From: Octopus vulgaris
Taxonomy: Eukaryota
DNA length: 64,000 bases
NCBI GenBank assembly: GCA_951406725.2
Contig: OX597822.1
Coordinates: 80,600,001-80,664,000 of the forward strand
Direction: 5' to 3'
Shown: one piece after another, positions 1 to 64,000 of the stretch
How the letters are laid out: each line of letters starts with the position of its first letter
Position numbering within the stretch: position 1 is the first letter of the stretch
Notes under the pieces: generated by a model
What the model saw: only the letters and a program-made list of their open reading frames with translations
What the model was told of the DNA's origin: nothing
Database searches by the model: none
Position numbers and translations under genes: made by a program

Positions 1-65
1 TTCTGAATTCTCTAAGAAAAGACAATGACCTCTTTTTACGTACACAGGATGGTCTTCGATACATT

Positions 66-490
66 TAGCCTCCAAGTACTTGTCTGAAAATCCTCGCTGC
101 CCACCATAAAGCCCTTTTAAGAACATGGAAAGCCATGTTGTCAATCCTAGGTTCTCCAAGAAATTTCCCAGACCTGATTGTTAATACTCTCAAAGCCCCT
201 ACAACGACATTGATAAAAGTTACTCTCTTCATTGTCCACAGTCATGAAATCACATTTTATAGCGGTTTTTAATTATCAGTCTTTTCTGGTTCTTTGTCAT
301 TCATTCGTACATCCCTGGGTATGGCAATATTTGTGATCTTGGTTTCCCTTCATTTCATGAAGCATTTCCACTCATTATTCTCGCCTTCTGCTTTATACTC
401 GTACCATTTCAATGACCTTTCAAGATCATACACCTCACACAATATCCAATGAAACTACTCAGCTACATTATCATGCCACCTTTTATATTC
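66..490 (-). mobile_element. Dong/R4-clade non-LTR retrotransposon 3' remnant (restriction-like endonuclease region), pseudogenised
   Basis: Minus-strand translation gives EYKRWHDNVAE*FHWILCEVYDLERSLKWYEYK ... NIAIPRD ... WTMKRVTFINVVVGAL ... AARIFRQVLGG*. This matches the RHD/HW/WY, D-ia-iP-D and vvGAlG motifs of R4/Dong C-termini. Confidence 0.8.
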
Positions 491-856
491 CTTTAGATTT
501 GCTGCTTTCTAGTGTGTTCATCAAAAGTCGGACGAGTGTGGCACGACTGGCAAAATAGAATGGATCTAATTTGTGTATGTTATTCTTAGCAGGTGGAAAG
601 AAACTTGATAATGGAACTTCCCATGCCTTAGAAATGATAGAGAAAACCGCAATTTTTACGGGGTACTTACCCTCAATTACCCTAAATGAATTGCCGTGCT
701 ATTAGAAAATGTATTTATATATTTCCTATCCTTTGTTATATCGTTCAATATTATAGTGCTTCCCTTTCATAGATGGAAACCCTATCTTATTTGTGTGCTT
801 CATTTCGTCCTTTGATATTGTCCATCATGTCTTGGGTCCTATTGGCCAATAAAATA

Positions 857-919
<63 letters not shown>

Positions 920-2091
920 CATCATTGTTATTGTTGTTGCTCTTGTTGTTGTTGTTGTTGTTGTTGTTACCATAAATGATTGTATATCTTTCTCTACTGA
1001 AATGTCTTTATACTTCGTTAACGCTTGGAACTCCAATTTGTTGAGTGCTTTAAACAAACGGTCGTATATTTCTGTATCGTGTCTTGTAAACAAACCACAG
1101 AAAACTGTTAGTGTTACTTTTCCGGTTTTGCTTTGTTTTGTTTTGTTTTGTTTTTCCTTGTTTTTTTATATTTTTTGGTGGAGAGTATATATTTTGACCA
1201 GAAAATAATTTGTTTCTATTCAGTAAAAAAAATGGCCACGAGAAATGGAGACAATGCGCTGCCATATGTATATTTTGTAAATGAAAACAAATACATAAAG
1301 AAACAAACAGCAAAAACAATAAACAAACATACTTTACCGCAAGACATTTCAAAGAAAAGTTGATGTGTTTTTATGTGGACAACAACGCTAGCATGATCGA
1401 TACCATCAGGAATACTGACAACAGGAAAAACCTAAAAAACAAAGAAACACATTGATATATATATATTTGGTAAAATAAATTAGTGTAAATGGTGTTCGTA
1501 GAAATGAAAGCAGTTTTGCAAACATTACTAGCCATAGGCGGCATATTTGTTTGCATGGAACGAATACAGAGAGAGAAGGAGCCACAGTAACAATGCATCA
1601 CAAAAGAGTATGCGTTAAGTATGACGTTACCCAACAAAGTACATGAGACATTGAATTCTCGATAAATTTAAGGGGTACTCAGTGTGTCCCTAAACATTTC
1701 AGAAAGAGACTTTCTTTGATACATAGAACGAAATGAGTGTCATTAAGTGCAGTGAGATGTATGGGAATGTCTGATTTGAATTCGAGACCTAATGCAACTC
1801 GAAGCGATACAAGGTGAATCGAAAGGCCATGTTAGCGCACCATATCGTTATAGACTCATCCATATACATGAGGCAGAAAGGAAAGGAGCAAAATTTTTCT
1901 CAATTGTAAATTTAAATCTTTATACTCTCTACCGCTTTTGATTGTTCACGAATACATCAAGCTATTCTTGAATAAAGGAGACGGAAACAAATTCAAAAAT
2001 TATCTCAAAAATATTGTAACACACACACACACAAACATACACACACATATATAATCCTTTGAGGGGATTCATGAATATTTTAATGCGTCTT

Positions 2092-2324
2092 TACACGCGT
2101 TTCTATAAATCCCATGTCACTTAAGATCACATTCCGTATTCCGGGGTTGATTACAGTCTAGTATTTAGCATCGGGTAGATTATCCTTATGGATGCCATGT
2201 CTCCTGGAGAAATGAATCCACGAAGATATACTCAATGCCCACGGATTCTACAGACTACAGTGTAATCATCCCAGGAATACGGAAGGGGATCTTAAGTGAC
2301 ATGTAATCTGTGGAAACGCGCGTA
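2092..2324. repeat. Fold-back inverted repeat (~70 bp arms) ending in a hammerhead 3' half
   Basis: tacacgcgtttct...catgtcacttaagatc...ttccgtattcc is mirrored by ggaatacggaa...gatcttaagtgacatg...ggaaacgcgcgta. The right arm ends GAAA-CGCGCG-TA. Confidence 0.8.
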
Positions 2325-2344
2325 GCGATCCATAGGTAGATACT

Positions 2345-2374
2345 ATCATCATCATTCTCGTCGTCATGCCTGTC

Positions 2375-2405
<31 letters not shown>

Positions 2406-2582
2406 CCATCATCATCAACATCAACATCATCATCATCAACATCATCAACATCCTCATCACCATCATCATCATAATAATAATCCTCATCATCATTATCATC
2501 ACCACCACAACCACTATCACCACCACCATCATCATCATCATTATCACCACCACCATCACCATCATCATCATCATCATCATTA
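2345..2582. repeat. (ATC/ACC)n microsatellite
   Basis: Directly visible. Confidence 0.95.
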
Positions 2583-3510
2583 TTCAGTTTTTTGTTAAAA
2601 GATGAAGAATGTTTGCATCTTAAAAAGATGTGTTATAAAACAGTGGGAGTTTAACACCTGATATTAAAAAAAGTGGGGAAGGGGAGAGAGAGAAAACTCT
2701 TATATGAATGCAGTAACAAATATATTAGAATAAATATTTAACATTACACTTTGACTAACTTCACTCTATAATGTTACAACCATACATCAAATGCCGCCCT
2801 TCAACGGTCTTTGTTGAACAGTTCTTTCACCGCATGAAACCCGTGCGTATTTGATAGATTTGCATTCATATTATAACCGAGATTATAGAGTTAGCATTTT
2901 TAGCATAGTGGGGCGTAATTCAAAGTAACAAAATATGTAAATTGCGAATGGAAATCTTTACGGTTACACACTGATATTATTGCCTCGATATACGCAAAAA
3001 CACGCTCACACAAATATAAGATATATATTAACAAAAGAGGCATGACATGTACGCAGTAATAATAGTAAGATGATAAAAGCAAAATTATGGTAAAATATTT
3101 TTTTGAAAAATGCATAATAAATATAAAATACGAAGTTCTAAAGATTATAAAAGTTATTACTAAACAAAGTACGAAGTGAACACCTCTTAAGCATTGTGTA
3201 CGGATGTTCGTTTGAATAGAGAGATGGGGAATGGGTGAAGGTGTTTTTGATATGCAGAATGTGTATGGCGGTGTATGCAGATATTCGTATACGCATATGC
3301 CTGTGTATATGTGCATACATATATATATATATATATATCAGTATATGTGTGTGCATGTATGTGTGTGTGTTTAAACGTGTATATATTTTCAGATATAGAG
3401 CCCGGTGCGTTCATATATGAGAATATATATGTATGTGAATATGTATGTATTTGTATGAATATGTATGAATTTCTGAGAACAAACATACACATCACGCACA
3501 CACACTTATC

Positions 3511-3638
3511 ATTAATATTTAGCAGAAGTAACAGAGTAACACAAGGTTTCAGAGCATTTCGTGCGTTGGTACTTATTGGCGCCAACGCACGAAACTCACG
3601 GACCTTGAGTCACTCTTTTCGTTCTGCTAAATATTAAT
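3511..3638. repeat. Fold-back inverted repeat (~58 bp arms)
   Basis: attaatatttagcagaa...tttcgtgcgttgg / ccaacgcacgaaa...ttctgctaaatattaat. Confidence 0.8.
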
Positions 3639-3742
3639 AAAAATATACATATACTCATATAGTGAGTTCTAGTTTTCCTGCTTGCATCAACATACCTGTG
3701 AGTGTGCGTGTATGTGTGAGTATAAATATACATTTAAACACG

Positions 3743-3775
<33 letters not shown>

Positions 3776-3808
3776 ATACGTTATAAATATATATATATAT
3801 ATCTTTCA

Positions 3809-3936
3809 GTGTGAATGGTTTTGTTAAGCGGTGTTGAATTTTACAATTCTGTTAACAATAATAATGGTATTGTTTTATAAGCTTAAAGCTTATAGCCATC
3901 ACCGTGCAAATGACTAAGGAAAATAGTCTAATATTG
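3809..3936 (+). repeat. Dispersed repeat shared with 54104-54225 and (inverted) 54388-54453
   Basis: gtgtgaatggttttgtta...acaattctgt...aaagcttatagc...aaaatagtcta is present at both direct loci. Confidence 0.8.
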
Positions 3937-4739
3937 GGGCGAATAAGCGCTGGATAGAAGAAATATATATCTATACTCACACACACACACACATACACAC
4001 ACACACGTACACACATATTCATGTATTAAGAAAAATGTGGTAGTCAGAATTTTGGATAATCATTTATTTAGCATTTTTATTTCGATTTTTACCATCAGTT
4101 ATGATTTCAATGGCTTTATTAATCATGAGCCTTTTTTTGAGAATATCCAGATGATCAACAATGAATTTTAAGTGGATGCCCCCAGTGACTTCAAAAAAGA
4201 AGCATTCCAATAAATTGACAAAAAAACTTGAACGTGATCCCGGCCACAATGTACATACTCACGAGTCTTTTGCAATGATTGAGCGGACTCTCATTTCCAG
4301 CTATTTATTCCGGTGTGGACCATGCTGAATCTATCCGCTTTGGCTTTATTTCCCTCATATCAAAGGTGGATTCCACAGGGGCAGATGACCGACTTCAGAC
4401 GATAACCTTCAGAGAAAACGAAGAAAAATTCACTATGAGAACTACAACAACACGCGTAAAATTGTGTTAGAGGAGACGTTACAAAGTTAGAAAATATTAG
4501 GAGTGGTTTATCAATGAGAGACGTCTTGATTAAAGTGTAATTAAAGCAAATTTGTTTTTCTTCCTAATGAACAAAACTCGTATATAAGTGTGCATACATG
4601 TACATCTGTGTGTGTCTGAGTTAGTGTAAATATACACACGCACACATACATACACATATACATATATATATTGTATAGTTTGCACGTGTGTCTGGTGCTT
4701 TGATGATTCTGGCATTGAACCGGTACAACCAATAACAGT

Positions 4740-4755
4740 AATAATGATGATGATG

Positions 4756-4827
<72 letters not shown>

Positions 4828-5012
4828 TTAATGAAAAGAAGAAGAGGAAGAAAAAGAAGGAGAGGAAGAAAAAGAAAAAGAGGAAGAAAAAGAAGAAGAG
4901 GAAGAAAAAGAAGAAGAGGAAGAAAAAGAAGAAGAAGAAGAAGAAGAAGAAGAAGAAGAAGAAGAAGAAGAAGAAGAAGAAGAAGAAGAAGAAGAGAAGA
5001 AGAAGAAGAAGA
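4740..5012. repeat. Compound (AAT)n / (AAG)n microsatellite with an 18-bp higher-order unit
   Basis: Directly visible; aaaagaagaagaggaaga repeated about 5 times. Confidence 0.95.
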
Positions 5013-5289
5013 TATAATATTTATATGATATTTACAACAAGCAGACATTTTATTCTTTAATGATGAAAGATCTCGTTGAAATGTAAACATTCACACTAGA
5101 AATTGAAGCAAAGAATCATGGAAGACATCACTAATAAACAGTGTATTTCTAATATAATCATAAAGAAGTGTGAAAAATTTCATTGCAGACTAACAGGTGG
5201 TAGAGAAGGCTGGTGGGTAAAACATGGAATGGCAAGTAGGTGACAAGGAGAAGTGAAATTCTCAGACAAAAACCATGACGAAAGTGAAG

Positions 5290-5329
5290 AGATGGTGGCG
5301 AGAGGGGAGAAACACAGACACAAACAACA

Positions 5330-5405
<76 letters not shown>

Positions 5406-5557
5406 ATGGACTTCTTTCAGTTTCCGTCTACAAAATTCACCCACAAGGCTTTGGTAGACCCGCGGCTATAGTAGAAGTCACATGCCCAAGGTGCCACGCA
5501 GGGAGGAAGAAACCGGAAACATGCTGTTGGGAAGCAAGCTTCTTAAAACACAGCCAG
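5290..5557 (-). mobile_element. tRNA-derived SINE, family A (internal microsatellite)
   Basis: Reverse complement contains tggctgtg...aagcttgcttccc...ttgggcatgtg-cttctactatagcc...gacggaaactgaaagaag, as in the copies at 34733, 45011 and 53797. Confidence 0.8.
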
Positions 5558-5699
5558 CAAACCTTTACATTTTAGTAGAATAGATACTGAAAAGATTTTG
5601 TAAGTATTTGCCCCAGTTGTCAATTACAATGACGCAGTAGAAGAATTTTTCAAGACCCAGGAAAGCAGCCAGTGAGCGAAAGAAATATGACATACATCC

Positions 5700-8180
5700 G
5701 GGTAACTAGAATATAATGTTTGTTTTAGACGTTCATAGTATTTAGACAAAAATTCTCGGTAAATATGGTTAAAACAATACTAATACAAGGTTCTATGATT
5801 ATTAGAGTATAATGGAATACAAAGCAATTTCAAACAAATATCAATAGAAAAGGCCAAGAACGAGAACAAGGTATCCACTCGGAGGATTTAATAACCAGGC
5901 AGATTTTATCACCATCTCTATAGTATATCAATAGTGGATAGATTGAGCTAAATCTTGAGCATTTTACTTGTAGATATAGGCAGTGCTCCCTAACTGGTAA
6001 TAATGGTCGGAGAAATCAAGATGAAATCTGCTAAGAAGAGCCTTAGATATAACAGAGAAATTTGAACCCGAGAACAGAAGAAAAATATTCAAAACTTTGT
6101 TATTATTTGCATTTTTCAATGATATGTTAGATACACGTTTTCAACATGGAACAGGAGTGTTTCGTGAAATAATAACAGCTACAGAATTATTTTTTAAAAT
6201 TAAGATTTTTGAATAATCTTTGATGCAATAATAGACTTGAAATACAAACAGTATTAAAACGAAATAGGGGAAATGTAATAGAGATTGACTATATAAATGT
6301 AAATAAGGAAATTCAGTGTAGCAAAAGATGTAAAAAAATGTGAAGACGAAGAACGAAAAATTCATATGGAAATAAATCAAGAAAATCTATGAATATTTTA
6401 AGCAACGAACGGTTAGATAAATATTAATTTGTTGATGATAAATATGGTAAGCTTCAAACTAGAGGAAATGAAGTAACAGATGAAACATTACAGCCAAGAA
6501 TCAGAAGTAGGCGGTAACATGTTACAACAATTAAGAAATGAAATACATTTTGATGTTTTTGAGAAATGAAAAAAATAGTTTTAAAAGAAGTAGCACATGC
6601 ACTAAGAAAAGTTAAAGCATAACAAATCACCAGGAACAGATAAAATTAATGTAGAACTTAAAACAGAGAGATGAATGTGAAACTGAGTTTCTTTGTGAAG
6701 GACATTATAATTATATTCGTAATGAAGAATGGCGCTGAAAATGAACATAATCAATACTTATACAACTGCCACAGACGGGAAAGAGCAAAACAAAATGCGA
6801 AACAACAGCATGCTCAGTTTAATTAGTTCTCCAAGCAATCTCTCCGCTCTATGATTTAATTGTACGTTACAAAAAATATTTAGTGAAAGACAGATTGGGT
6901 TTCACGAAGGAAGAAATACTGTTGGCTAAAGACTAGTTTAGTATTTTAGTACAACTTCGTTCACTTCCAATATTTTCTTGGCTATGTCTGTTATGAGAGA
7001 CGACTATTGGCTCATGTAAGTAAACGTCAACCTCATAAGGAAATGCAGCAGAGTAAATGTTATAAAGTCATTAAATGAACAAGGCAAATGTTTCTTTTCG
7101 CTTGGAAATTAAAGATGCGATACGTTTAAAACAATATTTGCTATTAAGAGAAATGTATATTGTTTTTTACTGGGCTTCTTTAGCCCCTCCCCTAGATTCC
7201 ATAAGGACGGTAAAACCCTTGAATATTCTTAATGATGTAAGAAAGGAAGACGTAAAATGGTCACACAACTGATTTACCAACGAAATTCGTTCAATAGGAC
7301 ATATTGGAAAAGAGCTAAGAAATATGAGAACATGAAGCAGTACAACTCCAAGAATGGACAACACGTATGCTTCAACGGGGTACTCAATCATCTAAAAATA
7401 ATAGTTAATTCTCCTTGAAACTATATCCATTGAAAAAAAAAAGAATACTTTCGACAATGTATTGTCCAATATATTCTCAACAAAAGAACGCAATGAATAT
7501 GGTTTAAATTCTTTTAGACAATATACGATATATATCTAGTCAATTAAAACAGCTGTGAACCGAATGAACAACCCTTTCCAGAAGTTGTTGATGGAAACAC
7601 ATGTTGCATGTAAAGCAAAATACTGATAACTGGTAGGAATATAGAGAAAATATACAATCAAGCAAAAATAGCGAAGCGGAAAGGCAAACAATTTAATAAT
7701 TTAAACCATTTGGGAAGAACAGTAAATGTGAATTCAGCAAGATTAGACCCTAGTTTGAAAATGTTAAATTATTTTTATAACAAAAATTGCTTAAAAGTGC
7801 AAACAACTGAAATCATGGACGGTACATATTGACAATAAGAAAAGAAATAATGGAATTTTATATGAAATTATGTAGCAAGGTACTCCACATTGCATGTACA
7901 GAATATTAAACTTAGGAAAGTATTAGGTGATATATTGTTGGGAAAGATACGAAACCAAAGACTTGTAATTTGAAACAAAACAATGACCGCAAAAACGGAA
8001 CCGGATATTGTTATGCATGTACTAATCTCCTGCCAAGTGTTGAATAGGAAGACCACAATGTGAGTCATTCAGAAATATCAATGAATAGATGTGGAGATCA
8101 GATGGTAGAAAAGATGGAGTTGGTGATGAGGGAAGAAATAGAAAAATGTTGGTTATATTATGTATTATGTATCTCTAATA
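5700..8180 (+). mobile_element. Highly decayed RTE-clade LINE (endonuclease through post-RT remnants)
   Basis: Fragments EVAHALRK...KSPGTDKINVEL (~6587-6660), an LSLISSPS block (~6810-6840), QIGFHEGRNT (~6890-6922) and an RKCW-like C-terminal block (~8140); many stops and frameshifts. Confidence 0.7.
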
Positions 8181-8287
8181 ATCTGGGCTTTACAGTTCAG
8201 TACACACACACATACGTGTGCACGCACACAAACACACACTCATACACATATGCACATATACACATGCAGTTATATATACATATTTAT

Positions 8288-8370
<83 letters not shown>

Positions 8371-8371
8371 C

Positions 8372-8402
<31 letters not shown>

Positions 8403-9270
8403 GTTATATAGCTATATAGTTATATATAGTTATATAGTTAGATCTGCACGCGTGCGTGTGCAAGCAGGTGCTTTGCACGTATGTCTGGATGTTTGTGTAT
8501 ATATGTTTGTGTGCATGTGTATGTGTGTGTGTGTGGCGGGGTGTGCACTACTACAAACCTGTACGTCAGTCTCAGGTATAATTGAATGTTTAAGCTAAAC
8601 CTGTTACACATTTCTGTTTACTATCTTGAAAAGAAAATTGATAGATATTTAATTCCACCTTTTTTCGAGTAGAACTAGGATTTTACTGTCACAAACATTC
8701 AAATATGAAACTGAAATTTAATTTCCCCGTTCTGGCAATTTTTTTTTTTGTAATTTGTAATTAATTTTGATATAACTCTCCATAGTAGAAACGAAATATA
8801 TAGATGCGAGACGATATGACAGCACTTTTCAGTGCTAAACGCGAGTTACTCACGTAACCTTGACTTTTTCTATTCAAAACGTTTTTTACCGCAATATTTA
8901 CGCACTTTTATTTGTAGATTTACCCGCTTCTCATTTCACGTTTTAAAACTATTTAACTCCACGTTTCTAATCTCCTATAACATAAACAACATATAGTTTC
9001 TGACTGCTAAGAACAGAACTGTTAACGTGTATAAGTTCGTAGGATTGCTTCCGTCCTACGGTAGAACGTCTGTCATATTTGCAGAGAGTGTGCGTTCGGA
9101 CACAAATATTTTAACAGAGCAAGAAGATGGAAGAAATCCATGTTGTCGCTATTGCAGCTAAGAATAGACTACACTTCCAAGAATGGCACGAAGCCTACTT
9201 GGGTCATAGCTTGTAAGGGATTGTGGTTTATTTCTAATTTATATGTCTTTTTATCAGCTACTACATCTAC

Positions 9271-9608
9271 ATGGCTCAGTGGTTAGAGCGTCGAGCTTAC
9301 GATTGTGAGGTTGTGAGCTCGAATCCCGGACCGGGCTGCATGTTGTGTTCTTGAGCAAGACACTTTATTTCACATTGCTCCAGTTCACTCAGCTGTAGAA
9401 ATGGGTTGCGACGTCACAGGTGCCAAGCTGTATCGACCTTTGTCTTTCCCTTGGATAACACTGGTGGCGTGGAGAGGGAAGACCGGTATGCATGGGCGAC
9501 TACTGGTCTTCCATAAAAACAACCTTGCCCAGACTTGTGCCTCAGAGGGTAACTCTCTAGGTGCAAACCCATGGTCACTCATGACCGAAGGGGGTCTTTA
9601 CCCTTTAC
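9271..9608 (+). mobile_element. tRNA-derived SINE, family B
   Basis: A box TGGCTCAGTGG and B-box-like GCTCGAATCCC, followed by ttgtgttcttgagcaagacacttta core; related to 13030-13262 and 21771-22100. Confidence 0.85.
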
Positions 9609-9836
9609 ATCTAAGACTAAAGGACTGTGTCTATTTAGAATAAAGGACAAGAGTGAGTTGACAGCTCATATCTAGGCAGGCATTGTACTGCATCGCTCCT
9701 TGATATCTTGTTGCTTATTTTGAGTTTACTCAACCTTACTTCGAGCAGTGCGGAGAATACCGGACTGACTTGCTGCTTCAACGTAAGTACCTAATTCAAT
9801 TGAATCTCAATTATATATATATATCAATCGATCTAC

Positions 9837-9912
<76 letters not shown>

Positions 9913-10002
9913 CTATATAATTATATATATATATACATATACATATATATATATATACACACACACACACATATATATATATACATATATATATACATAC
10001 AT

Positions 10003-10042
<40 letters not shown>

Positions 10043-10823
10043 GCGCACACAATATAGAATATTTAATCTAATGTATGCATCAGATTATATCAGCGTGTAT
10101 TTTTGTATGCTAGTGTACGTCAAAGAAAAATGGGGAAAGGAAGAAAAAATGAAAAGCGAGTGCGCTTTAGTGTCAATGAAGGCTCTGATCTGTATTGCTG
10201 CTGACATGATAGAAACGGTGTGCATCCTTTTTTTCTCTTGACAATAGTGCCACGATAATCTGATGGCCTTCAGTATTCTACTGAAACCAGACCATCAATT
10301 ATTTTAATGCAGCTTGAAATTGGTTCCGGAACTTCAAAATGATTATAGGTTTTCATGTGACATGAGCATTACGTGTTGAAATCATCACGCACAGCCCATT
10401 CACTGATAGATCTATATCTTATTAACTCTGAGCATAAGGATCTGTTCAACATCACGAGAAGTATAACTATCTCCTCACATCTATGTCTATCAGTCTTTCT
10501 TTATATGTATCGGTCTCTCTCATTCTCTTTATATATACATACACACACACACGCACGCACACACACACACTCACACACACACGCGCGCGCGCACACACAT
10601 ATATATTTGCCTCTCTGTGTGTCTGGCTGCCTATCTTTGAATCTATATATCTTTCCCTCTATCTGTTTTCCCTGCTTCCATTTCCTGAGCGCCTATTAAT
10701 AATAATACTGTAATTGTTCCATTGTTGTTGTGTTTTTTTGTTTCCCGTTTGGATTAAAATTATATATATACATATACTTTTGCAAAGGGAAGTCATCTTT
10801 CCAATCTCCAGCCTGACGTGATA

Positions 10824-10868
10824 CACGCGGACCCGATTTTCTTGACATTAAACCGTCATCAGCGTGTG
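10824..10868 (-). ncRNA. Type I hammerhead ribozyme, decayed copy of the 47756 family
   Basis: Minus strand reads cacacg CTGATGA cggtttaatgtcaa GAAA atcggg TC cgcgtg. The downstream gatgacttccctttgcaaa is shared with the 47756 locus. Confidence 0.75.
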
Positions 10869-12512
10869 ACAACCACTGATTTCTTTATTATGATAATGAA
10901 TATCTATTACAAAGAAGGACAATACAGGTCGTTACAAACATAAATGTGCTAATTGGCCTTATAATTAAAAATTCGATGAATCATATATATATATATATAT
11001 GTATATATATAAATTGAAAATTTTCACAAACTTATTTTCGCAAACTATGACCGGAAAGTCGGCGACTACACCTTGCTTTTAGCATGTTTGGAATTAAGTA
11101 GGGACTGTCACTCCCAATTTCCACAGGACATCCTTCCATCTTTTCTCATATATACTTCGCGGCAGGTGTCTTTTCTCTAGCCTTATCTTGCTCTTCAGAA
11201 TGTACCTGAAGTAGAATAGAAATCAGTACCGAAGACGAAGTATCCTGTCACGATTCATTGAACTTTGGTTCTCCATGCACACTCTTTCATTACTGTGACC
11301 GTACACAGAAAACATGCCTCACCTTCCTTTGATGGTCCGGTTGGTGATAAAATCTTTATCACAGATTCAGTTGATAGCCCTAATCTTCCCAATTTATATT
11401 GGCTACTCAAGAGTCGGAGGCAAAACAAACCTCTTTCGAGAAGGAAAAACAAGAAACATTGTTTACAACGAGGTGTTATAATCACAACAGCAACAACGTA
11501 GGTACGTGATCACCTTTTCTTCATCAAATCTGATATACTATTATGTATATAACTATATATTAAGAAATTTATTTATGATAATTATTGTCGCATTTACCTT
11601 TAATTTACCATTTTATAGAGATAATCTTTCTATAGAAAAATATAGTTGATTACAGTTTATATGACCACCAAAATGACGACGACGACAACGTCACATTTCT
11701 TATATGAGTGTGTATAAATGAGTATGTGTGTGAGTGTATGAATGTGTATATCTGTCAGTATGTGTGTGTTTCCGTGTTCGACGGCAACGTCACATTTGGT
11801 ATATGAGTGTCTACGTGTCTGTGACTGTATGTGTGTGAATCTTTCAGTGTGTAAACAATATAACATTTCAGAAACATAACCTCTATAGTCAACTATTGTA
11901 CAGAACATTTTATATGAGAGTGTATGGGGCTGTATGTGTATTTTCGCGTTTGATACGTACAAGATAGTAAAGGACATTTTATACCACGGTCCCTGTGACT
12001 GTGTGTGTGTTTCCGCGTTCGGTATATTATTAAACATACACACATCTACACATACGTATGTGATGACTGACATGCATGAATATATGTCTGTATGTGTCTC
12101 TCTTACTATATGTATATGATGGGCCAAAAACTTTTAGCTTCTTGCCTAATACGAACACGGAGCAATCCCTCACACTGGTTCTGGATTACGTGTCAAAAGT
12201 GTAACAACAACATCTGTACGTACATACATACATACATACATACATACATACATACATACATACATACATACATACATACATACATACATACACGCAGATA
12301 GTTGTGTGTGTATGCATTCGCATTTGAAACTTTTGAAGCGTGATGGAGATGAATTCGACTTTTGGCTTACCAGCCTTTGTCTGACCAAACTTCGAAATTA
12401 CTGTCACCTCTCCTCTTTTGAAAATTGTATATACATTGCACTACCAAAATTATTGAGTAATTCTTAAACATTGTTTTCAAATATATAACTTGATATCGCG
12501 ACAATCATTAAC

Positions 12513-12551
<39 letters not shown>

Positions 12552-12680
12552 CATTAAAAATTTAGATTCAGTTGAATATGGTACTTAAGTTAAAGGCACC
12601 AGAATTTAGTATGGTATTATCCATATAATTCAAAATAGGGTGATTACAATCAAAATAAGCAACAAGGATCTCCAGAGGTA

Positions 12681-12789
12681 ATGCAGTACGATCGTTTCAT
12701 GCGACTCCATTTAATTGAACAATGCAAAAAGTGATTTAATATTTGCATTGTTCAATTAAATGGGGTCGCATGAAACGATCGCACTGCAT
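12681..12789. repeat. Near-perfect hairpin (48-bp arms, 13-bp spacer) containing a hammerhead 3' half
   Basis: atgcagtacgatcgtttcatgcgactccatttaattgaacaatgcaaa and its reverse complement with 2 mismatches; GAAA-CGATCG-TA on the minus strand. Confidence 0.9.
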
Positions 12790-12795
12790 ATTTTG

Positions 12796-12861
<66 letters not shown>

Positions 12862-13029
12862 TACACACACAAATACTACCACATAGACATACATACATAC
12901 ACGCATACATACATATATATGTGTATATATATATACATAAACATACACACGTATGTATATGTATATATAAATTTAATATGATCACGTATGATATCAGATT
13001 ATCGGATGTTGTTATACCTCGCTTGTCAC

Positions 13030-13262
13030 AATGCATTGAGCGTCATTTTGAATTTTGAATGATGTCATTCCTCTGACTAGGCGAACAGACCAACATTGCA
13101 CCTGATAGAAGGACTAGTTCTTCGCTGGGTTACGCATCTACAGCTTAGGAGAGTGGACCAATGTGAAATGAAGTGTTTTGCTGAAGAACACAACGTGCCG
13201 CCACTCTGGGTATCGAAACCACGACCTTGAATGCAATACGCCAAGCCATTATCTGATGCGCC
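13030..13262 (-). mobile_element. tRNA-derived SINE, family B-like, decayed
   Basis: Reverse complement has ggtttcgataccc (B box) and ttgtgttcttcagcaaaacacttcatttcaca core. Confidence 0.7.
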
Positions 13263-13300
<38 letters not shown>

Positions 13301-15072
13301 CACACACATACGCACACACACATTTAAATACAGAGCGAAAAGCACTCAGAGACATGTGTGTGATAGATCCATTATGGGCGTATAATTTCCATTAATGAAG
13401 TGTCGTATTTGATTTGAAGATTGGAGCAGATAGAAAGATGTGTTATAGTATTCGAATATAGACAAGAAAGGAGTGGGTCTTGGAGAAGATTAGCGGTTGT
13501 CTCTCTCTGTAGACAATCCTTGACAAATCACGAAAGATAATGGACTCCACGTGTTTGGATAGGAAAGTTAAATGACCAGATAGTAAAAATAAATCAAATT
13601 TATTGCCATGTCAGTATTTTGCCAATTAATTTCAGCAACAGCCGTTGCAGTGAAGTTGACCACTCGTATACACAAACGTACGAACGCATGTATGTCAATA
13701 TTCAGTTTATTTCAAGATTTCTTGCCAATAGAGAAAAAACCGGTTTCTAACCTAGATCCAAGGCTCCTTTATTGGAATTTCAACATCAACAAGAGGTATT
13801 TTGGTTTGCTTGTATGTATGTATGTAAGTATGTACGTATGTATGTATGTATGTATGTATGTTTGTATATATGCATGTATCTATGTATCATTGTGTGTATG
13901 TGTATGTACGTGTGCGTGTATGTGTCTTTGCGTCTATATATATGTATGTATATACATGTATATGTATTTCTATCTATCACAGTATACATACATATATACA
14001 TGCATATGTACATACAAAACTGCATACATACACGCACGCGCACACACTGACACATGCACACACATACATACATATATATACATGTATACATACAAAAATA
14101 TATGCATACACACACGCGCACACACACTCACACAAACACACACACTCACATACACACACACATATGAAGTTTCTTCTACTCTTGTTCCCGGCCAACCAGC
14201 GCTTCGTAAGTAAATTTTGTAGACGGAGGGACGTTGTGTGTGTGTCTGTGTGTGTGTATGTGTACGTGTGTGTGTGTATGTGTGCGTGTGTTTGTATGTT
14301 TGCGTGTGTGGGTGTTCCTGCATACATGCGTGTGTGTGTGTGTGTCATTGTGTCTCCTTGTGCTTGTGTCTGTCCTCCCCACTGCATAACTATTGGTTTG
14401 TTTATGTCCTCTATTCAGCCTAAGGCACGGGTATCACTGGGGCCATTGTGTTTGGCTAAAACACTCACGACCGCATCACAAAGTCGCCGCATTCCACGAA
14501 GTGACGCAAGTGATAAAGATGGTTATCAGATTTTAACGACCTATATACATAGAATGATTAAAACCTGTGTAGCAGAGACACAAATATGACAAATTTAGCT
14601 CTTTCTCCGTAGATTGGATAAAGAATAAAAGAATGGCCTTAAAGAATTTTCGCAACTTATTGCATTCTCATCAGTGACGTCTGCATCAAAAGTGAAATAT
14701 GCAGTGACGTCTCCAATCCGTAACGTCTGAAATCACGAACCTCTGCAATCGAAGAGAAATATTTATTATATACTAAAACAATCCAGTAGATACAGACAGC
14801 TGAAGCTACCAATTTACATAGCTCAAAAATTTAACAATTTATTTGCTATCAGCACCCTGTCAAGTGGGATCTCAGTCCATATGGTATCTAGTTATGATGT
14901 AACGTAATCGACCTGCGTATCGTGTGTTATACATCGCTGGTCACGATACACTTTACATTGTTTTAGCTTTCGAATGAAGCCACCCCGCTCTCAAGGGTAG
15001 CAAGGCAACATTGGCCCCTCTCTGATAGGTTATGAACAAATTTTTAGTAGGCACGATACACCTCCAAGCAAC

Positions 15073-15185
15073 AATTCTCACAATTAAGTGAGAAAAAATA
15101 TTCACTTAACGTGAACCACTAAATGGAAGACGGATACGCCCCTAAACGAAAATTCTCACAATTAAGTGAGAAACAAATATTCACT
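15073..15185. repeat. Two direct copies of a 34-bp self-complementary unit
   Basis: aattctcacaattaagtgagaaa-aaatattcact at 15073 and 15151; internal stem ttctcac/gtgagaa. Confidence 0.85.
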
Positions 15186-15449
15186 CCATTGCAGGCAGAT
15201 CAGAATTTAGAATCCAGTGCGGACTTCTTGCTTGTACAAAAAAAGTATTACCGCTAACAACAACTCCAACTGGACCCAAAATACAAGACTCTTACCTTAC
15301 AGCGGAGCTTTAAGACTTTTCAATTCAAGACGGCTTTAAGAGCACGTCTTCACCACATCAGTGCCAAACACAACACTGACTCGGACATGCGTAGTGGGGA
15401 AGCAAGCTTCTTACCACACAGCCACGCCTGTTCGTAAAAGGAGTGAAAG

Positions 15450-15563
15450 ATGTTTACAGCACCTAAGTTTCCCAAGCAGTCACCCATCTAAGTATTAACT
15501 AGCCTTGACTCTGCTTAACTTGGGTGATCGGACGAGAACCGGTGTTTTCAAAGTTATATGGCC

Positions 15564-15568
<5 letters not shown>
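15450..15568 (-). pseudogene. 5S rRNA-derived sequence (pseudogene or SINE3 head)
   Basis: Minus strand tacggccatataactttgaaaacaccggttctcgtccgatcacccaagttaagc...tacttagatgggtgactgcttgggaaacttaggtgctgtaaac is colinear with metazoan 5S rRNA over ~119 nt, with many substitutions. Confidence 0.88.
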
Positions 15569-15623
<55 letters not shown>

Positions 15624-15784
15624 TGTCCTTAGATACAGAAGCACCTACATGTATGTATACACACACACACACACACACGTATATATATATATATACATAT
15701 ACATAGATATATTATATAAAATTATATATTTATATAATGTATCTATGTACATGTATGTATAAGTCTATGTATATATATACATAC

Positions 15785-15835
<51 letters not shown>

Positions 15836-15866
15836 CTGATATCGTCCTGAGATACATATAAACTCA

Positions 15867-15902
<36 letters not shown>

Positions 15903-16268
15903 TATACGTGTGTGTGTGTGTTGGATAATATTGCTCTTCATAATATATGTAATAAGTAACACTCACGTGGTTTTGGTCAACGCGGCGTCAGAATATATTC
16001 GCTAAACGTGCTGTGAACGGACATAACGATGTAAATATATTTGGCTTGAAACAAACTGAAACCATTACGCTTAAAAATAGGATCCTTATAGCATCGTTCG
16101 TTATTAATTATCCGGTTAGAATGACATGCGACTTTGCTCTTTATTAGCCTTTTTTCTCTTTTCCTCCTCCACTCATCAGCATCACCATCATTATGAACAT
16201 TATCGTAGAATCATTACTACATCCTGTTCATCTTATTCGAAATCTTAAATACATGCATAGACATACAC

Positions 16269-16305
<37 letters not shown>

Positions 16306-16306
16306 T

Positions 16307-16343
<37 letters not shown>

Positions 16344-16540
16344 CGTGTACATGTATGTATGCGCTGTTGGCTGGCCATTGTACATTATATCTCAGGGAAA
16401 TAGACATTAGTTTCAAGCTTGATACGATTTACACGTGATTTTACTCACACTCCAGCACACACGTATGCACGTGTATAAATATAAGTCTATATACACCCAC
16501 ACACACACACATATATATATATATAACTATGCATATGTAA

Positions 16541-16582
<42 letters not shown>

Positions 16583-16591
<9 letters not shown>

Positions 16592-16641
16592 AAAATAGTA
16601 AAGTGTGAAAAAACGACACACTTTACTATTTTCTTATATAT
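16583..16641. repeat. Perfect 25-bp-arm hairpin beside (TA)n
   Basis: atatataagaaaatagtaaagtgtg - 9 nt - cacactttactattttcttatatat. Confidence 0.9.
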
Positions 16642-17506
16642 TCACCCACGTGCTTTACCAAACAAACTTTCTTATCTATATATATATATATACACTTATA
16701 TATATAAACGTATATAACTTTACATACGTGTGTGTGAGTGTGTATGTATATTATATACCAGTATATATATTGTATATATAAGTATGTGTGCGCGTGTGTT
16801 TCTCTGTTGGTGTTTATGTGTGCGAGTGCCTTCGATTATTCTGGTCGCATTCTTATCATTCATTTACACGATAAGATTTACTACAAAATACTTGCAATAT
16901 AAAACTATAAAATATAATAAGAGATATAAAAAACAACATTACCATAAGTATCGTAAAGAACATTCAGATACTATGAGGAAGAGAGCGAGCAAGGGAGAAG
17001 TGAGGTGAGGAAGAAAAGAGACAAGGAAGAAGACAATCCAACACAGGCCTTTTTTTTTTTTTTTTTCATTGTGATATCTGCAAAAATAACGTCATTGAAG
17101 CAGCATTAAAGATCTGTGAATCAGAGAGCTGAACAGAGAAAGACAGAGGACAGGTGTTCTTGCTTATCGCAGACAACAGCAGCTGGTTCGCTCTATGATG
17201 TGTAAGAAATCAATTGGAAATGGATAAATGGTAAATCCTTCTGGCGAAGATTATTCATCGTCAATATTGATGGCTGTTTTGTAATGATACAAACGTAAAG
17301 AGACACATATGCACGTGTACATACTTACATAGGCATGTACATACCATACGCTTATTCACGCACACTCAGCCATATAGATTCTCACGCATCACCACAGATA
17401 ACAGTGACTGCGTGATCAGCTTTCCTTCTCTGTGTTACTTTCTGTAGTTATATATGTGTTCTATATATATTGTTGTCAATACATACATGCATGTATATAT
17501 ACATGC

Positions 17507-17645
<139 letters not shown>

Positions 17646-17670
17646 CATACATATATATATATATATAGTA

Positions 17671-17863
17671 TAAAATTCGTGTGTAAGGCCGGAACAAGGT
17701 GAAATAAATCCAAGTTAAATCACAGAAAACAGCCATATGAATTAATGGTGACTTACCCTGCTTTCACTATTTTAGCGTATGTCACCATTAGTTCATATGC
17801 CTGTTTCCTTGCGAGTTACATTGGATTTATTTCGCATTATTATGGCCTTACCCATGAATTTTA
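17671..17863. repeat. Fold-back inverted repeat (~85 bp arms) between (TA)n tracts
   Basis: taaaattc...taaggcc...gaaataaatccaa...catatgaattaatggtgac is mirrored by gtcaccattagttcatatg...ttggatttatttc...ggcctta...gaatttta. Confidence 0.85.
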
Positions 17864-17906
17864 CATAATATATTCCACACAGTACTTTATATTGCCTACA
17901 TACCTA

Positions 17907-17946
<40 letters not shown>

Positions 17947-18146
17947 ATGGGGGTTTAGTTCACAAGTGATCTAAAAGGTTAGGTACGCTTAGACTTATGC
18001 ACTTGTTTTTACAACATCGGGAATTTGAACTATGAACTTTTATGCTTCTTTTTTCTTATCTCACTTCATCCCCGTATTCCTTTGCTCCCTTTCTCTATAT
18101 TGTATTTCATGTATATACACCCTTCTCCTTTTCCCTATTTTCCGAC

Positions 18147-18210
18147 CTTTGTCTCTGATGACGGAATATCCCATACTCTGGGATATCATAGAAATACCTG
18201 TGAGACAAAG
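18147..18210 (+). ncRNA. Type I hammerhead ribozyme motif, cleavage triplet mutated
   Basis: ctttgtct CTGATGA cggaatatccca-tactc-tgggatatcata GAAA tacctg TG agacaaag. Helix I is 8 bp and helix II is paired, but the site is GUG rather than GUH. Confidence 0.7.
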
Positions 18211-18387
18211 AATTTCTTCCAATAATACTAAAGCATTATTATTGTATTGATTTTAGATAACGTTGTTTAATTCATTGTGTTATACTTTTATATTTTTATA
18301 CACTCTACGGATACTATATTTTTGCCTTGACGTATGTTGTCCTCTTTAACAATTATATGCCAACTATATATATATATATATATATGT

Positions 18388-18444
<57 letters not shown>

Positions 18445-18570
18445 AACACAAATATACATGTGTATACGTATATATTATATATATTGATATATCAATCTAT
18501 CTCATCTGTCTCCCTTGTTCTTTTTCTATGTGTGTGTGTGTATACTTGCATATACACACACATTATACAC

Positions 18571-18616
<46 letters not shown>

Positions 18617-18676
18617 CTTTACTCTGTATTTCATATCTTCTCTATAGTAACTATTATTTAAACATTTTCTGACACC

Positions 18677-18724
18677 GTCTCTGATGAAGGGATATATAAG
18701 ATATCCCGGAAGCATCTGTACGAC
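18677..18724 (+). ncRNA. Decayed type I hammerhead motif (same family as 61539)
   Basis: gtct CTGATGA agggatat-ataag-atatccc GGAAG catctg TA cgac; 3' flank resembles 61587-61654. Confidence 0.65.
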
Positions 18725-18787
18725 CTTCTCTTTATGAATGTTCTGAAAACTTTTCACACCCTTCGATTTTCTTATCTCATCTTGTTA

Positions 18788-18832
<45 letters not shown>

Positions 18833-18861
18833 CATATGTATATATATATATATAGATATAA

Positions 18862-18910
<49 letters not shown>

Positions 18911-19566
18911 GATATAGATATATACGCACACATATATATATGTATATGTTTGGGTGGATGTGTTTGCGTGTATTATTTCTACGTATAGATGTATATTTGT
19001 CTACGCAATCACGTACACATGTTTAATAAGCATCTACTACTTTCTGTACTAAAGTAGCTAAAACCCTTGACCTTTTGGTACTTTAAGATGAGGATCTAAC
19101 CGAGTCTTATCTTTAAAAAAATCTCAGCAGTCTTCGTTTATCTTTTTCTTTCCAAGCTAACGTAAGACATTAACGAATAAAATATATCTTTAACACTTTC
19201 TATCGAACATTTATTCAACAATTGCTTTATTGATTATCGGTTCTCAACAGGTTGCTTAACAGGTCACACAGCGTTACATACATACACACATATATACATC
19301 TATACTTAGAAGATCTTGCAACAGTTAGGATGTTGTCAATTTCTGAATGTTTGTGTTTAGCACATTTTCAACTATGGCTGGATGATTTGCTTTTTTTGTC
19401 TTAGCATTTTAATCTGGCATGAGGACAAAACAAAATAAATACATTTTAGTTGGTTCGAAGAGAGTATTCTTCTGACTATTAAGTGTCTTTAAATACCTTT
19501 GTATATACAAGTGTATATACATAGAGAAATACATAATTACATTCATACATTTACATAACAGAAATA

Positions 19567-19828
19567 GATTTAACGACATTCTTTAAATAAAACTATAACA
19601 ATTGTTTCGACATATTTTTACACTCGTATTACATGGGTGTAATCAACCCTATTATGTATCCAATGTGTAAGATACACCTCTTCAGAGGATCGTTTTCAAT
19701 GAGTCCGTTCTTAGTTCATACTATCATTTCACTGAGTGAAATGTCATTTATGTAATTTAATCAATGTACAACGAGTGTAAAAGTGTGTCGAAATAATTGT
19801 ATTGATTTTAGATAATGTTGTTTAATTC
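19567..19828. repeat. Fold-back unit with a decayed long-helix-II hammerhead on the minus strand
   Basis: acaattgtttcgacatatttttacactcgt / acgagtgtaaaagtgtgtcgaaataattgt. Minus strand has CTGAAGA (19679-19685) ... cGAAA-CAATTG-TT. The 3' flank 19796-19870 is also repeated at 18240-18316. Confidence 0.75.
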
Positions 19829-21770
19829 ATTGTGTGATACTTTTATATTTTTATATACTCTACTGATACTATAGTATTTCTGATGTACATCCTGTAGGAA
19901 GAGCATTTCAACTCTACAATGCCATCTGGTAGCCAATAGCTGAGGACGAAATTTGCATAGCATACTAAAAGCCTTTTACCCAAATCTTATTTAACTAATA
20001 CAAACGTACGTACAGACAAACATGCATACATATAACACAAACATATGTAATACATACGTACACACACATACACACACATGCATACATCTACACAAAAACA
20101 CATGTATTATATAGGTACATACACACACATATATATTATATACGTACACACATACACACACATGCATACACACAAATATATATATTACATACACACACAT
20201 ATTACATACGTACACACACATGCACAGATACACATACACAAACACATACACACACACATATATATATGCCTGTATGTGTTTAAGAATGCAGAATTTGGGG
20301 ATGCGAATAGTCATCTACCTAGGCTGCATACATTATATTGGTAAAATGTAAAGACTTATACCTGTTTATGCCACTGACAGAATTGTTGCCGATATTTCGG
20401 CCCAATTCTCTTATCAGAAATAATGGGAATATAGTTTGTTCCCGTCCCCGAAATAATGAAAATAATAATTTAATAAATTGTTTTTATGAATTCGCGGTGG
20501 GGAAGTAGTTGCGGACGGCGTAAAAGTAGAGAAAATCGAAGAGAGTGTTGTGAGATGTGCAGGAAGATTATCAACGAAAGAAAATTTACAGTTTTGGTCT
20601 GATTTAGGTAGATTGGCAGTCAGGGATCAGTTACGGATCAGTGGGTCCACAAACAACTCATCGACAGCAACATGTGCCTTAACGTATTGCGTTCGGACAC
20701 ATTTAGGCGCTTCACCAGGTTGTCAGGGTGTAGCACTCACTATCGCTACACTAGAATTCTTAATCACTTTCTATGAAATACAACGAATGTTTTCACCAGT
20801 CTGTAATTCTCACCTAAATCACTAGAATCAAACCATTTAAATTCTTTCTACATCGTATTCATCTCACACACTCATCTCCAAATATTTTACCACTCAACGC
20901 TAAATGATCTTTTTTCATTTATTTTACTCTCATATTGAATGAGACCTTAACAGCTTTTAAATTACATCTAACATTAATAATAATATTTGTATTTATTTAT
21001 TTCATTACAATTTTCTTTTGTTTTTATATATCGACAGAATTATTCGCTCGCCTACTCTCATTTGAAAATATACGCGTGATTGAACCCCACCTTCGATATA
21101 CATGTTCATATTTAATAGAATCATAACAATTCTTCTTTATTTTTGTTCATTATGTACAACCTGTTCGCTTATGACACTGTTTTTCTTCTGTTTTTCTTTT
21201 CAGATTTTTTCCTTTTCAACCATATTCTTTCAAATGTTTTGAAAATCGCCATTTGTATAAATTTTATCGCCCATAATAGCGATAGAGTGGTCCATTCATC
21301 TAGCGGAGTTATTCAGTTAGAAAACTTATACATGCATATGTCATTACACACACTTATACACATACATACATACTCTCACGCATGGCACAAAGTACAGAGA
21401 CAGCGTGTAAGTGGAGAAGTCGTAAATAAATCTACGATTGTACACTTAATTATCAAATATTTAGCCCCACCACAAGCTGTGTGAACCGACCCCAGATTGA
21501 AAAATAAGCTTGGTTAGTTTCGACAATTTTTATCAGCTCATTAGTGTGTTTACCAATAGTTATAAATACACTACATATAAACGGTGTATTCAACAAACAG
21601 GTATTCCAGAAGACATTCTGGTACTTGATTGGAACCTAATTTTATCGCGTCTCTGGGGAGGAATAACAAATTGAACTTCAAAGACTTTCGAATATCATAT
21701 TTAAAAAAAGTCGTAATTAATTACATCAAAATCTTTCCCCGCTACTATTTAAAGAAGAAAAAAGGGTAGA

Positions 21771-22100
21771 ACTGTTACTCCGTCGGTTACGACGACGAGC
21801 ACTGCTGTTGATACAATCAACATAACATCCCTCTCGTGAAATTAATGTGCAACTGGATGAGTACTCCACAAACAAGTGTACCCTTAACATAGTTCTCAGA
21901 GAGATTCAGCACTACACTGAATATGGCAAGGCTGGCTCCCTTTAATTACAGGTACAACTCATTTTTCCAGTCGAGTGCATTCAAACTACGTGAAATAAAG
22001 TGTCTTGCTCAAGGACATTACGCGTTACCGGAAATCGAACTCATGACCTCAGGATCGTGAGTCGAATATCCCTAACCATTAAGACACGCGTATTCACAGC
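21771..22100 (-). mobile_element. tRNA-derived SINE, family B
   Basis: Reverse complement tggttagggatattcgactcacgatc...gagttcgatttccgg...ccttgagcaagacacttta. Confidence 0.8.
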
Positions 22101-22173
22101 TCGCTTCTGTACCGATCCTGACAATATGACAGGAGATCTCCTGGCAAGGCTGCTCCGAAAAATATCCATTATT

Positions 22174-22570
22174 CATTTCTACTCTAGGGTTAAGGCCCGA
22201 AATTTTGGAGGCGGTGACCAGTCGATTAGATTGAGCCCAGTACGCAACTGGTACTTAATTTATCGACCTCAAAAGGATAAAAGGCAAAGTCGACCTCAGC
22301 GGAATTTGAACACAGAACGTAAAGACAGAATAAATACATATTTCTTTACTACCCACAAGGGGCTAAACACAGAGGGGACAAACAAGGACAGACAAACGGG
22401 TTAAGTCGATTACATCGACCTCATTGCGTAACTGGTACTTATTTAATCGACCCCGAAAGGATGAAAGGCAAGGTCGACCTCGGCGGAATTTGAACTCAGA
22501 ACGTAGCGGCAGACGAAATACCGCTAAGCATTTCGCCCGGCGTGCTAACGGTTCTGCCAGCTCGCCGCCT
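22174..22570 (-). mobile_element. SINE family C, tandem/dimeric, with 11-bp flanking duplication
   Basis: aggcggcgagctggcagaaccgttagcacgccgggcgaaatgc...gagttcaaattccgccgaggtcgac, core present twice; tatccattatt at 22163-22173 and 22576-22586. Confidence 0.85.
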
Positions 22571-22716
22571 TAAATTATCCATTATTAACAATTAAACAAC
22601 GGCGTATCAAAATCTAAACCAAAAATATCACAGACACAACAAACAAGAAGAGGACAGATATCGATCAAATATAAATAATGTAATTAATGTAATTTACTAG
22701 AGTACTTTTTTAAAAA

Positions 22717-22898
22717 AACAATTGCAGTGTGGAAGGTGTCTACAAGCCATTTAAAAATGTACAAAAACGGTTTGGTTCACTTCAACATTTAAATTTAATT
22801 TGTTAAAATATTTTTGTTGCTTTGAGACCACGACCTGTTCAATGACAACATTCCGTGTTTTTAAATGGCTCATAAACACCTTCCTCGCTGCAATTGTT
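22717..22898. repeat. Fold-back unit (~42 bp arms)
   Basis: aacaattgcagtgtggaaggtgtctacaagccatttaaaaa / tttttaaatggctcataaacaccttcctcgctgcaattgtt. Confidence 0.8.
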
Positions 22899-22969
22899 GT
22901 TTTTTTTCATCACACGGTCTCAAATCAGGTCAATTGCTATGAGAGTACATCTCCGTAAGTTTTTTTGTA

Positions 22970-23270
22970 AAACCTGGCTCTTATTCTGTTTGACATATTT
23001 GCCGAACCGCTAGCTTACGAGACGAAAACAAACCAACGCTGGTTGTCAAGCTGTAGGTGTGCGTGCGGGGGGCGGTAGAACAGTCACAAAGACACACACA
23101 CACATAGATACGTGTATTTGTGTGTGTATACGACCGTCTTCTTTCAGTTTCCCATAACCACATACGTTCTCAAAGCTTTGGTCGGCCGAGACTATGGTAA
23201 AAGACACTTACCCAAAATACCACGTAGTGTATCTGAACCTGGGTCATGCTTACGAACACTTTCGCCTGAA
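22970..23270 (-). mobile_element. SINE family A
   Basis: ctttcagtttcc...gctttggtcggccgag-ctatggta-aagacactt and gccgaaccgctag...ggttgtcaagc blocks. Confidence 0.8.
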
Positions 23271-24039
23271 CATAAAAATTGAAAAACGAAACGCGCCGAA
23301 AAATGAAGCTTATCATAGGCAAAAACGCATAACCAGTACAAGCGAAAATGATAATGATCTATAGAACGGCTGGCATTTGAAACCTCAGGTATCAATCAAT
23401 TCACGCATCAATAAAAATACACGCAACCAAACAGAAGTAGAATTGTTTTTCTTCTTTCTAAGCACATTCTACAGCTACACTCTACGCTGAAGATAAAACT
23501 TTGATACGACAATACAAAGAATAACACCTTTTTGACCTCTATTTTACAATGAAACAGATAAACTAATCAATTTTAAAAAGATGCATTCTCAAAACCAGAA
23601 AGATATCAGAAATCAACAGAAAACTCAAGAAACAATCATAAAATGAAGAACAACAATAGAATTATTAAATAAAGACACACTTACAGAGGAGTAAATAATG
23701 AAAGAGAACCAGATCAGCACGAAACATATAAATAGACGGGAGCAGGAGAAAGATTTCAGAATAAGATGAGAATCATGAAGATGACAGTCTAAACGGAGAA
23801 ATAATTAAAATATCAAAATCAATGACTTCCTATCAACCAACGCTCGGTTTTGATATTTGTACTGTATGTATTATTGTTTAGGTCAATAATTGTTGTATGC
23901 TACAGCATGTAAAGAATTAAAGATATTTTGGTATTCATCTGTTCGATTAGCTATGGCTTAGACTAGAGATAAATTGCCCTTGAGACTCGTCTGTTGCAGC
24001 TTACAACAACATTTAATGGTACTGTCTGGCTGGAGGCCG

Positions 24040-24185
24040 CTGTTGAGGTTGATATAGTAGTCATTGTACTATGTATAGCTACTGTTGCTTGGTTCTCATT
24101 GATTTTGAGAGCTTCACGTATGTGGAGGATACGTTCATAATACAGCATCCATTCTGACTATTCATGAAGGTGATCATGACTTATG
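24040..24185 (-). mobile_element. Possible Penelope-like GIY-YIG C-terminal remnant
   Basis: HDHLHE...ERILHIREALKINENQ resembles the H...R-i-rEAleI tail of PLE GIY-YIG domains. Confidence 0.45.
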
Positions 24186-24214
24186 TCTAATTGTGAGTAT
24201 CATGATGCTGTTTG

Positions 24215-24299
<85 letters not shown>

Positions 24300-24980
24300 T
24301 TGTGTGTGCGTGCGTGCGTGCGTGTGTGTGTATTTTTCCCTTGTTTTCAATTAACACGGAAAATATATATAAACAGTTACCAGGGCAGCATAAAATCACA
24401 CATGTAATAAAGACGTAACACTCTATTTGTAAAGGTAGACATTCTTGGTTGATGTGAAATATTTTGTATAATATATATAAATAAATGGAGTTAAATGCAG
24501 GTGTTATTCAAATTCTTTTATTTACAACATATGTTTCGAAGACAACATTGGTATTATGCATGTTGCTCTGTTTTTCTCCTGCAGCCTTTGACTTCCATAT
24601 TTTCAGCAGGAATGTAAACCGTATCTCTTGGAGGGTTTGTCAACATCCTGGACATAGTTCCTGCTCCATATTCTAGAAAACACACACACACAAACACATA
24701 TTACATATTACAACACATATTACAAATGCATATTACATGCATCTCCATACATACTTCGTTCAACCACCTCACCCCATTCTTTTATACGTTCTTTCATGAC
24801 TGTTCGCTGATAAAGAACTAGCGTGGAGAAGTTCAGTTCTATTTTCTTTCTTTCCAGCATAAAATATAGAGAGAATATGTATGTTAGTACGGACCGTGAA
24901 TATGAGTAAGCATATAGAACCCAGAGTGAAAGGAAAAGATGGAGATAGGTTGAAAGAGACAGACAGACAGACAGACAGAG

Positions 24981-25018
<38 letters not shown>

Positions 25019-25089
25019 AGAAAGGAAAAGGGATAGAGAAGACTCAACGTAATAACTTTATTAAAAAATGCTATAAGGATAAATATAAA

Positions 25090-26175
25090 CCTTCTTTTCT
25101 GTAATGTTGTTCAATAAAGCCAGCTTCAGCTTCAACAACTGCTTCTATATGAGATCTAAATCATCTACATACTTGAATGAAGTGGTTCTGGTTCATTTTG
25201 GACATTACTCTGACTACTGCAGCACCCTTCAAAGACTCTTGGGTGTTATGGACGTGTTCCTTGACCTCTCTCTCAACAACGCTCCACATGTAATAGTCCA
25301 ATGGATTGAGATCTGGGGAATTAGGAGGCCAAATGTTAGGGGTTAGGTGATCACGAAAATTTCTAGCCATCCATTCCGGAGTTACTAGAGCCATGTGTGA
25401 TAGAGCAGAGTCTTACTGAAATACATATGGCTTTCTATTGCATACACTGTTTATCTAAAGTTTGATAGCAGTTTCCAGGACCTCAATGTAGAGTTAACTT
25501 TAAGACCCTGTGGGAAGACGTAAGGAGGCATCACATGCCCTACATTGCTGAGAACCCTTAAAATCATGACAGTGGCAGGACATTTTGTATGCATAAAACT
25601 TGGAACTTCAGAAGGTTCTGAACATAATCAACTGTCATTTCTTCTGTAAACTTTTTGATGTTGGTTGAAGTTTTTCTCGTTTGAGAAACACCAAATGAAA
25701 TCTTCTGCTGGATTTTGCAATTTGTTTAAAAGTGCCTTTTATATCTGATGTAGTAATTTTCTTTTGCTTTTTCTGACAAATTGACCTTTCCTGATCATTT
25801 AAGAATTATATCTGATGTCTTCGTGGACAACATTCCTGACCGTTCCTTCTGACACAATCTTATGCAATTGACCTTATGGACTTCCTGAGATTGTAATCAA
25901 TGGTCTGTTGAACTTGGATAAATTCAGAGCGTTTAGAATGCTTTTTATGCTCTGTTACTGGTGATACGTTTCCATCTTCAGTCTCTAGCTCCTTACAAAG
26001 TCTGTAGACGAAAGATCTAGAAACTTTTAAAAATTGAGATATTTATAACCACAATAACAGTATGCCTCTTCATTTCTTGAGTAAGCTGAGGGTCTGTCAT
26101 TATCATTTTCTGAAACAATGATTACACAGTGTTAGCAAAAAATGCAGCAATGACCCAAATACCTTACGCACCCTG
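25090..26175 (-). mobile_element. Decayed Tc1/mariner DD37D (maT) DNA transposon
   Basis: IWCFSNEKNFNQHQK (first D region); PYVFQ*DSALSH...WPPNSPDLNPLDYYMW with 37 residues between the last two D; terminus caccctg|ta at 26169-26177; likely start ATG at ~26100. Confidence 0.88.
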
Positions 26176-26381
26176 TATATCCATACATAATACGTATACA
26201 CTCATGCGCACGATATGTCCATGAATGTCTTTAATATCTTGCTTAGGCATAGAGATACTAATAACCCAGTGCTAGACCTCAGGATACGTATGCGTCAGAA
26301 CAAAACCTCAGTTCAGTACAGAGCACAATAAGAGATTATATAAATGACAAAGGAACAGGAAATTGTATGATGAACCCCATT

Positions 26382-26462
26382 AGCTTACAGCTGTTACTGC
26401 TACGAGATGCAATGCACTCACAATCGGGTGCTTGTGCATCACATTATAGCTTCGTCAGAGCT
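26382..26462 (-). ncRNA. Type I hammerhead with long helix II (GAAA mutated to GTAA)
   Basis: agct CTGACGA agcta...gatgcacaagcacccgattgtgagtgcattgcatc...tagca GTAA cagctg TA agct. Confidence 0.75.
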
Positions 26463-27449
26463 TCAAATATGTAGTGTAATTTCGTTTAGGAAAGCATTTG
26501 CATAAATGTAAAATGTCACTGAAATGTAGAATCGATTTTGAAAGGAAAAGCCACTCCCAGAAATATGCAGATTTAGATACTTTTGTGTATATATGTGTCG
26601 ACAGATGGGCATACGATGAACCCCTGAAGAAATAACTATTTATGTGTCCCTAAAATATAGAGAGAATATTTAAGATAATACAGATTATACTTAGGAGTGA
26701 CCATAAAGAACCCAGAAAGAAAGAAGGAAAGGAGACAGGTAGAGATCAAGGGAAACTGAGAGGGAGAGAGAGAAAGAAGTCTAAAGAAACAGAGAAAAGA
26801 CTAGTGAGAGGAGAGAATCCCAGAGAGAGAGAGGTCTAAAGAGACAGAGAAAAGCCTAGAGAGAGAAAAACCTAGAGAAAGAAAGAGAATCCTAAAGAGA
26901 GAGAGAGAAACCTAGACACAGAGAGAGAAGCTTAGAGAGAGAGACAGAGAGGGAGAGAAAGAGAGAGTAGTGGAAAGGGATGGAGGGAGAGACAGATATC
27001 AAAGTTCTTGTAAAGTCGTAAGAGTGTCCAACACAAAAACTTTAGCCAGACTGACAATTTAGCTGACCTGTACAATGGAAAGTAAAGAGGTAGGACGCAG
27101 ACAAGAACGAATTTGGAGACAGGTATAGAGGAAGCATGTAGAGATACAGAAATAAATATTGCATACATGTATGCATATATACGAGCATACATAGTCATAC
27201 AAATACCTAATCATATAGAATGAGAGTTAGAGTATTGTAGGAAAATTAGGGAGAATGGTTGAACTAATAGTTAAGCATAGCAGCATGATAAGCAGAAGAA
27301 ACTTCACACACACACACCTACGCGCGCGCACGCACGTACAAGCACTAATATGCAATGGAACGACAGATCTATAACACTATTATATACCGTTGAAACGATT
27401 ATATCTGTATGTCTCTCTCTCTCTCTCTCACTTTACACACACACACACG

Positions 27450-27500
<51 letters not shown>

Positions 27501-27914
27501 GTGTTTGTAGAGAGATTAGCGAACAGGATATAATGTAAATAACAGATACAAACATTTACGTGCTAAATGGATATTTGGAATAGCTTTGAATGATATTCGA
27601 TTAGGAGTTTATAGTTTCAAATATTCAGTACGATCGCGGTCATTGATCTTGATCAGTGAAGAGAGAGAGGTTTTAACGAATCCAGTAAAGCGCATCGAAA
27701 CTCTTCGGGAAGAGTCGGAAACTAGAATCGTGGCTTTCCACTCCGTTACACTGTTAGTTACAGAGAAATTGTCAGCCTCACTTCTCATTGATTAACAGCA
27801 GCCGATTCTGTTTATGTGGACAGAGTTTTATGGGCGGAGGCACGATGCATTTTGAAAGTGTGTATTGGTGTTGATAGATACAGTTAGTGAGGCTGTACTT
27901 GCGCTGTACTGTGA

Positions 27915-28032
<118 letters not shown>

Positions 28033-30049
28033 TATTATATTAAATGTTTCTGCATGCTATTGCAGAGATTACGTTGGTAAGGATATCAATGTTTCATTGT
28101 GAATGAATGTTATTATGTGGTGGTTATTACATAAGGACCAAACCTTGTGGTTAAGAAACTCTTTTTGCAACCACATGTTTTGGGTTCGTTCTCCCAGCGC
28201 GGCACCTTTGCCAAGTGCCATTTATCTTCTAGAAAACCACCACGTTCGCATATCTATTCCAACATTAAATGTGTATGTTTGGTTGCAAGTTATGAAGATG
28301 CTGTGTAAAGTAATATGTTTCAAACATATAATATCTCTAGATCAGTGACATCAGTATTACAATTTTCTAATGCTTTACAGTGAAAGGATGTGCCTATAGT
28401 AAGTGTTCCACAGATTCAGGCTGAGTAAATCTAGAGTTCTTTCTCTTAGTAACCATATCGAAATATTTTATGCGTTCCAGTTAGGCCATTGTTGTAAATC
28501 ATTCACCGCTCTAATGCTATCGGTGATCTTCCTTATAATCTTCTTACTAATTAATCCTCGTTCTGCGTTAGCTAACTTGATTAATCTATTTATATAGGCA
28601 TAATTGTTTAACTGAATTCATCAAATGCCATCCTTAACGGTGACACAAATCTCTCATTGTGTAGGAATTCTTCCCTGCAATCTTGTGTCCGTTCAGTTTA
28701 AGTTAATTCTGTTAAGAAATGTAATCCCGAATAATACTATGAAGTAATGACGGTTATAAAAATAAGCCGATCCGAAACTTTTAATTAACAACGAATTAAA
28801 ATTTCTCCACTAATAGGAGTCAAAGACCAAAACAGTGTTACATTCGTTGCTCAATAACCTCAAATTATTGTAGTGAGAATAGCTTCGTCCGAAACCTATA
28901 ACATCAAGCGCTTTCCTACACACACACATACATAAACACACGCAAGCAAACACATGCTCATTGCTAGATGAATCACGTGATGTACTAGTATCATATGAAA
29001 ATAGGAATAGGGGCAATAGTGTCATTTGGAGGTGTTTTGGCTATTTATTTCGGACACGTCTTATTAATAATTACACGTCTTGTGTGTTTGATGGGTCGTA
29101 TGCAAATGAGAGAGTACAATATGGTTTGAAAGAGAAGTGGATTTTATTTCTATCAGTTCTAGCTACCACGCAGAGGTCTTTCTTGTTGATGTATATATAC
29201 ATATATACATACACAATTATACACATACATACATACACACATACATACAGATACATAGATACATACATACATACTTAAGTATGTACATACATATGTACGC
29301 ACGCAAATTCTTTCATACGTACACACGCATATACATACGTACATACGTACATGCATAAATACATACTTACATACATGTTAAAGAAACACATGTAGGCAAA
29401 TGCTGGTATATCTTATACCATATAATATAAATTCTAGATCTATTAATATTATATTTGTCTGCAGAGGATGTATCATAAGAAACAAATGGTGTTTAAGGCA
29501 AGCGCAATTTGAAATGGGGGAGATCATGGCAAGAATTAAAAGTTCTCCTTCGTTGACATACCATTAAGGAATAAAAAGGACAGGCTTATTCTCTGGAGAT
29601 AAAGAAGAGTGGAGGACACACGTTTCTGGCTGAATAGGTTTGTTCATACGATAATTGCTCAACATGATCGCCATTCGACATGTATATAAATGAATGGTTC
29701 TTTTACAAATACTTTCTTTCGTGAACTTTGAAGATATTTTATATTGAATATTTAATTTCAAAATAATATAGACTTAAACCAGATTAAATTCTCGAAGAAA
29801 CCAGAATGTCTCAGGTGAGATACACCTATAATTCAATGGACTGATTCCAGTGAAAAGTAGCACACAGATTAGGAGACGAAATGTGTATAATTTTCGATAG
29901 AAATTCAGAATTTCAAACGACCAAGATAAGTGTTATAATACGTTATTCTTTGTGATGGCAAATAATAAGAGCTTATTGATAAAATGGCAGACAGCTATAT
30001 CTATGAACGACTCTCTCTATATATATGCGTGTGTGTGTAAGCAGATTTA

Positions 30050-30191
<142 letters not shown>

Positions 30192-30197
30192 TGAATG

Positions 30198-30229
<32 letters not shown>

Positions 30230-30330
30230 TATAGATAGATAATTAAATAGAGAGATACATAGATAGATAAATAGGTAGATAGATAGAGACATAGATAAAT
30301 AGATAGATGGATAAATAGATAGATAGATAA

Positions 30331-30403
<73 letters not shown>

Positions 30404-30775
30404 CCGATCGATGTATACATACATATATAATATATGCATGCATACATATTGGTTCACACACACAGAGCAAGAAATAGGAAAGAGAAATTGATTGATTCAT
30501 CGATTGATTGATTCATGCATTTATATTTATGAAGAATGAATAAACAAAAGAACAAGCGCTAATCACAAAGTGTTCTTACGACAGAAATGGAGAGAGGGAG
30601 GGAGGGAGAGAAAGAGAGAGTGGGAAAATGGAGTGAGAGAAGCGAATCTAGAAATTAAGAGAACCTGAGGGAATAGCCAAAGTAGGAATATGAAGACTTG
30701 AAAGCTGAGAAAGAAATAAAGCCAAAATAATTAAAAGCATGCAATATATATGCGCGTATGCATGTATATGTACAC

Positions 30776-30880
<105 letters not shown>

Positions 30881-32089
30881 AGTGTGTGTGTGTGTGTACG
30901 CATAGCACACAGACCGAGAGAGAAAATAATAGAGAGAATGTAGGAGTTAGGGACAAAGAGAGAAAAAAGACGCCGAAGGAGAAGTTGAGAGAGAGTGAAA
31001 TAGGCGAAAAAGGAAAAGGGGTGAGAGCGATGAGATGTAATCACATTTATCTCCATAATCACCCATACATAATTGTTTCCATCACTTTTCATGAATTCTT
31101 AATTAAGTATTCGACTCATGAAATTATCACAGACCTAACTGCATTAAACGTCACATACGCTCGCCATTTTCGGTTTATATAATGAGATTTCTGTATGTGC
31201 GCATGCGTGGGTGTCCCTTTGAAATGGCACAGAAAACATTACGTCTGTTGCTGGGAACGGGATAGACAATGAGAATCAAAGAGAAATACACGTACAAGCA
31301 TTTGAAGTACAAAAACGGTGATGAGTATTGATATGCATATCTAGGAACGACGGTTGGTGTATACACCTAAAGCTTACGTTGATGTATTGCAAAGCAAACG
31401 TAGTAATTTGCTAATGAATCGAAATTTACCTCTTCGACATATTAAATAAATGCTTCGTGGTACATGTTAACGGTCATCAAAGAAAGACGGACCACTGAGA
31501 GACGTTAAAAGACCTGATACTCTATTCCCTGAAGATAAGATGCGAAAGACAAGCAGTGGTGTATATAATTTACTGGGTGACAATGAGGTAAAATATACAA
31601 AGCCCAGTATACTCATCATGACTAGTCGTCTGATAATTATACACCAGGTGTATGCATGACAACCATATGTGCGCGACATGGTGATCTCATATCAAGATTA
31701 ACAGCACATGATCTTACAGGTGGGGAACCAGTTAGAAGTTTCTTCAGGTTGGGTAGCCCATCCCGGTCAAAATGTTCCTGAATAAGGGTTGTTTAAGGGT
31801 GTTGAACGAGACACACGTTTCCAGAAGTGAATGATTCAAACCCAAAAGTATTCCTCTCAACACATGGCTGTGATGCTCCCCCACTACTTCTGCTGGTGAT
31901 TAGAGATGCACATATTGCTAGCCACTAAGAGACATGCTCTACTGGTTAATGTTAAACAACTGACAATCAAATCTGAGGTATTGAGCAGAATATTTGCTGT
32001 AGCCCATCTTTTATATCAAGACAAAACAATGTACATGACAACACTTGCAATCAGTTAAGATGAGAAGGCATGAAAGCCACTGCCTGGTA

Positions 32090-32376
32090 CTTCATCATCA
32101 TCACCATTATTGCTATTATTGTTGTTCTTCTTGTTATTATTATTATTATTGTTGTTCTTGTTATTGTTATTATTATTGTTCTTGTTATTGTTATTATTAT
32201 TGTTTTTCTTCTTCTTCTTCTTATTATTATTATTATTATTGTTCTTCTTATTATTGTTGTTCTTCTTGTTATTGTTATTATTATTGTTATTATCATTGTT
32301 CTTCTTGTTATTGTTATTATTATTGTTATTGTCATTGTTCTTCTTGTTATTGTTATTATTATTGTTATTATTATTA

Positions 32377-32419
<43 letters not shown>

Positions 32420-32640
32420 GGTTTATTCTGGTTGTAGAATAATTGTTATTATTATTATTATTGTTGTTGTTCTTGTTATTATTATTATTGTTGTTGTTCT
32501 TGTTATTATTATTATTATTGTTCTTCTTCTTATTATTATTATTATTGTTGTTCTTCTTGTTATTGTTATTATTATTGTTATTATTATTGTTCTTCTTGTT
32601 ATTGTTATTATTATTATTATTGCTGTTGTTGTTGTTGTTA
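32090..32640. repeat. Complex (ATT/GTT/CTT)n microsatellite
   Basis: Directly visible; source of the poly-I/L/Y ORFs. Confidence 0.95.
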
Positions 32641-33233
32641 TTTCTTCTTTATCACAGGTTTTGTTGGAGCCGCTCGAACTTTGCATGCAGTCTACGATAT
32701 CATGCTATTCGTTCTTTTCTGCTATCTAGTACTTACCTGATCATTCTGGTCGTGCCAAGGAGGCAAAACTTTTCTAACAGTTATACTGGGCACTCTATTC
32801 TAATTTCCTTTATATTCCTCTTGTCTCCTTCGGATATTGTTCCTAAGGGCACAACAATAATTGGCACTAAATTTACCTTCTTCAATTTCCATAGACGGGC
32901 GGTTTCGTACTTATAAGTGTTGTACCTATCGATCTTTACGCCTTCCTTGACTATTCGGTCAAAAGGTCTGCAACATCAACTATAAAGTATAGGTGATGCA
33001 CCTTGCCCACCACCACTCGGTCCGGTCTGTTATGCTCTAGCACCTGATTTGTTTGGATTGAGAAATCCCGGGGAACTTTTCTAGTCTTCGACTCAGCCAC
33101 TCTCTGCGGTTCGTTCTCATACCACGTCCTGCCTCTCTCTAGTCCCCACTTTTCTCACAGTTTCCAGTGGAACACTTTCGTTACTTTGATCGTGTCGCCA
33201 CAACTCGTAGTGGTTTGAGGTAAGTCCATGGCA

Positions 33234-33235
<2 letters not shown>
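32641..33235 (-). mobile_element. 5'-truncated Dong/R4-clade LINE 3' end with (AAT/AAC)n tail
   Basis: WRHDQ..KVFHWKL*EKWGLERGRTWYENEPQRV...DFSIQTNQVLEHNRPD...IVDVA...YETARLWKLKKVNLVPIIVVPLGTI...CLLGTTRMIR*VLD: RHD, RPD and D..D REL-endonuclease motifs. Confidence 0.9.
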
Positions 33236-33281
<46 letters not shown>

Positions 33282-33586
33282 GGTTTATTCTGGTTGTAGA
33301 GCTACGGTTACGTCTGTGCAAAATGCTATCATAGTCGGTGTTAGTCTTGTGACTGCAGTGACCTATGTTATGATTGTGCAATCAATATATATATGTGTGT
33401 GTTCATATATTATTATAACATAGGTCACTGCAGCGACAACATTAACAGCGACTATGGTAGCATATTGCACACACGTAACCGTAGCACTAAAACCAGCATA
33501 AACCGAGATACAAATATCCCCGATTCCGAGGAAAGGTCGGAGTACGACTAAAACGAATGCTAATTCTTCTGCTGCTGCTGCTATTG

Positions 33587-33655
<69 letters not shown>

Positions 33656-33682
33656 GTGGTGATAATAATAATAACAATAATG

Positions 33683-33739
<57 letters not shown>

Positions 33740-34732
33740 GGCAAGACGAAGAGTGCGATGCGATTGCAATAAATATATTATTCCTTGAACAATATTTCGA
33801 CACTCCGTTTGTCTTTCACAAGTTCGAAATTCAAATTGAAATTAAATTCAAAGAGAGGAAAAGCTGAAGCATTCAAAATTAAATCGGAATAACAGCGTTT
33901 CTTTCTAAGAAAAACGACGTCATTGGTCTTTGGTCTCTCAGAAAATGTAGCAGAAGGAAGGAAGGTAAGAAGAAAACAAAATGGATGAAAAGAAGCGGTG
34001 AAAAAATTATTCAGTCAAAACGTTTAGTATAACTATGGCGGGATTGACCTGCCATTTTATTAATTTCTCCAGTTCACAAATTTATCTATCCTCGTGGGTT
34101 TTGAGGACTCAAATTGCAGTGGAGTGAGAGCATTTTTTGAGAAGGTGCACATTCAGGCCCTCCTCAAATTTTTACTCGTTTGATGTGAAATGCTCCGCAG
34201 CTTTTGTGGAACCACTGTAATTGTGCCCGACGTCGTACCTAAGCCCGTTAAGTCATCTTGTAATCGCTCTGTTGTGCAACTAACATAAACCGCTTTGCAT
34301 TCCGCTCTATACGCCAAATGGGAATCCTTACAGCTCCCTCCTTCTGTGTAAATCCTAACATTTCTGTTATAAGTCTTGATGGAAATGATCTGACTCAGGT
34401 TATTGCACAACGAACAGTGCTTTTCTCTCTTAAGGGTATTTCTTTGGCGAAAGGGGGGGGCGATATGATGCAGTCTATTTTATTGAATTAATAAATAATA
34501 ATTGATGTAAGTCAATTGTTGTTCATTAATATTTCTCCGTTTCCTGTTTTCTTTAAATTATGATTCGTGATAAAATCATGTTTATCCTTGTCCTTACCTA
34601 TAATTAATGAGCGTGGTGTGTTTCCATATGTATACCCATAGTTAAAAATATGTAATATACATGTAGTATAATGGATACTTTTATTCCCCAGACGGTTATA
34701 TTAACCTCTAACTCAGTTAACTTATATATATA

Positions 34733-35160
34733 TAGGCGCAGGAATGGGTGTGCGGTAAGTAAAAACCACATGCGTGACACCTCGACCAAGTGACTTCTAC
34801 TATAGCCTCGGGCCGACCAAATATGAGTGGTTTTGGTAGACGGAAACTGAAAGAAGCCCGTCGTATATATATATATGTGTGTCTGTGCGTGTGTGTGTGT
34901 GTGTGTGTGCGTGTGTGTGCGTGTGCATATGTGTTTGTGCGTGCGTATTTGTGTGCGTGTGTGTATGCGTGTATAAGTTTGTCTATCTATGTTTGTTCCC
35001 CAACATCGCTTGACAACTGATACTGCTGTGTTTACGCCCCGTAAATTAGCTCTTCGGCAAAAGAGACCGATAGAATAAGTACTAGGCTTACAAAGAATAA
35101 GTCCTGGGGCCGATTTGCATGGCCGCAGTGAAATGACTGAACTAAATAAAAGAATAAAAT
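34733..35160 (+). mobile_element. SINE family A, near complete
   Basis: Head, internal (TG)n and tail catcgcttgacaac...gaccgatagaataagtactagg...gcatggccgcagt-aaatgactgaa. Confidence 0.85.
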
Positions 35161-35197
35161 AATTAAAGTATATATATCGGCAACGAGAAACTCAGAG

Positions 35198-35257
<60 letters not shown>

Positions 35258-35352
35258 TACATATACATATATACATATACATATATACATATAGATATAC
35301 ATATATATATATACACACATATATATATACATATATATACATATATATATAA

Positions 35353-35407
<55 letters not shown>

Positions 35408-35953
35408 CACACACATATGCACCTACATACATATACAGCGTGAGGATTAGATAGTTAAAGCACATCGTTCACATAAATGCAGTCAGTACGCATCAAAATA
35501 TTTAGGCTTAGTAAGAGATAGAGAAAGTGAACAAGGAGCATTTATTTCTTTGTATTATAAACTCATAAGCTTGTCATATAATGGAATCGTTGTCCTATTT
35601 AACTTAGCAGCGAACTCATTATAAGATTGAATCTGCGAAATCAATCCAGAAATCTTAACGTTAAAAAATGCAATGAAAATCACAGAAAAATCCATGCAAA
35701 TTCTGAATTGAATATTGCATGTTAGTTTTTCCTTCGTGTATAAGTGAACTTGCTTTCTGCTATTTTATTGGTGTGTTCGTCGTTATTCGTTAAACAATTG
35801 TCTTTATCAAATTGTGTTTTATTTCCAAATATTGAAGAGGAAACGGAAAAAGAGATAGCATTAGGTGTGTGATTGTGTATGTGTAGGTATGTTATGCTAT
35901 GTATGCATGTATGTATGAGCGGATATGAATATATATATGAATATATATATATA

Positions 35954-36000
<47 letters not shown>

Positions 36001-36004
36001 TTTA

Positions 36005-36047
<43 letters not shown>

Positions 36048-36189
36048 CATGCATACATGCCGATATATATATTTTTACATCTTTCTCCCTCTCTCTATAT
36101 ATATAGATAAGTGTGTATTTACATATGTATCTATACATTTATCAATGTATCCGTCTATCCTATCTATCCCTCCATCCATCCATCCATCC

Positions 36190-36258
<69 letters not shown>

Positions 36259-36654
36259 CAGACGCATATGTATGTGTGTGTGCTTGTGTGTGTATGAAAA
36301 TTACATTGGCATATATGCAATTCCATTGACATTTTCAGGTAAGTTATTTGATACGAATTCCAAGGACTTATAATAGCTTATCTTCATCAAAATTACATTT
36401 CGTTCATTCGATAGTCTCACAGAAGGTCGCAGGGCACAAAGTAGATGAATTAATTTCGGAAATGCACAAGCACTGGAGATTTGCACTCTTTTTCTCTCTT
36501 AAATTCTCAGTGAAGAATCGGAATACAATTGATTTGGAAAGGAATTAAGGATAATGGATATTAACATAAGCTTAATGGTGCAGATTATTAGTATAGGATG
36601 ATGTAGGTGATTAAACTGACGAGAGTACAGTTCACGATACGTATGTTACACTTT

Positions 36655-36987
<333 letters not shown>

Positions 36988-37844
36988 TGTATGTGACTGC
37001 AGCTTAACCGGGATCTACTGCTTCATGTAAAGCTATTGTACTATTATATACAGTTTCTTTTTTGGAATATTTGTTTGAAGATGTCTGTAACATCGCGAGC
37101 TATTTCACTCTTTTAGTCTGCATCAGTTTTTCTTGAAAAAGATCCGTTTTACAATACCACAATCGTTATATTGATCTGAATCTTAGTATAAAATCTTGCA
37201 ACTGCAACAGTACACGAGGAAAGGATCACACACTTCCGAAATGGTTATGTTGTTTTATAACTTCACCCGGACGTTGAATTTTTTCGATGTAACACTGATT
37301 GGAATAACTGGCTTTTCTTTTGCTTTCAAACTTTGAAATTCTTCAATGTAATCTAATTTAGTAAACTCATAGTCCTTGAGAGTACCATAGTACTGGTAGT
37401 ATTGAATTTCTTTAATGCTGAAACTGTGGCATCACCGGGTGACTAATTAATTTTACCGTTATTAAACACTACCAAATAATATAATTCTCATTCGGTGTAA
37501 ACAATTCTAGGTTATTCTTTCAGCGACCTTTTCATTAATTGTTTGATTTCTTGATCTTTTTCTCTGTTTGCATGATGGGGAGGCAAATGAAAAAATTCGT
37601 AGAAAAGGCACTCATAAAATATAAATTAGTAGTAACTACATTACCGCGAAATAATCAAAACTATTACAAATTTCAATATACGACACCCATGCAACACAAA
37701 TGAAATCAAATCACTGATTGCTAATTTACCAAAAGCTAGTATTCTCTAATCTATACAACAAAATAAAAATCCACACAGTAATGTTATCGTTATTAATACG
37801 TTGGTAGCCCAAGTGAAACACGTCAGTATATTTGTAGGTTCAGA

Positions 37845-38030
37845 AAGGCGACCAGTTGGCAGCAGCGTTAGAACATCGGACAAAATGCTTCGGGGTATTC
37901 TTCCGACTCTTTGCATTCTGAGTTCAAATAATGTTTCCCTCTAACGCTGATAAATGTCAAGCAACGCGGTCGATGTAATGGACATGTCCCATCCTGTTAA
38001 AACTTTCTGGCGATGTTTAAAATTAGAAAG
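37845..38030 (+). mobile_element. SINE family C, decayed
   Basis: ggcgaccagttggcagcagcgttag...aaaatgctt...ttctgagttcaaat. Confidence 0.65.
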
Positions 38031-40187
38031 AATATTTATTGATCCGGAGAGTATAAATTCAGCAAATCCGAGAGACCAGATGTTGACCCATCACTGAAAT
38101 AAGCACAACAATTCTATTTTTTTTTCTATGCTGCATTCCACCACTGGGCCTCCTCGTAGATTCTTCTTAAGTAAGTCTGACAGTGTTTATTGATATCACG
38201 AACGCTATTTTCATTTATCTTATTTTTCTTAATTTACTTTTTATTTTATGTTTACCTGTTTTCTACATACGTGTAGTCATGATAAGTTAGATTTCGTTCA
38301 CTCAACACAGAGCAATGGTTTAGCATTGCCATTATAACCGAATATAATTACTGATCTGTTGTATGAGTTCAGTAGCTGTATTCTCATATAATTTATTGCA
38401 TTTGTCTGATATTCAGTAATTTAGGTTAAGATTCATGTTAATATTCTGTAGATTGACGTATTTAATGATTAAGGAGAATGGAAGTTCCGACTCCCTGCTT
38501 TAGATAATCCTTTTAATATCTATCATAAACCCAAAATGAAGCATTTTATTTGACATTTTATCGGACAATTTTATTGGACAATATTACGTCTTGTTTCGAA
38601 ACCCTGTACTTACTGCTTACTTAAATTATTGCCGCCAGAATTATCGAAGGCAAGGACAAATTCGGTGGTGTTCAACCTCAGCAGAAAGATTGCCGTAACA
38701 AAATATAATGTATTTGTTTAAGTTAAAAGGACTTAGAAACATCGAGAGACGTGAAATAATTCGGTTTTAAAGGTGAAACTCGAAGTAGATGAAATTATAA
38801 ATAATAATGCGTTGGTTTAAAAACCCATTTAGTTATAATTAGTCGAATCATTCCCAGATCACTCGAAATTTCTAATTTTTTATGACGTAAACAATATACA
38901 ATTTTGCTGGTAAGGACAAAACTACTAAAATGGGTGGAGAAATTCGAAGGATCTTTTTGGTGCAATAGTAGAGTATTGTAGTTTGTAACTATAGTCTTTA
39001 TACAAAACTTCTCCTTATCCTATGCCACCGACTTCAAAAGATACAAATCGTAGCTACTATGCAAAAGTGTAGTAAGTCCAAAACGTTGCTATTTCAGAAA
39101 ACGAAAAATAGTTTCAACATTCCATATCAAAGCCGTTGTGCTACAGTTTGACAATTTTTGGTATCTTGGCATCTGAAGCAGCTGCAAATATGATAGTTTA
39201 ACCACAAGAATCGGCTTTTGCAAGCAAAAATAAATATTGAGAAACACACATTTGGCTAAATTTGGATATACGACAGTTTAACCAAATAGCAACGATTAAT
39301 TAAAAACGAAGCAGCGAGACTACCATAAAAGACAATAGCGTAGCCTACGTTAATGTACTTAATGTAGATGGTAAATACTTGTCGACGCATTGTATTACTG
39401 AGGAAATTTATTAGAACCAAAATATCAGCTGATTATTCATCATGTTTCCGAAAGATCGACTTAAATTAATATTGGTCGTCAAGATAATACGTTAATTTTC
39501 TCACTTTCTGTGGTCCTTTTGATCAAATTGTATTAATGATTAATGATAATTATAAAGTTTCTCATCACTGAAAAGATTATTTTAATTAACTGCAATTGTT
39601 GACTTCCTCATTTTTCTAACATATTACATATGTTAACATTCTAAAGAATAATTATAAAGATCGGCTGCGTATATAGTCAACAAATAAATGTGTGATTTTA
39701 ATTATGTCCTTCATACAACGGCGGAATTAGTGAAAGAGGATTAACATGGTGATCAGAAGTTAAAATAACACAAGAATATATCAGCATCGTAATATGAACA
39801 AGGGAAATAACACAGAAAGTTCCTTGTTTATTCGGCTTCATCAGCAAAGGAGTAATGTTCACCAATGTTTGATGGTGCAGTAGTAAGTAACTAACTCTTT
39901 GGCACGAAATAGAAAAAAAAACCATTGTATGACGCTGAAAAGTGTGATTATTTGATAACTTAATTATAAAGTGACACTGACCACATAAGTAATAAAAATT
40001 GAATTTGATTACTTCCAATGTTTTGAACAGAGATCACAACAGTTGAGCTAAAAGTGGTGATTATAGAAAATTTAATTATCAATAATTAAATTATCAACTA
40101 CACTCAATTCCCAACAATAATCAATGCTTTTGCGCATATTCTAAACATTTAGCTGGCTACTACAGGACCAATTAGCAATGTCAGAAG

Positions 40188-40344
<157 letters not shown>

Positions 40345-40454
40345 TGAGGAGTAGATAGACTGTCGACAACTGTGTTACTTGTCATGTTTTCCATTTTTCT
40401 ATCTCGTTTGTGTATTTAACTCGCACACACAGACGCGCGCAAAAAACGGTTAAA

Positions 40455-41552
40455 TCTATATATATAAAACTCAACTTGTGTGTCTGTGTGTGTATCTGTG
40501 TGTGTGTGTGTGTGTGTGTTTAACTTCCCGGCACTTCTCCTAGCCAACAAATCGTAGAACCACCAAAAATGGGTCATGAAATGGCGAATGAAAATTGAAC
40601 TCCGCTATTTCTGTTCCGAAATTCATTTCGCAAGTGCAAAAATCGATAATGTGTTTGTTTAGGCCTTATCCCATGCATTGAATAGTGGACTTTATTCAGT
40701 CAGCTGTTTGACGTGAACTGTGTTCACCACGCGTGCAAGCTGGCGTAATTGCATGAAAAATAAAAAGCATCAAGATATAAAAACGAATCGCCGTAAACAT
40801 TGTAGAAATTCGGCAAAGAAATGAATTTTCGGGATGTAGCCTGGAAGGTTTTTTCGTATTAATTGTTTGGACTTTGTGAACACATACCAATTGTTTTCAT
40901 AACATTTTAACGCTTTGAATTAAATGTGACCATTTTGCGTTGAGTCTGCAGTTTGAATCACTTTAACCAAATTTTATCAGGCCGGATTTTTGATCATCAC
41001 GATACATCGCCAGCGACTCCCTGAAACTCTCCCCTGAAATCCCCGTTGCGAAATCAATATATATAAAACTCAACTTGTGTATTGTGTGTGTATATGTGTG
41101 TGTGTCTGTGTGTTTAACTTTTGGATCTACCAAGTTTCATTATTAAGGATGGAAAGTAGTGTGTAGCAAATCTATATATATATATAGCTGAAGTTGTCTG
41201 TGGGTGGCAGGTTTGGTAGCCTTCAACTAACACTATCTTCTTCGAGACCCTGTAGCGCAAGTTGACCAAAATTGAGAGTATGATAGAAGAAGGCTTGCTC
41301 TGTAGAAGATAGAATTCAAATCGGACCATGTTAACACCAAAAATTATTTACATCAAAAAGGTACTTTTTTTCTATGAAAATCCCTTTTTTTACGATGTTT
41401 GACTGCTGTGTCACCATTTTTCGGTGTATTTCAACTGGAAAAATGTTCACTTGAAGAGAATAACAAGTTGCATAATGCAAAATCTTTATTTTTCAAACAT
41501 TCCAATTCTAAAGGGTCGAAACAAACCCAAGCAACACCGGGTGATACTGCTA

Positions 41553-41553
<1 letters not shown>
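40455..41553 (+). mobile_element. Non-autonomous Helitron-like array (three TC-start heads, one CTAG end)
   Basis: a|TCtatatatataaaactcaacttgtg at 40455, a similar head at 41054 and a|TCtatatatatatatagctgaagttg at 41171; 3' end gcaacaccgggtgatactgCTAG|t at 41553. Confidence 0.7.
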
Positions 41554-41589
<36 letters not shown>

Positions 41590-41770
41590 CCATCATAGAT
41601 CGTTAGCCACGACACACATTTATTTCTCTCCTTCTTTCTTCTGTGTCGCTTTCTGTAGAAGAGCGTAGGCTCGAAGCGTAAAATACTTTTTCTATACCTG
41701 AGCGCTATACTAATACATCTGTTTGTCGTCTACACCACCTGTCTTCGTCTTTTGCTTTTTCGTAAACTCT

Positions 41771-41775
<5 letters not shown>
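41590..41775 (+). repeat. Short dispersed repeat between (TA)n tracts with hammerhead-like core
   Basis: tagaaGAGC-gtag-GCTCgaagcgta; the 3' part gagcg..actaatacatctgtttg...gtcttcgtc recurs at 53956-54030. Confidence 0.55.
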
Positions 41776-41814
<39 letters not shown>

Positions 41815-42156
41815 GAGTAGATGTGTGTATGAATACATTTCAATGTCTCTCTGTGTATATGCATTTTGTTTAACTTTTTGTAGACACACACAAACATTCA
41901 AATTTGTAAATATGCATACATATATACATACATACATACATACATAATACATACATATATATATCTATATTTATAAAACTGAGAAAGCGTGAATCCTTAA
42001 AACTCGAGAACTACAACCAATTTCATTCAAATTTTACACATGCCTTACTTAGGCTCCATGGGCTTGTGGTCCATGGCTCTGAGCTCCGTAGTGATGACTG
42101 CTCACCGCCACCAGCCGGTATTCAGAAGTACCAGTAATCCCCTCCCTCAAAATTTC

Positions 42157-42370
42157 AGGTGGCGAACTGGCAGAATCCGAAGCATACTGGACGAATTGCT
42201 TAGCGGTATTTCGTCCGTCCCAACGTCTTGACATTAACTTCCGCCGAGTTCGACCTTGCCTTTCATCTTTCGCGGACGATAAAATTAGTACCAGTTGAAT
42301 ACTGGGGTCGATCTAATCGACACATACCCCCTCCTCCAAGCTGCCCTTGTGGCAAAAAAATCTGAAATAA
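42157..42370 (+). mobile_element. SINE family C
   Basis: aggtggcgaactggcagaatc...gcttagcggtatttcgtc...ccgccgagttcgaccttgcctttcatc...ctggggtcgat. Confidence 0.8.
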
Positions 42371-42962
42371 TTATTAGCTATTTTAAACACTCTGATCCGA
42401 CCGTGCTGGCTATGTCTCTAGATCAGTGAAAATGCAAAGCAATCTGATATTTAAGTCGATAGCTAGAGAGACTGACATTGGCCGACACGTTATGTACGTT
42501 CCGGACGCCATGAAAGGAATAAAATAAAACGAGTAAAATTAACAGAGATGCCCCAAACGCTAGCTGCTTCCATCTATCTACCACGAACATAAATTTAATC
42601 TTGTGTAATAGAAACAATAAAATAAAGAATTATATATATATAGTTCAGTTGTAACTACGACACACGCAAAGATTGCATACGACTACATAGACACAAGCAT
42701 ATACATACATGTAGAATGAATTGCCATTAACAGAAATGTGTACGCGCGCGAAAAACTCAGTCATGGAGATCTCGATGAAAAGATTATAGATGAATAACGA
42801 ATGATTAATTTGACAAATCAATTTAATCAATCAGTCAATATACATGCTTGTATATATCATGCACTCACACAAACACACACACACACACATATATGCATGC
42901 GTCATATAAATAAACATATGCAGCATACAGACATACATAAATATATACCTGTATATAAATAC

Positions 42963-42996
<34 letters not shown>

Positions 42997-43699
42997 GCTC
43001 GTATATATAGGCACATTCATACATACATGCATACATACATACATACATACATACATACATACATACATACATACATACATACATACATACATACATACAT
43101 ACATACGTACGTACGTACAGCTAGAGTCGAGAGAAAAGCAGTGTTGGTATGAATAAAATATGTAAAACCGTTCTTATATCTGTTGTGTCATTGAACAAGA
43201 AGGTTTGAGGAAAAGAACATCTGTTACTCTCGCTGCATAAGGGAATATTTCATCAGATGAAAGCGTTTTTATATATGCATGCATGATTCGCTGTTTGATA
43301 GCGCACATTGAAACCATGTATCTGCGTTAGTCTTTTTGTTGAAAGGGTTATTTTACCGGAATATCCTCAAAGGATATTATACATGCATATTTTTTCTCTC
43401 TACGTAGGATTTCTTGTGATGTTTGAGAGTTTGTTACGAATCACTAAAGAAGAAAAAAATATTTGTTTAATGGGTGTACTGTTGTGTTATAACTAAAGCT
43501 GTTCGCCCTTCCGTGATTAGCAGTAAATATCGATGCATTTAACTTGAGTAGATGCAAAGAGCTTAAGTTTTCTGAAAATAGCAAAAAAGAATTTACTTAA
43601 CACATTTTGCTATGAAATTATCCCTGCTTCAACGTTAGCAACTGTGACGCTGGAAGATCGAAATAATGTGGAAACCATATCTACTTCAAAGCACTTTCT

Positions 43700-43990
43700 T
43701 CATCGTTAAAGTTGGCAGTTTGATTAGGTACTTAGGGAGAATACGTTAGAGCTAAATCCCCCTCTTTACAAGCCATCCAGGACAGACTATACTAGGGAAG
43801 TTTAGCAAAGATATTCCTCTCGAATTAGAGCATATATTCGTGTCTCCCTTTTGAAAAATTAATCTTATCACCCCGTATCGCCATTGCTTTGGTGTCCTTC
43901 CAAGAGGTGCAGTAACCCGGCTTGCATTCAGTAAGAGAATAAGTTTTCTGTTGGAGTCTTGTAACATCACAGGCCCAATTTCTCCCTCTC
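43700..43990 (-). mobile_element. RTE-clade LINE RT fragment
   Basis: PKQWRYGVIRLIFQKGDTNICSNSRGISLLNFPSIV corresponds to the W..gvi.pifKKGD...C.NyRgIsLl motif. Confidence 0.8.
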
Positions 43991-44019
43991 CAGCGACTTT
44001 GCCACATTTATATATATAT

Positions 44020-44240
44020 TTTTGGTCTTTTATCGTTTAATCGTATTAGATTAGACCACGGCCATACTGGAGGATTGCTTTGAAATTATAATCAAATGAA
44101 TTGACTCCAGGACTTATTTTTTAAAGTCTACTACTTATTCTATCGGTCTCTTTTCTCGAACCGCTACTTTACGGGATGTAAACACACCAACACCGATTGT
44201 CAAGCGGTAGTGGGAGGACAAACAGAAAGACAACACACAT
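44020..44240 (-). mobile_element. SINE family A 3' half
   Basis: tattctatcggtctc...gaaccgct...gtaaacacaccaacaccgattgtcaagcg. Confidence 0.8.
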
Positions 44241-44252
44241 AGATATTCATAC

Positions 44253-44320
<68 letters not shown>

Positions 44321-44436
44321 CATTACGTGTAATATATATATGGCAAGAAAAGGAAAATGACCAAACCGAAATATAACAATATGTTTTAATAAACGATTTC
44401 AGAACCTGAACCTTGCAAAGCAAATACATAAACGCA

Positions 44437-44518
<82 letters not shown>

Positions 44519-45010
44519 ACCCGGAACCATGTAGTTAGGGAGCAAACTTTTGGCCGTACACTCACGCTTTTGCCTCATGTTTCCAATGTAAGGCAGCGAC
44601 CTGATAGAGTCAGTAGCGCATCGGAGGAAATGCTTCACCACATTTCTTCTTGTTCTTTACAGTCATAAATCCATTGACTGTTTGTATGTGATTTATTGGC
44701 CTTAATGAATATTTCATAATTTGCTTCATTATCTAATTAACTGGCATCGAGATTGATCATGATTGATGTCTTTTAACCGCATAACTCGCTTTTTTAATGT
44801 CAATATTGTATAACAATCCCATAACCCCCTTCACCTTCACCTTCTATAAATCATATCAAATGAACAAAACATTCGATGCCACGCTTCGTTCTTTTATGTT
44901 TGCTTCATTGATTATTGCAGTATGTAGTCTGATATTCTTAATTTCTATATTCTCAAGAACTTCTATGTTGTTGCTATTAATTAAAAATTGCGAAGCACAA
45001 TATTATATTT

Positions 45011-45170
45011 TAGGTGCTGGCGTGAAAGTGTGGTAAAAATTTTCCCTCCTTATCCATATGGTTCCGGTTTCAGTCCCACAGCTTAGCAATTTGGGCAAGT
45101 GTCTTCTGCTATAGCCTCGGGCCGACCAACTCCTTGTGAGTGGATTTGGTAGATGGAAAACTGAAAGACG
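45011..45170 (+). mobile_element. SINE family A 5' half
   Basis: ggttccggtttcagtccca...ttgggcaagtgtcttctgctatagcctcgggccgacca...gtgagtggatttggtaga. Confidence 0.8.
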
Positions 45171-45428
45171 TGCGGTGACGGAGTAATGAGTCACTGATGA
45201 AGGTTAATTAAATCCCAAATCATCGACGATATGTCTCCATCTCGCTTGCTGTAGGGAGATTGTCTCCCTTGTCAGTCGTTAGAAAAGTGTTTGCCCTTGG
45301 CTAAGAGTTCTTTTGACTGTTGTTTCTAGCAATACTGGTTCTGACCAGAACCCTCAGTCAATTTAATGACGACTATACTTCTTGCTTTTCGGTTGTGAAG
45401 TACGAATAGTCACCTGAATAATTTATGC

Positions 45429-45472
<44 letters not shown>

Positions 45473-45679
45473 TTTCTTGTTTGTACTTGTCTCCCACCAC
45501 CGCCTGACAACCAGTGTTGATGTTTTATTTTCCAGCCACCATATTCAATTCTGATGGAGTTTTAGATACAAGAAGGCCAACTGATATGTTGTTGTTTAGG
45601 GCAAGGGCAACCCTAACAGGACAAAGATCAATGCTGATTTCTTGTGTATAGTGGCCTTTCTCTCCAGGACACATTTGTA

Positions 45680-45717
<38 letters not shown>

Positions 45718-45719
45718 CA

Positions 45720-46400
45720 TTATATTACAGACATGCATTGCATTACAGACATGAATTGTTGAAGTTTCATGTAGATGTTCGGTGAGGAGAGACATTTAGG
45801 CCAGCTTTGTTTGAGGATCTCTTTCTGAATTTGTTTCCAGTTTGCCTTATGGAAGTTCAAGCTGGAAAGTTTCTGAGATTTTCTTGTAGGCTGCATGCTC
45901 ATGGTTTCCTTTGGTCTGTACATGGTCAGCTCTACCATGTTGTGATCCGAGAGTAGCGTCGGCGTCACTTTCACATTTTGGATGAGATCCGTATTATTTG
46001 TGAAGCAGAGAACCAATATGTTACCTTCCCTGGTTGGTTTGAGTACTATTTGTTCCATGTATAAAGTATTGATGAGGTTCAGGAGGGACTCCACCTGCCC
46101 TTCTTCCCATCGGGTCATTCCTGGGAGAGAAAGGCCTTCGGACCATCTGACATTGGGCAGATTAAAGTCTCCCATAAGAAGTACACTTATGTGTTGTTCT
46201 GATATGACTAGAAATTCTATTTTTGTAAGGCAGTTTTCAAACTTGCCTACATAATTTCGAGCATCTGGAGGGCGATATGTAGCACATATAACTACACCGA
46301 GTTGTCTTATACGTACCATTAGTGTGTCACATACTGAATTTGAGTGTGACATAGCGGATGTACATAGCAACTCCAGCATGACTCCGTTCTTTCCTGTCAG
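45720..46400 (-). mobile_element. LINE (CR1/L2-like) apurinic endonuclease fragment, frame still open
   Basis: ATYRPPDA, LLMGDFNLP, PTREGNILVLCFTNN, LSDHNMV and NFHKANW motifs in ORF 45720-46754; its N-terminal part is microsatellite. Confidence 0.9.
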
Positions 46401-46447
46401 TCCGTAATACAACATACTGTTGTATGTGTATGTATATATATATATGA

Positions 46448-46517
<70 letters not shown>

Positions 46518-46679
46518 ATATATATATATATGAGTGTGCGTGTGTGCATGTGTATGTGTGTGTGTATATATATATATAAGTATATATATATATATATGAG
46601 TGTGCGTGTGTGTATGTGTGTGTGTGTGTATATATATATATAAATATATATACGAGCAAAACGCCCTCCTGTCCAGTGG

Positions 46680-46768
46680 ACGGTGCCGAGTTGTCAAACA
46701 TTTAAACCAAATTTTCTCAAAACAACTTGTCCGACCGTCCCATAGGCCTCCCATTTGAGAAACACTGA
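46680..46768. mobile_element. Possible hAT (Charlie-like) terminal fragment
   Basis: Ends ttgagaaacactg, the reverse complement of a cagtgtttctcaa-type TIR; partner end not found. Confidence 0.35.
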
Positions 46769-47329
46769 TTTAACCTAAATTTGAGACACCAGCAAAAGAA
46801 GAAATAAAGGTAGACTTTTTTCTATTCCAAAGAAAAATGATTTTATTTACACAAATATGCAACCGAAGAGTTTAAAGTACCAGTAATGATAAGGCTGTTG
46901 ACTGGAAGAACACAAACATGGTTTAAACAGTAAGCTTGGCAGGAAAGAAATGTACCTTTAAGTGGTACAAAAACAACAAAACATGGAAGGTGCAATTATG
47001 TACAGGTTGACGGAAGAAAAACAGGACAAAAAAGATGCATGCAAATGGGTTAGCTGGAGGGAAATCTAGATGAAAGAAAAATGATGAATTTATGAGAACG
47101 TACCTGGTACAATAATACGTTTATCGGATAAAACATGTAGGAAATCCTCTTGGGGCGATTTTTGATGAAAAGCAACAGCCTAGGAAATTAAGAAACTAAT
47201 TTTAAGTTAACCTACTTTACGGGATGTTCAGGGGCATTGAAAAGCTAGTGGAGCGCAGCCTTGCAAACCACATTCCTGATATACTTGCGAGTAGAAATGC
47301 ACGTTCCCACGGCTTTATCGATCGCATTC

Positions 47330-47480
47330 TCACCTGGAATCGATGTTTGTAATTTTTCAAGACTTATACACGCCCTGATACTGTCACTATCTACATATCA
47401 AATTTGAGCGCAATCGGTTGGAGGATGCCCGTGATCCGAGAACACACACACACACTGAACGGATTTCATATAAGAGACTA
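47330..47480 (-). mobile_element. Possible Helitron-like non-autonomous element head
   Basis: Minus strand tctcttatatgaaa...(gt)n...ccgattgcgctcaaatttg has the layout of the heads at 40455 and 41171. Confidence 0.4.
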
Positions 47481-47486
47481 TAAATA

Positions 47487-47580
<94 letters not shown>

Positions 47581-47590
47581 TATATATATA

Positions 47591-47968
47591 TGAAATGGCA
47601 AAAATAAGTCACGATGTGTTACCGCTACTGTATATAACTCACTTTGATATTTATCATTGTTTGATTTCACTTTTTCAATATCAGCGACAGTGGGCGCTGG
47701 AAAAAGTATAAGTATTTGTGAAGGAAATCTAATTCTCGGCGACAACTATGATTGTCACACGCTGACGAGAGGTCAATACCTCGAAACTCGAGTCCGTGTG
47801 TATCATAAGTTGAAGACGGGAAGGATGACTTCCCTTTGCAAATACTGACAGGACACAGAAAGTGTGTCTATGGCCAGCTGGAGGAGTGTGTCCTCCTGGG
47901 GCTAAAAACTACAGTAGCATCCACCCTTATGGGTTAGCCATATTGAAATGGCAAAAATACGTCACGAT
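47591..47968 (+). mobile_element. Retrozyme-like monomer: 353-nt unit plus 25-nt terminal redundancy, one central hammerhead
   Basis: tgaaatggcaaaaata(a/c)gtcacgat at 47591 and 47944; flanked by (TA)n on both sides; no meaningful ORF. Confidence 0.8.
47756..47800 (+). ncRNA. Intact minimal type I hammerhead ribozyme
   Basis: cacacg CTGACGA gagg-tcaata-cctc GAAA ctcgag TC cgtgtg. Helix I is a perfect 6 bp, helix II is 4 bp, the core is complete and helix III is palindromic; predicted cleavage after GUC at 47794. Confidence 0.93.
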
Positions 47969-48821
47969 ATATATATATAGATATAGATATAGATATAGAT
48001 ATATATGTTTATAACCGAATATATAAGTATATATATTTAAAAATATATTTATATATTAAAATATATATTGGAACCTGCTTTCACATATATACATAGGTCT
48101 ATGTATCGCAGCTAGTACGCATGAATGTATGTATGTACATAAATGCATCTATGTGTAAGTTTTGCCTATAACAATCTTCTTGTTAAAATTGTATATAATA
48201 AAAAAACGTTCACTAATTACATAAAGGAAGAAATCATTATTAAAATAATTATTGCGAAATGTTTGATAATTTTTTGAAAAATTGAAATAAAATACACTAA
48301 AATAATTATTTAAGGAAATCATTCAAATGCGAAATTATTGGGATTTTTTTGAGTTTTTGACAGTAAATTTAATATAAAGAGAAATTTAAAACAAGAAAAA
48401 AATTGTAAAATCTAAAACGACTTTGCAGCTACATTTCGCTGTTCATTCCTATCTCACTTTTACTAATTAATCTGTGCTTTTCCGCACGTTTACATATTTT
48501 CATACATACATACATGCATGCATGCATACATATATACATACATACATACACACATACATACATACATACATACATAAATACATACATACATACATACATA
48601 CATACATACATACATACATACATACATACATACATACATACATACATACATACGTTTCTTTGAGGAGAGGAAGGACCTGATTTCTGACAAAAATAAAATG
48701 GTCCAATTTTTGATTGTAGTCAATAAAGACAATGTTAAGTTTTTGCTTCATATATCTATATATATCTATATATATATATATATATATATATACTAAGATT
48801 AATTATAGCTATTTGTATATA

Positions 48822-50114
48822 CGAGGGGCGTTCAATAAGTAATGCCTCTGACCCACTTGTAGCTGTTTGATCTAGCTGAAAATTTATATGTGCAATTATT
48901 TATTTCTCTATAGATTAGGTGGCAAATTACAGCTGTGAACCACTTGTGGTTTCTGATATACAGGTGTTTGAACTGAGTCAAGTGTGAAATGGAGCCTGTT
49001 GAGTGTCGAGCAGTGATCCGGTTTTCGTATTTGAAAGGGCGCACACCACGGGAGACTTTTGATGAAATGAAAGTAACTTATGGTGATGATGCCCCATCAT
49101 ATGACCTTGTAAAACGCTGGCATCGTGAATTCAAGCATGGTTGGAACTCTGTGGAAACAGCTCCCAGATCTGGTCGCCCCCCTTCTGCCATTGATGAGGC
49201 ATCTGTCCGTCAAGTTGAGGCTGCCATTTTGGAAGATCGACGCATAACTATTCGCCAAATAGCCCATTGGGTCAAGTTTAGTACCGGGTCTGTGGAAACT
49301 ATCATTCATGACCATTTGCATATGCAAAAGGTGTCCGCCAGATGGATTCCCAGGTTGCTCACACCTTTCTAGAAGCAAGAACGCGTCGAGTGCTCGAGGA
49401 TGAATTTGGAGACGTGCCAAGAAGATGAGTCAAAAATTTTCAAAATACTGATTACACAGGATGAAACCTGGATCCATCACTATGATCCAGAGACCAAAGC
49501 CCAGTCAATGCAGTGGAAGCACCGTGACTCACCTCCTCCAAAGAAGGCAAGGGTGCCAGCCCTCCGCTGGCAAGGTCATGCTCACAGTCTTCTGGGACCA
49601 GGACGGAGTAGTGATGACAGATTTCCTGGCAAAGGGTACCACAATTACAGGAGCCTATTATGCTTCACTTTTGAGGAAATTAAGAGAAGCTATCAAAACC
49701 AAGAGGCGGGGCAAGATCAGCAAAGGCATCCTCCTCCTGCAGGACAACGCACTGGTCTACAACTCGCGTGTCGCCAGATCAGAAGCACAGGCGTGCAGCT
49801 ATGAACTCCTCCCCCATCCCCTTACTCTCCTGACCTTGCACCCTCTGATTTTCCCCTCTTCCCAGCCATGAAGTTGTTTTTGAAAGGAAAGCGTTTCCCA
49901 GATGATGCAGCCTTGATTTCTGAAGTCACGTCGTGGTCGGAGGACCAAGCTGGGGTCTTCTACAAAAACGGTCTTCAGAGTTGCATCAAACGATGGGAGA
50001 AATGTGTAACTCTGAGTGGTTCCTATGTAGAAAAAGACTAATAACTGTGCCAAGTTTCGTTGCTCTACTGCTATGGGAATTGGGTCAGGGGCATTACTTA
50101 TTGGACGCCCCTCG
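48822..50114 (+). mobile_element. Full-length mariner (DD34D) transposon, copy 1
   Basis: TA|cgaggggcgttcaataagtaatgcc...ggcattacttattggacgcccctcg|TA; ~33-bp TIRs with TA duplication; 1293 bp. Confidence 0.97.
48989..50041 (+). pseudogene. Mariner transposase pseudogene
   Basis: HTH, WIPRLL, TQDETWIHHY, QDNA and YSPDLAPSDF motifs; stop at 49370-49372 and frameshifts near 49557 and 49820. Confidence 0.95.
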
Positions 50115-50763
50115 TACACACACACTCACACACACAAACACACAAACACATATATAGGAAAAACAATGGTTACATTACGAAATGCCTTATCTAACAGCTG
50201 TTTCTGCTATAAAATGCAAAATAGCTTTATCAGAGCCTCAAATATGAAGTGCCATGTAATTGGAAAAAACTATTACATTTCTGCAATATCCAGGAAAGCA
50301 TTAACAGTGAGGAAGTCATTAGTGAAGTAAATAAAAATGTCATTAGTGAAGTATATAGAACCAAAAAAGTATATACTTTACTACTGCCTTTTTTTTATTC
50401 TTCACAAATGACTTGCTCAATCCTATTGCTTTCCTGGATGTTCCACAAATGAAATCTTTTCTCCCAAATACATTGCGCTTCATTTCCCTATGCTCTACTG
50501 GATGCGTTGTGTTCGTTTGGTAAGTACAAATGTTTATATATCTAGTTCTTCCGATTATGTTCGTATCGATGTGTGGAGAACATGGTAACACATAGTGACC
50601 ACGATGCATTAATAGAATACAACTAAACAATTTTTTATTGAAGAAATCTCTCCTAGTTTTCATTCCCTCGATGTCGGCGCATGTTCATTGAAGGAGTTTG
50701 AGTTTAGAGTCCTATTAAAGCATGTGGCTTTTACGCACAGTAACAGCCCTTGATATTATAATG

Positions 50764-50831
<68 letters not shown>

Positions 50832-50834
50832 GAC

Positions 50835-50995
50835 TGACTGCTTTCAGTTTCCATTCTATCAAATCCATTCACAAGGCTTTGGTCGCCCTGGGCTATGGTA
50901 GAAGATACTTGGCAAAGTATCCACGCAGTAGGATTGAACCCAGAAACATGTGGTTGAGAAGCAAGTTTCTTACCATAGAACCACGCTTGCGCCTA
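50835..50995 (-). mobile_element. SINE family A 5' half (minus strand)
   Basis: ctttcagtttcc...cacaaggctttggtcg...gaacccagaaacatgtggttg. Confidence 0.8.
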
Positions 50996-51023
50996 TATAT
51001 ACACATATATATATATGTGTGTG

Positions 51024-51065
<42 letters not shown>

Positions 51066-51178
51066 CATAAGTATATATATGTGTTTATATATATATATAG
51101 ATAGATAGATAGATACATACATACATACATAAATACATATATATATATATAGAGAGAGAGAGATAGATAGATACATAA

Positions 51179-51225
<47 letters not shown>

Positions 51226-51229
51226 GTGT

Positions 51230-51440
51230 GTGTTTGTTATCCACCACCGCTTGACAGCTGATTTTTGTGTGTTCACGTACCCATAACTTAGCAGTTCGGC
51301 AAGACACCCATAGAATAATTACCAGACAACTATTGAATAAGTACCTCTTACTGGGGTCGATTCATTCGCCTAATAGTTTTTTATACTGTTGCCCCATCAT
51401 GGCCGCAGTTTAACGTCTGCAGCAAATATAAAAAATGTAA
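51230..51440 (+). mobile_element. SINE family A 3' half (plus strand)
   Basis: ccaccgcttgacag...taacttagcagttcggcaa...ctggggtcgatt...catggccgcagt. Confidence 0.75.
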
Positions 51441-52567
51441 GATCAAGACACTAAAGGCACACTATATTTTTAATAATAAGACGTATTTGCCTCCATCTCA
51501 GGATGCCAAGTTTCCAAATATTCAGTCGTTGCAGATTCCGACAATGCAGAGACGAATTAACCAAGCATAACGTTGTGTAGCCAGAGCAACTGGCATGTTA
51601 AACTTTATCAACCTGACAATCTTTTGACAAACTCATACATTTTCCAGTTGTGGTTTGCTTTTCGGTAAAGTTTTATGAAACATATCTGCTACATATTTCT
51701 TTCAGATACACACAAGTTATCAGAGTTGATATTTGATCTTCAAAGATTGTTGGACATGATATTACCGAAGCCTACCAAGTAAAAATTTCTATATCATCTC
51801 AGTAAAGCAATTTTAGTGATATCACACCTTAAAGCTTAAAGGTGTTATTTTCGTCGACATATTAATGGTTTCTCTTGCATGTAGGATGCCTCAAAATTTG
51901 AAAGTTAGAGTTATACGTGGATGCATCTGCACCGCGGCATTGCTAGTATTAATTTTATCAATTCTGACAGGTTGTAGAACAGCGTCAAACCTAGCATCGT
52001 ATGAACTCAAAGTTTAAAGAGACATAATTTAATAAAACAGTACATTTAATCTGCTGTTCTTACCATTTGATTCTCTTATGATGTACTTTCTGCAGGCGTA
52101 TATCCAGCACCTATTCTTTATTTCAAATGATGTGATTATTGTGTTATTTTCGATATCGGATCTTCATATTCTATGCATAATGCTTTTGGCTGGTTTGATA
52201 TTTGCAAATGAAACGAATAAATATTTGAAAGAGTAGCTTTATATTATTATCTTATAGAGAAATGTAATTTATAAATACACTTATTCCAGGAAAGAAATGT
52301 TCGGCAAGTTGGAAGGACGTTGGAATTACCTGTGCGAGAGTCATTAGTTTGCATCATTTGTGTTATGCTAAATATTTCATTGTGTAAAGAAAGTAGTTTA
52401 CTGATTAAAGAAACTGACAACGGCAGGATTGCATTTTTCATCTGTTGAGATAAGCGGAGAAAAATGCAGTTAGAAACACATAAATGACGAATGCTTTTTT
52501 TTTAGCGCAAAATGTCGAGTAGAAAATTTGCAATGGAAAAAGAAATTGTAATATTTGGGAGTCATTA

Positions 52568-52780
52568 GGGCGTCAAGCTGGCAGAGTCTTTAGCATGCAG
52601 GACAAAATGCTTAGCAGCAATTCTTGCGTCTTTACGTTCTGAAGTCAAATTCCGCCGAGGTTGGCCTTGCCTTTCATCCTTTCAAGATCGATAATATAAG
52701 TACCAGTTGTAATTGACTTACACTCTCCCCACCTACCCACTAAAAATTGCTGGCTTTGTGTCAAAAGTTGAAACCAATAT
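52568..52780 (+). mobile_element. SINE family C
   Basis: agctggcagagtc...aaaatgcttagc...caaattccgccgagg...gcctttcatcctttc. Confidence 0.8.
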
Positions 52781-53039
52781 TTAGGAGTCTTCCCAAGATA
52801 AAAAAATTAAATTCATTTTCACTGCTGTATTGGCAAAATATTAATGTCTCTGCTATCAGCTTAATTGTCATAGACGCGAAAAAGAACAATCGCCGTTCAT
52901 AAAACAAATACATATTTGCAACTTAAGATGAAAGAAACATTCAAAAGACAGCGATTAAAGAATTAAATGGGCGAAATATATTTCGCAATGGAGCCAAGGG
53001 AAAGTAAATGAATATAGATACAACTGTATATTACTATCA

Positions 53040-53225
53040 TTGTGGTCGGGTTCCAGCCCGGGCAGCAGCAACAAAGCGTACCCGCCCCACTTCTCGGTCC
53101 ATCATCACCGTGTCGATGTCCTGGATACGTTCTAGGTCAGTGTCTACAATCAAGTTGATGATGTAAGTGTGACGATGTTCTCCTCTTCTTTCATAACCAC
53201 CAAGTGGAATCCACCAGAATAATAT
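53040..53225 (-). mobile_element. RTE-like LINE extreme 3' remnant
   Basis: LFWWIPLGGYERRGEHRHTYIINLIVDTDLERIQDIDTVMMDREVGR resembles the W.P.hG.r.RGrp..TYid.L..DTgL...M.DR..Wr C-terminus. Confidence 0.65.
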
Positions 53226-53244
53226 AACGGATTGTGGATATAAT

Positions 53245-53385
53245 CTTTTCTACCCTAGGCACAAGGCCCGAAATTTTGGGGGAGGGGACTAGTCGATTAG
53301 ATAGACTCCTGTGCGCAACTGGTAGTTTATCGACCCCGAAAGTATGAAAGGCTAAGTTGACCTCGGCGGAATTTGAACTCAGTAC
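53245..53385 (-). mobile_element. SINE family C 3' part
   Basis: ctaggcacaaggcccgaaattttggggg...gaccccgaaag...gacctcggcggaatttgaactcag. Confidence 0.8.
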
Positions 53386-53796
53386 GTATATAATTACAGA
53401 GTACTTAAGGAACTGACACGTCAGGAATCAACATTTCCAACAAGTGATAGATGATGGTATATCCTCGTCATCACCTCTCTCAAAAATATTCCACTTTCGT
53501 CAGATTACCATAATTAGCTTCTCAGGGTCCAGCTCGACGTATCGATCATTTTCAACATTATTCTTTAGTTCTGAAATTCAAGTTATACCAAGCATAATCA
53601 AAACAGCGGTGCTATAAAGACAAACTATTTACTATGAACCACATAAATATTCAAAATGATTAGATTCATCAATCAAGCAAAATCCTTTACAACAAAAACT
53701 TAATCAAATTTTCCTCTTTCCGTTCTTACTTCTGCTCTCCGGGCAATTTTCGTTTTCGACAGACACACACAAACACACCTCAGGAAAATTATTTAG

Positions 53797-53955
53797 AGGC
53801 GCAAGCATGCCTGTGAGCTAAGAAGTCGGCTTCCCAACCGTATGGTTTCCGGTTCAGTACAACTGCGTGCAAACTTACTAAGACGTCTTCTACAAGAGCC
53901 ACGGACCTAGCAAAGCCTTGAGTGTGGATTTGGAAAAGGAAAACTGAAAGGAGCC
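53797..53955 (+). mobile_element. SINE family A 5' half, decayed
   Basis: aggcgcaagcatg...gcttcccaacc...ggttcagt...aaagccttg...ggatttgg...aaactgaaag. Confidence 0.7.
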
Positions 53956-54042
53956 GAGCGTTAAACTAATACATCTGTTTGTTGTTCACATACCCGTCTT
54001 CGTCGTTTGTTCTTATTTTTGTAAATTCTCACAATATATATG

Positions 54043-54097
<55 letters not shown>

Positions 54098-54103
54098 TTT
54101 TTG

Positions 54104-54453
54104 GTGTGAATGGTTTTGTTACACGGTGCCGGGTTTCACAATTCTGTAAATAATAATAATGGTACTTATATGTGCCTAAAGCTTATAGCGATCATCATGC
54201 AATAACCAAGAAAAATAGTCTATATAAGCCCTCGACAGATTGTTCTTAAATATAGTTCATAAATTTTGCAGAAACAGGGAGGCTAATTCGCTGGTGTAAT
54301 GGTAACACACTTAGCTGGGTTAACAAAAGGATGTTGATTCGAGTTCCACGCGGATAGGAAAGCCTACTTTTTTCTTACATGCCTCATTATTAGACTATTC
54401 TCCTTAGTCATTGCACGGTGATCGCTAAAGGCTTTAGGCTTATATAAATACCA
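54104..54453. repeat. Repeat unit with inverted partial duplication enclosing a tRNA-like segment
   Basis: 54158-54222 is inverted at 54388-54453; the spacer holds gctggtgtaatggtaacac...gattcgagttcc (A/B-box-like). Confidence 0.65.
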
Positions 54454-55096
54454 TATATGTGTGTATGTGTGTGTATATAGAGAGAGGGTAGGGGAGAGAG
54501 ACAAAGACGGATAGATTGATAGATATGCCTGTATGTATATTGTTATGTACAACTATGAATACATGTGTTCGCGTATGTGCAAGAGTACGTAGTTGTAGGT
54601 TGTGAAAATATATTATTTGAATCTATGTGTAATATAAAGAATATTTTTCGTGTTGTCACAGAAAAATTGTTTCAACATTTCTGTTCAGTATTTTCACGGC
54701 TATTATTAATATATGATACTTCTCCATATTGCGTAGGTTGCATAAATATGTCAGGTTTACTACTACTATGGATTCTTCGACAATACTGCATCTGATTAAT
54801 ATTAGGACATATCATATTATCACCCACTAAGATACGAAGCAGAAAATATTATCAATATTAATAATTGAGGGATTATTTCCATAACAGCTTACTTCACAAT
54901 ACATATTTATTTTCGTCTGTAAGCTGCTGGGAATCTCAAAAGAACAAATCTTCACCTTCGAACAAAAATATATGATTTACATCATCTATTGAATATTCTT
55001 TCCCTCGCGTGTTATACAAACCTGTTTCATTTCTCACTGGCCTCTGTCTCTGTACGTACGCTTGCCAGACAGTCTGTTCTTTGTTGTCTTTCTCAG

Positions 55097-55188
<92 letters not shown>

Positions 55189-55732
55189 ATGTAACATTCT
55201 CAATGCCCACAATATTTCACGAACAGTTACATGAAATTATGAGATACAGTTTGTGATGTGTTTTCAGCTTCACTTAGAAACATAAATATCTATCCGGACG
55301 TCCACATAAATATATATATGTATGTGTATGTATACTTCTATATATCTATATCTATATATCGATACATACTCACACAGAAACACACACACGCGCATATATG
55401 TATAAGCATATGTATGAGTATAGGCTTGTGTTACCAGACAAGAGGAAAATGTACTCAGTACATATCGACAATATTGATTTTACATATATATTTTCCGAAC
55501 CAATGGTCTTATGTAATCGCTACTCTAGATTTCGAGATTTCACTCTCATAGCTACTGGGAGAAAAGCGGAAACATTAATCACACATAGTAATGACGTGAA
55601 ACCTTAGCTTCGATACATAAACACATAAATGTGTATATATATATCATACGTATATATACAAGCAAAGGTAGAGTGAGAGACAGAGGGAAATGGAGACAAA
55701 GAGGCACAAGCATAGACGTGTTGTTACGAAGG

Positions 55733-55897
55733 TGCAGGCGTAGATGTGTAGTTAAGAAATCCCGCTTTGTAACCAGTTAGTTTCTGGTTCAGCTACACTG
55801 TGCGTCAGCATGGGCAAGTGTCTTCCCCTACAGCCCCAGGCCGATCGGTGCTTGTAAGTGAATCTGTACACGGAAGCTTTGTGTGAATCCCGTCGTA
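55733..55897 (+). mobile_element. SINE family A 5' half
   Basis: ggttcagc...tgggcaagtgtcttc...cttgtaagtgaat...cccgtcgtata. Confidence 0.7.
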
Positions 55898-55959
55898 TAA
55901 ATACACACACACGCACATACATACATTCATACATACATACACATATATATATATAATAC

Positions 55960-56370
55960 ATAATACAGAGTTCACGGATGATACTCCAACCTCTGTATTT
56001 TGGGGCTTTAGCAATAATTTTCTATTCTATCTGGGAGTTGCTTATTCTACATTCGTTTAATGTCCACATCATATCTGACAGGGATGTTGAACGTTTTTAA
56101 TTATTTTTGTTTCTGTACGCCAGGTGTTGTGTATACGTTTCCTTGAAGGAGTTGCCCGTCATTCTGATATACGTCTGTGCTACTCTGTTGCAGTCCATGG
56201 TCTTGACTTTTTGTACGAATTCTTTCTCGAGGAATTTGTTGTTTATTACTGAAAAACTAAACCTTATACAATCAACAGATAACATCCTAAACATTAGGGA
56301 TAAAACCTACTCTCCTTGCAAACAAAGCAATATTTTACACTCAAATACGTCAAAGAAGAGCCATAATCTG
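55960..56370. mobile_element. Penelope-like GIY-YIG endonuclease remnant, internally inverted
   Basis: Minus strand: QTYIRMTGNSFKETYTQH...RSTSLSDMMWTL...IIAKAPKYRGWSIIRELC. Plus strand from ~56236: LFITEKLNLIQSTDNILNIRDKTYSPCKQ, the expected continuation (LC..EK...LN.R.E....C.H). Confidence 0.8.
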
Positions 56371-57012
56371 CGACGGTAACCACACCAGTATAACCCCTTT
56401 CATGAATGTGAGATCTAAACATACATAACACACAGATGAAATATGCCCCAATGACGAACTACCTCAGCACACAAGTATAACAACACCACTCCCAGAGCAA
56501 GAACAAAATAATGCAAACAAATTGCCCACCCAGCATTTTGCCCAAAAGAAAAGTCCGAGGCAGAAAAACATACAAAATATGCCATCCAAGAGTAATGTTA
56601 CTTGATTCCTTGTGTATATTGACGAGAATTCACTCGAATCTCCACGAAATCAACGAGGCCGGGTTTTCGAAAACGGGGACGACACCTTTCCCCATGTAAT
56701 CGGTTTGAAAAATTACTAAGATAATATTTCCATACTTAACACGAAATCAATGTTAGGCTTCCCTTTCCTCTTTCTCTCAACATCCAATTCCTTCCCTCAC
56801 ATGAAGTAATCTACCCAGTATTCATTCTATATCGAGTGAAAAAACGGTATGGACGATTTGTTTTGGAGTCTAATAATACCATGTACGCCTATGAAGATTT
56901 ACAAACATACTTTCCCAATGATACTCGGTTTACCTACCATTATAAACAATACCTATTGTTTTTTCTCAAACCTTTTATAATGTGATACACGACTTTGGTG
57001 TAGCAATTGCAC

Positions 57013-57106
57013 GCAGCTGAAGAAGGCTTTTGATCTATCTGTTATATCGATTATGCATTGATGTAAGAATAAGTTGTTCTATAAAACCCGAAACATATGT
57101 ACCGAA
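57013..57106 (+). ncRNA. Type I hammerhead with long helix II, downstream of the GIY-YIG remnant
   Basis: CTGAAGA aggctttt...aaaaccc GAAA catatg TA; core intact and helix III palindromic, but helix I poorly paired. Confidence 0.65.
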
Positions 57107-57146
57107 ACATCCTTTGCGTCCGGTTTTTCATTTATTTCATTTGATA

Positions 57147-57214
<68 letters not shown>

Positions 57215-57510
57215 TGGGAGAGAGAGAGAGAGACAGAGACAGAGAGAGAACAAGTAGAAGGATATATTTTTCAACGCGTAAATTATTACAGAACAGCGTA
57301 TTCAGGATAAAATCATTTTGGAGCAGAAAAATTTGTTGGCAACAAATTTTCCGGCTCCAGAAGGATTTTATCCTGTATATGCTTTTCTATAAGTATTTAC
57401 GCATTGAAAAATATATTTTTCTGCATGTTCTACAACACTTTTCAATACTTCAAAGCAAACTTATGTTTGTTTACATATGACGTAATATACACACACACGC
57501 GCACACACAC

Positions 57511-57589
<79 letters not shown>

Positions 57590-57943
57590 TAAATTAGAGA
57601 CAAAACCACAATTAGGCAAATCAAACGATGAAAGACTTAAGCCAATACATATGATTAATTTATATTATTTAAATATGTAACAAAATTATTAAAAAATATA
57701 ATTAATATATATATATATATTTAATGTAGGCTAAAATTTTTTTCGAAAAGAAAAATTTTATCAATGGACAGCATATTAAAAAATAACTCTAACGGTTAAA
57801 ATTATAAACAACTTATAAATAAGGGCAAACGAAAAAATTTCTAATGCCAAATATGCCGAAAATTGGACATATTGTCCATTACCATATAATTTATCAGAAT
57901 ACGCACGCTACTCGAAAAAACCGACGGAAGTTAATAAAAAATT

Positions 57944-58067
57944 CCATTATTACCATATCGGACCGATATGAGTAAGTATCTCATTTATTTCTTTACCACA
58001 TTTATCACTGACGAAGGGAGGGTTCTTACGAACTAACCCTAAAATTGGTCCGATATGGTAATAATGG
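57944..58067. repeat. Fold-back unit with perfect 21-bp arms enclosing a decayed hammerhead (58003-58055, +)
   Basis: ccattattaccatatcggacc / ggtccgatatggtaataatgg; tatca CTGACGA aggg...ccct AAAA ttg GTC cgata. Confidence 0.8.
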
Positions 58068-58074
58068 TCCGATG

Positions 58075-58179
58075 TGGCAAAGTCAACCTCGGCGGAATTT
58101 GATCTCAGAACGTAACGGCAGACGAAATACGGCTATTCATTTCGCCCGGCGTGCTAACGTTTCTGCCAGCTCGCCGCCT
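58075..58179 (-). mobile_element. SINE family C 5' part
   Basis: Very similar to 22467-22570. Confidence 0.85.
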
Positions 58180-58180
58180 T

Positions 58181-58517
<337 letters not shown>

Positions 58518-58823
58518 ACACACACACGCACATACACACACACACACACTCACCCACATTCGTATAATTTAGATTGGAGAAACCCCTGTTACAGAGTATT
58601 TTGTCTTAGACTCAAACATGTAAAGCGCGTTCTATGAGATACGAGGAGAATAACATAATATCTCCATGGCTGTGTGGTAACAGGTTGTTTTCCATGCACA
58701 ATATTCCGTGTTCAATCCCACTCTGTACCACCTTGAGCAAGTGTCATCTACCTTATTCTCGGGCCGACTATAGCCTTGTGAGTAGATATCGTTAACAGAA
58801 AATGAAAAAACTCATCATATGTA

Positions 58824-58868
<45 letters not shown>

Positions 58869-58887
58869 GTATATATAAATATATATA

Positions 58888-60177
58888 CGAGGGGCGTTCA
58901 ATAAGTAATACCCCTGACCTACTTCCCATAGCAGTAGAGCAACGAAACTTGGCACAGTTATTAGTCTTTTCCTACATAGGAAGCACCCAGAGTTACGCAT
59001 TTCTCCCATCGTTTGATGCAGCTCTGGAGACCGTTTTTGTAGAAGACCCTAGCTTGGTCCTCCAGCCACGACGTGACTTCAGAAATCAAGGCTGCATCAT
59101 CTGGGAAACGCTTTCCTTTCAAAAACAACTTCATGGCTGGGAAGAGGGGAAAATCAGAGGGTGCAAGGTCAAGAGAATAGGGGGGATGGGGGAGGAGTTC
59201 ATAGCCGCACGCCTGTGCTTCTGATCTGGCGACACGCGAGTTGTGGACCGGAGCGTTGTCCTGCAGGAGGAGGATGCCTTTGCTGATTTTGCCCCGCCTC
59301 TTGATTTTGATAGCTTCTCTTAATTTCCTCAAAGATGAAGCATAATAGGCTCCTGTAATTGTGGTACCCTTTGCCAGGAAATCTGTCACCACTACCCCGT
59401 CCTGGTCCCAGAAGACTGTGAGCATGACCTTGCCAGCAGAGGGCTGCACCCTTGCCTTCTTTGGAGGAGGTGAGTCACGGTGCCTCCACTGCATTGACTG
59501 TGCTTTGGTCTCTGGATCATAGTGATGGACCTAGGTTTCATCCTGTGTAATCAGTCTTCTGAAAAATTTTGACTCATCTTCTTGGCACATCTCCAAATTC
59601 ATCCTCTACCATTCGACGCGTTCTTGCTTCTGGAAAGGTGTGAGCAATCTGGGAATCCATCTGGCGGATACCTTTTGCATATGCAAATGGTCATGAATAA
59701 TAGTTTCCACAGACCCGGTACTAATCTTGACCTCATGGGCTATTTAGAAAATAGTTATGCGTCGATCTTCCAAAATGGCAGCCTCAACTTGACGGACAGA
59801 TGCCTCATCAATGGCAGAAGGGGGTCGACCAGATCTGGGAACTGCTTCCACAGAGTTCCGATCATGTTTGAATTCATGATGCCAGCGTTTTACAAGTTCA
59901 TATGATGGGGCATCATCACCATAAGTTACTTTCATTTCATCAAGTCTCCCGTAGTGTGCGTCCTTTCAAATACAAAAACCGGATCACTGCTCGACACTCA
60001 ACAGGCTCCATTTCACACTTGATTCAGTTCAAACACCTGTAAATCGGAAACCACAATTAGTTTAGAGGTGTAATTTACCACTTAATCTATAGAGATATAA
60101 ATAATTGTATATGCAAAATATCAGCTATATCAAACAACTGCAAGTGGGTTAGGGGCATTACTTATTGAACCTCCCTC

Positions 60178-60178
<1 letters not shown>
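58888..60178 (-). mobile_element. Full-length mariner (DD34D) transposon, copy 2
   Basis: TA|cgaggggcgttcaataagtaatacc...ggcattacttattgaacctccctcg|TA; 1291 bp; colinear with copy 1. Confidence 0.97.
58961..60011 (-). pseudogene. Mariner transposase pseudogene (C-terminal 177 aa open)
   Basis: QDNAPVH...YSLDLAPSD with 34 residues between the Ds; 2-bp deletion near 59943; stops at 59744 and 59531 (DET*). Confidence 0.95.
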
Positions 60179-60243
<65 letters not shown>

Positions 60244-60554
60244 TTGTGTGTATATGTGTGTATGTGTGTATGCGTGTGTGTATGTATTTACATGCAGGTA
60301 GGTATATATTTATGTGTATCCCCCACTATGGGTTCACGATCGATGTTGGTGTATTTACGTCACCGTAATATATAGAGACTGATAGGATAAGTATTAGTCT
60401 TACAAGGAATGTCATGGGCACGATATATTCGACAAAAACCATTGAAGTCGGTGCTCCAGCATGGCCACAATCAAATGACTGAAACAATCAAAGTAATAAG
60501 AGAATAAAGGAACAAAGCACAATGAACATCAACAGGAATAATACATATCTTTTG

Positions 60555-60700
60555 TATTTTTTGTTTTAATTGTTTCAGTCATTTGAGTGCGGCTATTCTG
60601 GGTCACCGCCTTGAGGAAATTGTAGTCGAATGTATCCACCCCAGTACCGGTTATCGGGTGGTGGTGGCGGGATGAGAACAGACACAAACACACAAACACA
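60555..60700 (-). mobile_element. SINE family A 3' fragment
   Basis: tgtttcagtcatttgagtgcggctattctgggtcaccgcc. Confidence 0.65.
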
Positions 60701-60762
60701 CACACAGGCACGCACACACACATATACATGCATATATATATTCACACACAGACACACACACA

Positions 60763-60851
<89 letters not shown>

Positions 60852-60852
60852 G

Positions 60853-60921
60853 AGTGTATTTTTACCTTGTTAACAATTAACACGGAAAAATAATAAATAA
60901 ATAGTTACCAGGGCAGCAAAA
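60853..60921 (+). repeat. Dispersed repeat shared with 24328-24390
   Basis: gtgtattttt-ccttgtt--caattaacacggaaaa...agttaccagggcagca at both loci, each following a microsatellite. Confidence 0.8.
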
Positions 60922-61210
60922 CATGTGTCGAAAGTAAAAATACTTGTTTAAACCTGCGTTAACTCCATTTTTTATTCATATATATATATATATACATATA
61001 TATATGAGAGACATTGTTATCCAGCAGACCCAAGGTGGCAGGTAAGTCCAGGTAAGTGCTACAGGAGGACGGTAATAGGCTCTGGGTTCGGTAATGGTAA
61101 GAGGGAGGAGTCTAATACGGGTCTTGTGTGAGCATGTGTATATTAAATAAAATGAGACAACAAAGCCAAGGCTGTGTGGAATTTATAGAGCATTTATAAA
61201 GAGAAAGGTA

Positions 61211-61258
61211 GTCTTACAGCTGTTCCTGGGATATAAGGGATATCCTTTCATCAGTGGC
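61211..61258 (-). ncRNA. Type I hammerhead (GAAA mutated to GGAA)
   Basis: gcca CTGATGA aaggatat-cctt-atatccca GGAA cagctg TA agac. Confidence 0.75.
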
Positions 61259-61538
61259 CATATGAGACAGTTAACAAGAGTGAAATGGTTGAGTATAAGG
61301 CGTTATTTTCGGAAAGTATGGATATAGGAAGTATGAAAGTAAATAAGAAAATAAAAATAAAAATATATGTAGGACGTTACAGATGCAGGTCCATTATCCA
61401 AAGATAGTGCTGTGTAGAATGGGCAGACATGTCTCTTGTCTATGGTATGTAGATCGATAGGAGATCATATTTTTTTTTATTATAAATGGATAGTGTGGAG
61501 CCATATAACATAAAATCCCTTTGAATGAACAGTTCAAC

Positions 61539-61586
61539 GTCTCTGATGAAGGAATATTCCTACTATCCCAGAAACAGCTGTAAGAC
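61539..61586 (+). ncRNA. Type I hammerhead ribozyme, core intact
   Basis: gtct CTGATGA aggaatattcctactatccca GAAA cagctg TA agac; predicted cleavage after GUA at 61582. Confidence 0.85.
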
Positions 61587-61882
61587 TAACTGTGTCTTTA
61601 TAAATTTCCTATAAATTCCACACATCGTTGGCTTTGTTGTCCCATTTTATTTAACACACACACACACATATATATACATATATACATACATATCGACATA
61701 TATATTACTTATATACATCTGTGTGTGTGTGTGTGTAAGGAACATTGAGGGAGAAAAATCTAAAAGTGATATTCAACATAATAGCAAACCTTGCGGTGAG
61801 AGAAATTAGGGGATTCATATGATAATTATTATATACTAATAATTGCGAAGGTATCAATATTAATAAAAAGTTTCATTATAAT

Positions 61883-62030
61883 TCTTCTTCTTCTTCTTCT
61901 TCTTCTTCTTCTTCTTCTTCTTCTTCTTCTTCTTCTTCTTCTTCTTCTTCTTCTTCTTCTTCTTCTTCTTCTTCTTCTTCTTCTTCTTCTTCTTCTTCTT
62001 CTTCTTCTTCTTCGTTTCTTCTCATCATCA

Positions 62031-62116
<86 letters not shown>

Positions 62117-62317
62117 TTGTTGATGTTGTTATTATTATTATTACTATTGCTATTATTATCATTATTATTATTAATTCTCTCATCATCATCTTGATCATCA
62201 TTATCGTCATTATCACCATCCTAGTTATCATTGGTACTGATGGTTGTTGTTGGTAGTGGTACTACCAACAGCAGCAGTAGTAGTAGCAGTGGTAGTGGTG
62301 GTGGTGGTGGTGGCGGC

Positions 62318-62375
<58 letters not shown>
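61883..62375. repeat. Compound (TTC)n-(ATT)n-(ATC)n-(GGT)n-(AGT)n microsatellite cluster
   Basis: Directly visible. Confidence 0.95.
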
Positions 62376-62472
62376 TTGCAATGGTAAAATGTATCATTGC
62401 AAATCTCCGCACTCACGGAAACAAGTATATAATTGACTCTAAAATATGTATATTTTTATGTATGAGTGTGTG

Positions 62473-62510
<38 letters not shown>

Positions 62511-62574
62511 TGCATATTTATATATGTATACATAATCTCATATATGTACAAATATATGAATATATATGTATTCT

Positions 62575-62629
<55 letters not shown>

Positions 62630-62633
62630 TGAG

Positions 62634-62670
<37 letters not shown>

Positions 62671-63308
62671 CATACTTAGATAGATAAATTGATATATAGA
62701 TAGATATATACGTACATAGACAGAGATGCATAGATAGATCGATAGTCAGATAGATAGATAAATAGATAGCTATCGTTTGCGTATGTCTGTGTGCGTGTGA
62801 GTGTATGTTGTATGTACACACACACACATATATATAGATATTTATATATATATGTAAATATCTGTATACATACATCTGTGAGCGTATGTGTATGTACATA
62901 GCCACACACACACGCATATATACTTATATATCTACGTACAAAAAGAGGAAAAAAAGAGAATGTTAGTGCGGCAGAGAGGGAGAAAAAAATTTGGGAGATG
63001 AGTAATTTTTCCAGTATGCAATACTAATATGAACGAACATAATAATAGGAATCAATTTGTCGTCTATTTTAAGAACGCTATAAGATGATTTTGTCCTTTC
63101 CATATGCGAAATTCTAGAGCTTTCACGGGGAACAAAAGCGTGAATAAATGAAATGCTATATACATTCATCGGAACGAAAATATCCCAACACAACTTATAT
63201 AAAAGCATACACACTCACCAACTCAGTCACAAACACATATACACACACCTACACATAAATATATACGTATATACATATGTGTAGATATTATACACACACA
63301 CACAAAAC

Positions 63309-63358
<50 letters not shown>

Positions 63359-63369
63359 ATATGTTATTT

Positions 63370-63530
63370 TATGCTTTTATTTCTTTCAGTCATTTGACTG
63401 CAGCCACCACGTATTCTTTCTAAGCCTAGTACTTACTCTGTCGGTCTCTTTTGCCAAACCAGAAAATTACGGCGACGAAAACACATCACCATCGATTGTC
63501 AAGCGATGGTGAGGGGACAAACACACACAC
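63370..63530 (-). mobile_element. SINE family A 3' half
   Basis: tttcagtcatttgactgcagcca...aagcctagtactta...gattgtcaagcgatggtgaggggacaaac. Confidence 0.8.
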
Positions 63531-63544
63531 AATACATATATATG

Positions 63545-63615
<71 letters not shown>

Positions 63616-63872
63616 TATAAAATTTATAAATGCGGGTGAAAAACTTGATATCAGTTTAATAATACCATCAATTTAACATCAAGTGGCTTAGCACATAAAA
63701 ACCAATGGAAAATACAAATTTATACATAAATATTAGAGAGTGACCACTATGTGGTTCACTCTAGTGCTAAAAATAGCTCCGCTAATGGTATAGCCACTAA
63801 AAGTTGTTTCCAAGAAGAAATACCACTACATTTAACGTAAGGTAAGTGAAACACAACGAAAAAATAGATTAA

Positions 63873-63946
63873 CCCTGAACAATTGTTTCATTATCAATGT
63901 AATATGCAATTTTACTTACATAACATCCATAAATCTTCAGCAGAAG
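63873..63946 (-). ncRNA. Type I hammerhead motif with long helix II
   Basis: cttctg CTGAAGA tttatggatgttatg...catattacattgataat GAAA caattg TT caggg. Confidence 0.7.
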
Positions 63947-64000
63947 TTTGTCTTAAATACAATTTATTAAGTCGCTCGAGCGTCAAATACACGTGCGGTT

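Follow-up and report, generated by a model that had tools for sequence, protein, structure and literature searches.

The element at positions 47591 to 47968 of the Octopus vulgaris window (the whole stretch of 64,000 nucleotides that was analysed) is a one-armed insertion, 378 nt long, of a young, dispersed, non-coding family with a 353-nt unit; it starts from a fixed 3' end, here called site A, and is 5'-truncated at unit position 1. On our overall reading, which we consider likely, this hammerhead family is copied into (TA)n tracts from two internal sites by a reverse transcriptase (RT)-endonuclease of the type found in Penelope-like elements (PLEs), and the RNA that is copied is possibly circular. 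Among the members of the family, the window copy is an ordinary one that was truncated.

The window copy comprises one full unit (47591..47943, plus strand; 42% GC, longest ATG-started frame 38 aa) followed by positions 1-25 of the next repeat (47944..47968, plus strand), which reach up to site A. The end at 47968 would be the point where reverse transcription started, its last AT being ambiguous with the target. The left occurrence of the 25-mer (47591..47615, plus strand) marks the 5' truncation point at unit position 1-2; its edge overlaps the TA tract by 1 nt and adjoins the ATAT of the unit at 350-353. Next to it lies a segment called the tail (unit 26-72; 47616..47662, plus strand), which runs from site A to a second 3' end site, site B, and the equivalent of site B (about 47657-47662, plus strand) is internal in this copy. 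Target microsatellites are present on the left, (TA)n/(TATG)n at 47481..47590, and on the right, (TA)n/(TAGATA)n at 47969..48008, consistent with the first-pass annotation, which had placed (TA)n beyond both copies of a 25-bp direct repeat with one mismatch. That repeat was also recovered as described: 47591-47615 and 47944-47968 agree at 24 of 25 positions at an offset of 353, the mismatch is at 47607/47960, and the match ends on both sides of the repeat. Compared to the family majority, the window copy differs at unit positions 17 (47607) and 340 (47930), and it has the common variant at position 104. Elsewhere in the window we observed a 5S rRNA match of 80.2 bits (15451-15569, minus strand), a 349-aa frame with the LINE-type endonuclease domain PF14529 (45720-46769, minus strand) and broken frames that we take to resemble a mariner-type transposase (48820-49871, plus strand).

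The window lies on contig C9 (our numbering) of a 2.8-Gb assembly of 227 contigs. Genome-wide, a 20-mer from unit positions 2-21 has 516 exact matches and the 33-nt ribozyme core has 439, with 0 for the reversed control of each. A total of 71 loci were mapped on a tandem ruler: 23 best full-length matches, a choice biased to long copies, 29 matches to the 20-mer on C1-C2 and 19 matches to the ribozyme core without the 20-mer on C1-C3. After removals 70 insertions were kept; left out were L041 (a segmental duplicate of L034), L094 (the same insertion as L080), repeat views and side pieces in L048 and L080, and L057 was kept, though it is possibly the far end of the L017 event. Lengths range from 29 to 2122 nt, and tandem arrays of up to 6 units with 95-99% identity are present. 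This bears out the earlier assignment by class and size to non-LTR retrozymes, the copies being tandem multimers of one 353-nt unit. A looser motif common to sister families has 6471 matches genome-wide, and a superfamily of related short hammerhead repeats could be recognized (L181-L210, L071, L089, L140, L142, L146, L154), several of them two-armed. One branch of this superfamily is mostly outside TA tracts, and the sister-family copies inspected, an uncounted set, end at the counterparts of sites A and B. Whole insertions have also been duplicated at the DNA level in mirror (L247), segmental (L034/L041) and tandem (L248) form. Of 24 runs listed, 20 contain the stretch and none is recorded as RNA. 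Contigs of the family and its sister families were found in four runs that we guessed to be RNA, for which a control on neighbouring silent DNA is lacking; one 383-nt contig in run X5 covers a full unit. Such contigs show neither strand, ends, level nor circularity, and we give them no weight as a sign of expression.

Mapping of the ends revealed that 3' ends are fixed while 5' ends are scattered round the unit in the 70 insertions. Site A (unit 21-25) and site B (unit 61-72), two intervals which are about 46 nt apart and make up 5% of the unit, account for 99 of the 106 3' ends, and 100 of the 106 adjoin TA. The copies are thus not the random circular permutations for which a check had been proposed. 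The exact A junction of the window copy's subfamily is present at no fewer than 171 places in the genome, the window included, and the sequence round position 25 continues into the unit at 261 places, which upholds the earlier view that the 25-mer belongs to the element and is no target duplication. The B junction occurs at 64 forward-strand places, the reverse count being inflated by double listing.

Head-to-head insertions, referred to as two-armed, make up 36 of the 70. In 32 of these one arm ends at A and the other at B, none has two A ends or two B ends, and 4 have one odd end; the 34 one-armed insertions end at A in 27 cases, at B in 4 and elsewhere in 3. The same one-A/one-B rule is seen among outward-facing junction pairs collected from C1 to part of C9 (85 A and 75 B places), where 33 of the 34 pairs are AB and none is AA, and where the sole BB pair traces back to an AB insertion that was duplicated in mirror image at the DNA level. 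Sixteen of these 33 AB pairs overlap the first sample and 17 are new, two of the new ones being a local duplicate. At the 31 head-to-head joints examined, the arms overlap by 1-6 nt in 20, abut in 3 and leave a gap in 8. A 12-nt target duplication flanks L076, which is outside TA, in 1 of the 17 loci examined, and TA tracts cannot resolve such duplications. In L067 (1512-1982) we observed an arm with an internal B end, as if copying had restarted at B after a halt near the cut site.

These features make it very probable that the retrozyme is inserted by PLE-type priming at fixed sites. PLE insertions have been described as having 5' truncation, partial tandems, an inverted 5' copy, a tail at one end and a bias to TA (PMC8557442, PMC3846280). 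A PLE protein assayed in vitro was able to cut the two strands of its target and extend each of them, and the tail corresponded to the span between two internal RNA start sites of the RT (PMC11167929). The octopus genome harbours intact elements with RT and GIY-YIG domains that carry a CxxxxCxxC motif, which has been ascribed to Neptune/Nematis (PMC8557442). One young PLE family of Neptune/Nematis type, near-identical across 40 scored copies, has TA-anchored ends at two sites about 33 nt apart, and all 4 of its two-armed copies examined have A+B ends. A GIY-YIG family search of the genome gave 6136 candidates. In a search for PLE ends homologous to the unit, on PLE loci from the few families sampled of these candidates, blastn and a covariance model run over 66 sources matched only separate retrozyme copies. 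Neither a closer look at three RT+GIY-YIG families nor tblastn round 30 of the 6471 motif loci yielded a PLE whose ends resemble the unit. PLE ORFs are adjoined by copies of the family at two loci (L095 and L023), and neither PLE copy has the unit at its own 3' end.

Some further observations concern the PLEs themselves. L023 (1-1978; G000:C17:47.71 Mb) has a retrozyme arm head-to-head with a 5'-truncated PLE arm, with no TA between them, and the far end of the PLE arm is the longer TA-anchored end of its family; at this locus a single event may have been primed on two separate RNAs, or an insertion may have come later and been accompanied by a deletion. Two young RT+GIY-YIG families (L148:1318-5021, plus strand, and L242) have an upstream frame of 479 and 454 aa, respectively, with an overlap of about 80-90 nt into the RT-endonuclease frame of 781 and 775 aa, whereas endonuclease-containing (EN+) PLEs are described as single-ORF elements. 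The L242 family forms a tandem unit of 4271 bp. Hammerhead-like motifs with variant cores, CCGAAGA and UUGAAAA (U3:A8 form), were read by eye in two autonomous families (L142:5496-5545; 3' regions of L212-L224).

The type I hammerhead motif of the window copy, with a short palindromic helix III, is located at 47756..47800 on the plus strand, within an extended helix I at about 47743-47812 (plus strand). Its core consists of CUGACGA (47762-47768) and GAAA (47783-86), helix II pairs GAGG with CCUC (47769-72/47779-82), helix III has 2 bp round the palindrome UCGA and helix I has 6 bp. The cleavage triplet is GUC with C17 at 47794, and the cut is predicted after this position (47794/47795). The Rfam model Hammerhead_1 matches with 32.2 bits (E 4.6e-6) at a gathering score of 34, and the hammerhead is absent from the list of a gathering-level Rfam scan of the window; no second hammerhead of such topology was found on either strand of the 64 kb. 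The hammerhead had been called perfect, with its cut at 47794, and this holds for the core, which is intact, but not for helices III and II in the predicted fold of the unit as a circle, where their probabilities come out at about 0 and about 0.3, respectively. The unit folded as a circle has an energy of -114 kcal/mol (z -6.7 against 60 shuffles). The motif has the canonical metazoan form, which is reported to need a second copy for good cleavage (PMC4209133), and 8 of 9 Xenopus retrozyme dimers are reported without cleavage in vitro (bioRxiv 2026.07.22.740005). Changes within the ribozyme core of the octopus family (6/2031, versus 240/52891 elsewhere) indicate that the core is only slightly better kept than the rest.

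The region at 47823..47968 (plus strand), which reaches site A, is conserved across sister families and contains predicted hairpins; it is a candidate for the RT recognition region. In 19 sequences from the family and its sister families (62% mean column identity), the hairpins before site A still pair, and the helix enclosing site A also keeps its pairing, with some two-sided changes and with mixed results in the controls. In the sister-family alignment 87% of cells pair and 7 of 41 pairs change on both sides, a count that was matched by 160 of 500 shuffles in sequences that are related. The pattern is therefore only suggestive of a conserved RNA structure in the sister families.

Variants within insertions bear on the template. 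Within an insertion, a common variant is carried by every covering unit in 55 instances and is mixed in 10, where an independent draw expects 7.6 and 130, and the two arms agree in a common variant in 32 of the 38 informative comparisons. Of the rare variants, 20 are carried by every covering unit, 5 are partial and 126 occur in one unit only; those that are carried by every unit and span both inverted arms number 11 in 7 loci (L077 excluded, its pieces being on one strand). For rare variants to have reached every unit, there must at some generation have been a monomer bottleneck, and a circle offers the simplest way through it. Copying has passed the cut site 144 times, 5' ends at unit positions 200-210 are only 2 of 106 (3.3 expected), and no 5' junction is common to independent insertions. 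A linear self-cleaved monomer was rejected as the usual template on these read-throughs and 5' ends, which show no run-off at the ribozyme cut. Four mixed arrays (L008, a mosaic, L025, L030 and L089) require a multimeric template or template switching, and in L089 a present/absent pattern at position 184 recurs in register from one arm to the other, in keeping with a single multimeric RNA as the template of both. An array may also owe its homogeneity to a tandem transcript that was already homogeneous. Judged from these sequence patterns, the usual template would somewhat more readily be a monomer circle; circular RNAs have been shown for animal retrozymes in mussel, coral and axolotl (PMC7229834).

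The best-surviving rival keeps the same PLE machinery and lets it copy linear multimeric RNA that was transcribed from a tandem array and left uncut, with no circle and with the hammerhead as a passenger. It would account for the in-register mixed pattern of L089 and for the mosaic L008, arrays of up to 6 units exist as its sources, and PAc, the one PLE tested in vitro, inserts uncut RNA, its ribozyme mutants inserting normally (PMC11167929). The rare variants fixed across all units, however, call for the monomer bottleneck, constant 5' truncation would shrink arrays with no route to regrow them, and no daughter has the 5' junction of its source. We therefore regard this alternative as rather unlikely, though by no means negligible.

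The two arms could also stem from fold-back self-priming or from endonuclease resolution of an intermediate, as proposed for PLEs (PMC3846280, PMC8557442), instead of from two target-primed starts, and small fold-back pieces are indeed seen at some 5' ends (L095, L017). The arms themselves are not easily reconciled with this idea. The B arm has the tail sequence which is missing from the A arm, and either arm may be far longer: in L014 the A arm is 2122 nt and the B arm 618 nt, and in L027 the B arm is 1478 nt and the A arm 181 nt. Neither arm can thus be a fold-back copy of the other, and the head-to-head junctions are asymmetric as well, which leaves such an origin of the arms improbable.

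The first-pass annotation had read the terminal redundancy as the trace of an RT that ran slightly more than once round a circle, or copied part of an array, so that the insert is circularly permuted. In its circle form this reading amounts to entry at any point and an overshoot of 25 nt. The window copy does measure 353+25 nt, and cut-site read-through and array homogeneity fit a circle. Arbitrary entry is refuted by the clustering of 3' ends at two sites and by the at least 171 places with exactly the 3' end of the window copy; with lengths from 29 to 2122 nt a 25-nt overshoot is atypical for the family, and only L001 and L063 among the 70 insertions have this layout, so we give this version very little credence. 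The head-to-head arms and the two-site tail, which are more informative than the redundancy, had gone unremarked in the first pass. The 25-bp redundancy results from a start at site A combined with truncation at position 1; it is a by-product and has no separate mechanism. On its own it is no proof of a circle, because a tandem transcript copied over 378 nt would leave the same layout. Among the one-armed insertions, 5 of 34 5' ends fall within positions 345-5 (1.3 expected, p 0.01, uncorrected and with the interval chosen afterwards), a mild enrichment beside the ATAT of the unit, where the window copy is truncated. A solo LTR, a target-site duplication or a DNA-level satellite with a chance ribozyme motif is excluded, for although 3' ends are shared between copies and duplications of whole insertions do occur, the 25-mer is internal to the unit, the 5' ends vary where a solo LTR was expected to have identical ends in all copies, and the copies are dispersed, strand-polar and TA-anchored.

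With PLE-type priming at two sites as the preferred reading, the following course of events can be proposed. Tandem copies would be transcribed, and their hammerheads, probably acting as dimers, would release 353-nt monomers, and circles may form from these by the action of host ligases. A PLE protein, which is probably dimeric, would bind the structured region before and round the tail and cut both strands of a TA tract. One DNA end would then prime at site A, priming of the other end at site B would follow in roughly every second event, and each RT would pass the cut/ligation site for a variable length. Finally, the two cDNAs would join head-to-head via short microhomology, or a single cDNA would join the TA tract. 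The window copy would be the one-armed case, halted after 378 nt. More tentatively, and with odds that we put slightly below even, a dimeric PLE RT-endonuclease may prime at A and B on one and the same circle, with both enzymes circling it, a mode which could be termed twin rolling-circle target-primed reverse transcription (TPRT).

By its sequence features the 353-nt family belongs to the animal non-LTR retrozymes. It has a type I hammerhead in each unit and tandem, non-coding units of 353 nt (within the range of about 170-400) with GC below 50%, and it has no LTR, its 5' ends being variable and the target duplication of L076, at 12 nt, exceeding 4 bp. A plant LTR retrozyme or its solo LTR (type III hammerhead, identical ends, 4-bp target-site duplication) was rejected on the type I topology and the variable 5' ends. 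The family also displays the traits of non-autonomous PLEs, namely 5' truncation, partial tandems, an inverted 5'-truncated copy and AT-rich or (TA)n targets; an ORF with RT plus GIY-YIG, as in autonomous PLEs, was not found in the unit.

In comparison to the retrozymes described by Cervera and de la Pena (2020, PMC7229834; mussel 350-390 nt, axolotl Rtz331/Rtz353), the octopus family has similarly short tandem units with one type I hammerhead each, less than 50% GC, no ORF and a short palindromic helix III that suggests dimeric cleavage. Expression, cleavage and circles have been shown for the former, whereas the octopus family is known here from the genome; in turn, fixed 3' ends, two-armed insertions and TA targeting do not feature in the sections of that description on which we draw, where PLEs are a strong candidate partner. 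Mobilisation of retrozymes by PLEs was proposed there and has been argued from homology by Li, Clavereau and Pollet (bioRxiv 10.64898/2026.07.22.740005), who treat retrozymes as non-autonomous PLE derivatives. Their partner class is the same as ours, but their case concerns vertebrates, draws on co-occurrence and pLTR homology and models local tandem amplification, whereas ours concerns an invertebrate and takes the insertion footprint as evidence, the PLE loci sampled having yielded no pLTR homology. EN+ PLEs (Poseidon PAc, PMC11167929; PMC8557442, PMC3846280) are alike in 5' truncation, partial tandems, the inverted 5' copy, a tail at a single end, AT-rich targets and two start sites downstream of the hammerhead. 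Unlike them, the octopus family has no RT/GIY-YIG ORF, its repeat unit is the whole element, and its tail is about 46 nt as compared to the 30-40 nt usually reported for PLEs. Non-autonomous Chlamys PLEs such as MRC1 are likewise non-coding, head-to-tail multicopy and PLE-mobilised, but have 3' sequence in common with an autonomous family and belong to the green lineage, in a clade where canonical hammerheads are reported absent (PMC8557442). The literature searched, mostly without subscription papers, yielded no paper on octopus retrozymes or on the one-A/one-B rule.

The family probably adds a cephalopod example to the retrozymes. The enzyme that moves animal retrozymes has so far been argued from co-occurrence and homology, and the insertion footprint adds evidence for PLEs that is independent of these and mechanistic in kind. 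It has long been noted that PLE insertions are inverted in structure and have their tail on one side; the A/B rule, together with the haplotype common to both arms, turns this into a prediction that is precise enough for the in vitro assay already in use for PLEs. If twin rolling-circle TPRT is true, it would explain the multimers of retrozymes, the head-to-head layout of PLEs and their tail at one end, and the 353-nt unit would be a minimal substrate on which to test it.

Follow-up and report, generated by a model that had tools for sequence, protein, structure and literature searches.

The 64,000-nt stretch of DNA analysed here (the window; OX597822.1, positions 80,600,001-80,664,000), AT-rich animal DNA crowded with microsatellites, carries at 61006-61654 what is very probably a decayed insertion of a high-copy Penelope-like retroelement (PLE), in which a 500-nt tailed 3' end on the minus strand was joined to a 115-nt tailless 3' end on the plus strand, likely in a single event and by the element's own enzyme. 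The original prediction had offered two readings of this locus, an inverted pseudo-LTR product of PLE type or a unit with ribozymes in both polarities. The first is supported by colinearity of the family with RT and GIY-YIG sequences, by head-to-head pairs with variable breakpoints and by a one-sided tail. The second found no support: the junction occurs once in the genome, the spacer is the body of one copy, no tandem of the unit is present, and the two motifs both show damage.

As had been proposed, the locus is framed by diverged inverted arms. Positions 61135-61254 are 85.8% identical over 120 nt to the reverse complement of 61543-61662 (E 2e-35), and each arm bears an outward-facing minimal type I hammerhead motif. 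Read from the sequence, these lie exactly where they had been placed, on the minus strand at 61258-61211 and on the plus strand at 61539-61586, with GUA triplets ending at 61215 (minus) and 61582 (plus). Two copies make up the insertion, one of 500 nt on the minus strand that ends in a tail and one of 115 nt on the plus strand that lacks it, and they meet head to head. The long arm runs from 61508 to 61006 through hammerhead and tail; the short arm runs from 61539 to 61654 and has a hammerhead. The left boundary, put at 61143, was wrong, as family sequence continues about 137 nt further left, to about 61006. The parts of the locus are as follows.

60977-61005, no strand: (AT)n microsatellite, left flank and likely target, from the sequence.
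61006-61142, minus strand: one-sided 137-nt tail, the sequence that connects the pseudo-LTR with the following unit's ORF; common to many copies up to one sharp end.
61143-61210, minus strand: the long arm 3' of the hammerhead, up to the short end of the family, from copy alignments.
61211-61258, minus strand: minimal type I hammerhead, damaged, by core and stem comparison and a shuffled-fold test.
61259-61508, minus strand: the "spacer", PLE 3' untranslated region, 5'-truncated at about 61508; 80-84% identical to dozens of copies.
61509-61538, plus strand: junction filler, including an exact 16-nt family piece at 61517-61532.
61539-61586, plus strand: minimal type I hammerhead with core and stem I intact, five of seven stem II pairs and a palindromic helix III.
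61587-61654, plus strand: 3' part of the short arm, which stops at the family's short end without a tail.
61655-61700, no strand: (CA)n(AT)n microsatellite, right flank.

No ORF survives at 61006-61654, no direct tandem of the two-arm unit was found there, and no target-site duplication is discernible in the microsatellite flanks. Another high-depth repeat lies just left of the insertion, at 60850-60950, and matches window positions 24332-24396.

The spacer had been described as unique. On sequence comparison it proves to be common family material, namely the 3' untranslated region of the PLE, with 61259-61508 corresponding to the family body on the minus strand. A genome search with 61143-61654 as query gave 2529 first-look candidates, 40 of which were scored. 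Among the 41 longest matches listed, 37 cover only query positions ~1-363, that is, spacer plus left arm, and four, the window locus included, cover all 512. Copies retaining both arms around the same spacer, for which such a search had been proposed, were found in one sense only: the whole query is matched at three other loci, where the right arms are 137, 162 and 150 nt long and the junctions are different, whereas the exact junction pattern has a single match in the 2.8-Gb assembly. Flank alignments show that the family extends in both directions, to the sharp end at about 61006 and, in longer copies, far upstream of 61508.

Going upstream in these longer copies, one meets a Cys-rich linker and the end of a GIY-YIG-type endonuclease, then RT thumb and RT core motifs. 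At L059, RT thumb, endonuclease, untranslated region, hammerhead and tail follow one another in order on one strand. At L075, hammerhead end, tail, ORF N-terminus and RT do likewise, forming a partial-tandem PLE junction, and at L107 the same continuation beyond the tail covers about 50 nt. The 3' end therefore reappears upstream of the ORF, as in a partial-tandem pseudo-LTR, at two loci only (L075 and, in part, L107). Within the junction of L075 (2742-2982), an (AT)n run separates the hammerhead end from the tail, precisely at the short end. An RT followed by a C-terminal GIY-YIG endonuclease in one ORF is present in longer family copies and not at the window locus; all copies seen are broken.

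Pfam matches in longer copies (GIY-YIG, E 0.026; RVT_1, E 0.02) both fall under the curated cut-offs. A Pfam search of six C-terminal pieces had as its only results GIY-YIG (E 0.12) and a single weak match that is unrelated, and three of five further pieces gave neither an RT nor an endonuclease match. In the Atlas, the clusters nearest to the endonuclease piece score 0.95, one of them being named GIY-YIG, and the RT piece adjoins animal clusters, some with RVT_1 in 13-16% of their members. The N-terminal and RT motifs have what we take to be a Neptune-like look. Four cysteines (C-x-C-x5-C-x4-C) precede the YIG motif in longer copies, an arrangement that does not match letter for letter the Neptune linker given as CX2-5CxxC in PMC8557442. 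The sequences point to a PLE with Neptune-type features as set out in that source, namely a C-terminal endonuclease, a Cys linker and (TA)n targets (PMC8557442), an assignment that rests on motifs, with Pfam matches below threshold. In L049 and L051, the ORF linker that separates RT thumb from endonuclease includes an Asn/Thr-rich stretch, which recalls the N-rich inserts of rotifer Penelope elements mentioned in PMC3846280.

The arrangement in the window recurs throughout the family. Head-to-head pairs, with at most 150 nt between the arms, are present at 42 of 114 distinct loci with a family match, these loci being the best-scoring matches and not a random sample; 25 of the 42 have a hammerhead on both arms. 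Eighteen loci were dropped as repeats of one insertion or of a duplicated segment, nine were dropped for want of a family match, and pairs with more than 150 nt between the arms (for example L028, L033, L054, L118 and L140) were left out of the pair count. Each of the 42 has its own combination of 5' breakpoints. The 3' ends form two fixed classes 137 nt apart (79 short and 70 long under the limits applied), and they combine as 37 long plus short, four long plus other, one short plus short and no long plus long, so that the tail is one-sided in 37 of the 38 pairs in which both ends could be classed. The sole short plus short pair is L133:1501-2250, where a tail may have been lost or interrupted. 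In two sets picked by body or untranslated-region sequence and not by end sequence, 14 of 14 pairs are long plus short, an outcome that random pairing would by simple arithmetic yield about once in 16,000. Of the 70 long ends, 55 have a microsatellite that begins within 6 nt past the end, as do 60 of the 79 short ends; among random positions the figure is 758 of 7050.

This pattern bears on whether two insertions of the same family could have landed independently, back to back. The family is abundant and favours microsatellites, and the two arms in the window are no more alike than random copies (85%, against a between-locus mean of 87%), with just one shared non-majority letter. However, the ends of independent insertions would pair randomly, yet 37 of the 38 classed pairs are long plus short, with no tail-to-tail preference needed, and the 31 nt between the arms hold family sequence and neither microsatellite nor host DNA. 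Across the family, arms of the same locus share 2.59 non-majority letters (n=27) as opposed to 0.89 for arms of different loci (n=7113), and none of 5000 re-pairings reached 2.59, although gene conversion could be an alternative source of such sharing. At L127 (C14) the arms are 99% identical and share ten non-majority letters, which may reflect a younger subfamily or gene conversion between the arms. Since the window's own arms share so little, a single-event origin rests here on the family-wide pattern and the flush junction. It had been argued beforehand that a two-arm arrangement unique to this locus would mean two independent insertions. The junction is indeed unique, but a junction found only at 61006-61654 is read here as a sign of one insertion event with breakpoints of its own. 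We regard two separate insertions as highly unlikely.

The junction itself suggests how the arms were joined. The piece at 61517-61532 is an exact 16-nt match, in right-arm orientation, to family sequence ~390 nt upstream of the short end, so that the right arm opens at about -390 of the family sequence and jumps from there to -114. One explanation is that both arms were long at first and that the right arm later lost ~250 nt by hairpin-driven deletion. The locus would still be a PLE insertion, its asymmetry being secondary, and this variant is counted within the preferred explanation, leaving the verdict unchanged. The jump in the right arm is what such a loss could leave behind. Near-perfect palindromes are prone to deletion, and the near-symmetric pairs at L029 and L015 have breakpoints in that same region. 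On the other hand, family-derived fillers of at least 16 nt occur at other junctions too (L003, L085 and L090), which fits template jumps, and we consider a later deletion unlikely, though a good deal less so than two separate insertions. At L029 (1218-1873), the junction falls in the same region as the window's filler, the long-tailed arm has an internal loss and a further direct copy lies downstream. Contigs from public runs of organisms A and B span the window junction at low depth (2 differences in 134 nt, 7 in 299 nt); on this contig evidence the site looks single-copy and older than the A/B split, and any deletion must be old.

The family's link to RT and GIY-YIG, its two fixed 3' ends 137 nt apart, its variable 5' breakpoints and its microsatellite flanks are observed; the enzymatic steps of what was likely a single PLE insertion are inferred as follows. 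By analogy with the anole element (PMC11167929), the endonuclease would cut both strands of an AT repeat. Each cut end would then prime reverse transcription at a fixed position on the element RNA, of which there are two, corresponding to the short and the long end; one cDNA would start at each, and the two would lie on opposite target strands. The two cDNAs would both stop early and be joined at their truncated ends, with one template jump at the junction leaving the 16-nt filler, unless that filler is the trace of the later deletion. Each arm would have a hammerhead only because both cDNAs ran further than about 115 nt. A proposal made for head-to-head junctions in PMC3846280 is self-priming on an antisense template. 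This is an alternative here, but by itself it gives no explanation of the long plus short rule. A DNA transposon with terminal inverted repeats was rejected because the ends are unequal, the inner breakpoints vary and the family carries RT.

It is possible, and we put it forward tentatively, that inverted PLE insertions are near-strictly long plus short, a dimeric enzyme priming one cDNA per cut strand at two fixed sites on a single RNA. This family, whose start sites lie 137 nt apart, would provide an easy natural read-out, and the extra A before G12 of its hammerhead may be an undescribed core variant.

In the hammerhead of the family majority both core boxes are present, helix I has 4 bp, helix II has 7 bp, A9 is followed by an unpaired A, and helix III is palindromic; this majority conforms to the minimal type I class, as does the right arm but not the left. 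An extra unpaired base between C11.1 and G12 is an A in 54 of 58 pattern matches, duplicates included, and none lacks an extra base. Over 120 copies, the core is kept in 78 and core plus both stems in 31 (by the script's count, which edge gaps lower), and core positions are conserved no better than downstream sequence (0.911 versus 0.902). In the left motif of the window, A13 is changed to G, stem I has lost two of its four pairs, and stem II has lost its first. The right motif keeps its core, an intact stem I and five of seven stem II pairs, an apparent stem I mismatch being an alignment edge gap. Neither 61211-61258 (z -0.60) nor 61539-61586 (z -0.27) folds better than its shuffles. The long stem foreseen in read-through RNA is indeed predicted, 99 of the first 115 bases pairing with the last 120 on either strand. 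In this model the arm duplex would bury both motifs and self-cutting at the window locus is predicted to be damaged; judged from their sequence, both motifs have decayed since insertion and likely do nothing here.

These features make it scarcely credible that the locus is a mobile or replicating unit with a ribozyme per strand, whether a circle of viroid type or a miniature element with two arms that spreads intact. There is one hammerhead-shaped motif on each strand, and three other loci match the whole 512-nt query. Those loci, however, have other junctions, breakpoints change from locus to locus, the core of the left motif is disrupted, and both motifs are predicted to be buried. In genomic-depth contigs the junction reaches a depth of 6-29 against 10^4-10^5 for the family arms, depth not being the same as copy number. 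Moreover, cleavage could not release a monomer since the unit is not tandem. Two presumed RNA runs gave family-level cover only, with no contig across the window junction, which says nothing on expression. We rejected a viroid-like two-polarity replicon on the unique junction, the broken left core and the breakpoints that vary by locus, and a non-LTR retrozyme on the lack of tandem direct units at the window locus.

Minimal hammerhead motifs are not expected to reach the Rfam gathering threshold, and at that threshold Rfam found no hammerhead in the window. Its one match was a single 5S rRNA-like copy (15451-15569, minus strand; 80 bits) that adjoins an (AT)n run and is probably a pseudogene. 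Two single motifs elsewhere in the window had been assigned to the same family:

18147-18212, plus strand: distant relative, a single hammerhead-like motif with a different stem II; 73% over 59 nt, E 0.003; z -4.24.
18677-18786, plus strand: distant relative, a single hammerhead plus 3' end with its G12-A13-A14 box changed; 69% identical to a family copy across 113 nt, with E 4e-4; z -1.98.

Their relatedness holds. Membership of the same subfamily does not, since identities of 69-73% (over 59-170 nt), compared with 80-93% within the family, indicate a sister family or much older copies. In a loose core scan, related hammerhead-like motifs of another family appeared at 47762 (plus) and 10862 (minus), 76% identical over 97 nt, and 39844 (minus), 14674 (minus) and 13181 (plus) are candidate core matches. 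Two 1.3-kb copies at 48804-50115 (plus) and 58887-60196 (minus), 93% identical, inverted and 8.8 kb apart, have broken frames that, by their motifs, we take to be mariner-type transposase.

On its own the window locus matters little, being one old scar among thousands. It does advise caution, as hammerheads on both strands in animal genomes usually mean PLE insertion scars. The finding of 37 long plus short pairs among 38, together with a 137-nt tail that leads into an ORF, speaks for the model of two start sites that was demonstrated in vitro with one Poseidon element. The count extends that model to a Neptune-type family and aids assays of how inverted PLE insertions form.

Much of this architecture has precedents. 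Insertions of Penelope/Poseidon, Neptune and Nematis are described with an inverted 5'-truncated copy at the head of a 5'-truncated copy, a one-sided tail and microsatellite targets (PMC8557442, PMC3846280). The octopus family resembles such endonuclease-bearing PLEs in its head-to-head junction, its pseudo-LTR hammerhead and its lack of a clear target duplication, but its tail measures 137 nt as against the 30-40 bp given for PLEs and 31 bp for Pen2a_Av (PMC8557442, PMC3846280). In Schistosoma, dual hammerheads on opposite strands, 100-700 bp apart, were tied to truncated PLEs in 2014 (PMC4209133). Inverted truncated copies, one-sided tails and opposite-strand hammerhead pairs 100-700 bp apart are thus, on these sources, all already in print, and what still merits mention is a tail of 137 nt, the rule for the ends as counted here and an additional base in the core. 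Our literature search found no paper on octopus PLE hammerheads.

The motif is like the minimal type I hammerheads of metazoan PLEs in its 7-bp helix II, 4-bp helix I, unpaired base after A9, G10.1-C11.1 pair and palindromic helix III (PMC4209133). The same source reports that minimal PLE hammerheads work, weakly, as dimers; the portion drawn on here makes no mention of an extra base between C11.1 and G12, which the octopus family has. Animal non-LTR retrozymes share the type I hammerhead and a PLE pseudo-LTR ancestry, but they are described as tandem direct repeats with a motif per unit, whereas the window locus is the inverted, 5'-truncated end of a coding element (bioRxiv 10.64898/2026.07.22.740005).

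A further parallel is PAc, the Poseidon element of Anolis, whose enzyme cuts and extends both strands of AT-rich DNA in vitro (PMC11167929). Its reverse transcription has two start sites inside the RNA, with the tail as the stretch between them, and hammerhead cleavage is unneeded for insertion. The octopus family is like PAc in having two fixed ends with the tail between, at the pseudo-LTR/ORF junction downstream of the hammerhead, and in its AT-rich targets; it differs in clade, and its start sites are much further apart. The sections of PMC11167929 used for this comparison hold no count of how ends are paired in inverted insertions.
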